Source: Escherichia coli
Lineage (GTDB): Bacteria; Pseudomonadota; Gammaproteobacteria; Enterobacterales; Enterobacteriaceae
Direction: 5' to 3' (one strand)
DNA: 64,000 nt
Assembly: GCF_003790525.1 (NCBI RefSeq)
Contig: NZ_CP033635.1
Shown here: positions 1-64,000 of the stretch, one piece after another
Layout of the letters: each line of letters starts with the position of its first letter
How positions within the stretch are numbered: position 1 is the stretch's first letter
Translations under genes and position numbers: made by a program
Notes under the pieces: generated by a model
The model's database searches: none
Seen by the model: the letters and a program-made list of their open reading frames with translations, nothing else
Told to the model about the DNA's origin: nothing

Positions 1-427
1 TAAATGCCGCTACCATCAGGATATTACTGCTCGACTTATCGACGCTAATCCCCTGCTGCTGCACCGCTTCAGGTAATGAAGGCATAGCGAGCTGCAGTTT
101 ATTTTGCACCTGAACCTGTGCGATATCAGGCGATGTCCCAGTCTCGAAGGTCAGAGTGATGGAGGCATTACCTGCCGCATCGCTGGTTGAAGACATGTAC
201 ATCAGGCCATCAAGCCCATTCATATTTTGCTCAATCACCTGAGTGACCGAGTCTTCTACTGTTTGCGCATCGGCACCCGGATAGGTAGCGCTGATGGTAA
301 TGGTCGGTGGCGCAATCTGCGGATACTGCGCAACCGGTAAGTTCATGATCGCCAGACCACCTGCAAGCATCATAATAATGGCAAGTACCCAGGCAAAAAC
401 CGGGCGATCAATAAAATAGTTAGCCAT
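1..427 (-). CDS. mdtF: RND multidrug efflux permease MdtF, N-terminal part (gene continues past window start)
   Basis: Minus-strand ATG at 427 reads [20 protein letters not shown]..., an RND transporter N-terminus; directly downstream of mdtE as in the gadE-mdtEF operon; truncated by window edge. Confidence 0.85.
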
Positions 428-451
428 GAAAGTCCCCTTAAGCCTGCAACG

Positions 452-1609
452 TTATTGTTTCGATTCGGTGCTGGCGTTTTCCTGGCTGGAGGAAATTGCT
501 CGTGCTTTGATACCCGGACGAATGCGTTGCAAACCGGAAACGATCACCCGATCGCCGGCCTGCAAGCCAGAGGTGACAACCCACTGGTCGCCGATGGCTT
601 TGCTGGCTTCAATTTCGCGTAGCTGCACGACATCGTCTTTATCCAGAATGAGTGCCGTTGCTTTACCCTGGGCGTTGTGGGTGACGCCTTCCTGCGGCAC
701 CAGTAATACATTCTGGCGGCTACCTTCATCCACTAATGCCGTGACATACATGCCAGGCAGCAAGTCACCATTTGGGTTGGGGAAAATCGCCCGTAACGTC
801 ACGGAGCCCGTGGTTTCATCTACCGTTGGGTCGGAGAATTTCAGCGTGCCAGTCTGGCTGTAACGTTTACCATTTTCCAGATTGAGCTGTACTGGCGTAC
901 TGCCCTGAACCTGTTTGATTTGCCCACTGGCGACCTCTTCTTTCATGCGCAAGAAATCCTGCACCGACTGCGTGAGATCGACATAAATCGGGTCCAGACG
1001 TTGTACGGTAACCAGCGAATCTGCCTGATTAGCGGTAACGAGTGCGCCGACGGTCACCGACGATTTCCCGCTGACGCCCGTAATCGGCGAGGTGACATTT
1101 GCGTATTGCAGGTTGATAGTCGCCTGTTCAACAGCCGCTTTGGCGACGGTGACATTGGCTTCTGCTTCATTCAACTGGGTGCGCGCGGTGTCGTAATCCT
1201 GACGGCTAACGTAGTTGGTCTTCAGCAACGATGCCTGGCGGTTAAAGGTGATGCGGGCATTGCTGGCGGTAGAGAGCGCTTTCGCCAGCGAACCTTTGGC
1301 GGAGTTCAGCTCTGCCTGTAAAGGCGCAGGATCAATCTGATACAGCGAATCGCCCTGGTTCACTTTATCGCCTTCGATAAAGTTGCGTTTAATGATAATA
1401 CCGCCCACCTGGGGACGTATCTCGGCAACTTCATAAGGAACGGTTCTACCGGGCAATTCGCTCAACACATTGACCGAACCGGGGGAGAGTGTGACGACAC
1501 CGACCTCAGGCGTCATGGCGGCGGCGTTTTCCGCCGATTTGTCATCGCAGGCGGTGAGCATCGCGCCGCAGAATAACAACGGTATTAACAGTTTTCTTCT
1601 TCTGTTCAT
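452..1609 (-). CDS. mdtE: multidrug efflux membrane fusion protein MdtE
   Basis: 385-aa ORF, lipoprotein-type signal (LLFCGAMLTAC), periplasmic adaptor sequence recognised as MdtE; followed by mdtF. Confidence 0.93.
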   Translation of the reverse strand: MNRRRKLLIPLLFCGAMLTACDDKSAENAAAMTPEVGVVTLSPGSVNVLSELPGRTVPYEVAEIRPQVGGIIIKRNFIEGDKVNQGDSLYQIDPAPLQAELNSAKGSLAKALSTASNARITFNRQASLLKTNYVSRQDYDTARTQLNEAEANVTVAKAAVEQATINLQYANVTSPITGVSGKSSVTVGALVTANQADSLVTVQRLDPIYVDLTQSVQDFLRMKEEVASGQIKQVQGSTPVQLNLENGKRYSQTGTLKFSDPTVDETTGSVTLRAIFPNPNGDLLPGMYVTALVDEGSRQNVLLVPQEGVTHNAQGKATALILDKDDVVQLREIEASKAIGDQWVVTSGLQAGDRVIVSGLQRIRPGIKARAISSSQENASTESKQ

Positions 1610-1947
1610 TTTAGTCCCTGAAAATTCTTGAGAAATAACGGTTCTTTAAATTGCGCGCGAGGAGAGATATGAGGGATTTACAGACCAGCGGCATAGTGGG
1701 GTTGTCAGCCAGTAAGATGGGATGCAAGCACAATGATCGACATGGTGAGGTCAACGACAAAAAAAATGTTGCCGTTCTGCCAACAGTTTCTGCCAGCATT
1801 CGGGCAACGAAGGGTTCTACTGGTGGATACACATACCAGGGGAATAAAGTCGTTTTCGTCTCTCCTTCAATAATCACCGGGGGTATTGAAATCAGCATCT
1901 GCATCCCTCGTCATGCCAGCCATCAATTTCAGTTGCTTATGTCCTTA

Positions 1948-2475
1948 CTAAAAATAAGATGTGATACCCAGGGTGACGATGTCGCTCATACGTCTTAATT
2001 TCAGCTTGTACATAATGTTGAATTTCTGAATCTTTAATGTTTGTTGCGAAATGTTGAGCGTTGACGTGATATTGCTTTCATTTTTGTTTTTCAGAATCAG
2101 TTGCATAATTTTGAACTGATTATGTGAAAAACATAGTTGTGAATTCTTATGGGGCAAGTGTTTACCATAAGTAATCTCAAGAAGATTTTTGATACTTTCT
2201 TTACGGCTGACAAAATAAATAGGCGCTTTAGCTTTTAGTTTACTGATGTGATAAGGTGCCAAAACAATAATTCTCTCGGCATCTAATTTCTCCAGAAATT
2301 TAATCGCTTCTTCATCAAGGATATGATTGTGATAGGTATCAATGATAACCTTGAAGGGTTTATTGCCTACTTTTTTGATCTCTGACAGGGAATTGATTTT
2401 TATCATTTCGTGATTATCTTTCAACTGCCAAAAGCCCTGTAAAAGAAAAGAATCTTTCGTCATGAGAAAAATCAT
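1948..2475 (-). CDS. gadE: acid-resistance LuxR-family transcriptional activator GadE
   Basis: ORF track gives 201 aa; the recognised GadE begins at internal MIFLMTKDSFLLQGFWQ (ATG at 2475, 175 aa); C-terminal LuxR HTH. Confidence 0.9.
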   Translation of the reverse strand: MIFLMTKDSFLLQGFWQLKDNHEMIKINSLSEIKKVGNKPFKVIIDTYHNHILDEEAIKFLEKLDAERIIVLAPYHISKLKAKAPIYFVSRKESIKNLLEITYGKHLPHKNSQLCFSHNQFKIMQLILKNKNESNITSTLNISQQTLKIQKFNIMYKLKLRRMSDIVTLGITSYF

Positions 2476-3272
2476 AACTTGCTCCTTAGCCGTTATCGTT
2501 TCGAACATGTCATCCTTTTCATTATTTACATCCTTGTCCGAATCGTTGTTCAATATAGTAAACGCCTATAAGAACTTTGCCCTTCGTGAACTAATACGTC
2601 TATTAACACTAATCAATACTTCAGATTTATCCATCACGCACTCCATATATTGATCCTAAGTAAAATTCCTGGTTGTTATCAATTTGTAAATGATAAACAA
2701 AAAGTTAACGTTTGCGGATTACTGCCCAAGAATAAGTTATCAATAACCAGTTTGTGATCTCTGAAGAATATTACTAAAGTTAAAATGTAATCCGATTTAA
2801 ATATCGAGTCTCCTTGTTTCGACTTAGGCTGGCAATTGGATTGCCAGCTTTCTTTTAACGCATTGAAATTACCTGAGTAAATAACTCATTCATGTCTTCA
2901 GGTTTTTATATAGCGTCTGGAGACACGGATATTTATGCAATGTAATCAACGCCAGCTGCAAAAAAATGAACCCGGATTACTTATTTAACCGCCTATAGCA
3001 TCAACGCTTACAGAACTCTTTGTTCACTTTCCCACAGCACTTTTAAAACATTAAACCTGACCACGGAAAATATCAGCCATGATAATGTTTGAAATGGCTA
3101 ATTTGCCATGGAATGAAAAAATCAGATTAAATTCAGTAGGTTGAAATAATCAACAGCAGGCAATTGTTTCAATGATAGTGCGTAATTGAACTGAAACACT
3201 GTATAGCTAAGAGAGTATTAACTGGATCATAGTCACTTAATGTGACTATGATCCAGGTGGAAATAGGGATAA
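2476..3272 (-). promoter_or_regulatory. long AT-rich gadE upstream control region (multiple promoters and activator sites expected)
   Basis: About 800 bp without credible ORFs between hdeD stop and gadE start; very AT-rich; known from E. coli literature as the multi-promoter gadE regulatory region. Confidence 0.5.
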
Positions 3273-3845
3273 TTATTGCTTTTTAACGAACAAACTGGCG
3301 AAGCTGAACAGACTGGCGGCGCTAAATATCAGTTCAATTCCCACCAGTGTGGAAACCAGCGTTACCGACACCATCGGCGTAGCACCAAGGAATATCCAGG
3401 CAATGACGATATCCAGCACACCAATAACGAGCTGTAGCCAACTGCCTTTCATTGAACGCTGACGATACCAACTCATCAGGCGAATAACCCCTGCCACACA
3501 GAACAAACCGGCAATAAATGCCGCAATGGCAAAAATGCCCAGCTCTGGTGCGCGGATGAAGAAATAGCCGATCAATAAATAGGCGACTGCGACGAGGAAA
3601 CCGGATAATACCGGCCAGAAATTATGACTGCGGTTGCTGAATAACCCGACAATAAGCGCAATACCCGAGCAGATTAATAATGCACCCACTACTGTGCTTA
3701 AAATATCGCCAGAGACGAACGGAAAACTGATACACAGCAACCCGACGATAAACAGCAGCACGGCAATAAACTGGATTGCTCTGCGATGTTTTTTAAGCAT
3801 CTCCAGATCAAACTTCAAAATTGTTGCCTTATCTATATATAACAT
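3273..3845 (-). CDS. hdeD: acid-resistance inner membrane protein HdeD
   Basis: 190-aa hydrophobic ORF recognised as HdeD; divergent from hdeAB. Confidence 0.92.
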   Translation of the reverse strand: MLYIDKATILKFDLEMLKKHRRAIQFIAVLLFIVGLLCISFPFVSGDILSTVVGALLICSGIALIVGLFSNRSHNFWPVLSGFLVAVAYLLIGYFFIRAPELGIFAIAAFIAGLFCVAGVIRLMSWYRQRSMKGSWLQLVIGVLDIVIAWIFLGATPMVSVTLVSTLVGIELIFSAASLFSFASLFVKKQ

Positions 3846-4099
3846 AGAACCACCCTATAAAATTAAGAAGAAAATCCCCTGCTATCAATCTATGCCAAAA
3901 ACGCGTGTAAGAATGCAGTCGATTTAATAAAAATTTCCTAATTACAGTATCTGATGCATCTGTAACTCATTGTATTGAAATAAAAATATCTGATTTTGAT
4001 ATTTTCCATCAACATGACATATACAGAAAACCAGGTTATAACCTCAGTGTCGAAATTGATTCGTGACGGCTCTTTCACTTTATAGTTGAGGATATTACG
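3846..4099. promoter_or_regulatory. divergent hdeD / hdeAB promoter region
   Basis: 254-bp AT-rich gap between divergently oriented hdeD and hdeA; position only, no motif verified. Confidence 0.4.
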
Positions 4100-4432
4100 A
4101 TGAAAAAAGTATTAGGCGTTATTCTTGGTGGTCTGCTTCTTCTGCCAGTAGTGAGCAGTGCAGCGGATGCACAAAAAGCAGCTGATAACAAAAAACCGGT
4201 CAACTCCTGGACCTGTGAAGATTTCCTGGCTGTGGACGAATCCTTCCAGCCAACTGCAGTTGGTTTTGCTGAAGCACTGAACAACAAAGATAAACCAGAA
4301 GATGCGGTTTTAGATGTTCAGGGTATTGCAACCGTAACCCCAGCTATCGTTCAGGCTTGTACTCAGGATAAAAAAGCCAGCTTTAAAGATAAAGTTAAAG
4401 GCGAATGGGACAAAATTAAGAAAGATATGTAA
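4100..4432 (+). CDS. hdeA: periplasmic acid-stress chaperone HdeA
   Basis: 110-aa ORF with signal peptide MKKVLGVILGGLLLLPVVSSA, sequence recognised as HdeA. Confidence 0.95.
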   Translation: MKKVLGVILGGLLLLPVVSSAADAQKAADNKKPVNSWTCEDFLAVDESFQPTAVGFAEALNNKDKPEDAVLDVQGIATVTPAIVQACTQDKKASFKDKVKGEWDKIKKDM

Positions 4433-4547
4433 TTCCGGGAATGCGTTACATCGTATTTCCTTGCATATTGAACAGGCCGGAATATCTTCTTTAAAAGCAG
4501 CTATTCCTCCTGTTTGTATATAATCTCTATATTGAATGGGTTACAAA

Positions 4548-4874
4548 ATGAACATTGCATCTCTCCGTAAAGCGTTTATTTTTATGGGCGCTGTAGCGGC
4601 TTTGTCACTGGTGAACGCACAATCTGCGCTGGCAGCCAATGAATCCGCTAAAGATATGACCTGCCAGGAATTTATTGATCTGAATCCAAAAGCAATGACA
4701 CCAGTTGCGTGGTGGATGCTGCATGAAGAAACAGTATATAAAGGTGGCGATACCGTTACTTTAAATGAAACCGATCTCACTCAAATTCCTAAAGTGATCG
4801 AATACTGCAAGAAAAACCCGCAGAAAAATTTGTATACCTTCAAAAATCAAGCATCTAATGACTTGCCGAATTAA
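4548..4874 (+). CDS. hdeB: periplasmic acid-stress chaperone HdeB
   Basis: ORF track starts at 4536; recognised HdeB starts at MNIASLRKAFIF (ATG 4548, 108 aa), signal peptide then mature chaperone. Confidence 0.9.
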   Translation: MNIASLRKAFIFMGAVAALSLVNAQSALAANESAKDMTCQEFIDLNPKAMTPVAWWMLHEETVYKGGDTVTLNETDLTQIPKVIEYCKKNPQKNLYTFKNQASNDLPN

Positions 4875-4937
4875 TAAGGTACAAGTAAAAAGGAGTAGCA
4901 AGTTGAGCCATCTTGCTGCTCCTTTTTGCATTTTTAT

Positions 4938-5585
4938 ATGACAGCAGAATTTATTATACGTCTTATACTCGCGGCAATTGCCTGTGGCGCTATTGGCATG
5001 GAAAGGCAAATGCGCGGCAAAGGAGCAGGGTTACGCACACATGTATTAATTGGCATGGGAAGCGCCCTGTTTATGATTGTTTCGAAATATGGTTTTGCTG
5101 ACGTGCTGTCTTTAGATCACGTCGGACTGGACCCCAGCCGTATTGCTGCTCAGGTGGTGACGGGCGTCGGGTTTATCGGTGCAGGTAACATTCTCGTTCG
5201 TAACCAAAATATTGTAGGTCTGACGACGGCAGCGGATATCTGGGTGACCGCCGCCATTGGTATGGTTATTGGCAGCGGTATGTACGAACTGGGTATTTAT
5301 GGTTCAGTGATGACCTTGCTGGTGCTGGAAGTCTTCCATCAATTAACCTTCCGCCTGATGAACAAAAATTACCATTTACAGCTGACATTAGTGAACGGTA
5401 ATACGGTATCAATGCTCGACTGGTTTAAGCAGCAAAAAATAAAAACGGATTTAGTTTCGTTGCAGGAAAATGAAGATCATGAAGTGGTCGCCATTGATAT
5501 CCAGCTTCATGCCACAACGTCGATAGAAGATCTGTTGCGATTATTAAAAGGTATGGCAGGGGTGAAAGGCGTTTCAATTAGCTAA
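4938..5585 (+). CDS. yhiD: MgtC-family inner membrane protein YhiD
   Basis: 215 aa from ATG 4938 (MTAEFIIRLILAAIACGAIGMERQ), MgtC/SapB-type membrane domain. Confidence 0.9.
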   Translation: MTAEFIIRLILAAIACGAIGMERQMRGKGAGLRTHVLIGMGSALFMIVSKYGFADVLSLDHVGLDPSRIAAQVVTGVGFIGAGNILVRNQNIVGLTTAADIWVTAAIGMVIGSGMYELGIYGSVMTLLVLEVFHQLTFRLMNKNYHLQLTLVNGNTVSMLDWFKQQKIKTDLVSLQENEDHEVVAIDIQLHATTSIEDLLRLLKGMAGVKGVSIS

Positions 5586-5636
5586 TCTGTATAGTTATTT
5601 ATTCGCAGGAGTACCAGTGCGGTACTCCTGTTGGTT

Positions 5637-6407
5637 TTAATGATCGAGGACGATCAGTGGTGAATGGTTGGCAGGATCTTTAAGTACGGTAATATCCGCG
5701 CCGTAGAGCATTGTCAGCGCCTGCTGTGTCAATACGTCCTGCGGCTTACCATTTGCGATAACCTTTCCTTTTTGCATTAATACAACACGGTCTGCATAAC
5801 GCGCGGCAAGATTTAGATCGTGCAATACGCAGCAAACATTGAACTGCCGTTCGTGAACTAACTGGCGTAATAAACGAAACAAGTGCTGCTGATGGTGAAT
5901 ATCCAGCGCCGAAGTTGGTTCATCAAGAAATAACCATTTCGGTGAGGGAGTAGGTTCCCAGAGTTGCACCAGCAGGCGCGCTAATTGCACGCGCTGTTGT
6001 TCACCACCGGATAATTGCCGATAGTCGCGGTTTGCTAACGCCTGACAGTCACATAACGCTATTATTTGTGCTGTTTCATTATCCTGATTACCAGTACGAT
6101 GCGGATGCCGCCCCATCTGGATAACTTCTTGTACGCTGAATGGAAACGCCATGTGGCTATTTTGACGCATCACGGCCCGGTGTTTCGCCAGTTCAGTAAT
6201 CGACCATTCATTTAATGGCTTATTAAACAACCGACATTCGCCGCTATCAGGTTGAAGATAGCCGGTTAGCTGGCGAAGCAGCGTAGATTTTCCCGCACCA
6301 TTAGGGCCGAGGATGGCAACAATTTCCCCACCGGGAAAAGTCAGCGAGACATTATCAGTCAGACGCCGCCCCTGAAGGCTATAAACCAGATTCTGGGCGC
6401 TGATCAT
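5637..6407 (-). CDS. chuV: haemin ABC transporter ATP-binding protein ChuV/HmuV
   Basis: Walker [10 protein letters not shown], signature LSGGEQQR, Walker [12 protein letters not shown]; start taken at internal ATG 6407 ([11 protein letters not shown]), which overlaps the chuU stop by 4 nt (ATGA); the 307-aa track ORF is an upstream extension. Confidence 0.88.
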
Positions 6408-7396
6408 GTGATCCTCCGGTTGCGCAGAATCAACCACATAAAATAAGGGCCACCAAGCAGGCTGGTTAATAATCCCACGGGCATTTCTGCTGGCTGTACC
6501 AGCGTGCGGGCAAGCGTGTCTGCCATCAGCAATAAACAGGCTCCGGCGAGGGCGGAACAAGGGATTAGCCAGCGGTGATTTGCCCCGGTAGTCATGCGAA
6601 TCAGATGCGGGATCACCAGGCCAATAAAGCCGATAATGCCGCTTACCGATACGGCGGCACCAACGAGCAGTGAGCTCACTAACAGTAATTGCTGGCGTTT
6701 ACGCTTAACGTTCACGCCGAGGTAGTGGGCTTCTTCATCACCGAGCTGCAGTAAATTCAGCGTTCCGGCGAGACAAGTTGTTGCGATAATGGCCGGTAGG
6801 ATGAATGAACTGGCAACCAATAACGTCGGCCATTGCGCCTGTCCAAGATTGCCCATCATCCACAATGTGAGTTGTCGTAGCTGCTGCTCATCGCCGATAT
6901 AGCTCAGGATGCCGATCGCTGCGCCGCACAGGGCATTGATGGCGATACCGGCGAGTAATAATTGCATCATGCTGCCATCGCGATGGCGCTGCGTGATGAG
7001 AAAAATGATGGTGCAGACCACTAAACTTCCGGCAATGGCAAACACCATTTGCTCATAGAGCACCAGCACCACTGGGAAGGAGAAGGGCAGCACAATAGCA
7101 ACGCCAACCATTAATGCAGAACCGCTACTGACGCCAAGTAATCCAGGGTCAGCCATTGGGTTGCGAAAAAGCCCTTGCATAATTACCCCTGCGGTTGCCA
7201 ACGCTGCACCTACCAGCACCGCCAGCAAAACCCTTGGTAGACGAATATTGAGCCAGATATCGCGGTATTCCTCATCAAAAAGGGCATCAAAACTGATCTT
7301 TAACGCTCCCTGACTGGCACCAAACAGCACCAGAGCGAGCAATAATAGTGATAGCCCCATAAAGACCCTGGCGGAAGAGAGTGAATCCTTGAGCAC
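6404..7396 (-). CDS. chuU: haemin ABC transporter permease ChuU
   Basis: 330-aa polytopic membrane ORF of FecCD/BtuC type, between chuY and chuV. Confidence 0.88.
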
Positions 7397-7444
7397 GCAA
7401 AACTCCGTTACGACATTACGGCGCGGACATACCGCGCCGGGGGA

Positions 7445-8068
7445 TCACGCCGGTTTCAGGTCCGGTTCAATCAGACTGTAGACCTGCTGGTTAAGTGCTG
7501 GCGCATTTGCCAGTTCATGGATATGTGCGGCGACATCGGCACGGTGAACAAAACCATGACACTCCTGATTTTGTATCCGTTGTGCTTTGCCCGTTGCCGC
7601 CCCATCAAGCAGACCGCCAGGGCGGAGAATGGCATAATCAAGCTGGCTGGTTTGCAACCAGCTTTCCGCCAGCGTTTTTTCCCGTACCGCCTGACCAAAC
7701 GCAGCCTTTGCCCGCTCTGATAAAAACGGCCAGCTATCGCCGCATCCCAAAGAGGTCACCAGAATCATGCGACTGATGCCAGCCTTCTCGGCCTCGTCAA
7801 TCACTGTTCTGTGCGCCAGATAATCCTGAGCTCCGCCCATTGTTGAGATGATAAGCGCATCCGGGCCAGCTGCGCGGCAAGCAGCCGCGACTACGCTGGC
7901 ATCACAGGCGTCGCCTGTAAAAACCTGTACGCCTTGTTGCGCCAGTTTCGTGGCGGCATCAGCATGACGAATGACAGCAACGACCGGACGTTGTTCCGCC
8001 AGCGCCAGTTCAAGCGTTCTGGCACCCACACCTTTTCCGCCTGCGCCAAAGAGTAGCCACGGCGTCAT
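7445..8068 (-). CDS. chuY: ChuY, NAD(P)-binding protein of the haem utilisation operon
   Basis: 207-aa ORF with N-terminal Rossmann-like glycine motif (FGAGGKGVGA); position between chuX and chuU. Confidence 0.8.
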   Translation of the reverse strand: MTPWLLFGAGGKGVGARTLELALAEQRPVVAVIRHADAATKLAQQGVQVFTGDACDASVVAAACRAAGPDALIISTMGGAQDYLAHRTVIDEAEKAGISRMILVTSLGCGDSWPFLSERAKAAFGQAVREKTLAESWLQTSQLDYAILRPGGLLDGAATGKAQRIQNQECHGFVHRADVAAHIHELANAPALNQQVYSLIEPDLKPA

Positions 8069-8562
8069 CAGGCGTGTTCCTTTAACGATGCTTCCAGAGC
8101 ATGGAAGGCGCTGACCTGTTCGCTCAGGAGCTGACGATGGTCATCCCTGCCGAGGAAGATTTTCAGCATTGCGCTGCCTTCTTTGTTGAAAAAGAGAATG
8201 GATGCGGTGTCCATGCCCATAAATTTACGTTCGATCAAGGCAATATGTGTGCAGTTTTCTGCTTTGATATGCCCGGACATGCCGTGCTTTCCGCGTAGGT
8301 TGAAATAGCCGTGGCGGTGGAAACCCGAAGGCAGTTCGCCGCTAAATTCGAGGATGACATCGGCAGTATGTACTAACGTGGTGACGTTGCCCCATTCGCA
8401 GACGGTATCCCAGACAGTATCGAATTTATCGCCTGACACTATGGTAGAGGAGGGCAGATTTTTCACTACTTCCAGCAGCGTGGTGTTGTATTGTTCGGCT
8501 ACCACCTCCAGCGTACCGTCCGGCTCCGTTTTCAAAAATTCTTGTAACGAGACATGGCTCAT
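8068..8562 (-). CDS. chuX: ChuX, haem utilisation / haem-binding protein
   Basis: 164-aa ORF in conserved position between chuW and chuY; 1-nt stop/start overlap with chuY. Confidence 0.8.
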   Translation of the reverse strand: MSHVSLQEFLKTEPDGTLEVVAEQYNTTLLEVVKNLPSSTIVSGDKFDTVWDTVCEWGNVTTLVHTADVILEFSGELPSGFHRHGYFNLRGKHGMSGHIKAENCTHIALIERKFMGMDTASILFFNKEGSAMLKIFLGRDDHRQLLSEQVSAFHALEASLKEHA

Positions 8563-8574
8563 AAATCACTCCTG

Positions 8575-9912
8575 TTATGGTTTTTCACGCACAATCGCTG
8601 GCGCATTAAGTACCTGAATTAGTTCATTAAGAGACTGCAAAATATTGCTTGCCCAGAAACGACCTTCATTAGTCAGCCGCAGGCAAGTTGACGCATCGCG
8701 GCTTAAGCCTTTTTGGTGCCATTGAGCCAGTAACGGCGCGAGTTTTTCGGCATGTGGCGTAAGTTCGTCCAGCGGTACACGCGCTGTTTCAACACCTGAC
8801 TGCAAGGTATGACGCCATTGCGCATCACGTTCGGCGTTACGCATGATCATCATCAGCGGTTTTTTGCCTGCCGCGACGGATTCATGCCAGGTCTGAAGAT
8901 TGCGTTCGTTCATCCAGGAGTAACCATTAATCGAACCACCGGCTCCGGAACCAAAGGCCAGACAATCGGCACCTTGTTTTATCAGCAGGTTATAGAGATT
9001 GCGTTCGCGTGTGGTACGGCCCCAGTGGCTGTTACTGATGCAGCGCCAACCGGCATCGTCCATAAAATCACACCCTTGCAGGTAAAGATCGCGACGTTCT
9101 GCCGGAGAGGGCACGGTAGTACGCCCATTTTCCACGGCTTTGCCCAGCGGTGTATTGGGCAGGACATTGAGCGCATAGAGATCGACGCCGTCGAGACCGA
9201 TATCGCGGGCAATAGCCAGATCTTCTCCCCAGGTTTGCGCATCCTGACCCGGCAGACCAAACAGCAGGTCACAGACCACCGCGGCACGGTCGCGTTTAAC
9301 CAGGCTTTCCATAAACGCAATAGCGGTTGGGCCATCCGAGGTGCGGGCCATTTTCTTGCGGATTTTGCTGTTAAACGACTGAATACCAATTGAGAAGCGG
9401 TTTGCTCCAGCATCAAGGCAAGCATCGATTCGCTCAGCGTCAAAATTCAGTACCCGGCCTTCGATAGTGATTTCACAATCAGGGGCCAGTGGCAGCTTTT
9501 CTCGTAATGTGGTGATGATTCTGGCCAAATCGTGTGCCGAAAGCGCGGAAGGCGTACCGCCACCGAAATAGACCGCGTGGATGGGGGCAGACTGATGCAA
9601 TACGCTGTCTGCTTCCAGTTCTATTTCACGAATCAGGGCGTCGGTATAATGAGCACACGCATCTTCATTAAAACGGTTCTGATAAAAACCACAAAACGTG
9701 CAGTGTGTCGCACAAAAAGGAATGTGTAGGTAAACCAGTCGCTTACGTGGTGATACCGTTTGATTGATCATCTCTTGCCAGGTCTGTGCCAGTTGCTCTT
9801 TGGCAACCGGAATGGCCCCACGAAACGGCATCATGGCGCGCCTGTCTTTAAAGGGCTGATCACCGTCTAAAGCAAAATGTGGCGTGAGATCCAGGGTGTT
9901 ATTTGTGTTCAT
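8575..9912 (-). CDS. chuW: ChuW, radical-SAM HemN-like enzyme (anaerobic haem degradation)
   Basis: 445-aa ORF with radical SAM cysteine motif CATHCTFC (CxxxCxxC), HemN-like. Confidence 0.85.
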   Translation of the reverse strand: MNTNNTLDLTPHFALDGDQPFKDRRAMMPFRGAIPVAKEQLAQTWQEMINQTVSPRKRLVYLHIPFCATHCTFCGFYQNRFNEDACAHYTDALIREIELEADSVLHQSAPIHAVYFGGGTPSALSAHDLARIITTLREKLPLAPDCEITIEGRVLNFDAERIDACLDAGANRFSIGIQSFNSKIRKKMARTSDGPTAIAFMESLVKRDRAAVVCDLLFGLPGQDAQTWGEDLAIARDIGLDGVDLYALNVLPNTPLGKAVENGRTTVPSPAERRDLYLQGCDFMDDAGWRCISNSHWGRTTRERNLYNLLIKQGADCLAFGSGAGGSINGYSWMNERNLQTWHESVAAGKKPLMMIMRNAERDAQWRHTLQSGVETARVPLDELTPHAEKLAPLLAQWHQKGLSRDASTCLRLTNEGRFWASNILQSLNELIQVLNAPAIVREKP

Positions 9913-9931
9913 TCGTCTGATTTAAATCCAT

Positions 9932-10846
9932 TTATTGCGGCCAAAGCTGCTGGTGTAAAGACTCAACGACATCAGCAATACGCGGACCCATTCCCAGAAT
10001 CAGGTTTTGATCAACGGTGATAATGCGCTGGTTCTTCCAGGCGGCGGTGTGGGTAATTCCGGCAATAGAACGTAGCCGATTAATATCGCCATCGACCATT
10101 TGTGAGGTGACGACAATCACTTCAGGGTTAGCCGCAATCAGCGATTCCGCGCTGTAGCTTTTGTACTGCTGGTGGGTAGCGACGTTTTCTGCTCCGGCAA
10201 GCGAAAGAATGGCGTCCGCGACGCTGCCTTTACCGGCAACCTGCGGCGCACTTCCGCCTGCGGAGAGAATAAACATGGCTTTAACCGGGGCTTTTTTGGC
10301 CGCCACGTTTTGCTGTACTCGCTCCAGGCGTTGATTGATCTGTGTCACCAGCGCCTCGCCTTGTTCAGGAACCTGTAGCGTTTTTGCCAGTTGGCGAATG
10401 TTGGCGTACATCTGCTCAAGGGTGGCAGGCACACGCGGCAGGGTGACGACGTTGACTTTTTGCGCCCGCAGTTGGTCGAGCACAATTTGCGGTCCTGCAT
10501 CCTGCCAGGTAATTACGCTATCCGGGCGAAGTGACAAAATGCCTTCGCTGCTGAGTTGTTTCCAGTAACCAATATGCGGCAGTCTGGCGGTTTCTGGTGG
10601 ATAAGATGTCGTTTCATCGACACCAACCACGCGTTTGCCAGCGCCCATCGCGTAGATTAGCTCCGTCAGCGATCCTCCTGCGACCACGATACGTTCGGCA
10701 GCCGTTACGCTAAAAGTCCAGCTAAGAGCCAGTAATGCCGTAAACAATTTTTTTCGTTTTACCATGGTCTTCGCGGCAGAGGCCACGGCTGAAATACATA
10801 ACGTCAGTGGGGAAAAAAGAAACGGCCTGGTGATGATCCTTGGCAT
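9932..10846 (-). CDS. chuT: periplasmic haemin-binding protein ChuT
   Basis: Substrate-binding protein ORF; start set at ATG 10846 (MPRIITRPFLF..., 304 aa); ATG 10765 (MVKRKKLFTALLALSW...) is an alternative; the 330-aa track ORF start would overlap the Fur box. Confidence 0.8.
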   Translation of the reverse strand: MPRIITRPFLFSPLTLCISAVASAAKTMVKRKKLFTALLALSWTFSVTAAERIVVAGGSLTELIYAMGAGKRVVGVDETTSYPPETARLPHIGYWKQLSSEGILSLRPDSVITWQDAGPQIVLDQLRAQKVNVVTLPRVPATLEQMYANIRQLAKTLQVPEQGEALVTQINQRLERVQQNVAAKKAPVKAMFILSAGGSAPQVAGKGSVADAILSLAGAENVATHQQYKSYSAESLIAANPEVIVVTSQMVDGDINRLRSIAGITHTAAWKNQRIITVDQNLILGMGPRIADVVESLHQQLWPQ

Positions 10847-10872
10847 AATATGAGAACCCTTATCAAATTGAG

Positions 10873-10892
10873 AATGATCATGATTATCATTT
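10873..10892. promoter_or_regulatory. Fur box in chuT promoter
   Basis: gaatgatcatgattatcatt resembles Fur consensus GATAATGATAATCATTATC; lies 27 bp upstream of the chuT start. Confidence 0.6.
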
Positions 10893-21177: not shown

Positions 21178-21531
21178 TTAACTACAAATATTCTTACTGT
21201 CTGCGGAACAATTTTGTCTGGCGAGGTTACGGACAATCACCTGAACCTTTTCCTGTTCGCATCGCCAGGCCTGCTCAATAATTTTCGCCGCCCATGCTGG
21301 AATATGCGGCGATAAACGGTAATGAACCCACTTTCCTTGCTTGCGGTCCAGCAATAGCCCACTTTCACGCAGTAATGCCAGATGGCGGGAGATCTTGGGC
21401 TGCGACTGATCGAGGGCAGTGCAGAGATCGCAGACGCATAACTCTCCCAGCTCGCTGAGCAGTAAAACGATGCCCAAACGGGTTTCATCGGCAAGAATTT
21501 TGAAGAGTTGGATGGGTAACAGAAATGACAT
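21178..21531 (-). CDS. arsR: arsenical resistance operon repressor ArsR
   Basis: 117-aa ORF with metal-binding ELCVCDLC motif and HTH; first gene of arsRBC. Confidence 0.95.
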   Translation of the reverse strand: MSFLLPIQLFKILADETRLGIVLLLSELGELCVCDLCTALDQSQPKISRHLALLRESGLLLDRKQGKWVHYRLSPHIPAWAAKIIEQAWRCEQEKVQVIVRNLARQNCSADSKNICS

Positions 21532-21600
21532 ATTGCGCTCCTGATTGTTGCACTTAGTGTCTCTCTTCGAAGCGGATAAGTCAAAAACATATATGGTTTA
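21532..21600 (-). promoter_or_regulatory. arsRBC promoter / ArsR operator region
   Basis: Minus-strand TTGACT (21579..21584 on plus) upstream of the arsR start; position-based, operator not delimited. Confidence 0.35.
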
Positions 21601-21683
21601 ACGAATTCGTATGTGCAGAGGAAGGTAATAGGTGTGAATTTTGAGTTGGGTATTCATTTGAAAGGAGGTCTGAATCAGGACAT

Positions 21684-21770
21684 AAAAAACCGACTTTGCG
21701 TCGGTTTTTTACTCTTCAGCCTGAGTTGGTGGCTCTGGCTGGAGTGAGAGAGCTCTTATCTAACGGTTCA
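21684..21770 (-). ncRNA. agrA: AgrA small RNA (antisense-type repeat of the dinQ locus)
   Basis: Repeat unit sharing tggctctggctggagtgaga...atctaacg with the dinQ 5' UTR, ending in an intrinsic terminator (ccgac-tttgc-gtcgg plus T-run on minus strand); ends approximate. Confidence 0.45.
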
Positions 21771-21915
21771 ATACTATTAGCCAGTGACTAACATTGCAAG
21801 AATTAGCGATTTCTTCAGCTGGCGGAGGGACAGTTTGCTATACATGGTGGTGAAAGAGGATTGATATACTTTCATCGGGTCGCTGCCGTACCAAGCCTTG
21901 TCCGAATCCGGATGT

Positions 21916-22002
21916 AAAAAAACCGACTTTGCGTCGGTTTTTTACTTTCCAGCCCTGAGTTGGTGGCTCTGGCTGGAGTGAGAATGCCATCATCTAACGC
22001 AT
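21916..22002 (-). ncRNA. agrB: AgrB small RNA (antisense regulator of dinQ)
   Basis: Second copy of the repeat, nearest dinQ and most complementary to its 5' UTR (ggagtgagaatgccatcatctaacg vs ggagtgagaatgccattatctaaca), with its own hairpin/T-run terminator; ends approximate. Confidence 0.45.
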
Positions 22003-22052
22003 CAATGCTAATACCATACTGAAACTATTGCAAGGACATGCTGGTTTTATAA

Positions 22053-22068
22053 CCTGAATATACTGTAT
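22053..22068. promoter_or_regulatory. LexA operator (SOS box) of dinQ
   Basis: CTGTATGATTATCCAG matches CTGT-N8-ACAG, about 200 nt upstream of the dinQ ORF. Confidence 0.7.
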
Positions 22069-22271
22069 GATTATCCAGTTAGCTCTGAGGCATTTTCACT
22101 CTGGCAATGCGCATAAACGCTTTCAAAGTCCTGATCAGTGGTACGGGTGGTGCCGTTAACTGATGCTCTGGCCGGAGTGAGAATGCCATTATCTAACAAT
22201 AGGGCATGCGCCGTGACAGGCAATGGATGAGTAAGCGGATGCATTCTCACTCCATCGTATGGAGAACACGG

Positions 22272-22358
22272 GTGATTGATAAAGCAATCATCGTTCTTGG
22301 GGCGTTAATTGCGCTGCTGGAACTGATCCGCTTTCTGCTTCAGCTTCTGAACTGGTAG
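22272..22358 (+). CDS. dinQ: DinQ, SOS-induced type I toxin (small inner membrane peptide)
   Basis: GTG-initiated 28-codon ORF (M)IDKAIIVLGALIALLELIRFLLQLLNW preceded by GGAG; matches the DinQ peptide as I recall it; located between arsR and gor. Confidence 0.7.
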   Translation: MIDKAIIVLGALIALLELIRFLLQLLNW

Positions 22359-22371
22359 CGGAAACGTAGCT

Positions 22372-22402
22372 AAGGGCTAAGAGCACACTACTCTTAGCCC
22401 TT
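22372..22402. terminator. bidirectional intrinsic terminator shared by dinQ and gor
   Basis: 12-bp stem aagggctaagag / ctcttagccctt with 7-nt loop, 14 nt after the dinQ stop and 7 nt after the gor stop. Confidence 0.55.
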
Positions 22403-22408
22403 TAACAT

Positions 22409-23761
22409 TTAACGCATGGTCACGAACTCTTCTGCCGCCGTCGGGTGAATGGCGACGGTATTATCGAAGTCTTTTTTGGTTGCGCCCATCTTCAGTGCCA
22501 CCGCGAAGCCCTGCAACATTTCGTCCATACCAAAACCAATGCCGTGAATTCCGACAATCTTCTCTTCCGGTCCAACGCATACCAGTTTCATGCGGCACGG
22601 CTGGCGGTGAGTGGTGACGGCGGTATACATCGCGGTGAAAGAGGATTTATACACTTTCACCTGATCGTCGCCGTACTGCTCGCGTGCCTGCGGTTCCGTT
22701 AAACCAACAGTCCCAATCGGCGGATGGCTGAAGACCACGGTCGGAATGTTGCTGTAATCCAGATGCTCATCCGGCTTGTTATTAAACAGGCGTTCAGAGA
22801 GACGGCGACCCGCAGCAACTGCCACCGGTGTCAGTTCCACTGCACCCGTGTTATCGCCCACCGCGTAAATACCTTCAACGTTGGTATTTTGATATTTATC
22901 GACGACGATATAGCCTTTTTCGTTGGTTTTTACACCAGCGGCTTCCAGGTTGATGTTGTCATTGGCAGGCTCGCGACCAATCGCCCAAATCAGGCAATCC
23001 ACCGTTTCACTGCGCCCATCTTCCAGCTCCAGCGTCAGGCTACCATCAGCATTTTTCACTACTGCTTTCGGGATGGCGTTGGTGTGCAACTGCGGGCCTT
23101 CGGCGTTCATCACTTCGACCAGCGTTTCAGAGATCATCGGGTCGAAGCTGCGCAGCGGCGCATGTTTACGCACAAACAGATGCGTTTTCGCGCCGAGGCC
23201 GTTAATCACGCCCGCCAGTTCCACGGCGATGTAACCTGCGCCAACAACCGCCACGCGCTCTGGCAAAGCAGGAAGGGCGAAGAAACCATCGGAATCAATA
23301 CCGTATTCCACGCCTGGAATATCCGGGTGGCTCGGACGACCACCGGTGGCGATCAGAATATGATCGGCCGTGATGGTTTCGCCGTTGACTTCAATGGTTT
23401 TGGCATCAACGAAGCGGGCAAAGCCTTTGATTACATCAACGTTATTTTTACCGAGCACGTTCTCATAGGAAGTATGAATACGGTCGATATAGGCGGTACG
23501 GCTGGCGATCAACGTTTCCCAGTTGAACTTATTGATGGTGGTATCGAAACCATAATCCGGGCCGTACATGTGGATCGCTTCACGGATTTGCGCCGCGTGC
23601 CACATCACTTTTTTCGGCACACAGCCAACATTTACGCAGGTGCCGCCCAGCTCTTTGGCTTCAATCAGTGCGCATTTCTGGCCGTACATAGCCGCGCGGT
23701 TGATGGAGGCGATACCGCCGCTGCCGCCGCCGATGGCGATGTAATCATAGTGTTTAGTCAT
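22409..23761 (-). CDS. gor: glutathione reductase
   Basis: 450-aa ORF, FAD motif GGGSGG, redox-active [10 protein letters not shown], sequence recognised as Gor. Confidence 0.96.
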
Positions 23762-23832
23762 GACATATTGTCCTTATCGTTGATTACCGCGATTGTAGCG
23801 CGAGACGTAATAGGTGCCAGCAATGGCTGCAA

Positions 23833-24675
23833 TTACTCTGGCACGATCCAGCTTACGGTGGCGTGCCCGGTGCCTGCTGGAACCAGTTTGCTGTGCAGCC
23901 ACGGCAGCACGTTATTCATCTGCTGTTCCAGCTTCCACGGCGGGTTAATCACAATCATGCCGGAAGCGGTCATGCCACGGCGATCGCTGTCTGGCAGCAC
24001 CGCCAGTTCAATTTGCAGAATTTTGCGAATGCCGGTCGCTTCCAGGTCGTGGATCATGCGCTTAATTTGCTGGCGCAGCACCACTGGATACCACAATGCG
24101 TAAGTGCCAGTGGCGAAACGTTTGTAACCTTCTGCTATCCCGCTGACCACCGCCTGATAGTCGGTTTTCATTTCATACGGCGGGTCGATAAGGATTAAAC
24201 CACGGCGGGAAACCGGCGGCAGTTTGGCCTTAAGCTGCTGGAAACCATCGGCTTTTTCGACGCGCGCACGGCTGTCTTTCTGAAATTCAGAACGCAGCAA
24301 CGGGTAATCGCTCGGGTGCAGTTCGGTCAGTTGCAGGCTGTCCTGTTCACGCAGTAGCTGGCGAGCAATCAACGGCGAACCGGGGTAATAACGCAACTGA
24401 CCGCTACGGTTGAAGTGTTTTACCACATTGATGTACGCCTCCAGCTCCGCAGGCAAATCGTCCTGCTGCCAGATACGGGCGATACCTTCGAGATATTCGC
24501 CGGTACGCTCGGCATGTTCGCTGCCTAACTGATAACGCCCGGCCCCTGCGTGGGTGTCGAGATAGAGAAACGGTTTATCTTTCTCTTTCAGCGACTCGAT
24601 GATCAGGCTCTGAACGGTATGTTTAAGGACGTCGGCGTGGTTGCCAGCGTGAAAGCTGTGGCGATAACTGAGCAT
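23833..24675 (-). CDS. rlmJ: 23S rRNA m6A2030 methyltransferase RlmJ (YhiR)
   Basis: 280 aa from MLSYRHSFHAGNHADVLKH, DPPY motif (LILIDPPYE); the track ORF adds 17 upstream codons. Confidence 0.9.
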   Translation of the reverse strand: MLSYRHSFHAGNHADVLKHTVQSLIIESLKEKDKPFLYLDTHAGAGRYQLGSEHAERTGEYLEGIARIWQQDDLPAELEAYINVVKHFNRSGQLRYYPGSPLIARQLLREQDSLQLTELHPSDYPLLRSEFQKDSRARVEKADGFQQLKAKLPPVSRRGLILIDPPYEMKTDYQAVVSGIAEGYKRFATGTYALWYPVVLRQQIKRMIHDLEATGIRKILQIELAVLPDSDRRGMTASGMIVINPPWKLEQQMNNVLPWLHSKLVPAGTGHATVSWIVPE

Positions 24676-24877
24676 GGGTAAAGGTGTTCCGGTAAGTAAA
24701 AATCGGCCCGTATTCGGGGCGCACAAAAGCCTATCAGGACAGTATACCGAAAAGAGGCCGCCGCCGCGAAAGCGTAACGTTTCTCATTGAAATTCACTAC
24801 ACTTAACCCCATGCTACACACATTATGTAAAGCGCCTGTTGAGCGCTTCCTTAACCTCTTTAACCAGGACTGCGCTA

Positions 24878-26920
24878 ATGACGAATCCGTTACTGACTCC
24901 CTTTGAATTGCCTCCGTTTTCTAAAATTCTCCCGGAACATGTCGTTCCAGCCGTGACTAAGGCGCTGAACGACTGCCGCGAAAATGTGGAGCGCGTAGTA
25001 GCGCAAGGGGCACCGTACACCTGGGAAAATCTCTGCCAGCCGTTGGCGGAAGTGGACGATGTGCTGGGGCGTATCTTCTCCCCGGTCAGCCACCTGAACT
25101 CGGTGAAAAATAGCCCGGAACTGCGTGAAGCGTACGAACAAACCCTGCCGCTGCTGTCAGAATACAGCACCTGGGTAGGGCAACATGAAGGGCTGTATAA
25201 GGCATATCGCGACCTGCGCGATGGCGATCATTACGCCACGCTGAACACGGCGCAGAAAAAAGCGGTTGATAACGCACTGCGCGACTTCGAACTCTCTGGC
25301 ATCGGTCTGCCGAAAGAGAAACAGCAGCGTTACGGCGAAATTGCTACCCGTCTTTCTGAACTGGGCAACCAGTACAGCAACAACGTCCTCGATGCGACGA
25401 TGGGCTGGACCAAACTCGTTACCGACGAAGCGGAGCTGGCGGGGATGCCAGAAAGCGCGCTGGCTGCGGCAAAAGCCCAGGCCGAAGCGAAAGAGCTGGA
25501 AGGTTATTTGCTGACGCTGGATATCCCAAGCTACTTGCCGGTAATGACCTACTGCGACAACCAGGCTCTGCGTGAAGAGATGTATCGTGCTTACAGCACC
25601 CGCGCTTCCGATCAAGGCCCGAACGCCGGTAAGTGGGACAACAGCAAGGTGATGGAAGAGATCCTCGCGCTGCGTCACGAACTGGCGCAACTGCTGGGCT
25701 TTGAAAACTATGCCTTTAAATCCCTTGCTACTAAAATGGCAGAAAACCCGCAGCAGGTGCTGGATTTCTTAACCGATCTGGCAAAACGCGCGCGTCCACA
25801 AGGCGAAAAAGAGCTGGCGCAACTGCGTGCCTTCGCCAAAGCCGAATTTGGCGTCGATGAGTTGCAGCCGTGGGATATCGCTTACTACAGCGAAAAACAG
25901 AAACAGCACCTCTACAGCATCAGCGATGAACAACTGCGTCCGTACTTCCCGGAAAACAAAGCGGTTAACGGCCTGTTTGAAGTGGTGAAACGTATTTACG
26001 GCATCACCGCTAAAGAGCGTAAAGATGTTGATGTCTGGCATCCGGATGTACGTTTCTTCGAACTGTATGACGAGAACAACGAACTGCGCGGCAGCTTCTA
26101 CCTCGACCTGTATGCCCGTGAAAACAAACGCGGCGGGGCGTGGATGGATGACTGCGTAGGCCAGATGCGTAAAGCCGACGGTTCGCTGCAAAAACCGGTC
26201 GCGTATCTGACCTGCAACTTCAACCGCCCGGTAAATGGTAAACCGGCGCTGTTTACCCATGACGAAGTGATCACCCTGTTCCACGAGTTCGGTCACGGCC
26301 TGCATCATATGCTGACCCGCATTGAAACCGCTGGAGTGTCTGGTATCAGCGGGGTGCCGTGGGATGCGGTCGAACTGCCGAGCCAGTTTATGGAAAACTG
26401 GTGCTGGGAGCCGGAGGCGCTGGCGTTTATCTCCGGTCACTATGAAACCGGCGAACCGCTGCCGAAAGAGTTGCTGGATAAAATGCTGGCGGCGAAGAAC
26501 TACCAGGCGGCGCTGTTTATTCTGCGCCAGCTGGAGTTCGGTCTGTTCGATTTCCGCCTCCATGCCGAGTTCCGCCCGGATCAGGGAGCGAAAATCCTCG
26601 AAACTCTGGCAGAAATCAAGAAACTGGTTGCCGTAGTACCGTCTCCATCCTGGGGCCGTTTCCCGCACGCTTTCAGCCATATTTTCGCCGGTGGTTATGC
26701 CGCAGGTTACTACAGCTACCTGTGGGCCGACGTGCTGGCGGCAGATGCCTTCTCGCGCTTTGAGGAAGAGGGCATTTTCAACCGTGAAACCGGACAGTCG
26801 TTCCTCGACAACATTCTGAGCCGTGGCGGTTCAGAAGAGCCGATGGATCTGTTCAAACGCTTCCGTGGTCGTGAACCGCAGCTGGATGCGATGCTGGAGC
26901 ATTACGGCATTAAGGGCTGA
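24878..26920 (+). CDS. prlC: oligopeptidase A
   Basis: 680 aa from [14 protein letters not shown]; zinc motif [10 protein letters not shown]3-family peptidase recognised as PrlC/OpdA. Confidence 0.95.
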
Positions 26921-26927
26921 TCATTCA

Positions 26928-27680
26928 GTGAAAATCTGCTTAATTGATGAAACAGGCACCGGAGACGGTGCCTTATCTGTTCTGGCGGCCCGCTGGGGGC
27001 TGGAGCACGATGAAGACAACCTGATGGCGCTGGTGTTAACGCCGGAACATCTGGAATTGCGCAAGCGTGATGAGCCGAAACTTGGCGGCATCTTTGTTGA
27101 TTTTGTTGGCGGAGCGATGGCGCACCGACGCAAATTCGGCGGCGGACGTGGGGAGGCAGTGGCGAAAGCGGTGGGCATTAAAGGCGATTATTTGCCGGAT
27201 GTGGTGGATGCCACTGCAGGACTTGGGCGCGATGCCTTTGTGCTGGCTTCAGTCGGCTGCCGCGTGCGGATGCTGGAGCGTAATCCAGTCGTTGCTGCAT
27301 TGCTCGACGACGGCCTGGCGCGTGGTTATGCGGATGCGGAAATCGGCGGCTGGTTGCAGGAGCGTTTGCAGTTAATTCACGCCTCCAGCCTGACGGCGCT
27401 GACTGATATTACTCCGCGCCCGCAGGTGGTCTATCTCGATCCGATGTTCCCGCATAAGCAGAAAAGCGCGCTGGTGAAAAAAGAGATGCGCGTCTTTCAG
27501 TCGCTGGTGGGACCGGATCTTGATGCCGATGGATTACTGGAGCCTGCACGCTTGTTGGCGACCAAACGCGTGGTGGTAAAGCGCCCGGACTACGCGCCAC
27601 CGCTGGCGAATGTCGCCACGCCAAACGCGGTAGTCACCAAAGGGCATCGCTTTGATATTTATGCCGGAACGCCGGTGTAA
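26928..27680 (+). CDS. rsmJ: 16S rRNA m2G1516 methyltransferase RsmJ (YhiQ)
   Basis: GTG start at 26928 ([18 protein letters not shown]), 250 aa, 7 nt after the prlC stop; recognised as RsmJ. Confidence 0.85.
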
Positions 27681-27684
27681 AAGT

Positions 27685-27716
27685 AAAGCAGGGTAGCGTT
27701 ATCGCTACCCTGCTTT
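27685..27716. terminator. bidirectional terminator between rsmJ and dtpB
   Basis: 14-bp stem aaagcagggtagcg / cgctaccctgcttt with 4-nt loop between convergent stops. Confidence 0.55.
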
Positions 27717-27728
27717 CTGCAAGAATAA

Positions 27729-29198
27729 TTAATGGCTTTCGGGTGTCGCAATCATGCGTTTCAGCCACGGCACCATCAGCAGCATCACCACCGCAACGCC
27801 CAGCGTAACCAGGCCAATCTTACCAAACACGTTGGTATAGACGGGCAACGTCTCAAGCGGATCGGTAATGTTGTCTGGTACTGCGGTAAATGTTGCCACA
27901 TAGCCGCCCAGCAAGAACGCGGCAGCCTGCGTCAGGAACCACATCCCGAGAATAAAGCCCATCAAATGCTGCGGCACCAGGGCAGCAATCATCGCCAGGC
28001 CCAGGGCGCTAATAAACAGTTCACCCAGGCTCTGGAATAAGTACACCAGCACGATAAACCATGGCGATGTCAGCCCCTGGGCATCCGCAAACCACATTCC
28101 AGCCGCTGCAGCCGTCAAAAAGCCCAGCGAGCACATAAACATTCCGAGAGTAAATTTCATCGGCATCGAGAGGTCTTTGCCTTTGTTACCCAGATGCGTG
28201 TAAATGCCTGCCAGTATTGGGCTGGCGAGTACCACCCAGAACGGGTTAAGCGCCTGGAAGCTGACCGGGTTGATGGAAAAGCCGAGAATTTCATGATGCA
28301 CGTTGTTGATGGCAAAGAAGTTCAGCGACGTTGGCATCTGGGCGTAGAGAATGTAAAACACCACCGCTTCGAGCATCAGGACAAAGGCGACAAACATTTT
28401 ATTGCGCCCAGTTTTATCCAGCTTGAATGCCTGACGAAAGAAAATGATGGTGACGACGATGGAGAGAACAATCAGCACCAGATTGGCGACTTCTACGTTG
28501 TGCATCAGCCATGCACAGACGAAGATCATCACCACGCTGCCAAGTAACACGTACAACAGTTTACTGAAGCTCATCGGGCAGAAGTCGGGTTCAGAACCAA
28601 TATCTTTCACCATTCCGCGACAGGCGATGTAAACCAATAGCGCGATAATTAATCCCGCACCGCACAGGTTGTAGGTGACTGAATAGCCGAATCTATCAGC
28701 GATCACAGGGGCCAGCGATAACGCTATCAACGAGCCGATGTTGATCGACATATAGAACAGGGTAAATGCGCCATCAAGCCGCGGATCTTTCGGCGGATAG
28801 CACTTCGAAAGCAAGCTGGCTGGGTTAGCTTTAAACAGGCCGTTACCGACAGCGATAGTCCCCAGGGCGATGAAAATCAGGTCAGGCTTAAGTAGCGACA
28901 GGCCGGTCATGAAGTAGCCAATCGCCAGCACAAGTGCTCCGAGAACAATGGTGCGTTTGGTCCCCAGCAGGTGGTCGCCGACATAGCCGCCAATGGAAAT
29001 GAGGCCATAGACCAGCGCAGCAAAAGCACCAAAAGTGACAAAAGCCTGTTCTTGCGAGAATCCAAGCTGCTTAACGAAGAAAACAGCCAGTACGCCCTGC
29101 ACGCCGTAGTAGCCGAATCGCTCCCATAACTCGACAAAAAAGATCATGAAAAATGGGCGAGGTTGCTGCAGCATCCCCATGGGTGTTGTTGTATTCAT
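27729..29198 (-). CDS. dtpB: dipeptide/tripeptide:H+ symporter DtpB (YhiP)
   Basis: 489-aa POT-family MFS transporter ([10 protein letters not shown] motif) recognised as DtpB. Confidence 0.93.
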
Positions 29199-29460
29199 AT
29201 TTATTAACCTTCCAATACCATCCTGAAAAGTATGAACGCGTAAGGGATAACGCGCGAAAAAGTTTACATCTGTCAGAGATTCTTAATATTGATGCTGTGA
29301 ATAGATTAATACACTATTACAACAGAAAATAACCAGCTGATCACACTAATGATGGAAAGTATGATGGTGTTAAATGTTGTATTGGCAGGGGATTTTGATT
29401 GCGTACGCAGACCGTAGGCCAGATAAGGTGTTTACGCTGCAAGGTAACAAGGCGCGCCAA

Positions 29461-29489
29461 AAAGCAAAACGCCCGCATATGCGGGCGTT
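29461..29489 (-). terminator. intrinsic terminator of uspA
   Basis: GC-rich palindrome aacgcccgc-atat-gcgggcgtt followed on the minus strand by a T-rich run, 25 nt after the uspA stop. Confidence 0.6.
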
Positions 29490-29513
29490 CAGGAACACGT
29501 CGTAGAGGGAAGA

Positions 29514-29948
29514 TTATTCTTCTTCGTCGCGTAGCGGAACAATCAGCATATCAACGTGAACGGTGTTGATCAGCTGACGTGCGGAAGACATCAGTTTGCT
29601 CCAGAAGTCCTGGTGGTGACCACAAACCACCAGATCCATATCGTATTTCTTGATTGCATCGACCAGAACCTGGCCCAGATCGCCGCTGCCGCTCAGGGTT
29701 TCAGTGATTGGGTAGCCTGCATTAGTGGAAAGCTCGGTCAGCGCATGATGTGTCTCTTCAGAGATGCGTTTCTGCATATCACCCAGATTCACATCAATAA
29801 GCCCGGTGTATAGGTCAGAGTAGTTTACATCTACGTGGATCAGAGAAACTTTCGCATTGTAGGGGCGAGCCATAGAGACTGCTTTCTCTACCAGAACTTT
29901 GCTTTCCGGGGAGAGGTCGACCGCGATGAGAATGTGTTTATAAGCCAT
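29514..29948 (-). CDS. uspA: universal stress protein A
   Basis: 144-aa [22 protein letters not shown]..., recognised as UspA. Confidence 0.96.
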
Positions 29949-30337
29949 AGTGTTACTCCTTCCATAAAGTTGTCGATGACTGGCCAGCTAGCGTTTCTTG
30001 TGCCGTTACGTCACCCGCGTCCTGCGAACTACGTGCGCGGGGCTAACCCAGCCGTAAAGATTCAGTGTTAAGACCATCCTTACCTTATAGCGACCCGGAT
30101 GATCCGTCAATCCGCCTTGCTTACTCGTTAGATAAACAAATTTTCGACATGAATATATTGATAGTGGTTAACCTTCTGGAAAAAAAACAACCTGATCTCC
30201 TACACTATCTATAGGCCGCTCGGATGTTGGTCACCACAAAAGCGGTTTCTCCAGGACCTGGTGTTAACTGATTGGCAGCGTATCGGGAGCGGTAGCCCCG
30301 GGGTGGAACTCCGCGGGCAGGTCGCCGGGGAGGAGGT

Positions 30338-30673
30338 ATGATAAGCACCGTCGCATTATTTTGGGCTTTATGTGTCGTTTGCATTGTTAACATGGCGCGC
30401 TATTTCTCATCACTACGCGCGTTGTTAGTGGTACTGCGTAACTGCGATCCATTGCTCTATCAATATGTTGATGGAGGGGGCTTTTTTACCTCACATGGCC
30501 AACCCAACAAACAGGTGCGTCTCGTTTGGTATATCTATGCCCAACGTTATCGCGATCATCACGATGATGAGTTTATTCGCCGCTGTGAGCGGGTGCGTCG
30601 GCAGTTTATTCTGACCAGCGCATTGTGTGGTCTGGTGGTGGTCAGCCTGATTGCATTGATGATTTGGCATTAA
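30338..30673 (+). CDS. uspB: universal stress protein B (small membrane protein)
   Basis: 111-aa two-TM ORF divergent from uspA, recognised as UspB. Confidence 0.95.
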
Positions 30674-30743
30674 GCACTTCAGCAATAATGACGCATAAAA
30701 AAAGCGGGCCAGTAAACTGACCCGCTCGTTTTGGTGCGTACGA

Positions 30744-32243
30744 TTACAGGAACTGCAAGGAGAGCCAGTACAGCCCGCCGGAAAGCAGTACCGCAGCCGG
30801 AAGGGTAAATACCCAGGCCATCAGAATACTGGTTACGGTTTTACGCTGTAAGCCGCCGCCATCTACCACCATCGTCCCCGCGACAGAAGAGGAGAGTACG
30901 TGGGTAGTGGAAACCGGCATCCCGGTATAACTCGCCAGGCCGATAGACACTGCCGCCGTCATCTGGGCAGACATCCCCTGAGCGTAGGTCATGCCTTTCT
31001 TACCGATTTTCTCACCGATAGTCGTTGCCACACGACGCCAGCCAATCATCGTACCGATACCTAACGCCAGCGCGACCGCCATGATGATCCACACCGGCGC
31101 ATACTCGATGGTGCTAAGCATGTCGGACTTCAGTTTCTTCAACAGACGCTGATCGTCAGCACTCACACCAGGCATCTTCACCACTTTATCGATAGTGTCA
31201 GAAACGCACAGCATAATGCGGCGCATCTGGCTACGTTGATCAAGCGACAGCTTATCGTAGCTTTCCACATCGGTAGTCAACATGCCTTTCAGGCGGTTGA
31301 GCGCGTTAATGGTATTCGACGGATGGCAATGGAACTCCGCAGGTTGCGTTGCGCCAGCTTCCGGAGCCGGTACTAACTGATCAGCACTGGTAGCCTGTTT
31401 CAGCAGCGCAGGGTGCTGCTCAAAGTAAGCTTCCACGTTGTTGATGGCATCACGGGTACGGGTGATTTCGTAGCCCGTGGCATTCATGTTCACCACGAAG
31501 CCTGCTGGTGCGACGCCAATCAATACCAACATAACCAGACCAATACCTTTCTGACCATCGTTCGCGCCGTGCGAAAACGCCACGCCGATAGCGGAAAGGA
31601 TCAGCGCAATACGCGTCCAGAACGGCGGCTTTTTCTTGCCGTCTTTCTTTTCACGCTCCGCTGGGGTCAGGTGGATACGGGCGCGTTTCTTGGTGCCGCT
31701 CCAGTAGCGACGCAGCAAGAAAATCAGACCGCCAGCAAACACCAGGCCGACAATAGGGGAAACGATCAGAGAACCGAAAATACTTAATACTTTCGGGATA
31801 TTGAGTGCATCCACCACTGACGTCCCGGTCATCAACGCATTGGTTAAACCAATCCCGATGATCGCGCCAATCAGCGTATGAGAGCTGGATGCAGGTAAAC
31901 CAAAGTACCAGGTACCCAGGTTCCAGATAATCGCCGCCAGCAACATAGAGAACACCATGGCAAGGCCATGAGACGATCCCATATTAAGCAGCAGATCCGT
32001 CGGCAGCATATGCACAATGGCATAGGCAACACTCAGACCACCCAGCAAAACACCCAAAAAGTTGAACACCGCCGCCATAACCACGGCGAGCTGAGAACGC
32101 ATCGCGCGGGTATAGATAACGGTTGCCACGGCGTTGGCTGTGTCATGGAAACCATTGATGGCTTCGTAGAACAGCACAAAAGCCAGTGCAAGCAATAATA
32201 ACAGCCCGGTATGCAAATCCAGGCCAGCAAACAAATGTAGCAT
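30744..32243 (-). CDS. pitA: low-affinity inorganic phosphate transporter PitA
   Basis: 499-aa ORF with PiT-family repeats ([13 protein letters not shown] ... [10 protein letters not shown]), recognised as PitA. Confidence 0.95.
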
Positions 32244-32474
32244 AGGACGTTACGCCATTTTGAGGACATGAACGCGGCGCATTATCAGTGACTTTCGCGG
32301 CGCGGGCAAAGTGAAATATAGACTTTTTTTGATTTGCCTCCTGTATGGATTTCACTCAAAAAATAATTATCTTATATAATTCAGGCAAATACTTCCTTTT
32401 AGTAATATTGATGCTGGTGCGACCACTGAGGAATCTTTACAATTCACGCCCGTTTTTTCTTAGAGGAGCGCAAC

Positions 32475-44305: not shown

Positions 44306-44536
44306 TTGGATCAAATATTTAAATCTCCTGTTCCTCAAGGGATTAAGTGGTCTGATATAGAGTCACTGGTTAAAGCATTAGGCGGAGAAATTAAGGAAGG
44401 AAGAGGTTCGCGTTGTAAGTTCATACTAAATATGAGCGTTGCGTGTTTCCATCGGCCTCATCCGTCGCCAGATACCGATAAAGGCGCTGTAGAAAGCGTG
44501 CGTGACTGGTTACTAAGTATAGGGGTAAAACCATGA
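44306..44536 (+). CDS. putative HicA/YcfA-like toxin
   Basis: 76-aa ORF (TTG start) with ...IKWSDIESLVKALGG...GS...HRPHP... resembling the HicA mRNA-interferase fold pattern; 4-nt ATGA overlap with the downstream antitoxin-like gene; start uncertain (SD plus ATG at 44262 is in another frame). Confidence 0.45.
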   Translation: MDQIFKSPVPQGIKWSDIESLVKALGGEIKEGRGSRCKFILNMSVACFHRPHPSPDTDKGAVESVRDWLLSIGVKP

Positions 44537-44892
44537 TCAAACTGAAGACGCCAAACTCTATGGAGATTGCCGGGCAACCTGCTGTTATCACTTACGTGCC
44601 AGAACTGAATGCATTTCGTGGCAAATTCCTGGGCTTGTCAGGTTATTGTGATTTTGTCTCTGACAGCATTCAGGGGCTGCAAAAAGAAGGGGAGCTTTCC
44701 CTGCGAGAGTATCTTGAGGATTGTAAAGCTGCGGGTATTGAGCCGTATGCGCGTACAGAAAAGATTAAGACCTTTACATTACGCTATCCAGAATCGCTGA
44801 GTGAACGCCTTAATAATGCGGCTGCGCAGCAACAAGTCTCTGTAAATACTTATATTATTGAAACGCTAAATGAGCGTTTGAATCATTTATAA
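44533..44892 (+). CDS. putative HicB-like antitoxin with C-terminal ribbon-helix-helix region
   Basis: 119-aa ORF; N-terminal HicB/UPF0150-like region (PAVITYVPELNAFRGKFLGLSGYCDFV) and C-terminal DNA-binding-like tail (SLSERLNNAAAQQQVSVNTYIIETLNERL). Confidence 0.55.
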   Translation: MIKLKTPNSMEIAGQPAVITYVPELNAFRGKFLGLSGYCDFVSDSIQGLQKEGELSLREYLEDCKAAGIEPYARTEKIKTFTLRYPESLSERLNNAAAQQQVSVNTYIIETLNERLNHL

Positions 44893-44894
44893 CT

Positions 44895-44934
44895 TATAGC
44901 GGCCCAACAATTTCTGTTGCGCCGCTATATTTTT
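44895..44934 (+). terminator. intrinsic terminator after the HicB-like gene
   Basis: stem tatagcggc / gccgctata with inner caaca/tgttg stem, followed by tttttg. Confidence 0.5.
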
Positions 44935-44941
44935 GTGGCTC

Positions 44942-45802
44942 TTAAGATGCCTTTCTAATCAATCGATGCCCCTCATTCATCATCAGGATTTTGCTATACA
45001 CATCTTCCTCGACGGCATTTTTTGCTGATGCCATCACTCGTGCCAGATTCGCCTCGTTGTGATTATTCACATACGCTTTGCCGACGGCAGTGATAAACGC
45101 TTTGCGCAGATCGCTGGCGATATTCACTTTAGCGACGCGATAATTAACGAAACTGCGTAATATCTCCGGGGCGATACCGGAGCCGCCGTGAATAACCAGC
45201 GGCACCGGGCTGACTTCGGCAATGCGCTTCAGCAGGGGGATATCGATCCGCGGTATATCGTCCAGGCCATGAACGTTACCAATAGAAACTGCCAGCATGT
45301 CGCAACCGGTGCGTTCGACAAAGGTCTTCACCTTTTCCGGTTCCGTTTTGCAATCGGCTTCGCTGACGTGATCGTCTTCTTTGCCGAGAATCGCCCCCAG
45401 CTCCGCTTCAACCGGTACGCCATAGGATTTACAGAAATCGACAGCTTCCTGGGTGAAAGCGATATTCTCTTCAAAAGAGAATGCGGCACCGTCAATCATG
45501 ACCGAGGTAAAGCCCGCGCGCACCGCCTGTTTAACATCCTCCTGAGTTTTCCCGTGATCAAGATGAAGACTGACCGGAACATCCATTTTATCAGCGTGAC
45601 GTTTCACGATTTCATAAATGTAATCGTATCCCGACAGTTGTGCATTGGTGGGCGCAATCTGAATGAAGTTGGGTAATCCTGAACGCTCAATGGCGTTTAA
45701 AATTGAAATCGTTGTCTCCAGATTGGTGGTATTAAATGCGCCCGCTAATACCCGTTTTTCCTGAATGCGGTCGAGCAGTATCCGTCCATTAACTAATGGC
45801 AT
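44942..45802 (-). CDS. class II ketose-bisphosphate aldolase (GatY/KbaY/FbaA family)
   Basis: 286-aa ORF MPLVNGRILLDRIQEKRVLAGAFN... with class II aldolase features (HLDHG, VIHGGSG); last gene of the PTS operon. Confidence 0.85.
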   Translation of the reverse strand: MPLVNGRILLDRIQEKRVLAGAFNTTNLETTISILNAIERSGLPNFIQIAPTNAQLSGYDYIYEIVKRHADKMDVPVSLHLDHGKTQEDVKQAVRAGFTSVMIDGAAFSFEENIAFTQEAVDFCKSYGVPVEAELGAILGKEDDHVSEADCKTEPEKVKTFVERTGCDMLAVSIGNVHGLDDIPRIDIPLLKRIAEVSPVPLVIHGGSGIAPEILRSFVNYRVAKVNIASDLRKAFITAVGKAYVNNHNEANLARVMASAKNAVEEDVYSKILMMNEGHRLIRKAS

Positions 45803-45833
45803 ATTGAAAACCTCATCTTTTAATATCAGTTAA

Positions 45834-46103
45834 TTATTCAGCTTCACCGAAGCGGTCGCGAAATAAGGTAGTGAGAGTTTGTATTGCCTCGTTTTCATCA
45901 TCACCTTCGCAGCGTATTTCCACCGTTTTTCCGCCTTTTATTCCGGCGCGCATAATATTCATCATGCTGGTGGCATTAATATCATTACCTTCATAATGCA
46001 GCGTCACTTTACAGCTATATTTTTTGGCGGCTTTCGCCAGACAGGCCGCCGGACGTGCATGCAGGCCAGTACTGTTTCTGACCTCCACGGTTTTACTCAA
46101 CAT
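45834..46103 (-). CDS. HPr-like phosphocarrier protein (PTS)
   Basis: 89-aa ORF with HPr active-site context NSTGLHARPAACL (His15 equivalent). Confidence 0.8.
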   Translation of the reverse strand: MLSKTVEVRNSTGLHARPAACLAKAAKKYSCKVTLHYEGNDINATSMMNIMRAGIKGGKTVEIRCEGDDENEAIQTLTTLFRDRFGEAE

Positions 46104-47601
46104 AGTGCTCCTCCCGATGATGTAATGGCATCACGCCTTCTTGCTGTAATTTCAACTGATACCAGCTTTTCCATTTGTGCTGATAACGCTGTAATTGATG
46201 GTATCTCGCCCGATTCGGTAACAAACGTTGGGCTATGGTGACTTGCGGCGGTGGAATATCCGGTGCGGCGGTTAATAATGCTCCGACAGAAACCGCCTCG
46301 TTAAATGCAATTGCTTCAACCGGACGCTGTAAAATATCCGCCTTTAATTGCAGCCAAAGGGGATTACGGGTTGCCGGACCTATCACTTTTAACGCGCTGG
46401 TGCCGGGCACATTAAAACAGGCGAAGCAGTTGGCAAATTCCATGGTTAATCCCAGTGAGACGCTGGCAATTAACATATCGATATTTAACGTATCGCCAAG
46501 CCCATAAAATAATCCTCGGGTATGGCGATTTTTATAGGGCGAACCCGAACCGCGAAGATGCGGAATAAAAACGGGAATGTCATCGAGCGACCAGTTCCCC
46601 GCCAGGTAATCCGCATGTCCGCGAGTAAGTGATGCGGCGATCTCCTCATCGGTTAGCCGGAACGTGTTGCGCAGCCACTCCAGAGCGAAACCGCCCACCG
46701 GCAGCGACGCAAACAGGGTGAACTGGTTTGCAAGCGAATAACAGCCGTTTGCCAGCTTGTCACGTTTGGCATGTTCATCCAGCGTCGGTTGTGTATCCAG
46801 TTGCAGAATGCCTTCTGTGGTGCCCGTCGAGTTAAGGATATCGCCCGGCGTCATCTGCAACGCCCGCGCACCCACCATATGGTCATGCCCGGCCAGCGTC
46901 ACGCTGACCGGTTGCAAGAACCCAAGCGTTTTGCAGAGCGACTCGCTGACCCATCCGGCGTGCTCGCCTGGCTGCACCAATGGCGCAAATGCTGAACAGG
47001 GAACGTGTAACAACGCCGCCGCTTTCGCTGACCATTCGCCTTTACGCACGTCCAGACACAGCGTACGGCTGGCTAAGGTGATATCCGTACGCTGTTCGCC
47101 AGTCAGCCGCCAGAGCAGTACTTCCGGCGCATGTAGCCAACGCAGGCCGCGGCGATTACGCAGTGGATAATGCTCCAGCAACCAACGCATTTTGAAGGCA
47201 GAGTAATTGCTGTGCAGCGGTAGCCCGCAGATGTCATAAAGCGCCGCACTGTCTGCCTCACTAAGCGTTGCCAGGTACTCTTCACCGCGGCGGTCATACC
47301 ATGCCAGCATTGGCGTCAGGATCTCGCCATGCTCGTCAAGAAACACCCCTGACTCGCCAAAACTGGCAATGCTTATCCGCCTGACCGGCAGCGGCGAAGC
47401 GGCGCTCAGTTGCGCTATTGCCTGGCGGACCTCCTGCCAGAGGGCGTCGATATCGAAATCGACATCGCCCTGTGGGGAGATCTGTTTTGCCGTCACGAAT
47501 TTATGCGCGCCCAACGTCGTTGCATCCAGGCAGGAAAAGCAGGTGACTTTGCAATTGGTGGTGCCAATATCGATAACGATAGCTGCGCTGTTATCAGGCA
47601 T
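46093..47601 (-). CDS. FGGY-family carbohydrate kinase
   Basis: 502-aa ORF; N-terminal AIVIDIGTTNCK and LAWYDRRG blocks typical of FGGY kinases; overlaps flanking genes by 8-11 nt. Confidence 0.8.
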   Translation of the reverse strand: MPDNSAAIVIDIGTTNCKVTCFSCLDATTLGAHKFVTAKQISPQGDVDFDIDALWQEVRQAIAQLSAASPLPVRRISIASFGESGVFLDEHGEILTPMLAWYDRRGEEYLATLSEADSAALYDICGLPLHSNYSAFKMRWLLEHYPLRNRRGLRWLHAPEVLLWRLTGEQRTDITLASRTLCLDVRKGEWSAKAAALLHVPCSAFAPLVQPGEHAGWVSESLCKTLGFLQPVSVTLAGHDHMVGARALQMTPGDILNSTGTTEGILQLDTQPTLDEHAKRDKLANGCYSLANQFTLFASLPVGGFALEWLRNTFRLTDEEIAASLTRGHADYLAGNWSLDDIPVFIPHLRGSGSPYKNRHTRGLFYGLGDTLNIDMLIASVSLGLTMEFANCFACFNVPGTSALKVIGPATRNPLWLQLKADILQRPVEAIAFNEAVSVGALLTAAPDIPPPQVTIAQRLLPNRARYHQLQRYQHKWKSWYQLKLQQEGVMPLHHREEHYVE

Positions 47602-48952
47602 AAACCGTGCTCCGCGTCATTCGGAAAATGCCATACAGTACCAGGGCGATAACCGGCACCAGACCAATGGCGATGAGATTGCCGTTGAAGATTTCCAGCA
47701 GCCAGAAGCGGAACGGGTTACCGCCATCAAGGAAACTGGAAACCTGGCCGCTGGAGCCTTCGGCAAATTTGAAGTTAACGTCTTTCGCCATTCCGGTAAT
47801 AAACGGCGCGATTTTAGTGGCAATCCACAGGTCGGCAATAATCACCGGGATCGCCGCCAGAACGGTGCGGAAAATATTGCCACGGCTGGCTAAAGCAATC
47901 ATCGACGCCATTACCGCCAGGTTGGCAAGGTCACCAAGCGGCAGGACTTCATTACCTGGGAGGACAAACGCGATAAAGACCGAGATTGGCGTCAGCAGCA
48001 GGGCGGTGGAGATAATCGCCGGGTTACCTACGGCAACGGCGATATCCAGGCCGATATAGAGATCGTCACGGTCAGGGTATTTGGCATTGAGATACTTTTT
48101 AATGGCTTCAGACAGCGGTAATAAACCTTCCATCAGGATGCGTACCATGCGTGGCAGGATGAACATCACACCGCCAATGCTGATGCCAAGCAGCAAGACT
48201 TTTTTGAAATCGTATCCGGCAATTACGCCGAGCAGAATGCCCAGAATAGTGCCAACCATCATCGGTTCGCCGAAGATGCCAAACTTTTTCTGTACGGTTT
48301 CCGGGTCGATATGAATACGATTGAGGCCAGGGATATGGTCGATGATTTTGTCGACCAGCAGACCGACCGGGAAGAACACCACCGAAGAGAGCGTCGGCAA
48401 TGAGATCCCTTCCAGGCCAAAGTATTTTTGTACCAGTGGCGCAGACCAGTCGGCGAGTTTTAGCACCACCACTGCGGCAATCGCGGCCGCCAGCAAACCA
48501 AAGAACAGGCTGCCGGTGCTGTAATAAACCAGCGTACCGGCAAGGGCAAAATGCCAGTAGTTCCACATATCTACATCAACGGTGCGGGTTTTATTCAACG
48601 CCAGCATTGCGACATTAATCAGAATGGTCAGGGGAATAACAAACGGGGCAATTGGCGACCCCCAGGTAATGGCAGAAAGCGGCGGCCAGCCTAAATCCAC
48701 CACCGGTAAATTAATTCCGGTGCGTTCAACCATCGCCTGGGCCGCTGGCCCGACATTGCTGGTAAGAATATCGAAAATGGCATAAATACCGACAAAACCA
48801 ATGCCGACCGTTAATGACGAGCGTAAGGCTTTAGCGGGTTTTACTTTAAAACAGAGAGCAAGAATAAATAACACCAACGGCAACATTACCGTGGGGCCAA
48901 ATCCCAATATATATTGCACAATATTATAGAGGGTATGCGCGATATCGTTCAT
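47594..48952 (-). CDS. PTS EIIC component, galactitol (Gat/Sgc) family
   Basis: 452 aa from MNDIAHTLYNIVQYILGFGPTVMLP; polytopic, collinear with GatC-type EIIC; the track ORF adds 10 upstream codons. Confidence 0.85.
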   Translation of the reverse strand: MNDIAHTLYNIVQYILGFGPTVMLPLVLFILALCFKVKPAKALRSSLTVGIGFVGIYAIFDILTSNVGPAAQAMVERTGINLPVVDLGWPPLSAITWGSPIAPFVIPLTILINVAMLALNKTRTVDVDMWNYWHFALAGTLVYYSTGSLFFGLLAAAIAAVVVLKLADWSAPLVQKYFGLEGISLPTLSSVVFFPVGLLVDKIIDHIPGLNRIHIDPETVQKKFGIFGEPMMVGTILGILLGVIAGYDFKKVLLLGISIGGVMFILPRMVRILMEGLLPLSEAIKKYLNAKYPDRDDLYIGLDIAVAVGNPAIISTALLLTPISVFIAFVLPGNEVLPLGDLANLAVMASMIALASRGNIFRTVLAAIPVIIADLWIATKIAPFITGMAKDVNFKFAEGSSGQVSSFLDGGNPFRFWLLEIFNGNLIAIGLVPVIALVLYGIFRMTRSTVYA

Positions 48953-49025
48953 AATAAACCTCTTTTTCAGGCGAGAGCGCACCTCGCGTTAGCGCCTGAT
49001 GGAGTGGGTTGGAATTAATTATTAA

Positions 49026-49307
49026 TTACTTTTTAAGAATCGAAACAATTTGCGCCAGCACTTTCTCTTCGCCAATACCGGTAATAATGGGTAAGCCGTT
49101 AACCACCGGCACGTCGAGTTCATAAGGCACTTTAGTCGTTGAAACAACCAGCGCTACGCCGTCGGTATTACCGGGTAAAGAGGCAACGTTGGTTTGGGAA
49201 TAATTGACGTTAAGGCCGTGCTCTTTGCAATACTCCATGACTTTTTCTGTTACCGCCGTGGATGTGGCAATACCTGTGGCGCAGACAAATAAAATGGTTT
49301 GACTCAT
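49026..49307 (-). CDS. PTS EIIB component (Gat/Sga-type)
   Basis: 93-aa ORF with phospho-cysteine context ILFVCATGIATS near the N-terminus. Confidence 0.85.
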   Translation of the reverse strand: MSQTILFVCATGIATSTAVTEKVMEYCKEHGLNVNYSQTNVASLPGNTDGVALVVSTTKVPYELDVPVVNGLPIITGIGEEKVLAQIVSILKK

Positions 49308-49777
49308 ATTTCACCTCGTTCATTCATTTTGTTTAAGATTACTGTGTGTATTTCTGTTGTTTCCATCGTAAGCAAGGCTTGCATAAAGGGCGTATCCTGA
49401 ATCATCTCCATAATCCAGCCCAGGGCATTTAATTGTTTGTTACTTTCGCTTAAGGCGAGCAAAAAAATCACCCTGACAGGCACGGGATCAGGGTCGCCGC
49501 CCATATCGGCAAACTCTACCGGCTCTGGCAAAATACCGACGGCAATTGCATTGTGCCGGACATGTTTATGGTCCGTGTGCGGAATGGCGACGCACGGTGG
49601 TTCGGTAGGCAGCCCCGTTGGATACGTCGCCTCACGTTTCAGTACGTGATTGGCAAAATCAGGGACCACCAGCTCAGCAGCAACCAACGGTTGCGCTAAC
49701 TGACGGATGATCTGTTCAACGCTTAACCCTGCCGGAAGTCGTTGAATATAATTTTCCTGAAACTGTATGCCTTGCAT
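49304..49777 (-). CDS. PTS EIIA component (fructose/mannitol-type EIIA)
   Basis: Start at ATG 49777 with SD AGGA (MQGIQFQENYI); phospho-histidine context VAIPHTDHKH; 4-nt overlap with the EIIB gene. Confidence 0.8.
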   Translation of the reverse strand: MQGIQFQENYIQRLPAGLSVEQIIRQLAQPLVAAELVVPDFANHVLKREATYPTGLPTEPPCVAIPHTDHKHVRHNAIAVGILPEPVEFADMGGDPDPVPVRVIFLLALSESNKQLNALGWIMEMIQDTPFMQALLTMETTEIHTVILNKMNERGEI

Positions 49778-49801
49778 TTTATTCCTCATAAAAAAGTGTA
49801 T

Positions 49802-50557
49802 TTAACTCACTTCCCGCCGTTGCAGCACGGTGCCCAGATAATATTTATTTCCTTTTAACCAGACGTTGCCAAACTCAACGGGTAACTCTCGGGAGAAAAA
49901 GACTAACTGCTCCAGATGCAAAACGGGTGCATCTTCACTGATATCTAAAAAATGACCGCGTTCATTACCAATTAATCGCGCGGCATAGCGACTTTCCGAG
50001 TAACGAATTTTTCTTTGCGACAAACTTTCTATTGTTGGAAATAAATTGTGTTGATTAAAATCGATTTCCACGATGCCGGGGCATAGCTCAATATTGATAC
50101 GGTTCTCTATCAGCATCGCTTTTTCATCACCAATTGAACGTAAACGCTCAAGGTAAAGAATATCCTGACCGGGCGTTATTCTTAATTTCTCTGCCACATA
50201 ACGATTAGCCGGTTCAATCCGTGACGTAATAACTTCAGTGGTAAAATGTATTTTCTGGCTTTCCAGCGATTCCGCGAATGACAATAATCCTTCACCTAAC
50301 GGATATGCCACGTTCTCTTTTTTGACAAAAGTTCCCTTCCCCTGGACCTGAATCAACACGCCTTCTTTTACCAGTTGGGCGACCGCTTTTTTAACGGTTC
50401 CCCGACTCACTTCCAGCATATCCATAATCTGGTATTCCGAAGGAATGCGATCGTCTTCCACCAGATCCCCGGTATAAATACTTTCTCTTATCCACTCCAC
50501 CACTTGTTGATAGAGCGGTATTTGTGACGACTTACTTAATGATTTCATGGCGCGCAC
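49802..50557 (-). CDS. GntR/HutC-family transcriptional regulator
   Basis: 251-aa ORF; N-terminal winged HTH (IPSEYQIMDMLEVSRGTVKKAVAQLVKEG) and C-terminal UTRA-like effector domain; 12 nt upstream of the EIIA gene. Confidence 0.85.
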   Translation of the reverse strand: MRAMKSLSKSSQIPLYQQVVEWIRESIYTGDLVEDDRIPSEYQIMDMLEVSRGTVKKAVAQLVKEGVLIQVQGKGTFVKKENVAYPLGEGLLSFAESLESQKIHFTTEVITSRIEPANRYVAEKLRITPGQDILYLERLRSIGDEKAMLIENRINIELCPGIVEIDFNQHNLFPTIESLSQRKIRYSESRYAARLIGNERGHFLDISEDAPVLHLEQLVFFSRELPVEFGNVWLKGNKYYLGTVLQRREVS

Positions 50558-50571
50558 CTGAACATTTACAG

Positions 50572-50585
50572 TTGTCTATGGACAA
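50572..50585. promoter_or_regulatory. candidate GntR-family operator (perfect inverted repeat TTGTC-N4-GACAA)
   Basis: ttgtctatggacaa 15 bp upstream of the regulator start, followed by a further GGACAAC half-site. Confidence 0.4.
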
Positions 50586-50746
50586 TCATGGACAACTTCA
50601 AGCGTATAGTAGGTGAACGGGAGAAAAAGAGGATCGAAGCGTCTCACATTTTGAGGGACCAAATCGTGATCAAAAAAATGTGACGTGAGTCGATATTTGG
50701 CAGGAATTTACTGCGCCGTCAGGAAATAACGGCGCGTGGGTAGGTG

Positions 50747-53550
<2,804 letters not shown>

Positions 53551-53554
<4 letters not shown>

Positions 53555-54495
53555 GCGTGGGCTCCTTCATGACGACGAATACGTGGGTCCAGCGCGGCGT
53601 TGAGCAAATCGACAATCAAATTACAGACCACAAAAACCACCACCATCATCAGCGTAAAGCACTGGATCACCGGATAGTCACGGTTGAAAATCGCCGACAC
53701 CGCATAGCGCCCGACGCCCGGCCAGGCAAAGATGTTTTCGATAATCATCGTCCCGCCAATCAGTTCGCCAATGTGCATCCCCACGGCGGTGATCATCGGC
53801 AGCGAGGCATTGCGCAGGATGTGGCGGCGTTCGGTCTGTTTGTCGTTCAGGCCGCGCAGTCGCGCCCAGGTCACATGACGCTGACCGGCGACGTCCAGCA
53901 TACTGGCGCGCAGCAGACGCGCGTTAATCGCCAGCGACATAAAAGCGATGGAAACCGCAGGCAAAATGATGTGCTGCCAGCCGCCGTAACCCATCGCGGG
54001 CAGCCATTGCAGATACACTGAAAATGCCATCACCAGTAAAAACGCCAACCAGAAGTTAGGCATCGACACGCCAAGAAACGCGATAAAACGCACGGCGAAA
54101 TCCGGCAGGCGGTCGCGATGGCGCGCCGCCCAGATGCCGAGCGGCACGGAAGTGAGCAGAATTAATACCAGCGCCGCACCCGCCAGCTCCAGCGTGGCGG
54201 GCAGGAAGGTCAGCATATCGTCCAGCACCGGGCGTTGGCTGGCGAATGAGATACCAAAGTCAAGATGCAGCGCTTTCCACAACCAGGTTCCGTACTGCAC
54301 GTACAACGGCTGATCCAGCCCCAGCATGGTGCGGGTAGAAGCCAGCATTTCCGGCGTCGGCGGCAGGTTAGACAGACGCAGATAATCGAGCGCCGGGTCG
54401 CCGGTGCCGAGGCGCAGCATCAGAAAAATGATCACCGAGGCGGCGAGCACCATCGGGATCAGCAGCAGAAAGCGGCGTAATACATAACGCAACAT
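53551..54495 (-). CDS. nikB: nickel ABC transporter permease NikB
   Basis: 314-aa permease of the DppB/OppB type. Confidence 0.93.
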
Positions 54496-56069
54496 TAAGG
54501 TTTCACCGGTTTAATCTGTTCGAACGGGATTTCGGTGGCGATCGGCGCGTAGGGGATGTTACCCAGTTCCGGTTTTGAAACCACCATCATTGAGATATAG
54601 CTGATGGGCAGATAAACCGCCTCGTTATGCAGACGGGTCAGAATGTCGCGATACAGTGCCTGACGTTGTGTTTCGTCGTGTGTCGCCAGCACTTCGCCAA
54701 TCTCTTTATCAATCAGTGGCTTGTCGGCTAAACCTTGCTGTGCCTGGAAGTCAGCGTGCGACGGTACGCGCATTGAACTCAGGAAGGCGTGTGGATCGTA
54801 TGGCGCGCCCCAGGTACGGTGGAAAATCATGCCAAAACGACCGTCGCGCTGACGAGCATAGATACTGCTCTCTTCTTCGCCGATCAGCGTGACATCCGCG
54901 CCAATCTGGCGCATATCAGCCTGAATGATTTCGGCCATTGATTTGCTTAACGCATCGGTGCCGATGAACGACAGTTCAATGCGCAGCGGCTGACCATTTT
55001 TCTCGCGGATGTCTTTGCCTGCGGGCAGCGTCCAGCCTGCTTGTTCCAGCAACGCTTTCGCTTTCTGCGGATCGTACTGGCGCGGTTTCAGGCCGAGATT
55101 GGCATAGGGCACGGAAGGGGCAAACAGGGTGTCGGCGACCTGCTGGGTGCCATACAACGCGTTATCGATCAGCGATTTTTTGTTTACCGCGTAATTGAGA
55201 GCTTCACGTACGGCCAGCTCGTTGGTGGGGGCTTTGGCAGTATTGAGCGCCAGCATCACGGTTTCGATCGGCTGTGACAGTTGGGTGTGGTAAGCCGAGT
55301 TCTGGCTAAAGCGGGCGAAGGTATCGAGCGGTAATAGCCCTTCATTACCGTATAGTAGATCGATATCGCCGGTTTCAAACGCTACTGCGCGGGTAGTCGG
55401 GTCTGGGATGACGTTAAAAGTGATCTTCTTAATCGCCGGCTTTTCGCCCCAGTAGTTTTCGTTACGGACGAAGACATCGTACTGATTCAGTTTCGATTCC
55501 TGCAAAACCCACGGCCCGGTGCCAATCGGCGCTTTAATCCCATTCATGGTTTCATGGTTTTTAAACTGCGAGGGGGCGATAAAGCGGAAAGGGCGCGGCA
55601 GGGCCAGTTCTTGCAGGAAAGGATAGTAGGCGCTTTTCAGGGTGATTTGCAGCTCGTTTTTGCTGAGTGCTTTGACATCAACAATCTGGTTTGCCAGCTC
55701 CAGCCAGGCGTGACGTTGACGGTTGTCGAGCACAGCGCGGAAGTTTTCTGCCGCGGCCTCTGCATCAAACGGTTCACCGTTAGAGAATTTCACATCATCA
55801 CGCAGGGTGAAGGTCCAGGTTTTGCCATCTTCTGAATGGGTCCAGCTTTTTGCCAGCCACGGGATCACCGAACCGTCTGCCTGATATTTCACCAGTGGTT
55901 CATAAACCATGCTCTGGGCGAACATTTGGTTAGGCGTGTAAAGGTGCGGGTTTAGTGGCCCGACATTCACCGGCCAGGCGGTGGTGATTTCATCTGGTGC
56001 AGCGGCATGGACGATAAAAGACGCACAAGCCAGCAGCGCAAATAGAGTGCGGCGGAGTGTAGAGAACAT
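54495..56069 (-). CDS. nikA: periplasmic nickel-binding protein NikA
   Basis: 524-aa ORF with signal peptide; family 5 solute-binding protein recognised as NikA. Confidence 0.95.
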
Positions 56070-56106
56070 GGTAACCCCAATGGATTAAAATAGATGGCGG
56101 AAATAA

Positions 56107-56134
56107 GTATGACGATTTTAAGTATTCGTCATAC
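56107..56134. promoter_or_regulatory. NikR operator in the nikA promoter (GTATGA-N16-TCATAC)
   Basis: gtatga-cgattttaagtattcg-tcatac, perfect inverted hexamers with 16-bp spacer, 38 bp upstream of the nikA start. Confidence 0.7.
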
Positions 56135-56179
56135 TGATTACCTGTTCTGGATCAATAGATGGGCAGTCGGGTGGGCGGA

Positions 56180-56767
56180 TCAGTTAACTGAATCGATCCA
56201 TTGCACACTGTCGGCGGTGAGCGTAAAGGGGGTAGGGGTGCAGATCGCCAGGCTTAAATTTTCTAGCTGACAATGGCTGACTGACAGCGAGGAGTTATAG
56301 GTGCTGTCTACGCTGACGATTTGCCAGGCGCTGCCGCCACGCTGTTTAACGATGGCTTCTTTGCGCGTCCAGATGCGCCAGAACATTTCCAGTTGCTGAT
56401 CAGGATGCACGGCGTCCATCTCGGCATGTTCCCCAAGGCTGAATACGGCGTTCGCCAGCCAGCGCCAGTTGGCGCGCGGGCGAATCACTTCGATATCGCA
56501 GCCGACTTCGCCTTCATCGCTCAACAGCAGGGCGATATCGTCACCGCTATGGCTTAAGTTGAACCATAGCGGCGTTTCCGGCGCGAATGCAGGTTTGCCT
56601 TGTTCGCCATAGATGATCTCCGGTAGCGGGGAAAGCGTGTGCGAAAGCAATGCACGCCCCGCCAGCCAGCGTTCGCGTCGTGGACCTTGCGGTGCTTGCT
56701 CGCGTAAACCCGGTGGCAGAGGAGCTGCGCTTAAGGTCGAAACTTTCCCCAGAACTATCCGATACAT
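56180..56767 (-). CDS. acpT: 4'-phosphopantetheinyl transferase AcpT
   Basis: 195-aa ORF recognised as AcpT (Sfp/EntD-type PPTase). Confidence 0.9.
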   Translation of the reverse strand: MYRIVLGKVSTLSAAPLPPGLREQAPQGPRRERWLAGRALLSHTLSPLPEIIYGEQGKPAFAPETPLWFNLSHSGDDIALLLSDEGEVGCDIEVIRPRANWRWLANAVFSLGEHAEMDAVHPDQQLEMFWRIWTRKEAIVKQRGGSAWQIVSVDSTYNSSLSVSHCQLENLSLAICTPTPFTLTADSVQWIDSVN

Positions 56768-56821
56768 ATCAGGGCCAACGTTTAATGGAAAATGAAAGTG
56801 CGTATCGTAACACTTGTCGCC

Positions 56822-64000: not shown

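Follow-up and report, generated by a model that had tools for sequence, protein, structure and literature searches.

In E. coli, GadE acts as the master switch for acid resistance. Its control region, in which both promoter and leader are very long, is a textbook case of signal integration. In strain K-12 the hdeD-gadE intergenic region measures 798 bp, a size found in only eight of the genome's intergenic regions; transcription starts, as summarized from earlier work, lie at −21, −124 (T1), −324/−317 (T2) and −566 (T3) (PMC3708157). More than ten regulators have been reported at K-12 gadE, namely EvgA, YdeO, GadE, GadX, GadW, H-NS, PhoP, RpoS, CRP, TorR and MnmE (PMC3708157). ArcA binds to promoters P1 and P3, antagonizing H-NS; P3 is the key region for ArcA-dependent activation, and its deletion lowers the anaerobic activity to about one third, while P1 is autoactivated by GadE via a GAD box located in P1 (PMC3708157). 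In the same strain YdeO binds gadEp2p3 (PMC4222967), the gadE leader is bound by CsrA (PMC11210196) and the locus is covered by H-NS/StpA (PMC11230228).

The one feature that K-12 annotates within this region is the ncRNA gene arrS (b4704), which encodes a cis-antisense, Hfq-binding small RNA. ArrS is antisense to the longest gadE 5′ UTR (PMC6755755), and its expression in K-12 depends on sigma-S and GadE (PMC6755755, PMC11230228). It also acts in trans, on cfa and fepA (PMC6755755, PMC11979758). Pairing of ArrS in cis with gadE mRNA is supported by an RNase III cleavage site found within ArrS (PMC6212723).

We analyzed the corresponding interval in a stretch of 64,000 nucleotides from E. coli (contig NZ_CP033635.1), the whole of which is referred to here as the window. 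Positions are those of the window, and negative numbers count upstream from the gadE ATG. The interval is almost certainly the SMS-3-5 orthologue of the K-12 multi-promoter control region of gadE-mdtEF. We base this assignment on what was observed here: sequence identity and synteny, the location of ArrS with its terminator, and selective constraint on three blocks. The genes around it, taken from the ORF list and the RefSeq annotation, are the following.

452–1609, minus strand, mdtE
1948–2475, minus strand, gadE
3273–3845, minus strand, hdeD
4100–4432, plus strand, hdeA
4536–4874, plus strand, hdeB
4926–5585, plus strand, yhiD

The order mdtE-gadE-hdeD / hdeAB-yhiD is the same as in K-12, with hdeD and gadE codirectional and inside the acid fitness island. 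The hdeD-gadE intergenic region occupies exactly positions 2476–3272 (minus strand), with the gadE ATG at 2475–2473 (minus strand) and the stop codon of hdeD starting at 3273, and it is 100% identical to the chromosome of E. coli SMS-3-5 (NC_010498.1) between the annotated gadE and hdeD. An initial sequence-only reading of this DNA had pointed to an unusually long AT-rich gap here, far longer than the usual promoter. The coordinates proved exact, the length is 797 bp, and the K-12 counterpart belongs to the small set of that size mentioned above. The GC content is 34.9% versus 49.6% for the whole window, only 6.8% of 797-bp windows within the 64 kb are as AT-rich, and such a composition would suit silencing by H-NS. 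The same reading called the interval ORF-free, which stands for ORFs of at least 100 amino acids and for annotated coding sequences (none within the interval in RefSeq, SMS-3-5 or K-12) but not for mechanical ORFs, since several of 30–63 amino acids are present on the plus strand. The largest of these, a 63-residue antisense ORF at 2462–2653 (plus strand), carries frameshifts and stops in each of the four non-coli Escherichia sequences and was rejected, and apart from the small upstream ORFs discussed below the interval contains no ORF that remains intact across Escherichia species. In the mechanical ORF list the gadE frame itself is extendable from a TTG start to 2553.

The pairwise alignment with the hdeD-gadE region of K-12 MG1655 is colinear from end to end and contains 42 differences, 41 substitutions and one 1-bp indel, so that the homology to the K-12 gadE leader assumed in the sequence-only reading is upheld. 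The differences are unevenly placed: 28 of the 42 fall in the 180 bp adjoining hdeD, and only 14 positions differ between −620 and −1; identity is close to 99% over that part and about 95% overall (megablast to K-12 derivatives, 95.3% identity, 784/797 bases). The core promoter regions, the arrS gene and the arrS promoter are 97–100% identical to K-12, and the segment from −351 to −220 is 100% identical. One difference (−587) falls inside a GadX/W-like motif and five others (−219 to −207) lie a short way upstream of P1; such changes could tune regulation.

Of 5,426 complete E. coli genomes, 5,413 carry the interval, in every case on the chromosome, and the region together with ArrS is found in about 99.7% of them. 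In E. coli strain 3059 (NZ_CP103559.1) the match is limited to the 230 bp nearest hdeD and coincides with an annotated Tn3-family transposase; the gadE control region appears to be transposon-disrupted in rare strains. The interval is to be regarded as already known, because it is the orthologue of a thoroughly characterized K-12 element, and its intactness in the environmental multiresistant strain SMS-3-5 only confirms the circuitry as part of the species core.

Published K-12 transcription starts (PMC3708157) were carried to the window by alignment. They are listed below with the promoter and leader elements.

2599, minus strand, T1 start (−124), transferred
2799 / 2792, minus strand, T2 starts (−324 / −317), transferred; inside arrS near its 5′ end
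3041, minus strand, T3 start (−566), transferred
2482–2487, minus strand, gadE Shine-Dalgarno sequence AAGGAG (−12 to −7 from the ATG), read from the sequence; invariant in 8/8 Escherichia sequences
2476–2599, minus strand, T1 leader (124-nt 5′ UTR), from the published −124 site
2600–2685, minus strand, P1 promoter region, part of conserved block III
3022–3112, minus strand, P3 promoter and T3 start, conserved block I

The sequence at and around the T1, T2 and T3 sites is identical or nearly so to that of K-12, and the T2 context is identical. That several regulators are integrated through multiple promoters, as the earlier reading proposed, is borne out by this homology together with the K-12 work (PMC3708157). 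By analogy with the K-12 experiments we infer which proteins would bind where, and that the same promoters would fire in SMS-3-5.

Motif scans added candidate sites of variable quality. In the P3 region, a scan with the GadX/GadW ChIP-exo motif (PMC4918353) gave ATGGCTGATATTTTCCGTGG at 3061–3080 (−39 to −20 from T3) with a 17/20 match, a score equalled by 35 of 300 shuffles; the position is consistent with that expected of a class-II AraC-type activator. A YdeO-box-like sequence, ATTTCA-N14-TGATAT at 3070–3095 (11/12), overlaps it, and both fall within the invariant part of block I. The two motifs are framed by a 12-bp inverted repeat at 3042–3053 / 3083–3094 (TTTAAAACATTA / TAATGTTTGAAA, 92% complementary), which shows no variation across the genus and also overlaps the −10 region of P3. 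Upstream of T1, the putative GAD-box-like sequence TTAGGATCAATATATGGAGT at 2640–2659 (−60 to −41 from the T1 start) has a TTAGGA core that is invariant in 8/8 sequences and scores 11/20 to the consensus, which is indistinguishable from chance; its location is consistent with the GAD box reported in P1. Apart from the two block I motifs, scans of the interval were largely uninformative: those for the GAD box, the GadE ChIP-exo motif, EvgA, CRP, PhoP, TorR, H-NS and RcsB were mostly no better than those of shuffled sequence, a direct-repeat match for ArcA (9/10) was marginally above shuffles (40/300), and a generic sigma-70 scan returned 9 sites versus 7.4 expected. Since most consensus scans equal shuffled sequence, individual regulator sites are placed by homology only, and the statement in the sequence-only reading that such sites could not be delimited still holds after these scans.

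The T1 leader has 109 of 125 alignment columns invariant in eight Escherichia sequences (87%). It carries two AAGGATG direct repeats, at 2511–2520 and 2529–2538, which together with the Shine-Dalgarno sequence provide three GGA motifs of the kind that CsrA binds, and this arrangement would be consistent with the reported CsrA binding.

The antisense RNA was also suggested in the sequence-only reading, and mapping of b4704 places it inside the leader with its terminator intact (see also PMC6755755).

2787–2856, plus strand, arrS, mapped from K-12 b4704 via the alignment, 69/70 identical
2826–2850 followed by a T-run, to 2858, plus strand, ArrS terminator stem-loop (terminator scan; 11-bp stem, 3-nt loop)
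2725–2786, plus strand, arrS promoter and upstream region, in conserved block II, identical to K-12

ArrS is complementary to −381 to −312 of the long (T3) gadE leader, and because T2 falls within arrS, only T3 overlaps it fully. The sole difference from K-12 is an A-to-G change that turns an A-U pair of the terminator stem into G-U. Upstream of the arrS start, 92 bp match K-12 exactly, and the arrS promoter region, seen on the other strand, sits just downstream of the gadE T2 starts. The 70-nt RNA is predicted to fold at −19.9 kcal/mol (z = −3.4). Across the genus 63 of its 70 columns (90%) are invariant, and the terminator stem is invariant except for the A-U/G-U switch. Sequences at least 95% identical to ArrS occur in 5,411 of the 5,426 complete E. 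coli genomes, and 1,299 of these 5,411 are at least 99% identical to the ArrS of the window over 70 nt. Rfam 15 gave no ArrS match at E ≤ 1 over positions 1500–5000, nor at gathering thresholds across the window, and appears to lack an ArrS family; arrS is unannotated in SMS-3-5 because of this missing Rfam match.

By homology to K-12, the circuit would work as follows. At rest, H-NS/StpA would coat the AT-rich DNA and silence it. Activators, that is GadX/GadW, YdeO (under EvgA), ArcA and sigma-S, with GadE itself at P1, would fire the nested promoters and yield gadE mRNAs with leaders of about 566 nt (T3), 320 nt (T2) and 124 nt (T1). ArrS, under GadE and sigma-S control, would be made from the opposite strand inside the T3 leader and would pair perfectly with the T3 transcript, leading to RNase III-dependent processing and higher gadE expression; it may also use Hfq to act in trans on targets such as cfa and fepA. 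CsrA would bind the GGA motifs of the short leader and repress gadE.

Conservation was followed across the genus. In a GadE scan with one genome per species the locus was confined to Escherichia, with hits in E. coli, E. albertii, E. whittamii and three other divergent assemblies of the genus. Two contigs assigned to other genera, NZ_JAUFQN010000010.1 ('Flavobacterium paronense') and NZ_JARVKW010000110.1 ('Streptomyces sp. DH24'), carry E. coli-like hdeB-hdeD-gadE-mdtE sequence, the former with frameshifts typical of long-read assembly, and almost certainly represent contamination. The hdeD-gadE spacer is long in all hits (720–794 bp; 720–745 bp in non-coli Escherichia). The footprint was taken as the invariant columns of an alignment of eight Escherichia sequences, with the third-codon positions of gadE as the benchmark.

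3112–3022, −637 to −547, block I (P3 region), 67/91 columns invariant (74%); 3072–3101, 100%
2863–2725, −388 to −250, block II (ArrS and its promoter), 75% invariant; ArrS alone, 90%
2685–2476, −210 to −1, block III (P1 and T1 leader), 83% invariant; T1 leader, 87%
3021–2864, minus strand, about −545 to −390, variable segment of the T3 leader, 7/160 columns invariant (4%)
gadE third-codon positions, 57% invariant
gadE coding sequence overall, 81% invariant

Blocks I to III are more conserved than the third-codon positions of gadE and are therefore under purifying selection. The variable segment is conserved within E. coli, but in E. albertii, E. whittamii and two other divergent Escherichia lineages most of it is deleted or cannot be aligned, and the segment 3113–3219 has 18% invariant columns; roughly a third of the interval would therefore seem dispensable at the genus level. 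This footprint, which separates the constrained thirds of the 800 bp (P3; ArrS with its promoter; P1 with the T1 leader) from a dispensable segment, is a mildly new point.

Could the length be mostly filler, AT-rich spacer DNA that was acquired horizontally and is bound by H-NS, with no function in its size and with only a short proximal promoter that matters? The poorly conserved third, with the segment 2864–3021 largely missing in non-coli Escherichia and the weakly conserved 3113–3219, would fit such a view, as would the coverage of the whole locus by H-NS/StpA in K-12 (PMC11230228). However, the distal blocks I and II exceed the synonymous sites of gadE in conservation and coincide with P3 and ArrS, and removal of P3 in K-12 leaves only about one third of the anaerobic activity (PMC3708157). 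The conservation profile thus largely refutes the filler reading, which we consider extremely improbable. A different proposal is that the conserved leader blocks are structured cis-regulatory RNA (a thermosensor, a riboswitch-like element or a helix sequestering the Shine-Dalgarno sequence) rather than protein-binding DNA. When the T1 leader is folded to minimum energy, the Shine-Dalgarno AAGGAG does pair with an invariant GUUCUU at about −100, but this fold is no more stable than those of shuffled sequence (z = −0.85; 39 of 200 shuffles did equally well), the helix is invariant and therefore offers no covariation, and Rfam has no match in the interval even at E ≤ 1. We regard this proposal as very unlikely.

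It has also to be asked whether translated upstream ORFs regulate gadE, as evgL controls evgA. A 26-codon frame (MECVMDKSEVLISVNRRISSRRAKFL, 2646–2566, minus strand) is carried only by T2/T3 transcripts, and a 9-codon frame (MKRMTCSKR, 2522–2493, minus strand) lies in the T1 leader, its end 17 nt short of the gadE ATG. In 8/8 Escherichia sequences neither frame is broken or carries an indel, the longer one is preceded by an invariant AGGA 7 nt from its ATG, and evgL sets a precedent for a leader peptide in the same circuit (PMC11210196). Yet frames lying in near-invariant DNA are expected to stay open by default, and the 26-codon frame shows little that would mark a peptide: its 12 variable sites are split 3/5/4 over codon positions 1/2/3, the amino acid is altered in 8 of 10 varying codons, and twelve central codons are invariant including their third positions, which points to constraint on the DNA of the P1 promoter rather than on a peptide. 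The T1 start, moreover, falls inside this frame, and K-12 RefSeq annotates no small protein at either one. The Ribo-RET supplement for E. coli has no entry at the uORF coordinates, gadE being poorly expressed under such conditions. The uORFs thus display no sign of coding selection and no codon-position bias, and regulation of gadE by their translation is unlikely in our opinion. Two other candidates were set aside. The 9-codon ORF MADIFRGQV (3080–3051) was rejected as coding, since it precedes the T3 start and occupies the same place as the GadX/W-like motif. The validated small protein yhiY, suspected to lie here, was reported as a potential uORF before yhiI (the yhiY-yhiI pair) and is absent from the K-12 annotation of this region.

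A possible upstream start codon of gadE differs between strains. An ATG at 2506–2508 (minus strand, −33 to −31), preceded by AAGGA in SMS-3-5, is in frame with gadE 11 codons upstream of its start (MFETITAKEQV-MIFLM...), and K-12 has ATA at this position. Exact 40-mer counts over the 5,426 complete E. coli genomes gave 3,908 with the ATG allele and 1,503 with the ATA allele (K-12 and 1,502 others). The ATG is present in all non-K-12 Escherichia sequences examined, and the non-coli species have a further in-frame ATG at −60. As judged from these sequences, the −33 ATG is the ancestral state in Escherichia and the majority state in E. coli, K-12 carrying the minority allele, which is another mildly new point. 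An extended GadE isoform outside K-12 is possible. The broader idea that long gadE leaders carry overlooked translated elements, either the 26- and 9-codon uORFs or a 186-residue N-terminally extended GadE starting at the −33 ATG, is in our estimate improbable; if true, K-12 would be an atypical model for gadE translation.

One structured element adjoins hdeD.

3222–3256, minus strand, hdeD 3′ stem-loop (inverted repeat with a perfect 15-bp stem)

The predicted fold of this hairpin has an energy of −25.7 kcal/mol (z = −8.5), and three of its stem pairs are kept across the genus through changes on both sides, a compensatory pattern that is also mildly new. No U-run follows the hairpin, so it is not a canonical intrinsic terminator. 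It is probably the hdeD terminator or a 3′-end stabilizer.

Several features elsewhere in the window were noted in passing. The only local Rfam match is to the sRNA ES205 (1759–1830, minus strand, 106.5 bits), located downstream of gadE in the gadE-mdtE spacer, in the region where K-12 annotates the 3′-UTR-derived sRNA GadF. RefSeq annotates a 'hypothetical protein' in SMS-3-5 (WP_016234986.1, window about 1669–1998, plus strand) that runs antisense to the 3′ end of gadE and to the GadF region; this call, which overlaps both gadE and the sRNA, appears spurious. From 5637 onward (minus strand), yhiD is directly followed by heme-uptake genes (chuV- and chuU-like ABC transporter genes), so that the chu locus interrupts the acid fitness island in comparison with K-12. 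An Rfam shuA/chuA 5′ UTR thermoregulator matches at 11501–11532 (plus strand). Two Rfam AgrB antisense RNA matches, at 21681–21763 and 21914–21997 (both minus strand), lie in the arsR-gor region at the agrA/agrB-dinQ locus, and both are contained in 21591–22408, the longest stretch of the window without an ORF of at least 100 amino acids; the hdeD-gadE interval ranks second.

Among known systems, a parallel is found in the same island, where GadY, encoded in cis at gadX-gadW, is a sigma-S-dependent, Hfq-associated antisense RNA. Like ArrS, it directs RNase III processing of the mRNA of an acid-resistance regulator and thereby raises its expression. GadY overlaps a 3′ UTR or intercistronic region, whereas ArrS overlaps a 5′ leader, and the two sequences are unrelated. 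The evgL-evgA pair belongs to the same acid-resistance cascade and, as in gadE, has a CsrA-bound leader with GGA motifs, but translation of evgL has been demonstrated, whereas the gadE uORFs are open frames only (PMC11210196). The RNA of the window matches K-12 ArrS (b4704; Aiso 2011, 2014) in its position and strand relative to gadE, in its terminator and in an identical promoter region. A close counterpart of the interval is the K-12 'sensory integration region' (gadE P1/P2/P3; Ma 2004, Sayed & Foster 2009, via PMC3708157), with which the interval shares the flanking genes, the element order and the sequence. The two differ by 798 versus 797 bp in length, and in the window a G at −31 restores the in-frame upstream ATG that is absent from K-12.

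What the first reader, a model, noticed from the sequence alone, without database searches (positions are those of the whole stretch)
21684..22404. dinQ-agrAB type I toxin locus with three copies of an 'antisense' repeat
The arsR-gor intergenic region holds a 28-codon GTG-initiated hydrophobic ORF (DinQ), a LexA box and three copies of a ~30-nt core (ggctctggctggagtgaga...atctaacg). Two copies sit on units ending in intrinsic terminators (AgrA, AgrB) and one lies in the dinQ 5' UTR. The AgrB copy is the closer match to the dinQ copy, consistent with AgrB being the principal antisense repressor. This is not novel but is easily missed by ORF-based annotation.
Basis: partly seen in the sequence, partly recalled or inferred. 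Interest (0 to 1): 0.45.

Follow-up and report, generated by a model that had tools for sequence, protein, structure and literature searches.

The report
dinQ toxin locus, swapped antisense partner
This is the already described DNA-damage-inducible DinQ membrane-toxin gene of E. coli with its two small antisense RNA genes, but in this strain the antisense copy that matches the toxin message is the one treated as an inactive spare (AgrA) in the laboratory strain K-12.

Summary
The window is E. coli SMS-3-5. The arsR-gor spacer holds a 28-codon GTG-initiated ORF that matches NCBIfam toxin_DinQ, a LexA box identical to the K-12 one, and three copies of a 33-nt core (0.02 expected by chance). Two minus-strand units pass the Rfam AgrB (RF02891) threshold. 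So the locus is the published dinQ/agrAB type I toxin-antitoxin system and is not new.

By position, flanks and sequence, the copy that best matches the dinQ 5' UTR (21914-21998, minus strand) is the orthologue of K-12 agrA. It has 2 mismatches in 33 and a predicted duplex of -62 kcal/mol. The agrB orthologue (21681-21764) has 5 mismatches and -49.6 kcal/mol. This mirrors K-12.

The pattern holds across 5,426 complete E. coli genomes:
- 2,231 carry this target allele, and 2,221 of them have a matching proximal copy.
- 1,682 carry the K-12 allele, and 1,672 of them have a matching distal copy.
- 418 carry a third allele, and 416 of them match the proximal copy.
- 819 have a repeat-to-repeat deletion that removes all promoters.

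Sampled related species that have only one agr carry the proximal one. I found no paper describing this partner switch. Function in this strain is inferred, not tested.

The parts
21681..21764 (-). Distal (arsR-proximal) agr gene, orthologue of K-12 agrB. In this strain it is the poorer match to dinQ.
   Evidence: Rfam RF02891 85.4 bits. Collinear with K-12 agrB. Five mismatches in 33 to the dinQ target; duplex -49.6 kcal/mol. Still predicted to fold as two hairpins.
21683..21711 (-). Terminator hairpin plus U-run of the distal agr
   Evidence: 12-nt perfect inverted repeat I6. Falls in the terminator helix of the Rfam alignment.
21732..21764 (.). Core repeat copy 1, the 5' antisense segment of the distal agr (8-nt patch GAGCTCTT)
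   Evidence: D1
21771..21799 (-). Inferred distal agr promoter on the minus strand: -35 TTGCAA (21794-21799), 17-nt spacer, -10 TAGTAT (21771-21776), 6 nt before the start at 21764
   Evidence: Read from the sequence. Both hexamers are identical to K-12 and the spacer differs at one base. Scores 8 of 12 to consensus, just under the scan threshold. Inferred, not mapped.
21839..21891 (-). Relic of a gor fragment between the two agr units. At the peptide level the similarity runs from about 21777 to 21905.
   Evidence: 83% identity over 53 nt to gor 22624-22676, E=2e-11, same orientation. Reads AWYGSDPMKVYQSSFTTMY... against Gor [21 protein letters not shown]... (D3, 50).
21914..21998 (-). Proximal (dinQ-proximal) agr gene, orthologue of K-12 agrA. 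Predicted to be the cognate antisense RNA of dinQ in this strain.
   Evidence: Rfam RF02891 108.1 bits. Collinear with K-12 agrA. Two mismatches in 33, one of which gives a G-U pair; duplex -62.0 kcal/mol.
21917..21944 (-). Terminator hairpin plus U-run of the proximal agr
   Evidence: D4, I1; Rfam alignment
21966..21998 (.). Core repeat copy 2, the 5' antisense segment of the proximal agr (patch ATGCCATC)
   Evidence: D1
22005..22033 (-). Inferred proximal agr promoter: -35 TTGCAA (22028-22033), 17-nt spacer, -10 TAGCAT (22005-22010)
   Evidence: Read from the sequence. Identical to K-12 over this stretch, where agrA is transcribed (PMC3567139). Inferred for this strain.
22061..22080 (+). LexA operator overlapping the dinQ promoter and transcription start
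   Evidence: TACTGTATGATTATCCAGTT, identical to K-12. Described as a LexA operator with heterology index 4.83 in PMC3567139.
22078..22405 (+). dinQ primary transcript (+1 at 22078 by homology with the K-12 map), with the processing site U44 at 22121
   Evidence: There are no indels between +1 and the GUG relative to K-12. Element numbering from PMC5066626. Start and processing site are transferred from K-12, not mapped here.
22093..22105 (+). Sequence element 1 (U16-C28), which pairs with element 2 in the inert +1 mRNA
   Evidence: Predicted 1:2 pairing is reproduced in the fold of the +1 RNA. Duplex -29.6 kcal/mol.
22165..22197 (+). Core repeat copy 3, the Agr target site in the dinQ 5' UTR (patch ATGCCATT). 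Contains element 2 (22171-22183).
   Evidence: D1
22241..22264 (+). Element 3 (22244-22255) and element 4 with the Shine-Dalgarno sequence (22259-22264). Bases 22241-22253 are a perfect 13-nt complement of 22174-22186.
   Evidence: I4; 2:3 pairing in the +44 fold; -25.6 kcal/mol against -20.1 for the K-12 allele
22272..22358 (+). dinQ coding sequence: GTG start, 28 codons plus TAG stop
   Evidence: RefSeq annotation; NF041472 at 53.9 bits
22372..22402 (.). Hairpin between dinQ and gor, the likely shared or bidirectional terminator
   Evidence: 12-nt perfect inverted repeat I7. PMC3567139 places the dinQ terminator here.

Best explanation
The region is the SOS-regulated dinQ/agrAB type I toxin-antitoxin locus of E. 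coli.

Mechanism, transferred from the K-12 experiments:
1. LexA represses dinQ at the box at 22061-22080.
2. After DNA damage a ~330-nt mRNA is made from about 22078. It cannot be translated, because element 1 pairs with element 2, which leaves element 3 free to close the Shine-Dalgarno hairpin.
3. Removal of the first 44 nt frees element 2 to pair with element 3. This opens the ribosome-binding site, and the 28-aa membrane peptide is translated from the GUG at 22272.
4. A constitutive ~84-nt antisense RNA pairs through its 5' ~33 nt with 22165-22197, which includes element 2. The Shine-Dalgarno hairpin re-closes and the duplex becomes an RNase III substrate.

Inference specific to this strain: the antisense RNA that does this job is the product of the dinQ-proximal gene (21998 to 21914, the orthologue of K-12 agrA). 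The distal agrB orthologue is the mismatched paralogue.

Wider inference: the three repeats exchange an 8-nt specificity patch, probably by short-tract gene conversion. The toxin target therefore always keeps one matching antisense gene, but which paralogue matches differs between lineages. K-12 represents the minority, probably derived, state.
For: Shown here:
- Identity of the locus: 100% match to E. coli SMS-3-5 with dinQ annotated; NCBIfam toxin_DinQ; two Rfam AgrB hits; LexA box and elements 1-4 conserved and collinear with K-12.
- Orthology of the copies: K-12 annotation plus the alignment.
- Complementarity in this strain: proximal copy 32/36 Watson-Crick positions and -62.0 kcal/mol; distal copy 29/36 and -49.6 kcal/mol. 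In K-12, where function was measured, AgrB gives -58.2 and the inactive AgrA gives -42.7.
- Association across 5,426 complete genomes. The window-type target is found in 2,231 genomes, and 2,221 of them also carry a matching proximal patch. The K-12-type target is found in 1,682, and 1,672 also carry a matching distal patch. The third target type is found in 418, and 416 also carry a matching proximal patch.
- Sampled loci: the same rule holds in 22 of the 23 loci that carry a dinQ target; E. whittamii is an energetic tie.
- Related species: E. albertii, Escherichia sp. E1V33, a Serratia, a Pantoea and an unnamed enterobacterium have a single agr in the proximal geometry, with a patch that co-varies with their own target.
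- Covariation: cognate pairs are 99.5% paired, 7 of 20 pairs show changes on both sides, and 0 of 500 shuffles reach this. The non-cognate paralogues are 85% paired, below the shuffle mean.

From the literature:
- The regulatory mechanism and the inactivity of the mismatched AgrA in K-12 (PMC3567139, PMC5066626).
- In the related plasmid system dqlB/agrB, a 4-nt mismatch abolishes antitoxin function and a compensatory change restores it (PMC12365149).
Against: - No transcript, processing or toxicity data exist for this strain. Both agr promoters are inferred only from sequence identity with K-12.
- The distal copy still has 29/36 complementarity and a predicted -49.6 kcal/mol, which is less degraded than K-12 AgrA. 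It could contribute. In K-12 even AgrA lowered the level of the inert primary transcript.
- Duplex energies do not capture binding kinetics or seed accessibility.
- Single-sequence folding did not reproduce the published Shine-Dalgarno opening and closing cleanly.
- Choosing the better-matching copy as 'cognate' inflates the paired percentage. Five of its ten rows, however, come from loci with only one agr.
- The direction of evolution rests on a handful of outgroup genomes, without a tree.
Confidence: 0.8

Rival explanations
1. The K-12 wiring holds here too. The distal agrB orthologue is the principal repressor of dinQ, and the proximal copy is a non-functional duplicate, as the first reader implied by transferring the K-12 names.
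For: AgrB is the only effective antitoxin in K-12. The distal gene is intact here, passes the Rfam threshold, keeps a K-12-like promoter and folds into two hairpins.
Against: It has 5 mismatches in 33, four of them unpairable within the first 20 nt, and a duplex 12.4 kcal/mol weaker than the proximal copy. In 2,221 of 2,231 genomes with this target allele it is the proximal copy that carries the matching patch. A 4-nt mismatch abolishes function in the homologous plasmid system.
Confidence: 0.07
2. Both antisense RNAs act on dinQ in this strain. The proximal one blocks the processed, translatable mRNA, and the distal one contributes partial or conditional repression, for example by lowering the level of the primary transcript.
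For: The distal duplex is still predicted at -49.6 kcal/mol, with continuous helices of 9 and 8 bp. In K-12 both sRNAs reduced the primary transcript.
Against: K-12 AgrA, with a comparable deficit (15.5 kcal/mol against 12.4 here), failed to close the Shine-Dalgarno hairpin or to inhibit translation in vitro. Many genomes with this target allele have lost the distal copy altogether (strains 3985, KFu021 and L16-131).
Confidence: 0.13

Closest known systems
dinQ/agrAB of E. coli K-12 (Weel-Sneve et al. 2013, PMC3567139; Kristiansen et al. 2016, PMC5066626)
   Same: Same locus and the same gene order between arsR and gor. Same LexA box, the same four mRNA elements, the same GTG start, and two divergent ~84-nt antisense genes. 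This is an orthologue, not merely a relative.
   Different: The 8-nt specificity patch of the dinQ target is ATGCCATT here and GAGTTCTT in K-12. The near-perfect partner is therefore the agrA orthologue rather than agrB. The patch also lengthens the intramolecular 1:2 and 2:3 duplexes. DinQ carries an extra C-terminal Trp.
Plasmid dqlB/agrB addiction module, e.g. pOXA-48 (PMC12365149)
   Same: Homologous toxin and 5' UTR, and a trans antisense RNA with ~35 nt of complementarity. Function depends on exact pairing, shown there by mismatch and compensatory mutants.
   Different: It has a single antisense gene, is carried on plasmids, and acts in post-segregational killing. No LexA control is described in the passages I read.
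tisB/istR-1 of E. coli
   Same: An SOS-induced type I toxin with a divergent, non-overlapping antisense RNA. The primary mRNA is inert and is activated by 5' processing, and the duplex is cleaved by RNase III, as summarised in PMC3567139.
   Different: The toxin and RNAs are unrelated in sequence. To my knowledge there is no duplicated antisense gene with exchangeable specificity.
zorO-orzO / zorP-orzP of E. coli O157:H7 (from my own knowledge of Wen, Won and Fozo 2014; not checked here)
   Same: A duplicated type I toxin-antitoxin system in which a few nucleotide differences in the pairing region make each antisense RNA specific for its own toxin mRNA.
   Different: There both toxins are kept, so each antisense RNA has a target. 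Here only one toxin gene remains, with two antisense genes, and the target allele decides which one is used.

Membership tests
dinQ/agrAB type I toxin-antitoxin locus | Small hydrophobic single-helix peptide homologous to DinQ, translated from a GTG | tested here: met
   28-aa ORF at 22272-22358. NCBIfam NF041472 (equivalog) at 53.9 bits against a cut-off of 30. RefSeq names it dinQ.
dinQ/agrAB type I toxin-antitoxin locus | [quoted passage not shown] | tested here: met
   arsR at 21178-21531 and gor at 22409-23761 flank it. Collinear with K-12.
dinQ/agrAB type I toxin-antitoxin locus | LexA operator at the toxin promoter (SOS control) | tested here: met
   The 20-nt box at 22061-22080 is identical to the K-12 operator (PMC3567139). 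LexA binding itself was not tested.
dinQ/agrAB type I toxin-antitoxin locus | Divergent, non-overlapping small RNA gene(s) whose 5' ~31-34 nt are complementary to the toxin 5' UTR and which end in an intrinsic terminator | tested here: met
   Two Rfam RF02891 hits at 108.1 and 85.4 bits against a gathering score of 40. Complementarity 32/36 and 29/36.
dinQ/agrAB type I toxin-antitoxin locus | Four mRNA elements that allow mutually exclusive 1:2, 2:3 and 3:4 pairings | tested here: met
   All four elements are present at the K-12 positions. The 1:2 pairing is predicted in the +1 RNA and the 2:3 pairing in the +44 RNA, with duplex energies. The predicted Shine-Dalgarno accessibility itself was inconclusive.
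dinQ/agrAB type I toxin-antitoxin locus | Processing at +44, RNase III cleavage of the duplex, peptide toxicity and rescue by the antisense RNA | not testable with these tools
   Known only from K-12 experiments (PMC3567139, PMC5066626).
K-12 wiring of the locus (AgrB cognate, AgrA degenerate) | The arsR-proximal copy (agrB) is the near-perfect complement of the dinQ target, and the dinQ-proximal copy (agrA) carries the mismatches | tested here: not met
   Reversed in the window: proximal copy 2 mismatches in 33 and -62.0 kcal/mol, distal copy 5 in 33 and -49.6 kcal/mol.
Rfam RF02891 (AgrB) | Covariance-model score at or above the gathering threshold of 40 bits over the full model | tested here: met
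   Both units match model positions 1-84. The family does not separate AgrA from AgrB, so a hit does not say which paralogue it is.

The most novel reading that the evidence does not exclude
The dinQ locus switches its cognate antitoxin. An 8-nt patch moves among the three repeats, so the toxin target is always matched by exactly one of two paralogous antisense genes. In about half of E. coli genomes, and in the related species sampled, that gene is 'AgrA'. The textbook K-12 arrangement (AgrB active, AgrA 'degenerate') is then a derived minority haplotype. K-12 AgrA would not be a decayed gene but an intact antitoxin allele for a dinQ target type that K-12 no longer carries. The same repeats also mediate recurrent deletions that remove the toxin and antitoxin promoters together (819 genomes, including ST131 and Nissle 1917). 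I found no description of this in the papers I could search.
Probability: 0.6. Interest if true: 0.5.

Novelty: already known. Interest (0 to 1): 0.35.

Why it matters
The locus itself is textbook, so the finding as written adds nothing new. It does show that ORF-based annotation leaves the two small RNA genes unlabelled: RefSeq annotates only dinQ in this strain.

What could matter is the correction.
- Names and functional roles copied from K-12 would label the wrong RNA as the antitoxin in roughly half of E. coli genomes. The Rfam family cannot tell the two paralogues apart.
- The natural alleles amount to a ready-made set of compensatory mutants for studying antisense specificity.
- They give an example of how a type I toxin-antitoxin pair can re-wire by exchange between repeats.
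- They also suggest that a large group of genomes, including the ST131 and Nissle 1917 examples seen here, has silenced the system by a clean repeat-mediated deletion.

Tried and rejected
- The consensus promoter/terminator scan found none of the relevant signals. The agr promoters score 8 of 12, and the terminator T-runs are absorbed into the stems. I relied instead on Rfam, the inverted repeats and identity with K-12.
- Single-sequence folding of the +1 and +44 RNAs reproduced the 1:2 pairing, and the 2:3 pairing for this allele. The predicted Shine-Dalgarno accessibility was inconsistent between strains, including K-12, so I do not use it.
- One search reported two 'places' per genome, which I first took for a second locus. 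It is more simply explained by the internal repeat aligning off-diagonal, because genomes with one agr show one place. The 64-kb window holds no further copy.
- I considered that the ST131-type arrangement (terminator, core, then dinQ) might be an ancestral cis-antisense layout, like the plasmid dql in L025. I rejected this because it equals a 199-nt deletion between the two cores of a B2-type locus and keeps neither promoter.
- I considered that the distal copy here is structurally damaged, given its 1-nt deletion, two substitutions and lower Rfam score. It is still predicted to fold into two hairpins at -28.8 kcal/mol, against -30.4 for the proximal copy, so I make no such claim.
- Literature searches for a described AgrA/AgrB partner swap found nothing. 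T1TAdb simply picks the more stable antisense RNA when two are present.

Full report
**Source and layout.** The stretch 21532-22408 is 100% identical to the E. coli SMS-3-5 chromosome, and 5,422 of 5,426 complete E. coli genomes hold a related sequence. The window is in the opposite orientation to the K-12 reference. arsR (21178-21531) and gor (22409-23761) are both on the minus strand, and RefSeq annotates only dinQ between them.

**Checking the observation.**
- Repeat analysis finds three copies of a 33-nt core at 21732-21764, 21966-21998 and 22165-22197. It also finds a longer ~100-nt duplication with a period of about 234 nt that includes a hairpin with 12-nt perfect arms followed by a T-run.
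- The motif GGAGTGAGA-N8-ATCTAAC occurs three times in the 64-kb window, against 0.02 expected.
- Rfam's AgrB model (RF02891) matches two minus-strand units over its full length, at 21914-21997 (108.1 bits) and 21681-21763 (85.4 bits), with a gathering score of 40.
- The ORF at 22272-22358 starts with GTG and encodes 28 residues. It matches the NCBIfam equivalog toxin_DinQ at 53.9 bits against a cut-off of 30.
- The 20-nt LexA box at 22061-22080 is identical to the K-12 box, which Weel-Sneve et al. describe as a LexA operator (PMC3567139).

**Mapping the published mechanism onto the window.** Kristiansen et al. (PMC5066626) define these elements on the K-12 mRNA: element 1 (U16-C28), element 2 (G94-G106), element 3 (U167-U178), element 4 with the Shine-Dalgarno sequence (A182-G187), the AgrB site (G88-A119), the GUG start (G195) and the +44 processing site. 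There are no indels between +1 and the GUG relative to K-12. The elements therefore map as follows:

| Element | Window coordinates |
|---|---|
| +1 | 22078 |
| U44 | 22121 |
| Element 1 | 22093-22105 |
| Element 2 | 22171-22183 |
| Agr site | 22165-22196 |
| Element 3 | 22244-22255 |
| Element 4 / Shine-Dalgarno | 22259-22264 |
| GUG | 22272 |

Folding reproduces the 1:2 pairing in the full-length RNA and the 2:3 pairing in the RNA that lacks the first 44 nt. The predicted Shine-Dalgarno accessibility was not reliable, even for K-12, so that step rests on the published probing data.

**Which copy is which.** The K-12 annotation places agrA next to dinQ and agrB next to arsR. In K-12 the dinQ target (8-nt patch GAGTTCTT) is identical in the patch to the arsR-proximal copy, and it differs from the dinQ-proximal copy (TAGCCATC) at many positions. 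That agrees with the published figures of 30/31 against 25/31.

The window aligns collinearly with K-12. Its dinQ-proximal copy has the agrA-type right flank and patch (ATCTAAC-GCATCAATGCTA; ATCTAAC is the constant end of the core). Its arsR-proximal copy has the agrB-type flank and patch (ATCTAAC-GGTTCAATACTA, GAGCTCTT). The dinQ target here reads ATGCCATT. It differs from the proximal copy (ATGCCATC) at 2 of 33 positions, one of which gives a G-U pair. It differs from the distal copy at 5 of 33.

| Strain | Proximal copy (agrA position) | Distal copy (agrB position) |
|---|---|---|
| Window (SMS-3-5) | -62.0 kcal/mol | -49.6 kcal/mol |
| K-12 | -42.7 kcal/mol (AgrA, inactive) | -58.2 kcal/mol (AgrB, functional) |

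These are the predicted duplex energies. The window is the mirror image of K-12.

**Is this a quirk of one strain?** It is not. I sampled 27 loci from E. coli and other Escherichia species. Every ATGCCATT or ATACCATT target pairs best with the proximal copy. Every GAGTTCTT target pairs best with the distal copy. Every TAGTCGTC target pairs best with the proximal copy, partly through G-U pairs, with E. whittamii an energetic tie.

To count at scale I used allele-specific 54-nt queries, in which neither flank is long enough to seed a match without the patch. I then joined an agr-allele segment to a dinQ-allele segment, so that at least 80% coverage requires both alleles in one genome.

| dinQ target allele | Genomes | Matching agr copy in the same genome |
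|---|---|---|
| ATGCCATT (window type) | 2,231 | Proximal ATGCCATC 559 + ATGCCATT 1,662 = 2,221 |
| GAGTTCTT (K-12 type) | 1,682 | Distal GAGTTCTT 1,491 + GAGCTCTT 181 = 1,672 |
| TAGTCGTC (third type) | 418 | Proximal TAGCCATC 268 + TAGTCATC 148 = 416 |

By the arithmetic, about 1,200 genomes carry a distal copy with the K-12 AgrB patch but a dinQ target that does not match it.

**Outgroups and covariation.**
- E. albertii and Escherichia sp. E1V33 have only the proximal copy, and it matches their target.
- E. whittamii and strain E69 have both copies, with targets of the third type.
- A Serratia, a Pantoea and an unnamed enterobacterium each have a single agr-like unit in the proximal geometry. 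Its patch (CAGCCCTC, ACATCATC) tracks the patch of their own toxin UTR.
- On chimeric alignments of the antisense 5' 20 nt with its target, cognate pairs are 99.5% paired. Seven of 20 pairs change on both sides, and no shuffle out of 500 reaches this value.
- The non-cognate paralogues are 85% paired, below the shuffle mean.
- Picking the better copy biases the first figure, but half of its rows come from loci with only one agr.
- None of the five Escherichia loci that are not ordinary E. coli shows the K-12 target type. I therefore infer that the proximal gene is the ancestral antitoxin and that the K-12 target arose by copying the distal patch into the dinQ UTR. The K-12 and third-type targets differ only inside the 8-nt patch. 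This direction is an inference and needs a tree.

**Consequences for function (inferred).**
- K-12 AgrA differs by one base in the 33-nt core from the only agr gene of B2 strains such as ATCC 11775, where it matches the target. It therefore looks like an intact antitoxin allele without its target, not a decayed gene.
- In the related plasmid system dqlB/agrB, a 4-nt mismatch abolishes protection and a compensatory change restores it (PMC12365149). This makes it plausible that the four unpairable positions of the distal copy here disable it.
- The window-type patch also lengthens both intramolecular duplexes, 1:2 to -29.6 from -23.4 kcal/mol and 2:3 to -25.6 from -20.1 (the 13-nt perfect complement is I4). 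The patch is therefore constrained by three partners.

**Other structural variation.**
- A 53-nt stretch between the two agr units is 83% identical to an internal part of gor, in the same orientation (E=2e-11), and it still reads as Gor-like peptide. This suggests that the distal agr came from a tandem duplication of agr-dinQ-gor', followed by loss of the duplicate toxin.
- In 819 genomes the agr core is fused to the dinQ core, which removes the LexA box and both promoters. Examples are ST131 and Nissle 1917.
- Two further fusions with different patches show that this deletion recurs.

**Comparison with the literature.** The locus, its RNAs and its mechanism are published (PMC3567139, PMC5066626). 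T1TAdb notes that two paralogues may be present and picks the more stable pairing (PMC8594479). None of the papers I could search describes a change of cognate partner between strains.

**Verdict.** The assignment of AgrB as the matching copy is wrong for this strain. The partner switch is a modest finding that appears to be undescribed. It is firmly supported at the sequence level and untested at the functional level.

Noticed in passing
window 21839-21891 (peptide-level similarity about 21777-21905), minus strand: A relic of an internal gor fragment lies between the two agr units. It is 83% identical over 53 nt to gor 22624-22676 and still reads as Gor-like peptide. This points to an old tandem duplication of agr-dinQ-gor' followed by loss of the second toxin. 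The relic is more decayed in K-12 and 55989, where it has a 4-nt deletion.
   Followed up: partly
window 22353-22358: DinQ in this strain ends ...LLNW instead of ...LLN, because the K-12 stop TGA reads TGG and the next codon TAG stops translation. In every other locus where the DinQ ORF was read, the 27-aa form was present.
   Followed up: partly
L008 and L009 (about 416-560); also L030 and L034: In ST131, Nissle 1917 and others (819 of 5,426 genomes) an agr core is fused directly to the dinQ core. This is a 199-nt deletion that removes the LexA box, the dinQ promoter and the agr promoter but leaves the ORF intact. Fusions with other patches (ATGCCATT in CFIAFB20190157, GAGTTCTT in PEC389) show that it happened more than once.
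   Followed up: partly
L025 2470-2712 (plasmid pS34_2): A plasmid-borne dinQ-like gene (MIDKAIIVLGALISLLELIRYLLQLMG). Just upstream is a terminator, and next to it a 37-nt stretch nearly identical to the chromosomal agr stem-loop region (TTCCAGCCCTGAGTTGGTGGCTCTGGCTGGAGTG). The rest of the UTR is much more diverged.
   Followed up: no
L024 about 7850-8060 (reverse complement), Citrobacter amalonaticus: An agr-like unit with a terminator, then a LexA-like box and the first ~60 nt of a dinQ-like leader. No target core or dinQ ORF follows. It looks like an orphan antisense gene beside a truncated toxin gene.
   Followed up: no
window 22071-22250, minus strand: A 59-codon ORF lies antisense to the dinQ leader. 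Its equivalent is annotated as 'hypothetical protein' in several RefSeq genomes (for example). It is probably a spurious gene call over the RNA regulatory region.
   Followed up: no
L007-L009, L035, L036 (left flank): In the B2-type genomes sampled, the gene next to the locus is arsC rather than arsR, so the ars operon is arranged differently or is partly missing. These loci have one agr or none.
   Followed up: no
window 22174-22186 with 22241-22253: The window-type patch creates a perfect 13-bp duplex between element 2 and the region of element 3, against about 10 bp in K-12. It also lengthens the 1:2 duplex. The three target alleles may therefore differ in how readily the processed mRNA is translated.
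   Followed up: partly

What the first reader, a model, noticed from the sequence alone, without database searches (positions are those of the whole stretch)
22165..22243. Perfect 13-nt long-range inverted repeat inside the dinQ 5' UTR
ggagtgagaatgc (22165..22177) and gcattctcactcc (22231..22243) are perfect reverse complements separated by 53 nt. The 5' arm is also the segment complementary to the Agr repeat, so the mRNA can pair either with itself or with AgrB, which suggests a structural switch controlling dinQ translation or processing.
Basis: seen in the sequence. Interest (0 to 1): 0.35.

Follow-up and report, generated by a model that had tools for sequence, protein, structure and literature searches.

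The report
Known dinQ leader RNA switch stem
The inverted repeat is real, but it is the already published "2:3 duplex" (stem S2) of the E. coli dinQ toxin mRNA, which competes with the Agr antisense RNA to control toxin translation; this strain simply carries a longer, 13-bp version of it.

Summary
The 13-nt perfect inverted repeat exists, but at 22174-22186 and 22241-22253 with a 54-nt spacer, 9-10 nt from the stated coordinates. About 0.1 such repeats are expected per 64 kb.

The locus is the E. coli arsR-gor region (100% identical to strain SMS-3-5), holding two Agr sRNA genes and dinQ. In the numbering of Kristiansen et al. 2016, the arms are "sequence 2" and "sequence 3". Their duplex (stem S2, 9 bp in K-12) was shown by SHAPE, compensatory mutants and in vitro translation to form in the processed +44 mRNA. 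It frees the Shine-Dalgarno sequence and is displaced by AgrB.

Folding, co-folding and co-evolution across 38 homologues agree with it. The computed change in ribosome-site accessibility is small.

Two points go beyond the papers I read:
- This allele extends S2 to 13 bp. The allele class makes up about 42% of complete E. coli genomes.
- The Agr copy complementary to dinQ here is the dinQ-proximal one (the K-12 "agrA" position), not the agrB position. Outgroups suggest this is the ancestral arrangement.

Verdict: real and functional, but already known. Low interest, with a modest side observation.

The parts
21681..21763 (-). arsR-proximal Agr sRNA gene (K-12 'agrB' map position). In this strain it is the poorer match to the dinQ target (28 WC pairs, 5 mismatches of 33).
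   Evidence: Rfam RF02891 AgrB, 85.4 bits. Position mapped to the K-12 annotation. Pairing score and duplex dG -47.1. Co-fold ddG -23.0 on the +44 leader.
21914..21997 (-). dinQ-proximal Agr sRNA gene (K-12 'agrA' map position). In this strain it is the near-perfect antisense of the dinQ target (31 WC, 1 G:U, 1 mismatch of 33). Its RNA carries GCAUUCUCACUCCA, 14 nt identical to the 3' arm region.
   Evidence: Rfam AgrB, 108.1 bits. 14-nt inverted repeat I3, 21974-21987 / 22241-22254. Pairing and duplex dG -59.5. Co-fold ddG -38.0, S2 probability falls to 0.
22061..22078 (+). LexA operator TACTGTATGATTATCCAG, overlapping the dinQ promoter and ending at the transcription start (+1 = G22078).
   Evidence: Read directly. 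Identical to K-12. +1 deduced from the paper's nucleotide numbering, which fits all landmarks.
22078..22408 (+). Full-length (+1) dinQ transcript, 331 nt by analogy with K-12.
   Evidence: Alignment to K-12. Transcript length from PMC5066626.
22093..22105 (+). Sequence 1 (U16-C28). It pairs with the 5' arm region in the unprocessed mRNA (duplex 1:2, part of stem S1). In this allele the pairing extends to G12-C28:G94-C110, 17 contiguous bp.
   Evidence: Paper definition. S1 pair probability 0.97-1.00 in the +1 fold. Pair string.
22121..22121 (+). Position +44 (U44). In K-12 this is the 5' end of the processed, translatable dinQ mRNA. The local sequence here is identical to K-12.
   Evidence: Processing itself was not tested here.
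22165..22196 (+). Agr antisense target in the dinQ leader (G88-A119). Contains a hypervariable cassette at nt 106-113 (AATGCCAT here, GAGTTCTT in K-12).
   Evidence: Direct repeat D1. Paper. Allele comparison.
22174..22186 (+). 5' arm of the inverted repeat (G97-C109), lying within and extending the paper's sequence 2 (G94-G106 = 22171-22183). The first 9 nt are the 5' strand of published stem S2. The last 4 nt (AAUG C) are the strain-specific extension.
22241..22253 (+). 3' arm of the inverted repeat (G164-C176), overlapping the paper's sequence 3 (U167-U178 = 22244-22255). Its 3' part, CUCC (C173-C176 = 22250-22253), together with A177-U178 (22254-22255), is the anti-SD that alternatively pairs with AUGGAG.
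   Evidence: Identical in all 15 E. coli loci sampled.
22259..22264 (+). Sequence 4 (A182-G187, AUGGAG), containing the Shine-Dalgarno GGAG (22261-22264). Forms SD hairpin 3:4 (SL5) when the 3' arm is free.
   Evidence: Paper. SL5 probability 0.68 (+1), 0.01 (+44), 0.83 (+44 with the Agr target blocked).
22272..22358 (+). dinQ CDS with GTG start, encoding VIDKAIIVLGALIALLELIRFLLQLLNW (28 aa). One residue longer than K-12 because TGA is TGG here.
   Evidence: RefSeq annotation of the identical SMS-3-5 locus. Translation. Alignment.
22372..22402 (+). dinQ terminator hairpin (SL9 of the paper).
   Evidence: Perfect 12-nt inverted repeat I9. Paper.

Best explanation
The two arms are 'sequence 2' and 'sequence 3' of the dinQ type I toxin mRNA leader, and their duplex is stem S2 of the processed (+44) mRNA.

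Mechanism:
- Unprocessed transcript: the 5' arm is held by sequence 1 near the 5' end (stem S1). This leaves the 3' arm free to pair with AUGGAG and bury the Shine-Dalgarno sequence, so the mRNA is silent.
- After removal of the first 43 nt: the 5' arm captures the 3' arm, which is the inverted repeat seen here. The SD hairpin cannot form and DinQ can be translated.
- When the cognate Agr antisense RNA binds nt 88-119: it takes the 5' arm away, the 3' arm re-forms the SD hairpin, translation stops, and the Agr-dinQ duplex becomes an RNase III substrate.

What is shown and what is inferred:
- Shown experimentally in K-12 by others: the alternative structures (SHAPE), compensatory mutants, in vitro translation, closing of the SD hairpin by agrB, and RNase III cleavage.
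- Shown here in silico for this strain: the mutually exclusive pairings, their displacement by Agr, and co-evolution of the arms.
- Inferred: that processing, SD exposure and regulation operate the same way in this strain; that the 4 extra base pairs strengthen the 'on' conformation; and that the dinQ-proximal Agr copy is the functional antitoxin here.
For: Identity of the locus: 100% match to E. coli SMS-3-5 arsR-dinQ-gorA, with two Rfam AgrB hits.

Exact mapping onto the published elements: G97-A105:U168-C176 = 22174-22182:22245-22253; agrB target G88-A119 = 22165-22196; SD G184-G187 = 22261-22264.

Published SHAPE, compensatory-mutation, S30-translation and agrB data.

ViennaRNA on this strain:
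- +1 form: S1 P=0.97-1.0, S2 P=0, SD hairpin 0.68.
- +44 form: S2 P=0.65-0.99 over all 13 pairs, SD hairpin 0.01. S2 is also in the MFE and centroid structures.
- +44 with the Agr target blocked: SD hairpin 0.83.

Co-folding: Agr binding abolishes S2 and restores the SD hairpin (0.68).

Family-level evidence:
- All 38 dinQ/dql homologues keep a 2:3 duplex.
- 79.7% of cells are paired, against 38-59% when the partner is slid.
- 8 of the 13 pairs have at least one homologue changed on both sides, e.g. U101:A172 to G:C, C:G or A:U. Of the controls, only the covariation score clearly exceeds the shuffles (0/500 reach it); the count of such pairs does not (89/500).
- Cognate arms pair better than non-cognate arms: -17.9 vs -14.7 kcal/mol, 0 of 10,000 permutations.
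Against: No experiment exists for this allele.

The computed cost of opening the ribosome-binding region (nt 182-197) differs little between states (9.7 to 11.4 kcal/mol). In the +44 ensemble the SD is predicted to pair with CUCU89-92 (P about 0.54) instead. Thermodynamic modelling therefore does not by itself reproduce 'SD freed'.

For K-12, ViennaRNA gives S2 only P=0.02 in the +44 form, contrary to the published SHAPE. This shows the limits of the prediction.

RNAalifold on the family alignment does not return S2 as the consensus. That is expected for one of several mutually exclusive folds, but it is not positive support.

The 4-bp extension is unpaired in most homologues (columns 20-22).

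The +44 leader folds only modestly better than shuffles (z = -1.76).
Confidence: 0.87

Rival explanations
1. Only the 9-bp core (GGAGUGAGA:UCUCACUCC) is the functional stem. The perfect 13-nt length would then be an incidental by-product of recombination or gene conversion that shuffles a hypervariable cassette (nt 106-113) among the three Agr-type repeats. The AAUGC allele happens to complement GCAUU, a sequence conserved for another reason, namely the base of stem-loop SL4.
For: The 3' arm including GCAUU is identical in all 15 E. coli loci sampled, whatever the 5' allele. In K-12, G164-U167 belongs to SL4 (A129-U167). Extension pairs are unpaired in 16-25 of 38 homologues. E. albertii, E. 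whittamii and Citrobacter carry UAGU(C/U), which does not pair with GCAUU. The cassette always matches one of the Agr copies, which points to Agr complementarity as the driver of its sequence.
Against: The same AAUGCC allele also perfects pairing with sequence 1: GGCAUU gives 17 contiguous bp in S1, against an interrupted helix in K-12. It makes the predicted switch far cleaner. Stems of 13-14 bp recur independently in Escherichia sp. E1V33 and in locus L045 with different sequences. The allele class is common, about 42% of genomes.
Confidence: 0.4
2. The main role of the stem is not to expose the SD. Instead it would sequester the Agr target and protect the processed mRNA, setting the kinetics of Agr binding and RNase III decay, with translation controlled by another route such as ribosome standby.
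For: The computed RBS opening energy hardly changes between states, and the SD finds other partners in the +44 ensemble. The authors themselves say a standby mechanism cannot be excluded. The stem buries 13 of the 32 target nucleotides.
Against: In K-12, the m2+44 mutation closed the SD hairpin and abolished translation, the m2+44/m3 double mutant restored the wild-type SHAPE pattern, and agrB binds +44 efficiently and more readily than +1. Folding gives the SD hairpin 0.01 with the stem and 0.83 without it.
Confidence: 0.08
3. The repeat is a DNA-level or transcription-level signal rather than an mRNA switch: a cruciform, a protein-binding palindrome, a recombination site or an intrinsic terminator/attenuator.
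For: Perfect palindromic arms. The region is recombinationally active: collapsed alleles and cassette exchange are seen.
Against: The 54-nt spacer is too long for a protein-binding palindrome or an easy cruciform. No T-run follows the 3' arm, and the terminator scan found nothing. The recombination seen uses the direct repeats, not this inverted pair. Arm changes across species preserve RNA pairing, including G:U pairs, which is an RNA signature and not a DNA one.
Confidence: 0.02

Closest known systems
dinQ 5' UTR switch of E. coli K-12: sequences 1-4, stems S1/S2 and SD stem-loop SL5, with AgrB (Kristiansen et al. 2016, RNA 22:1739; Weel-Sneve et al. 2013, PLoS Genet 9:e1003260)
   Same: It is the same locus and the same elements at the same transcript positions. 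The 9-bp core of the stem, the 3' arm, sequence 1, SD/sequence 4, the +44 site, the LexA box and the ORF are identical or nearly so. The predicted behaviour is the same.
   Different: This allele has AAUGCCAU instead of GAGUUCUU at nt 106-113. That lengthens S2 from 9 bp (plus G:U, a mismatch, G:C and U:G) to 13 perfect bp, with isolated-duplex dG -22.4 vs -16.9, and S1 to 17 contiguous bp. The complementary Agr gene is the dinQ-proximal copy rather than the arsR-proximal agrB. DinQ has one extra C-terminal Trp.
dql (dinQ-like) genes dqlA/dqlB of enterobacterial chromosomes and plasmids (Kristiansen et al. 2016; NCBI names 'DinQ-like type I toxin DqlB')
   Same: The leader architecture is the same, with conserved blocks, a 2:3 duplex and a 3:4 SD hairpin. 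The arms co-vary.
   Different: About 70-76% identity to this leader. The arm sequences differ (e.g. GGAGGAAGUC/GAUUUCCUCC) and the peptides differ (MINLLIIVL...).
tisB/istR-1 and shoB/ohsC, zorO/orzO: type I toxins with 5'-processed, structure-gated leaders
   Same: An inert primary transcript, activation by 5' processing (+42 in tisB), an antisense RNA binding far upstream of the SD, and LexA control for tisB.
   Different: According to the paper, tisB keeps its SD closed and uses a ribosome standby site that IstR-1 blocks. dinQ instead uses competition between alternative helices for the anti-SD strand. These are unrelated sequences.
hok/sok fold-back inhibition (fbi)
   Same: A long-range intramolecular helix locks the full-length toxin mRNA against both translation and antisense binding until it is processed.
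   Different: In hok the lock is a 5'-3' end pairing released by 3' trimming. Here the lock (S1) is within the 5' UTR and is released by 5' processing. The inverted repeat in question is the 'unlocked' helix, not the lock.

Membership tests
DinQ/AgrB type I toxin-antitoxin locus | Small hydrophobic single-transmembrane toxin ORF (DinQ, 27 aa, GTG start) between arsR and gor | tested here: met
   CDS 22272-22358 encodes VIDKAIIVLGALIALLELIRFLLQLLNW. It is annotated 'damage-inducible type I toxin DinQ' in the identical SMS-3-5 record.
DinQ/AgrB type I toxin-antitoxin locus | Divergently transcribed Agr sRNA gene(s) upstream, non-overlapping, with about 32-34 nt complementarity to the dinQ 5' UTR | tested here: met
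   Two Rfam RF02891 hits above the gathering score (108 and 85 bits against 40). Pairing to the 33-nt target: 31 WC + 1 GU + 1 mismatch for the proximal copy, 28 WC + 5 mismatches for the distal copy.
DinQ/AgrB type I toxin-antitoxin locus | LexA operator at the dinQ promoter (SOS control) | tested here: met
   TACTGTATGATTATCCAG at 22061-22078, identical to K-12. LexA binding itself was not tested.
DinQ/AgrB type I toxin-antitoxin locus | Processing of the primary transcript at +44 to the translatable form | not testable with these tools
   The sequence around U44 (22121) is identical to K-12. Cleavage needs RNA mapping.
dinQ leader duplex 2:3 (stem S2) of the four-element switch | The 5' strand lies inside the Agr target and the 3' strand overlaps the anti-SD | tested here: met
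   22174-22186 lies inside 22165-22196. The last four bases of the 3' arm, CUCC (22250-22253), are also the 5' strand of the SD hairpin (C173-U178 = 22250-22255) that pairs with AUGGAG (22259-22264).
dinQ leader duplex 2:3 (stem S2) of the four-element switch | Mutual exclusivity with duplex 1:2 (unprocessed RNA) and hairpin 3:4 (SD sequestration) | tested here: met
   In silico, S2 is 0 in the +1 form and 0.65-0.99 in the +44 form. The SD hairpin is 0.68, 0.01 and 0.83 in the +1, +44 and Agr-blocked states. Co-folding agrees.
dinQ leader duplex 2:3 (stem S2) of the four-element switch | Conservation and co-variation of the two strands among dinQ/dql homologues | tested here: met
   38 homologues: 79.7% of cells paired against 38-59% for slid controls; covariation score 0.240 against 0.202, with 0/500 shuffles reaching it. 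Cognate vs non-cognate duplex energies: 0/10,000 permutations. This is met for the 9-bp core, not for the 4-bp extension.
dinQ leader duplex 2:3 (stem S2) of the four-element switch | Formation of the stem exposes the SD and permits translation | tested here: inconclusive
   Shown experimentally for K-12. For this allele the computed RBS opening energy changes by 1 kcal/mol or less between the +44 free and blocked states, and the SD pairs elsewhere in the ensemble.
Rho-independent terminator / attenuator | Short-loop G+C-rich hairpin followed directly by a U-run | tested here: not met
   54-nt spacer. The 3' arm is followed by ATCGTATGGAG. No terminator-like site was found in 21530-22420.

The most novel reading that the evidence does not exclude
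The dinQ/Agr locus may be a recombining, three-copy specificity system rather than the fixed 'agrB = antitoxin, agrA = inactive paralogue' arrangement of K-12.

An 8-nt cassette (dinQ nt 106-113) is exchanged among the dinQ target and the two Agr genes. As a result, the copy that is antisense to dinQ is the dinQ-proximal ('agrA'-position) gene in this strain and in the outgroup species. That would be the ancestral state. In K-12-type strains it is the arsR-proximal gene.

The same cassette also sets the strength of the two intramolecular helices (S1 'lock', S2 'on' state). Natural E. coli lineages would then differ in how tightly DinQ is locked and in which sRNA controls it, with the window's allele giving the strongest predicted switch.
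Probability: 0.55. Interest if true: 0.4.

Novelty: already known. Interest (0 to 1): 0.2.

Why it matters
For the finding as stated, little changes. It rediscovers from raw sequence a structural switch that was worked out experimentally in 2016, which is a useful sanity check on the first-stage reader.

The side observations could matter to people working on type I toxin-antitoxin systems:
- The laboratory strain K-12 carries a derived arrangement and a weaker form of the stem.
- About 42% of complete E. coli genomes carry an AAUGCC- or AAUACC-type target.
- In the strains sampled, the cognate antisense gene is often the one called agrA, which the literature treats as non-functional. An agrB deletion may therefore have no phenotype in many natural isolates, and annotation by position would mislabel the antitoxin.
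- Roughly 13-15% of genomes appear to have lost the dinQ promoter and leader through repeat-mediated deletion.

Tried and rejected
- The first dinucleotide-shuffle script timed out. It was replaced by Markov-1 simulations.
- The sigma-70/terminator consensus scan of 21530-22420 found none of the promoters and terminators mapped in K-12, only one unrelated minus-strand promoter-like match. It is uninformative and is not used as evidence either way.
- RNAalifold on the 38-sequence alignment returned SL4 and local hairpins but not S2. I read this as a limit of consensus folding for mutually exclusive structures plus MAFFT gaps in the 3' arm. I used explicit pair counting and a gap-tolerant duplex test instead.
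- The RBS opening-energy calculation gave only small differences between states and is reported as a caveat.
- One hit of the genome scan (L044, Spartobacteria) was a random pattern match and was excluded. Two 'Haemophilus sputorum' contigs and three contigs from metagenome bins (two labelled Lachnospiraceae, one uncultured bacterium) carry enterobacterial or plasmid-type dinQ/dql sequences. I treated them as plasmid carriage or contamination and not as taxonomic evidence.
- Rejected readings: terminator/attenuator (no U-run, 54-nt loop); DNA palindrome for a protein (spacer too long, G:U-preserving changes); RNase III site within the stem itself (13 bp is short, and the paper detected no RNase III cleavage of free dinQ RNA).

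Full report
**Observation**

They lie at 22174-22186 (GGAGTGAGAATGC) and 22241-22253 (GCATTCTCACTCC) with 54 nt between them. The stated coordinates are 9-10 nt too low. Position 22165 is in fact the first base of the 33-nt Agr-type direct repeat. The flanking bases do not pair, so the stem is exactly 13 bp. A perfect inverted repeat of at least 13 nt with a 3-100 nt loop is expected about 0.1 times in a 64-kb window (analytic estimate 0.093; mean 0.10 over 100 Markov-1 simulations). The window holds three, and the other two are short-loop hairpins. The repeat is therefore real and not a chance match.

**Context**

The region is 100% identical to E. coli SMS-3-5 and lies between arsR and gorA. 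dinQ is annotated at 22272-22358 on the plus strand. Rfam's AgrB model (RF02891) matches twice on the minus strand: 21914-21997 (108 bits) and 21681-21763 (85 bits). A 33-nt segment of the dinQ leader (22165-22197) is a direct repeat of the plus-strand sequence of both Agr genes (family D1).

**What the repeat is**

Kristiansen et al. 2016 (PMC5066626) describe four leader elements in K-12 dinQ:
- sequence 1: U16-C28
- sequence 2: G94-G106
- sequence 3: U167-U178
- sequence 4: A182-G187, which contains the SD G184-G187

[quoted passage not shown] In the +44 RNA, sequence 1 is gone, so 2:3 forms (stem S2, G97-A105 with U168-C176) and the SD is single-stranded. AgrB binds G88-A119, displaces 2:3 and closes 3:4. 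It also creates an RNase III substrate.

Their evidence consists of:
- SHAPE on both RNAs.
- Disruptive and compensatory mutants. The m2+44/m3 combination restores the wild-type SHAPE pattern.
- S30 translation: only +44 is translated, and the m2+44 mutant is not.
- SHAPE and translation with agrB or agrA added: agrB closes the SD and represses, and agrA does neither.

Setting +1 at window 22078 makes every landmark fit: G1, the U16-U19 run, GGAGUGAGA at 97-105, UCUCACUCC at 168-176, AUGGAG at 182-187 and the GUG start.

**Independent checks on this strain's sequence**

ViennaRNA partition-function folding of the 331-nt and 288-nt RNAs:

| State | S1 | S2 (13 pairs) | SD hairpin |
|---|---|---|---|
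| +1 | 0.97-1.00 | 0.00 | 0.68 |
| +44 | not applicable | 0.65-0.99 | 0.01 |
| +44, nt 88-119 blocked to mimic Agr | not applicable | 0.00 | 0.83 |

The strand folding also places the 13-bp stem in both the MFE and the centroid of the +44 leader (z = -1.76). Explicit co-folding with the two Agr RNAs removes S2 and restores the SD hairpin (0.68). The binding gain on +44 is -38.0 kcal/mol for the dinQ-proximal Agr and -23.0 for the arsR-proximal one. On the +1 RNA the gains are -25.9 and -13.7, consistent with the published weaker binding to +1.

Caveats:
- The cost of opening nt 182-197 differs by only about 1 kcal/mol between states.
- In the +44 ensemble the SD is predicted to pair with CUCU89-92 (P about 0.54). 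The last step, SD exposure, therefore rests on the K-12 experiments and not on my computation.
- For K-12 itself the program gives S2 only P=0.02 in the +44 form, contrary to the published SHAPE.

**Comparative evidence**

I collected dinQ/dql leaders from three sources:
- E. coli genomes.
- Plasmids, where 1,597 records match and most are annotated dinQ or dqlB.
- Species-representative genomes, scanned with a pattern built only from conserved blocks outside both arms. This gave 22 true hits in Escherichia, Citrobacter, Serratia, Pantoea, Hafnia and others.

In a 38-sequence alignment (A1), counting the 13 pairs gave these results:
- 79.7% of cells are paired, against 38-59% when the 3' partner is slid by 1-3 columns.
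- 8 pairs carry double changes, for example U101:A172 to G:C, C:G or A:U.
- The covariation score is 0.240 against 0.202, and no shuffle of 500 reaches it.
- The support is for the 9-bp core. The three extension pairs in columns 20-22 are unpaired in 16-25 of the 38 sequences.

A gap-tolerant test gives the same answer. Every homologue can form a 2:3 duplex. Cognate arms pair better than arms from different lineages: -17.9 against -14.7 kcal/mol over 24 distinct arm classes, and none of 10,000 partner permutations reaches the observed mean. Stems of 13-14 bp recur in Escherichia sp. E1V33 and, with a different sequence, in locus L045.

**What is specific to this strain**

K-12 has GAGUUCUU at nt 106-113 where the window has AAUGCCAU. 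The 3' arm is identical in all 15 E. coli loci I read. K-12 therefore has 9 bp plus an interrupted extension, while this allele has 13 perfect bp. The isolated duplex energies are -16.9 and -22.4 kcal/mol. The same allele also makes S1 a 17-bp uninterrupted helix (G12-C28:G94-C110). Strains with UAGUC at 106-110 carry A13 instead of G13, an apparent compensatory change.

The allele is common. The 111-nt segment 22150-22260 is at least 99% identical in 1,332 of 5,414 matching genomes and 95-99% identical in 971 more, including O157:H7, whose AAUAC variant breaks one pair. K-12-type sequences fall in the 90-95% band, which holds 2,415 genomes (one search is consistent with this).

**Side finding: which Agr copy is the partner**

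In K-12 the gene order is gor-dinQ-agrA-agrB-arsR. The arsR-proximal copy (agrB) is the near-perfect antisense (32 WC pairs of 33), while the dinQ-proximal agrA has 3 mismatches and 4 G:U pairs. In the window the relation is reversed:
- dinQ-proximal copy: 31 WC + 1 G:U + 1 mismatch.
- arsR-proximal copy: 5 mismatches.

Among the sampled E. coli loci the cognate copy is proximal in the window, L003, L004, L005, L007 and L010. It is distal in K-12, L006, L008, L009 and L011. In every intact locus, one copy matches the dinQ cassette. In E. albertii, Escherichia sp. E1V33, two Citrobacter species, C. werkmanii, C. amalonaticus and Serratia oryzae, the cognate and often the only copy lies 181-234 nt upstream, which is the proximal slot. 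The proximal partner therefore looks ancestral, and the K-12 arrangement looks derived.

The 2013 and 2016 papers do not discuss strain variation. T1TAdb allows for two paralogues and picks the more stable one, but in the text I could read it does not report a positional swap. A search for papers naming dinQ, agrA and agrB found nothing else relevant. This rests on 15 E. coli loci and on sequence complementarity only.

**Rivals**

- The most serious rival is that only the 9-bp core is selected and the 13-nt perfection is a by-product of cassette exchange driven by Agr complementarity, with GCAUU conserved because it forms the base of SL4. This is compatible with the main explanation. I give it about 0.4.
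- A role mainly in protecting the Agr target rather than opening the SD fits my weak opening-energy result, but it is contradicted by the K-12 mutant data (about 0.08).
- DNA-level or terminator readings are excluded by the 54-nt spacer, the absence of a U-run and the G:U-preserving substitutions (about 0.02).

**Verdict**

The feature is real, functional and correctly interpreted, but it is already known in detail. Interest is low (0.2). The strain-level points could be followed up cheaply with a population-wide extraction of the locus and one pair of deletions in a non-K-12 strain. Those points are the longer stem, the positional switch of the cognate antisense gene, and the collapsed loci.

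Noticed in passing
window 21681-21763 and 21914-21997 (minus strand) compared with 22165-22197; loci L002-L011, L026, L032, L040, L042, L043: The Agr copy that is near-perfectly antisense to dinQ is the dinQ-proximal one (K-12 'agrA' slot) in this strain and in the outgroup species, but the arsR-proximal one (agrB) in K-12-type strains. An 8-nt cassette at dinQ nt 106-113 has at least six alleles in E. coli, and in every intact locus sampled it matches one of the Agr copies. I did not find this reported in the papers searched.
   Followed up: partly
L012 (about 590-700), L013, L014, L015; corresponds to window 21630-21764 fused to about 22165 onward: In the four loci sampled from the 80-90% identity band (696-797 genomes), the left flank, terminator and repeat of an Agr gene are fused directly to the dinQ leader at the repeat. 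This deletes the Agr promoters, the dinQ promoter and LexA box, and leader nt 1-87. L015 has a further 7-nt deletion in the cassette. It looks like repeat-mediated collapse that probably silences the locus. arsC, not arsR, is the neighbour in these strains. Plasmid loci L022 and L023 show a similar terminator-plus-target fusion.
   Followed up: partly
window 21839-21891 compared with 22624-22676: A 53-nt segment between the two Agr genes is 83% identical (blastn E = 5e-12), in the same orientation, to an internal piece of gor (codons about 362-379). This is probably a relic of the duplication that created the second Agr unit from a dinQ-gor segment. The stretch is also the most divergent part of the intergenic region between this strain and K-12.
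   Followed up: partly
window 22353-22358: DinQ here is 28 aa (…LLNW*) because the K-12 stop codon TGA is TGG, followed by TAG. RefSeq gives it a separate protein accession (WP_077250934.1).
   Followed up: no
window 22183-22207 (dinQ nt 106-130): The cassette allele is linked to changes about 18 nt downstream: AGGGC/GGGGC with AAUGCC alleles, GAGAC with GAGUUC or UAGUCG alleles. This preserves a local hairpin (SL3: A106-C110 with G126-U130 here). The cassette therefore seems constrained by four different partners: sequence 1, sequence 3, the 3' half of SL3, and Agr.
   Followed up: no
window 22166-22169 with 22261-22264 (dinQ nt 89-92 with 184-187): In the +44 ensemble, ViennaRNA pairs CUCU89-92 with the SD GGAG (P about 0.54) as a coaxial continuation below S2. 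This would keep the SD partly occluded. The published K-12 SHAPE shows this region reactive, so the helix may be a prediction artefact or a weak extra layer of control.
   Followed up: partly
window 3222-3256 and 27685-27716: Two other perfect 13-nt inverted repeats with 9- and 6-nt loops, probably ordinary hairpins or terminators. Not examined.
   Followed up: no
L027, L028 (Haemophilus sputorum contigs); L036, L045 (Lachnospiraceae MAG contigs): dinQ/dql leaders identical or close to enterobacterial or IncX-plasmid versions occur on short contigs assigned to unrelated taxa. This is most likely contamination or mis-binning in those assemblies.
   Followed up: no

Follow-up and report, generated by a model that had tools for sequence, protein, structure and literature searches.

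The 64,000-nt stretch of Escherichia coli DNA analysed here (the window) contains seven intact, co-directional minus-strand open reading frames between positions 44942 and 50548, and PGAP gives the same seven genes in O157:H7, Nissle 1917, and strain CS5L. With PGAP-consistent starts used for the gene coordinates, the genes and the elements around them were as follows.

44895..44929, no strand assigned: inverted repeat TATAGCGGC-C-CAACA...TGTTG-C-GCCGCTATA, between the stop codons of the convergent hicB and aldolase genes
44942-45802, minus strand: class II (zinc) ketose-bisphosphate aldolase, NF005943/PRK07998 family
45834-46103, minus strand: dedicated HPr paralog
46093-47601, minus strand: FGGY kinase (PF00370+PF02782)
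47594-48952, minus strand: EIIC, Gat-family PTS permease (TC 4.A.5)
49026-49307, minus strand: EIIB, galactitol-type PTS
49304-49777, minus strand: EIIA, PTS_EIIA_2, fructose/mannitol/galactitol type
49802-50548, minus strand: GntR/HutC regulator with HTH and UTRA effector domain, operon gene 1
50571..50597, minus strand: candidate operator AGTTGTCCATGATTGTCCATAGACAAC, read from the sequence, 23-49 nt upstream of the GntR start
50633..50648, minus strand: CRP-like site TGTGAgacgctTCGAT, also read from the sequence, upstream of the candidate operator

The genes are separated by gaps of 24 nt (GntR to EIIA), 73 nt (EIIB to EIIC), and 31 nt (HPr to aldolase), or overlap by 4 nt (EIIA/EIIB), 8 nt (EIIC/FGGY), and 11 nt (FGGY/HPr). 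Within E. coli, dN/dS values ranged from 0 to 0.21 across all seven genes (∼0.06 for the FGGY kinase), indicating purifying selection. The seven genes are a genuine, intact operon. A first-pass annotation had proposed the seven gene identities as well as an operon of co-directional minus-strand genes with short overlaps or gaps; the family assignments held in profile searches, and the ORF coordinates agreed with the proposed geometry.

The cluster stands between yhhJ and nikR, in place of the K-12 genes rhsB-yhhH-yhhI (the K-12 order at this junction being nikR-rhsB-yhhH-yrhC'-yhhI-yhhJ). Of 5426 complete E. coli genomes, 1631 (∼30%) carry it, in every case on the chromosome; it is present in the Nissle 1917 genome. 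The earlier views that K-12 carries rhsB/yhhH/yhhI here, and that the cluster is strain-variable accessory DNA, were thus both confirmed. Its E. coli counterparts are Z4874-Z4880 (EDL933) and c4276-c4280 (CFT073), tags that were matched via papers describing the corresponding gene products. The Salmonella counterpart, judged by its gene content and its position next to uhp, is the island STM3779-STM3785, a numbering that leans also on the LT2 map. This island has the same seven genes as the E. coli cluster (kinase 63%, EIIC 89%, and aldolase 89% identical), but the aldolase/HPr order is reversed, and it adjoins the uhp genes whereas the E. coli cluster adjoins nikR. The ancestor of Salmonella enterica subspecies enterica was reported to have acquired the cluster. 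Both the Salmonella and the E. coli loci have been described as being of unknown specificity (PMC3604774, PMC11000858, PMC2831201), and our full-text literature search found papers that class the clusters as uncharacterised or under unknown sugars, and no paper that assigns a substrate. With its fructose-type PTS, MgA-type activator, ROK kinase, two aldolases, and cupin protein, the frz operon of ExPEC would, by gene content, be a misfit for the combination seen here (Gat-type PTS, GntR, FGGY, one aldolase, HPr). The vpe locus of ExPEC was rejected, since in NCTC 86 it shares ROD 40 with the deoK operon (PMC5382810), and the present cluster lies between yhhJ and nikR.

EIIA gave NCBIfam matches to GatA and FruA-IIA, and its AIPH phosphorylation motif aligned with K-12 GatA, while EIIB matched NF007643 and its Cys9 aligned with the GatB cysteine of K-12. 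As in other Gat-family systems, an EIIA with an active-site His and an EIIB with an active-site Cys are thus separate proteins. EIIC matched TIGR00827 (EIIC-GAT) with 476 bits (E 8e-143), and PF03611, the EIIC-GAT domain that defines TC 4.A.5, was found on its orthologs. A galactitol-specific GatABC assignment at the equivalog level was rejected, since all three proteins fell under the curated cut-offs (GatA 57 vs 139, GatB 60 vs 95, and EIIC-GAT 476 vs 542 bits). The E. coli EIIC shared 76-78% identity with Enterococcus EIICs from clusters of its own type, and 55-58% with those of a dehydrogenase-containing cluster type. HPr scored 103.5 bits against TIGR01003 (cut-off 47.9); His15 and Ser46 are present, and its GLHARPA motif, which fits the family pattern GxHARPA, is kept in the Salmonella and Erwinia copies.

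The kinase has the hallmarks of the FGGY superfamily (two domains, an N-terminal DxGTT phosphate loop, a catalytic Asp, and a GT-T loop), and D11-G13-T15-K18, AGHDHM (D240), LNSTGTTE, and G260-T261 are invariant in its family. It scored under the cut-off of every NCBIfam FGGY equivalog (XylB was best with 146 vs 380 bits), so that membership of the XylB, GlpK, FucK, RhaB, GntK, LsrK, and AraB subfamilies was rejected; identity to the E. coli paralogs was at most 23%. The AlphaFold model (pLDDT 90.6) superimposed with a TM of ∼0.8 on solved glycerol and xylulose kinases, at an identity of 22% or less. A profile of the kinase family gave its highest score among E. coli paralogs with FucK (168 bits), XylB reaching 155 bits and an actinobacterial partner kinase (see below) 39 bits. 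The FGGY fold and the His-Asp dyad (GHD/SHD) are common to this kinase, FucK, and RhaB, whereas XylB and GlpK lack the dyad; identity to FucK and RhaB was nevertheless only 23% and 17%, and the scores were far under the equivalog cut-offs. An ASRT motif is common to the kinase family and GlpK. FucK and RhaB phosphorylate C1 of 2-ketoses, but their substrates are free deoxy-ketoses and their partners adducin-type class II aldolases, whereas the kinase here is accompanied by a PF01116 aldolase and a PTS. We propose that the FGGY enzyme is a ketose-phosphate 1-kinase, with the C1 regiochemistry suggested by one common motif and by analogy. Against this, we know of no FGGY enzyme that accepts a sugar phosphate, and the known second kinases FruK, TagK, and LacC are PfkB enzymes. 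Kinase identity between E. coli and Enterococcus was 36-38%, while EIIC reached 76% and the aldolase about 70%; since the kinase is much more diverged than its neighbours, its function may differ across the family.

The aldolase scored 556 bits against NF005943 (cut-off 364) and remained under the cut-offs of the GatY (239 vs 383 bits), KbaY (182 vs 542 bits), and FBA models. It was 36% identical to KbaY (solved structure 1GVF) and 32% to GatY, and the GatY/KbaY tagatose-bisphosphate aldolase equivalog was rejected on these scores and on the lack of a GatZ/KbaZ partner in the cluster. The three zinc-ligand His residues, the catalytic Asp, and the DHAP-phosphate site of PF01116 are all present; D82, H83, H178, H205, E142, K225, N227, and S208 were invariant with GatY, KbaY, and YdjI (the substrate of the latter being a monophosphate). 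Loss of catalytic motifs had been named in advance as an argument against the proposed pathway, and in the alignments these motifs were intact in both kinase and aldolase. The position of KbaY Arg257, which we take to be the contact for the distal phosphate (AgaY structure), is occupied by Arg in both Enterobacterales and Actinobacteria, by Lys in Firmicutes, and by Leu in YdjI.

For the regulator, full-length matches to the HutC/PhnF/TreR-type GntR models of NCBIfam were obtained, all under their cut-offs. It has the N-terminal winged helix and C-terminal UTRA domain of the GntR/HutC family, and its orthologs, including that of Salmonella, match the Pfam GntR and UTRA domains (PF00392+PF07702). 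Its ATG at 50548, which is also the PGAP start, has AGGTG just upstream and is kept in orthologs. This protein is probably a repressor, and the element upstream of its gene, which contains the palindrome TTGTC-CATA-GACAA as well as a direct TTGTCCAT repeat, is probably the operator that it would bind. In the Enterobacterales orthologous loci examined AGTTGTACATGATTGTCYATAGACAAC was kept while the flanks diverged, and the Firmicutes and Gilliamella loci have repeated TTGTAYA boxes. The TGTGA half of the putative CRP site was also kept in orthologs. A promoter scan by consensus was uninformative for the upstream region. At the other end of the operon, the inverted repeat is probably a terminator common to hicB and the aldolase gene; it is followed by a T-run on the + strand only and was absent from the output of the consensus scan. 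In bovine digestive contents, Z4875-Z4877 and Z4879 were 2-4 log2 units higher than in M9-glucose (PMC6199705), and we count the operon as expressed and regulated.

Among 80 related loci from three phyla, the kinase gene adjoined a PF01116 aldolase gene wherever the flank sufficed, the sole locus without an aldolase being a 1.3-kb contig. PTS, kinase, and aldolase made up 34 of these loci (from Enterobacterales, Enterococcus, Selenomonadales, and other Firmicutes), and in another 28 one or two zinc dehydrogenases were added, GatD being the best match of the second (230-238 bits). The 17 actinobacterial loci were PTS-free; alongside aldolase-FGGY-XylB-like kinase they had a zinc dehydrogenase as well as a polyol-type MFS or ABC transporter. 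Their partner kinase (XylB, 304 bits) has the xylulokinase motif GGGDNAA, whereas the FGGY family described here has GHDH. It therefore appears that in these loci a distal-end kinase replaces the PTS, with two phosphorylations before the aldolase step. No isomerase or epimerase was conserved in the neighbourhoods of the related loci.

A close known parallel is the PTS D-tagatose pathway of Klebsiella oxytoca (tagKTH with gatYZ) and Bacillus licheniformis (a five-gene cluster), both covered in PMC9720028. As in our proposal, a ketohexose is imported and phosphorylated by a PTS, and a second, ATP-dependent kinase forms the 1,6-bisphosphate, which a class II aldolase cleaves to DHAP and GAP. The B. 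licheniformis system also uses a Gat-family PTS. However, the D-tagatose pathway has the PfkB kinase TagK, acting on the 1-phosphate, and gatYZ, whereas the operon here has an FGGY kinase only, no PfkB enzyme, and no GatZ-type partner. The gatYZABCDR genes of E. coli likewise bring Gat-family EIIA/B/C and a class II aldolase together, but GatD, GatZ, and the DeoR-type GatR are absent here: with K-12 gatYZABCD as comparison, no GatD or GatZ gene was found between yhhJ and nikR. A GatD-like zinc dehydrogenase, as in gat, does occur in the dehydrogenase-containing relatives of Erwinia, Raoultella, and Bacillus. Moreover, gat depends on a borrowed PfkA for its second phosphorylation, whereas the operon here has its own FGGY kinase and HPr. 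The initial description of the composition as unusual thus held in part: the logic of PTS, sugar-phosphate kinase, and class II aldolase is known from fructose and D-tagatose, and by analogy the operon would follow these routes; what sets it apart is the FGGY kinase in place of the usual PfkB enzyme.

We consider it likely (probability roughly 0.6) that this is a catabolic operon for a rare ketose that is imported, phosphorylated twice, and cleaved to glycolytic trioses, the substrate most likely being a ketohexose other than fructose. Phosphate would pass from PEP through enzyme I, the operon HPr (His15), and EIIA (the His of AIPH) to EIIB (Cys9), and the Gat-family EIIC would import the sugar with phosphorylation of the end distal to the keto group. 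The FGGY kinase would then use ATP to place a phosphate onto C1, and the zinc aldolase would split the resulting ketose 1,omega-bisphosphate into DHAP and an aldose phosphate, which for a D-hexulose would be glyceraldehyde 3-phosphate. The GntR protein, bound at TTGTC-CATA-GACAA, would repress until its UTRA domain is occupied by a phosphorylated intermediate, with CRP probably adding catabolite control. In this scheme we infer the carbon phosphorylated at each step, the substrate identity, and GntR repression. Since Gat-family PTSs can phosphorylate C1, for instance that of D-tagatose in B. licheniformis, the order of phosphorylation could be reversed. A doubly phosphorylated ketose had already been suggested in the first-pass annotation, and it is supported by the constant kinase-aldolase linkage, by the second kinase that replaces the PTS in Actinobacteria, and by the basic residue that the aldolase has at the site of KbaY Arg257.

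A bisphosphate would be dispensable if the pathway resembled fructolysis. The PTS would then produce a ketose 1-phosphate, from which the aldolase would release DHAP and a free aldehyde (glyceraldehyde, for instance), and the FGGY enzyme would be a kinase for trioses or small polyols that acts on this product. Free small molecules are known substrates of FGGY kinases, glycerol kinases are among the nearest solved structures, the ASRT motif occurs in GlpK, and such a pathway would account equally well for the PTS being exchangeable with a kinase. We nevertheless regard it as improbable, because the actinobacterial partner is of the xylulokinase-like type, which phosphorylates at the distal end, so that a DHAP-dependent class II aldolase would lack its C1 phosphate; in addition, the aldolase has the basic residue that YdjI lacks, and the kinase dyad is of the FucK/RhaB-type rather than the GlpK-type AGDQQ.

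The E. coli cluster could also act on a polyol (hexitol), with a polyol-phosphate dehydrogenase encoded elsewhere in the genome. The PTS is of the galactitol family, and dehydrogenase-containing Enterobacterales clusters are close to that of E. coli (aldolases 80-91% and GntR 67-72% identical). However, none of the 34 loci of the dehydrogenase-free type has a linked dehydrogenase and their EIICs group apart (76% for E. coli-Enterococcus vs 55-58% to the dehydrogenase type), which makes a hexitol substrate in E. coli quite improbable. Orphan PTS clusters are common in E. coli, and the operon might be a fructose- or tagatose-system paralog, redundant or cryptic, that has no distinct substrate and is mostly silent, like K-12 frv, frw, fry, and sgc. 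The Salmonella island was reported to be H-NS repressed (PMC3604774), and no growth phenotype is assigned to the locus in any paper found. Such a state is very improbable, though, in view of the strong purifying selection on all seven genes, the conservation of module and candidate operator across three phyla, the induction of transcripts in bovine gut contents, and the inability of Nissle 1917 without tag to use D-tagatose even though its genome has the cluster.

For the favoured pathway of a twice-phosphorylated rare ketose, the last observation also bears on the substrate. D-tagatose is disfavoured, because a Nissle 1917 mutant without the ABC-type tag cluster showed neither growth on nor consumption of D-tagatose (PMC9720028) although the operon is present; the operon might have been uninduced under those conditions. 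D-psicose is a tentative lead. A tentative joint reading, which we hold to be unlikely as a whole, is that the FGGY enzyme acts on a sugar phosphate (as a ketose-omega-phosphate 1-kinase), a first for its superfamily, that ketoses (via PTS), hexitols (via PTS and dehydrogenase), and polyols (via transporter and two kinases) converge in a so far undescribed three-phylum pathway on one non-fructose ketohexose 1,6-bisphosphate, and that the substrate in E. coli and Salmonella is D-psicose (D-allulose). If true, this would be an AlsE-independent route and would explain why Nissle 1917 grows on D-psicose and K-12 does not.

The comparative map points to a shortlist of ketohexose 6-phosphates and their hexitols, and the proposed kinase activity, if true, would add sugar phosphates to the substrates of the FGGY family. 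The E. coli carriers include O157:H7, CFT073, and the probiotic Nissle 1917. Identification of the substrate would add a nutrient niche for gut colonisation and E. coli-Salmonella competition, and could have a bearing on the handling of rare-sugar sweeteners there.

The operon comprises seven co-directional minus-strand open reading frames between yhhJ and nikR, with gene starts chosen to agree with PGAP.

Features of the region (window coordinates)
42981-44189, plus strand: yhhJ
44262-44536: hicA (toxin, paired with hicB as a toxin-antitoxin system), between yhhJ and the aldolase gene
44533-44892: hicB, intact
44942-45802, minus strand: aldolase
45834-46103, minus strand: HPr
46093-47601, minus strand: FGGY kinase
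47594-48952, minus strand: EIIC
49026-49307, minus strand: EIIB
49304-49777, minus strand: EIIA
49802-50548, minus strand: GntR regulator
50571-50597: candidate operator AGTTGTCCATGATTGTCCATAGACAAC, just upstream of the GntR start
50747-51148, minus strand: nikR

The genes are joined by three overlaps (4, 8 and 11 nt) and three gaps (24, 73 and 31 nt). NCBIfam agreed with the family that the first-pass annotation had given to each of the seven genes, and its placing of rhsB at this junction in K-12 also held, the K-12 order being nikR-rhsB-yhhH-yrhC'-yhhI-yhhJ. At a coverage threshold of at least 80%, the cluster was present in 1631 of 5426 complete E. coli genomes, O157:H7 and Nissle 1917 among them, and it was chromosomal in all carriers. 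Between E. coli alleles, dN/dS was 0-0.21 for all seven genes. The operon is therefore complete, and selection has kept it so.

The end of the EIIC gene overlaps the beginning of the kinase gene by 8 nt (window 47594-47601), and this overlap is kept in E. coli, Salmonella and Enterococcus (8001-8008 and 9001-9008 in the related loci L003 and L004), which suggests translational coupling of permease and kinase. Identity between E. coli and Salmonella was 89% for EIIC and for the aldolase, 84% for EIIB and 82% for GntR, but 63% for the kinase, 61% for EIIA and 47% for HPr, and the order of the HPr and aldolase genes was swapped. The GC content of the kinase gene is 0.546, versus 0.427 for the GntR gene. 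This uneven divergence, examined by comparing window 45834-47601 and 49304-49777 with related loci L003 and L013-L029, suggests replacement of segments by recombination.

Relative to O157:H7, hicA in the window is one nucleotide short in a poly-A run near 44296 (A7 to A6), a deletion that frameshifts the toxin, and PGAP marked hicA as frameshifted in strain CS5L as well. CS5L is otherwise 100% identical but carries an IS1 between hicB and the aldolase gene (L097 1224-1922, corresponding to window ~44893-44941) that is absent from the window. Nissle-type genomes are without hicAB, and their match to the window begins only at 44960, so that the last 18 nt of the aldolase gene lie outside it (window 44942-44960). 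The boundary of hicAB presence and absence therefore alters the aldolase C-terminus, the protein having 283 aa in Nissle and 286 aa in the window. Repeated TGATGTCATA / TGAAGTCATA boxes upstream of hicA (window 44213-44251) may be a HicB operator. PADLOC gave no match for hicA, hicB, the kinase or the aldolase, and by this search the region is not a defence system.

The candidate operator AGTTGTCCATGATTGTCCATAGACAAC holds the palindrome TTGTC-CATA-GACAA and is kept in the orthologous Enterobacterales loci examined, while its flanks diverge. A CRP-like TGTGA half-site is conserved farther upstream, and the Firmicutes and Gilliamella loci have repeated TTGTAYA boxes. Scanning 44150-50800 for consensus promoters and terminators gave counts at the level of shuffled sequence, with nothing useful upstream of the GntR gene. 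In EDL933, Z4875, Z4876, Z4877 and Z4879 rose by 2-4 log2 in bovine rumen, small-intestine and rectum contents versus M9-glucose (PMC6199705); an inducing compound in the gut or a release from catabolite repression could account for the rise.

The phosphorelay proteins have their active residues, namely His15 in HPr, the histidine of the AIPH motif in EIIA, and Cys9 in EIIB. The kinase has both FGGY domains with invariant D11-G-T-T, AGHDHM and LNSTGTTE motifs, reached no cut-off of a characterised FGGY subfamily among the NCBIfam equivalogs, and shares no more than 23% identity with E. coli FucK, RhaB, XylB, LyxK and GlpK. Its AlphaFold model (pLDDT 90.6) fitted glycerol, xylulose and gluconate kinases to the same degree, each of these groups scoring TM ~0.8 at 18-22% identity in a Foldseek search of the PDB; this search did not discriminate specificity, and a PDB sequence search gave the same picture. 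By sequence and fold, the kinase is a complete FGGY enzyme without a close characterised relative. Among the PF01116 zinc enzymes, the aldolase falls in the NF005943 family, with 556 bits where the cut-off is 364, and scores under the GatY, KbaY and FBA equivalog cut-offs of NCBIfam. Kinase and aldolase are both members of uncharacterised subfamilies. The aldolase shares D82, H83, H178, H205, E142, S208, K225 and N227 with GatY, KbaY and YdjI. At the position of KbaY Arg257, which from the AgaY structure we take to be the distal-phosphate contact, its family has a basic residue; in YdjI, whose 1-phosphate substrate ends in a carboxylate, the residue is Leu.

A scan with the kinase-family alignment, using one genome per species, recovered 80 loci, and in every locus with enough flank the kinase adjoined a PF01116 aldolase. 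Type A (34 loci) consists of a regulator (mostly GntR), EIIA, EIIB, EIIC, FGGY kinase and aldolase, with an HPr gene in Enterobacterales and without a dehydrogenase. It was found in E. coli, Citrobacter, K. oxytoca, Cedecea, Rahnella, Enterococcus (avium group), Selenomonas, Centipeda, Pectinatus and Tetragenococcus; separately fetched Salmonella and Listeria loci had the same layout. Type B (28 loci; Erwinia, Pantoea, Raoultella, Serratia, Gilliamella, Bacillus, Oceanobacillus) adds one or two zinc dehydrogenases, the second scoring best as galactitol-1-phosphate dehydrogenase GatD (230-238 bits), and in some loci SurE. Type C (17 actinobacterial loci) has aldolase, FGGY kinase and a XylB-like kinase without a PTS, usually accompanied by a GntR/UTRA regulator, a zinc dehydrogenase and an RbtT/DalT-family MFS or ABC transporter. 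No conserved isomerase or epimerase occurred in type A, B or C loci. In Enterococcus raffinosus (L035 11896-20640; similar in L036 and L037), a second NF005943-family aldolase (427 bits) directly follows the type A cluster, and is itself followed by a large regulator, an apparent mannose-type PTS (by size and order), a zinc dehydrogenase and a XylB-like kinase (350 bits), perhaps another way, the fourth, of arranging the same pathway. Beyond the XylB-like kinase, many actinobacterial loci have a third, distant FGGY kinase (Microbacteriaceae loci L046, L059, L061, L068, L076, L077, L079, L080, L084 and L088), 23-27% identical to the E. coli kinase and without an NCBIfam match at E 1e-25 or better.

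To judge from these architectures, a second kinase can take over the function of the PTS, and this exchange argues for two phosphorylations before the aldolase. The type C partner kinase, with 304 bits to XylB and the GGGDNAA motif, lies near the true xylulokinases, a class that transfers phosphate to the primary hydroxyl farther from the keto group, and class II DHAP-dependent aldolases require a C1 phosphate; from these two points, the FGGY family would be the one that supplies the C1 phosphate. The His-Asp dyad of the family recurs in FucK and RhaB, the pair of E. coli FGGY kinases acting on C1 of 2-ketoses, and FucK was the top E. coli paralog against the family profile, both consistent with a C1-kinase role. 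Type B agrees with the gat scheme, running from polyol through polyol phosphate and ketose phosphate to the bisphosphate. Since the dehydrogenase is absent from type A in every lineage, a free ketose would be the simplest reading of its substrate. Enterobacterales type A and B aldolases are mixed in the tree (80-91% identical) and their GntR proteins are 67-72% identical, in sharp difference to EIIC (55-58%) and kinase (36-38%); the E. coli EIIC is nearer to that of Enterococcus type A (76%). This suggests that different front ends feed a common back end made up of regulator, aldolase and HPr, which may in turn mean a shared bisphosphate and a shared effector. We put the probability of the bisphosphate mechanism at roughly 0.6, and have low confidence in any particular substrate.

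The logic of the operon is that of the PTS fructose and tagatose pathways, in which a PTS is followed by a sugar-phosphate kinase and a class II aldolase. It differs from gat in lacking the defining GatD and GatZ, and from the tag pathway in lacking the defining PfkB kinase. The vpe locus is different and sits in the deoK island, and the K. pneumoniae psicose locus (permease, ribokinase-type kinase, AlsE) is another system. Tagatose-6-phosphate 4-epimerases are GatZ-like (PF08013), which sets aside this activity for the PF01116 aldolase. Pentulose and tetrulose substrates were likewise set aside, as the aldolase would release phosphoglycolaldehyde or a one-carbon fragment from the corresponding bisphosphates, and neither product is usual in central metabolism.

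Full-text literature searches found no substrate assignment for the cluster. STM3779-STM3785 in Salmonella was described as a complete PTS of unknown specificity, repressed by H-NS and acquired by the ancestor of subspecies enterica (PMC3604774), STM3780-85 was filed under unknown sugars in a 2024 transcriptome paper (PMC11000858), and CFT073 c4276-c4280 figured in a list of uncharacterised gene sets (PMC2831201). Nissle has a D-tagatose cluster of ABC type at a separate position, between accC and yhdT. Without that cluster, the strain neither grows on tagatose nor consumes it although the operon is present in the Nissle genome, which argues against D-tagatose as the operon substrate, provided that the culture conditions induced the operon. 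Nissle, unlike K-12, was reported to grow on D-psicose, without a gene assignment (PMC7924626), and known psicose routes proceed via AlsE. D-psicose is therefore a lead rather than a result, as the phenotype could just as well be due to the Nissle tag cluster or to some other locus.

E. coli commonly has orphan PTS operons, so that finding one here is less surprising than it might seem. The interest of this operon lies in its wide distribution, its clean modular comparative pattern, and a possible new FGGY activity.

Follow-up and report, generated by a model that had tools for sequence, protein, structure and literature searches.

A conserved composite of three half-sites as the predicted operator of a HutC-subfamily regulator in a common Escherichia coli sugar island

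Results

The regulator is the first gene of a PTS operon on an island next to nikR

We analysed a 64-kb stretch of Escherichia coli DNA, here called the window, which is 100% identical to E. coli SMS-3-5 by genome comparison. The site of interest lies in a 198-bp gap with nikR (50747-51148, minus strand) on one side and a minus-strand operon on the other. RefSeq and Pfam identify the first gene of the operon (49802-50548, minus strand) as that of a 248-residue GntR-family regulator of the HutC subfamily. The remaining genes (44942-49789, minus strand) encode, in order, PTS components IIA, IIB and a Gat-type IIC, an FGGY carbohydrate kinase, an HPr-like protein and a class II ketose-bisphosphate aldolase.

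The operon is part of an island carried by 1637 of the 5426 complete E. coli genomes (approximately 30%), including O157:H7, UTI89 and SE15. In island-negative genomes the match to our query begins only at the nikR stop codon, at approximately 50747, and the entire intergenic region is therefore island DNA. The island spans approximately 44900-50746 and its boundary falls exactly at that stop codon. A 50-mer around the site is identical in all but one of the 1637 island-positive genomes, and the surrounding 1.1 kb varies among them, down to approximately 97% identity. Literature searches with pathway keywords, RefSeq protein accessions, the nikR/yhhJ context and PDB 3HFI returned no paper on the island, the regulator or the site, and no description of the substrate or regulation of the island was found.

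Two further features flank this region. A GC-rich 7-bp inverted repeat (GCGCCGT-N9-ACGGCGC, 50713-50735) lies just downstream of the nikR stop codon; it has no T-run and was ruled out as a canonical terminator, and transcription from nikR may read through into the island operon. Beside the island, RefSeq annotates the hicA toxin gene as a frameshifted pseudogene and the adjoining hicB antitoxin gene as intact (approximately 44262-44536, positions 1563-1837 of our extracted locus L001).

The regulator combines an N-terminal GntR wHTH (PF00392, residues 12-75, E = 4e-16, 58.8 bits against a cutoff of 27) with a C-terminal UTRA domain (PF07702, residues 98-236, E = 1.3e-26), and this architecture assigns it to the HutC subfamily of the GntR family. 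No NCBIfam equivalog reached its cutoff for this protein. Its residues 79-248 (window 49802-50314) are almost identical to PDB entry 3HFI, a 170-residue 'putative regulator' for which no mention in a paper was found in the literature. The best full-length relative of solved structure is NagR (YvoA) of Bacillus subtilis (E = 2.6e-21). When the two are aligned, Arg48, which contacts bases in NagR, and the wing residue Gly69 are conserved, and the equivalent of Arg38, likewise a base-contacting residue of NagR, is a tyrosine; the roles of these three residues are taken from PMC4333415. The tyrosine may give the regulator a docking geometry that differs from that of NagR. The HTH sequence of the regulator was not found in the accessible part of the supplements of Suvorova et al. 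(PMC4494728).

The RefSeq start codon of the regulator is the ATG at 50548, which is preceded at a distance of 6 nt by a Shine-Dalgarno sequence, AGGTG (50559 to 50555). A GTG at 50557 opens the longest reading frame, but it sits within this Shine-Dalgarno sequence and is absent in frame from orthologues of 66-72% identity.

The site is a 28-bp composite of three half-sites

An initial annotation of this DNA had proposed an autoregulatory operator for the regulator on the strength of a perfect inverted repeat, TTGTC-TATG-GACAA, followed by a second half-site, GGACAAC. Both elements are present as described, the repeat (TTGTCTATGGACAA) at 50572-50585 and GGACAAC beyond it at 50590-50596, each given on the plus strand. 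The distance of 15 bp between the repeat and the start of the regulator holds for the GTG at 50557; with the ATG at 50548 as the start, the gap is 23 nt.

A repeat search showed that these elements belong to a larger arrangement. Two copies of ATGGACAA lie at 50578-50585 and 50588-50595, an offset of 10 bp, and the arms of a longer inverted repeat, AGTTGTCTATG and CATGGACAACT, fall at 50570-50580 and 50587-50597, with 10 of their 11 positions complementary (91%). Read on the minus strand from 50597 to 50570, the predicted 28-bp operator consists of two direct 10-bp units and then one inverted unit (AGTTGTCCAT, GATTGTCCAT and AGACAACT). Units 2 and 3 form a 14-bp core palindrome at 50572-50585, which reads TTGTCCATAGACAA on the minus strand; 6 of its 7 pairs match, and its TTGT and ACAA boxes occupy positions -7 to -4 and +4 to +7. 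Unit 1, AGTTGTCCAT (50588-50597, minus strand), was defined by the repeat search together with the alignment and is an extra direct half-site, placed exactly 10 bp before the half of the palindrome that it matches. By this layout, the predicted functional unit is the composite of three half-sites and is more than the 14-mer alone.

Taken by itself, the repeat is not above chance. Perfect repeats with 5-nt arms and a 4-nt spacer occur 90 times in the 64-kb window, against 62 expected, and the window also contains 106 palindromes of 14 bp in which 6 or more of the 7 pairs match. The pattern TTGTCNNNNGACAA, with at most one mismatch, is expected 1.7 times in the window. Inverted repeats with 11-nt arms are more numerous in the real sequence (55) than in shuffles (6.8), and they are largely terminators and similar structures. 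The evidence for a real site is its conservation.

The composite is conserved and is duplicated at split operons

We compared 80 loci, one genome per species, chosen among the many orthologues of the regulator. The same PTS, kinase and aldolase genes accompany the regulator in loci L002-L054 (45-100% identity); within this set, the HPr gene was detected in the enterobacterial loci only. Across 15 enterobacterial genera with 83-100% protein identity, the composite lies at an equal distance from the start codon and its TTGT, CAT and GAC.AC columns are invariant, as is GTTGT.CAT of unit 1. In this alignment the 28-mer has a mean pairwise identity of 93% and the palindrome one of 94%, compared with 47-51% for the adjacent spacers and 49% for third-codon positions of the regulator gene. 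The palindrome is perfect in six genera, reading TTGTCTATAGACAA in five and TTGTCCATGGACAA in K. oxytoca. Genera in which the operon lies away from nikR also conserve the site, and an origin of the repeat as an att remnant of island integration was thus ruled out.

With the sole exception of L021, all orthologues of 66-100% identity have the motif at the corresponding position ahead of the regulator. The loci of 66-72% identity (L021-L035 and L052), a group that includes Raoultella, Erwinia, Serratia, Pantoea and Buttiauxella, have IIA, IIB, IIC and kinase genes in a separate operon approximately 5 kb upstream. Each of these separate operons has its own copy of the motif (for example CATGGTTGTACATAGACAACCATG), and a more diverged copy stays upstream of the regulator in all but L021, where the motif is retained only upstream of the PTS operon. 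The initial annotation would have counted a lack of conservation in orthologous loci as a refutation; the palindrome is clearly conserved in them, and it has been duplicated where the PTS operon is split off.

Directly downstream of the operator is a block of the 5'UTR (GTAAATGTTCAGGTGCGCGCC, 50549-50569) that is 89% conserved across genera, far beyond what a Shine-Dalgarno sequence needs. It contains an ATGT in 10-bp phase with the TTGT boxes, which could be a fourth operator unit.

The motif is specific to regulator and PTS-operon promoters

Specificity was assessed with a pattern and with a weight matrix. The pattern TTGTNNATAGACAA was written from the orthologous sites and is consistent with those of other species. 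It has exactly one exact match in the 64-kb window, and across 81 loci all of its exact matches precede either the regulator or the PTS operon. The weight matrix (34 bits) was built from 28 distinct sites, all from outside Escherichia. It scores the E. coli site at 39.9 bits (50570-50597, minus strand); no other separate site in the window exceeds 4.1 bits, and 20 shuffles reach 11.9 bits at best. Every match of at least 12 bits in 1.1 Mb of loci is at a regulator or PTS-operon promoter. Loci outside the training set also score well, with 37.6 bits in Selenomonas/Centipeda, 28-31 bits in Enterococcus and 20-26 bits in Gilliamella.

Orthologues in these three groups carry phased TTGTnnAT arrays at the same place. 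Among orthologues of 54-59% identity, TTGTNNA[TC] units are enriched 15-fold in the 170 bp upstream of the regulator and are spaced at multiples of 10 bp. Gilliamella and Enterococcus have three to five direct units in phase. The Selenomonas/Centipeda loci (L046 and L048, 6926-6963) have a symmetric four-unit array, with AGATGTACAT and AGTTGTATAT on one side of its centre and AGACAAGTAA and GTACATCT on the other, which the weight matrix scores on both strands. This symmetry hints at binding by two dimers or a tetramer. In the Collinsella homologues (L054-L081, 42-43% identity) the regulator is not preceded by the motif and the gene context differs; these homologues were treated as non-orthologous and left out of the analysis.

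The Enterococcus loci (L040, L042-L045, L047 and L049-L051) also show how the array relates to a promoter. Their promoters, approximately 60-120 nt before the regulator, are close to consensus (TTTACA-17-TACAAT), and the array of TTGT units begins 4 nt after the -10 element. In L040, L042 and L044, a cre-like (CcpA-type) sequence, TGATACCGATTACA or TGATACCGGTTACA, overlaps the promoter spacer; such sites would be the Firmicute counterpart of the candidate CRP sites described below.

The predicted operator lies downstream of a predicted -10 element with candidate CRP sites

In E. coli, a predicted -10 hexamer, TACTAT (50611 to 50606, minus strand), lies 8 nt upstream of the operator and corresponds to nearly invariant TA..AT columns of the alignment. 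No -35 hexamer is recognizable upstream of it, and a scan of 50400-50900 for consensus sigma-70 promoters and terminators found nothing. Since the consensus scan gave nothing, the promoter model was drawn from the alignment and from analogy with the Firmicute orthologues. It places the transcription start at about 50599, and the operator would then cover approximately +3 to +30. The operator lies downstream of the predicted -10 element here and of the -10 element at the near-consensus Enterococcus promoters, which independently support its placement; this is a repressor position and not an activator one.

Two candidate CRP sites lie upstream of the predicted -10 hexamer. Site 1, TGTGAGACGCTTCGAT (50633-50648, minus strand), is centred approximately 41.5 bp upstream of the predicted start. 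The centre of this 16-mer is 29 nt upstream of the -10 hexamer, and its TGTGA half, part of an AAAnTGTGA block, is invariant across genera; the E. coli sequence agrees with the consensus at only 7 of 10 positions, no better than chance. Site 2, TGTGACGTGAGTCGAT (50679-50694, plus strand), is 46 bp upstream of site 1. K. oxytoca and several further genera have a perfect TGTGA-N6-TCACA in its columns, which are degenerate in E. coli and C. amalonaticus, and in E. coli alone this site is not above chance either. The two sites are inversely oriented and together form a 20-nt imperfect inverted repeat. Matches to the CRP consensus with at most three mismatches are below expectation in the window (173 found, 219 expected); the two CRP sites are not claimable from the E. 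coli sequence alone.

Class II CRP promoters have a TGTGA-N6-TCACA site centred near -41.5, in place of the -35 element. Site 1 fits this geometry relative to the predicted -10 hexamer. The island promoter, which lacks a recognizable -35 hexamer, probably also needs cAMP-CRP. Six nucleotides downstream of the distal CRP-like site is a TGATC block (50668-50672; GATCA on the plus strand) that is almost invariant in the 15 genera and fits neither the CRP nor the Cra consensus.

The site resembles HutC-type operators but departs from their spacing

Sites of the HutC subfamily follow the consensus NyGTMTAKACNy, with 4 nt between GT and AC, and the exceptions include FarR/MngR, which uses 10-bp direct repeats of TGTATTAWTT, as well as NagQ and SdhR (PMC4494728). 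The site described here has its GT and AC 6 nt apart (GT-CCATAG-AC), and no GT-N4-AC palindrome was found in any register of the 28-mer. Its outer TTGT and ACAA boxes do match those of published HutC operators, and the site shares with HutC-type operators a promoter location and conservation alongside the regulator gene across genomes. The initial annotation held that the repeat fits the short palindromes bound by GntR/HutC regulators. This is supported by the conserved site, the HutC-subfamily regulator and the half-sites; the spacing of GT and AC, at 6 nt and not 4, is where the fit fails. On sequence grounds, we would describe the site as like a HutC-type operator, belonging to a HutC-subfamily regulator yet off the canonical spacing, and combining palindromic with MngR-like direct-repeat features.

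The NagR (YvoA)/DasR dre system offers a structural comparison, with the same wHTH and UTRA architecture as this regulator. In the crystal structure of NagR with its operator (PMC4333415), the site GTGGTCTAGACCAC is a 14-bp palindrome with 4-nt boxes at -7 to -4 and +4 to +7, 6 nt apart, as is the case here. Imperfection of the palindrome is shared by natural dre sites and the E. coli site. NagR acts as a repressor, with PTS and catabolic genes under its control and sugar phosphates as the releasing signal, which is similar to the reading proposed below. The two systems differ in the box itself, which is TTGT here and GTGG in NagR, and the conserved G is one base further out here (GT-N6-AC compared with GT-N4-AC). 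They also differ in the tyrosine at the Arg38 position and in the conserved third, in-phase direct half-site of the present element.

The HutC operators TTGTATAGACAA and AGTTGTACATACAACT, taken from the supplement of PMC4494728, have nearly identical half-sites to the present site, (A)GTTGT and ACAAC(T). Their core, however, is 12 bp with GT-N4-AC, and the present site has two extra central base pairs (TTGT-CCATAG-ACAA compared with TTGT-ACAT-ACAA). MngR/FarR of E. coli is a HutC-subfamily protein and a local regulator of a PTS sugar operon, as is proposed here. It has been reported to bind its 10-bp direct repeats (PMC4494728), and the present site likewise has two direct 10-bp TTGTCCAT(G/A)N units. 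Unlike the MngR repeats, these units are joined to an inverted unit to give a true palindrome, and the unit sequence differs. Palindromes of the GntR family are commonly accompanied by accessory half-sites, and Suvorova et al. (2015) described a palindrome with an adjacent extra box in four HutC orthologous groups (PMC4494728), an arrangement also seen here. In the present case, the extra box is as conserved as the palindrome, and its ACAA is 14-17 nt from the centre of the palindrome, somewhat beyond the 7-12 nt given by those authors.

The layout, which grows to four symmetric units in Selenomonas and three to five direct units in Gilliamella and Enterococcus, may reflect a non-canonical, higher-order mode of binding, in which two dimers or a tetramer sit on one face of the DNA, and which would bridge the palindromic NagR/HutC type and the direct-repeat MngR type. 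We put this forward tentatively, as a possibility that we would not favor at present. If true, the pathway under such control would be a catabolic one, made up of PTS, FGGY kinase and aldolase and conserved across phyla.

The element is best read as the operator of a self-regulated repressor

We propose that the neighbouring GntR regulator of the HutC subfamily has its operator at 50570-50597 and would repress its own PTS operon, and we assign this reading a probability of roughly 0.85. A HutC-type regulator heads the operon, so the natural reading is that the whole operon is self-regulated. A dimer of the regulator would bind the 14-bp palindrome, and the in-phase third half-site 10 bp upstream would recruit a second dimer or otherwise stabilize binding. 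The occupied operator, from approximately +3 to +30, would block RNA polymerase at what would be the sole promoter of the operon, which runs from the regulator through the PTS, kinase and HPr genes to the aldolase. The result would be negative autoregulation combined with repression of the catabolic genes. Release of the repressor would follow when a phosphorylated sugar made by the pathway binds its UTRA domain, and cAMP-CRP would supply activation of the promoter.

We weighed this reading against other explanations for the conserved site. It could be a real protein site at which the GntR regulator acts as an activator, or one that is bound by a different transcription factor. The assignment of site to protein is made by sequence comparison, and a promoter without a -35 hexamer needs some activator. 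However, the motif accompanies the regulator gene across phyla and genomic contexts and its half-sites are of the HutC type. Its place downstream of the -10 element, Enterococcus included, is that of a repressor, and the CRP-like sites are available to supply activation. We therefore regard an activator or a different factor as unlikely.

Alternatively, the conserved sequence could act in RNA rather than as a DNA operator, by folding at the 5' end of the mRNA into a leader stem-loop with an effect on stability or translation. The outer arms are predicted to form a leader hairpin with a minimum free energy of -12.6 kcal/mol, and the high conservation (89%) extends into the adjacent 5'UTR. That folding energy is ordinary, though (z = -1.15), as 29 of 200 shuffled sequences fold at least as well. 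Moreover, two adjacent stem mismatches (A.G and C.A) are present in most genera although the half-site sequences are fixed, the phased direct repeats of the distant orthologues have no hairpin potential, and there is no Rfam match. A role of this kind appears quite improbable. A Rho-independent terminator was ruled out, as neither strand has a T-run. Finally, a chance palindrome without function, which the 90 repeats of 5+4+5 nt in the window and the 1.7 expected occurrences of the originally proposed pattern might have suggested, is effectively refuted by the conservation, the duplication at co-regulated promoters and the weight-matrix specificity.

The operator described here would very probably be an ordinary kind of switch, previously undescribed for this regulator. 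It leaves the concepts of gene regulation unchanged and adds one more documented exception to the GT-N4-AC rule of HutC operators. It also provides a defined DNA ligand for the regulator; an orphan crystal structure of the effector domain of this protein, 3HFI, is already available. The main use of the site is as a handle for finding the substrate of the sugar island, which is widespread in E. coli but uncharacterised: together with the plausible CRP-dependent promoter, the predicted operator could serve as a reporter for inducer screening.

Gene content gives an indication of substrate. The split operons of the 66-72% identity group contain two genes for Zn-dependent alcohol/polyol dehydrogenases (for example L024, 5777-6811 and 8936-10114), and the E. 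coli island is without them. This difference suggests that the substrate is a polyol in the 66-72% group, whereas in E. coli it would be a ketose or a sugar that is already oxidised.
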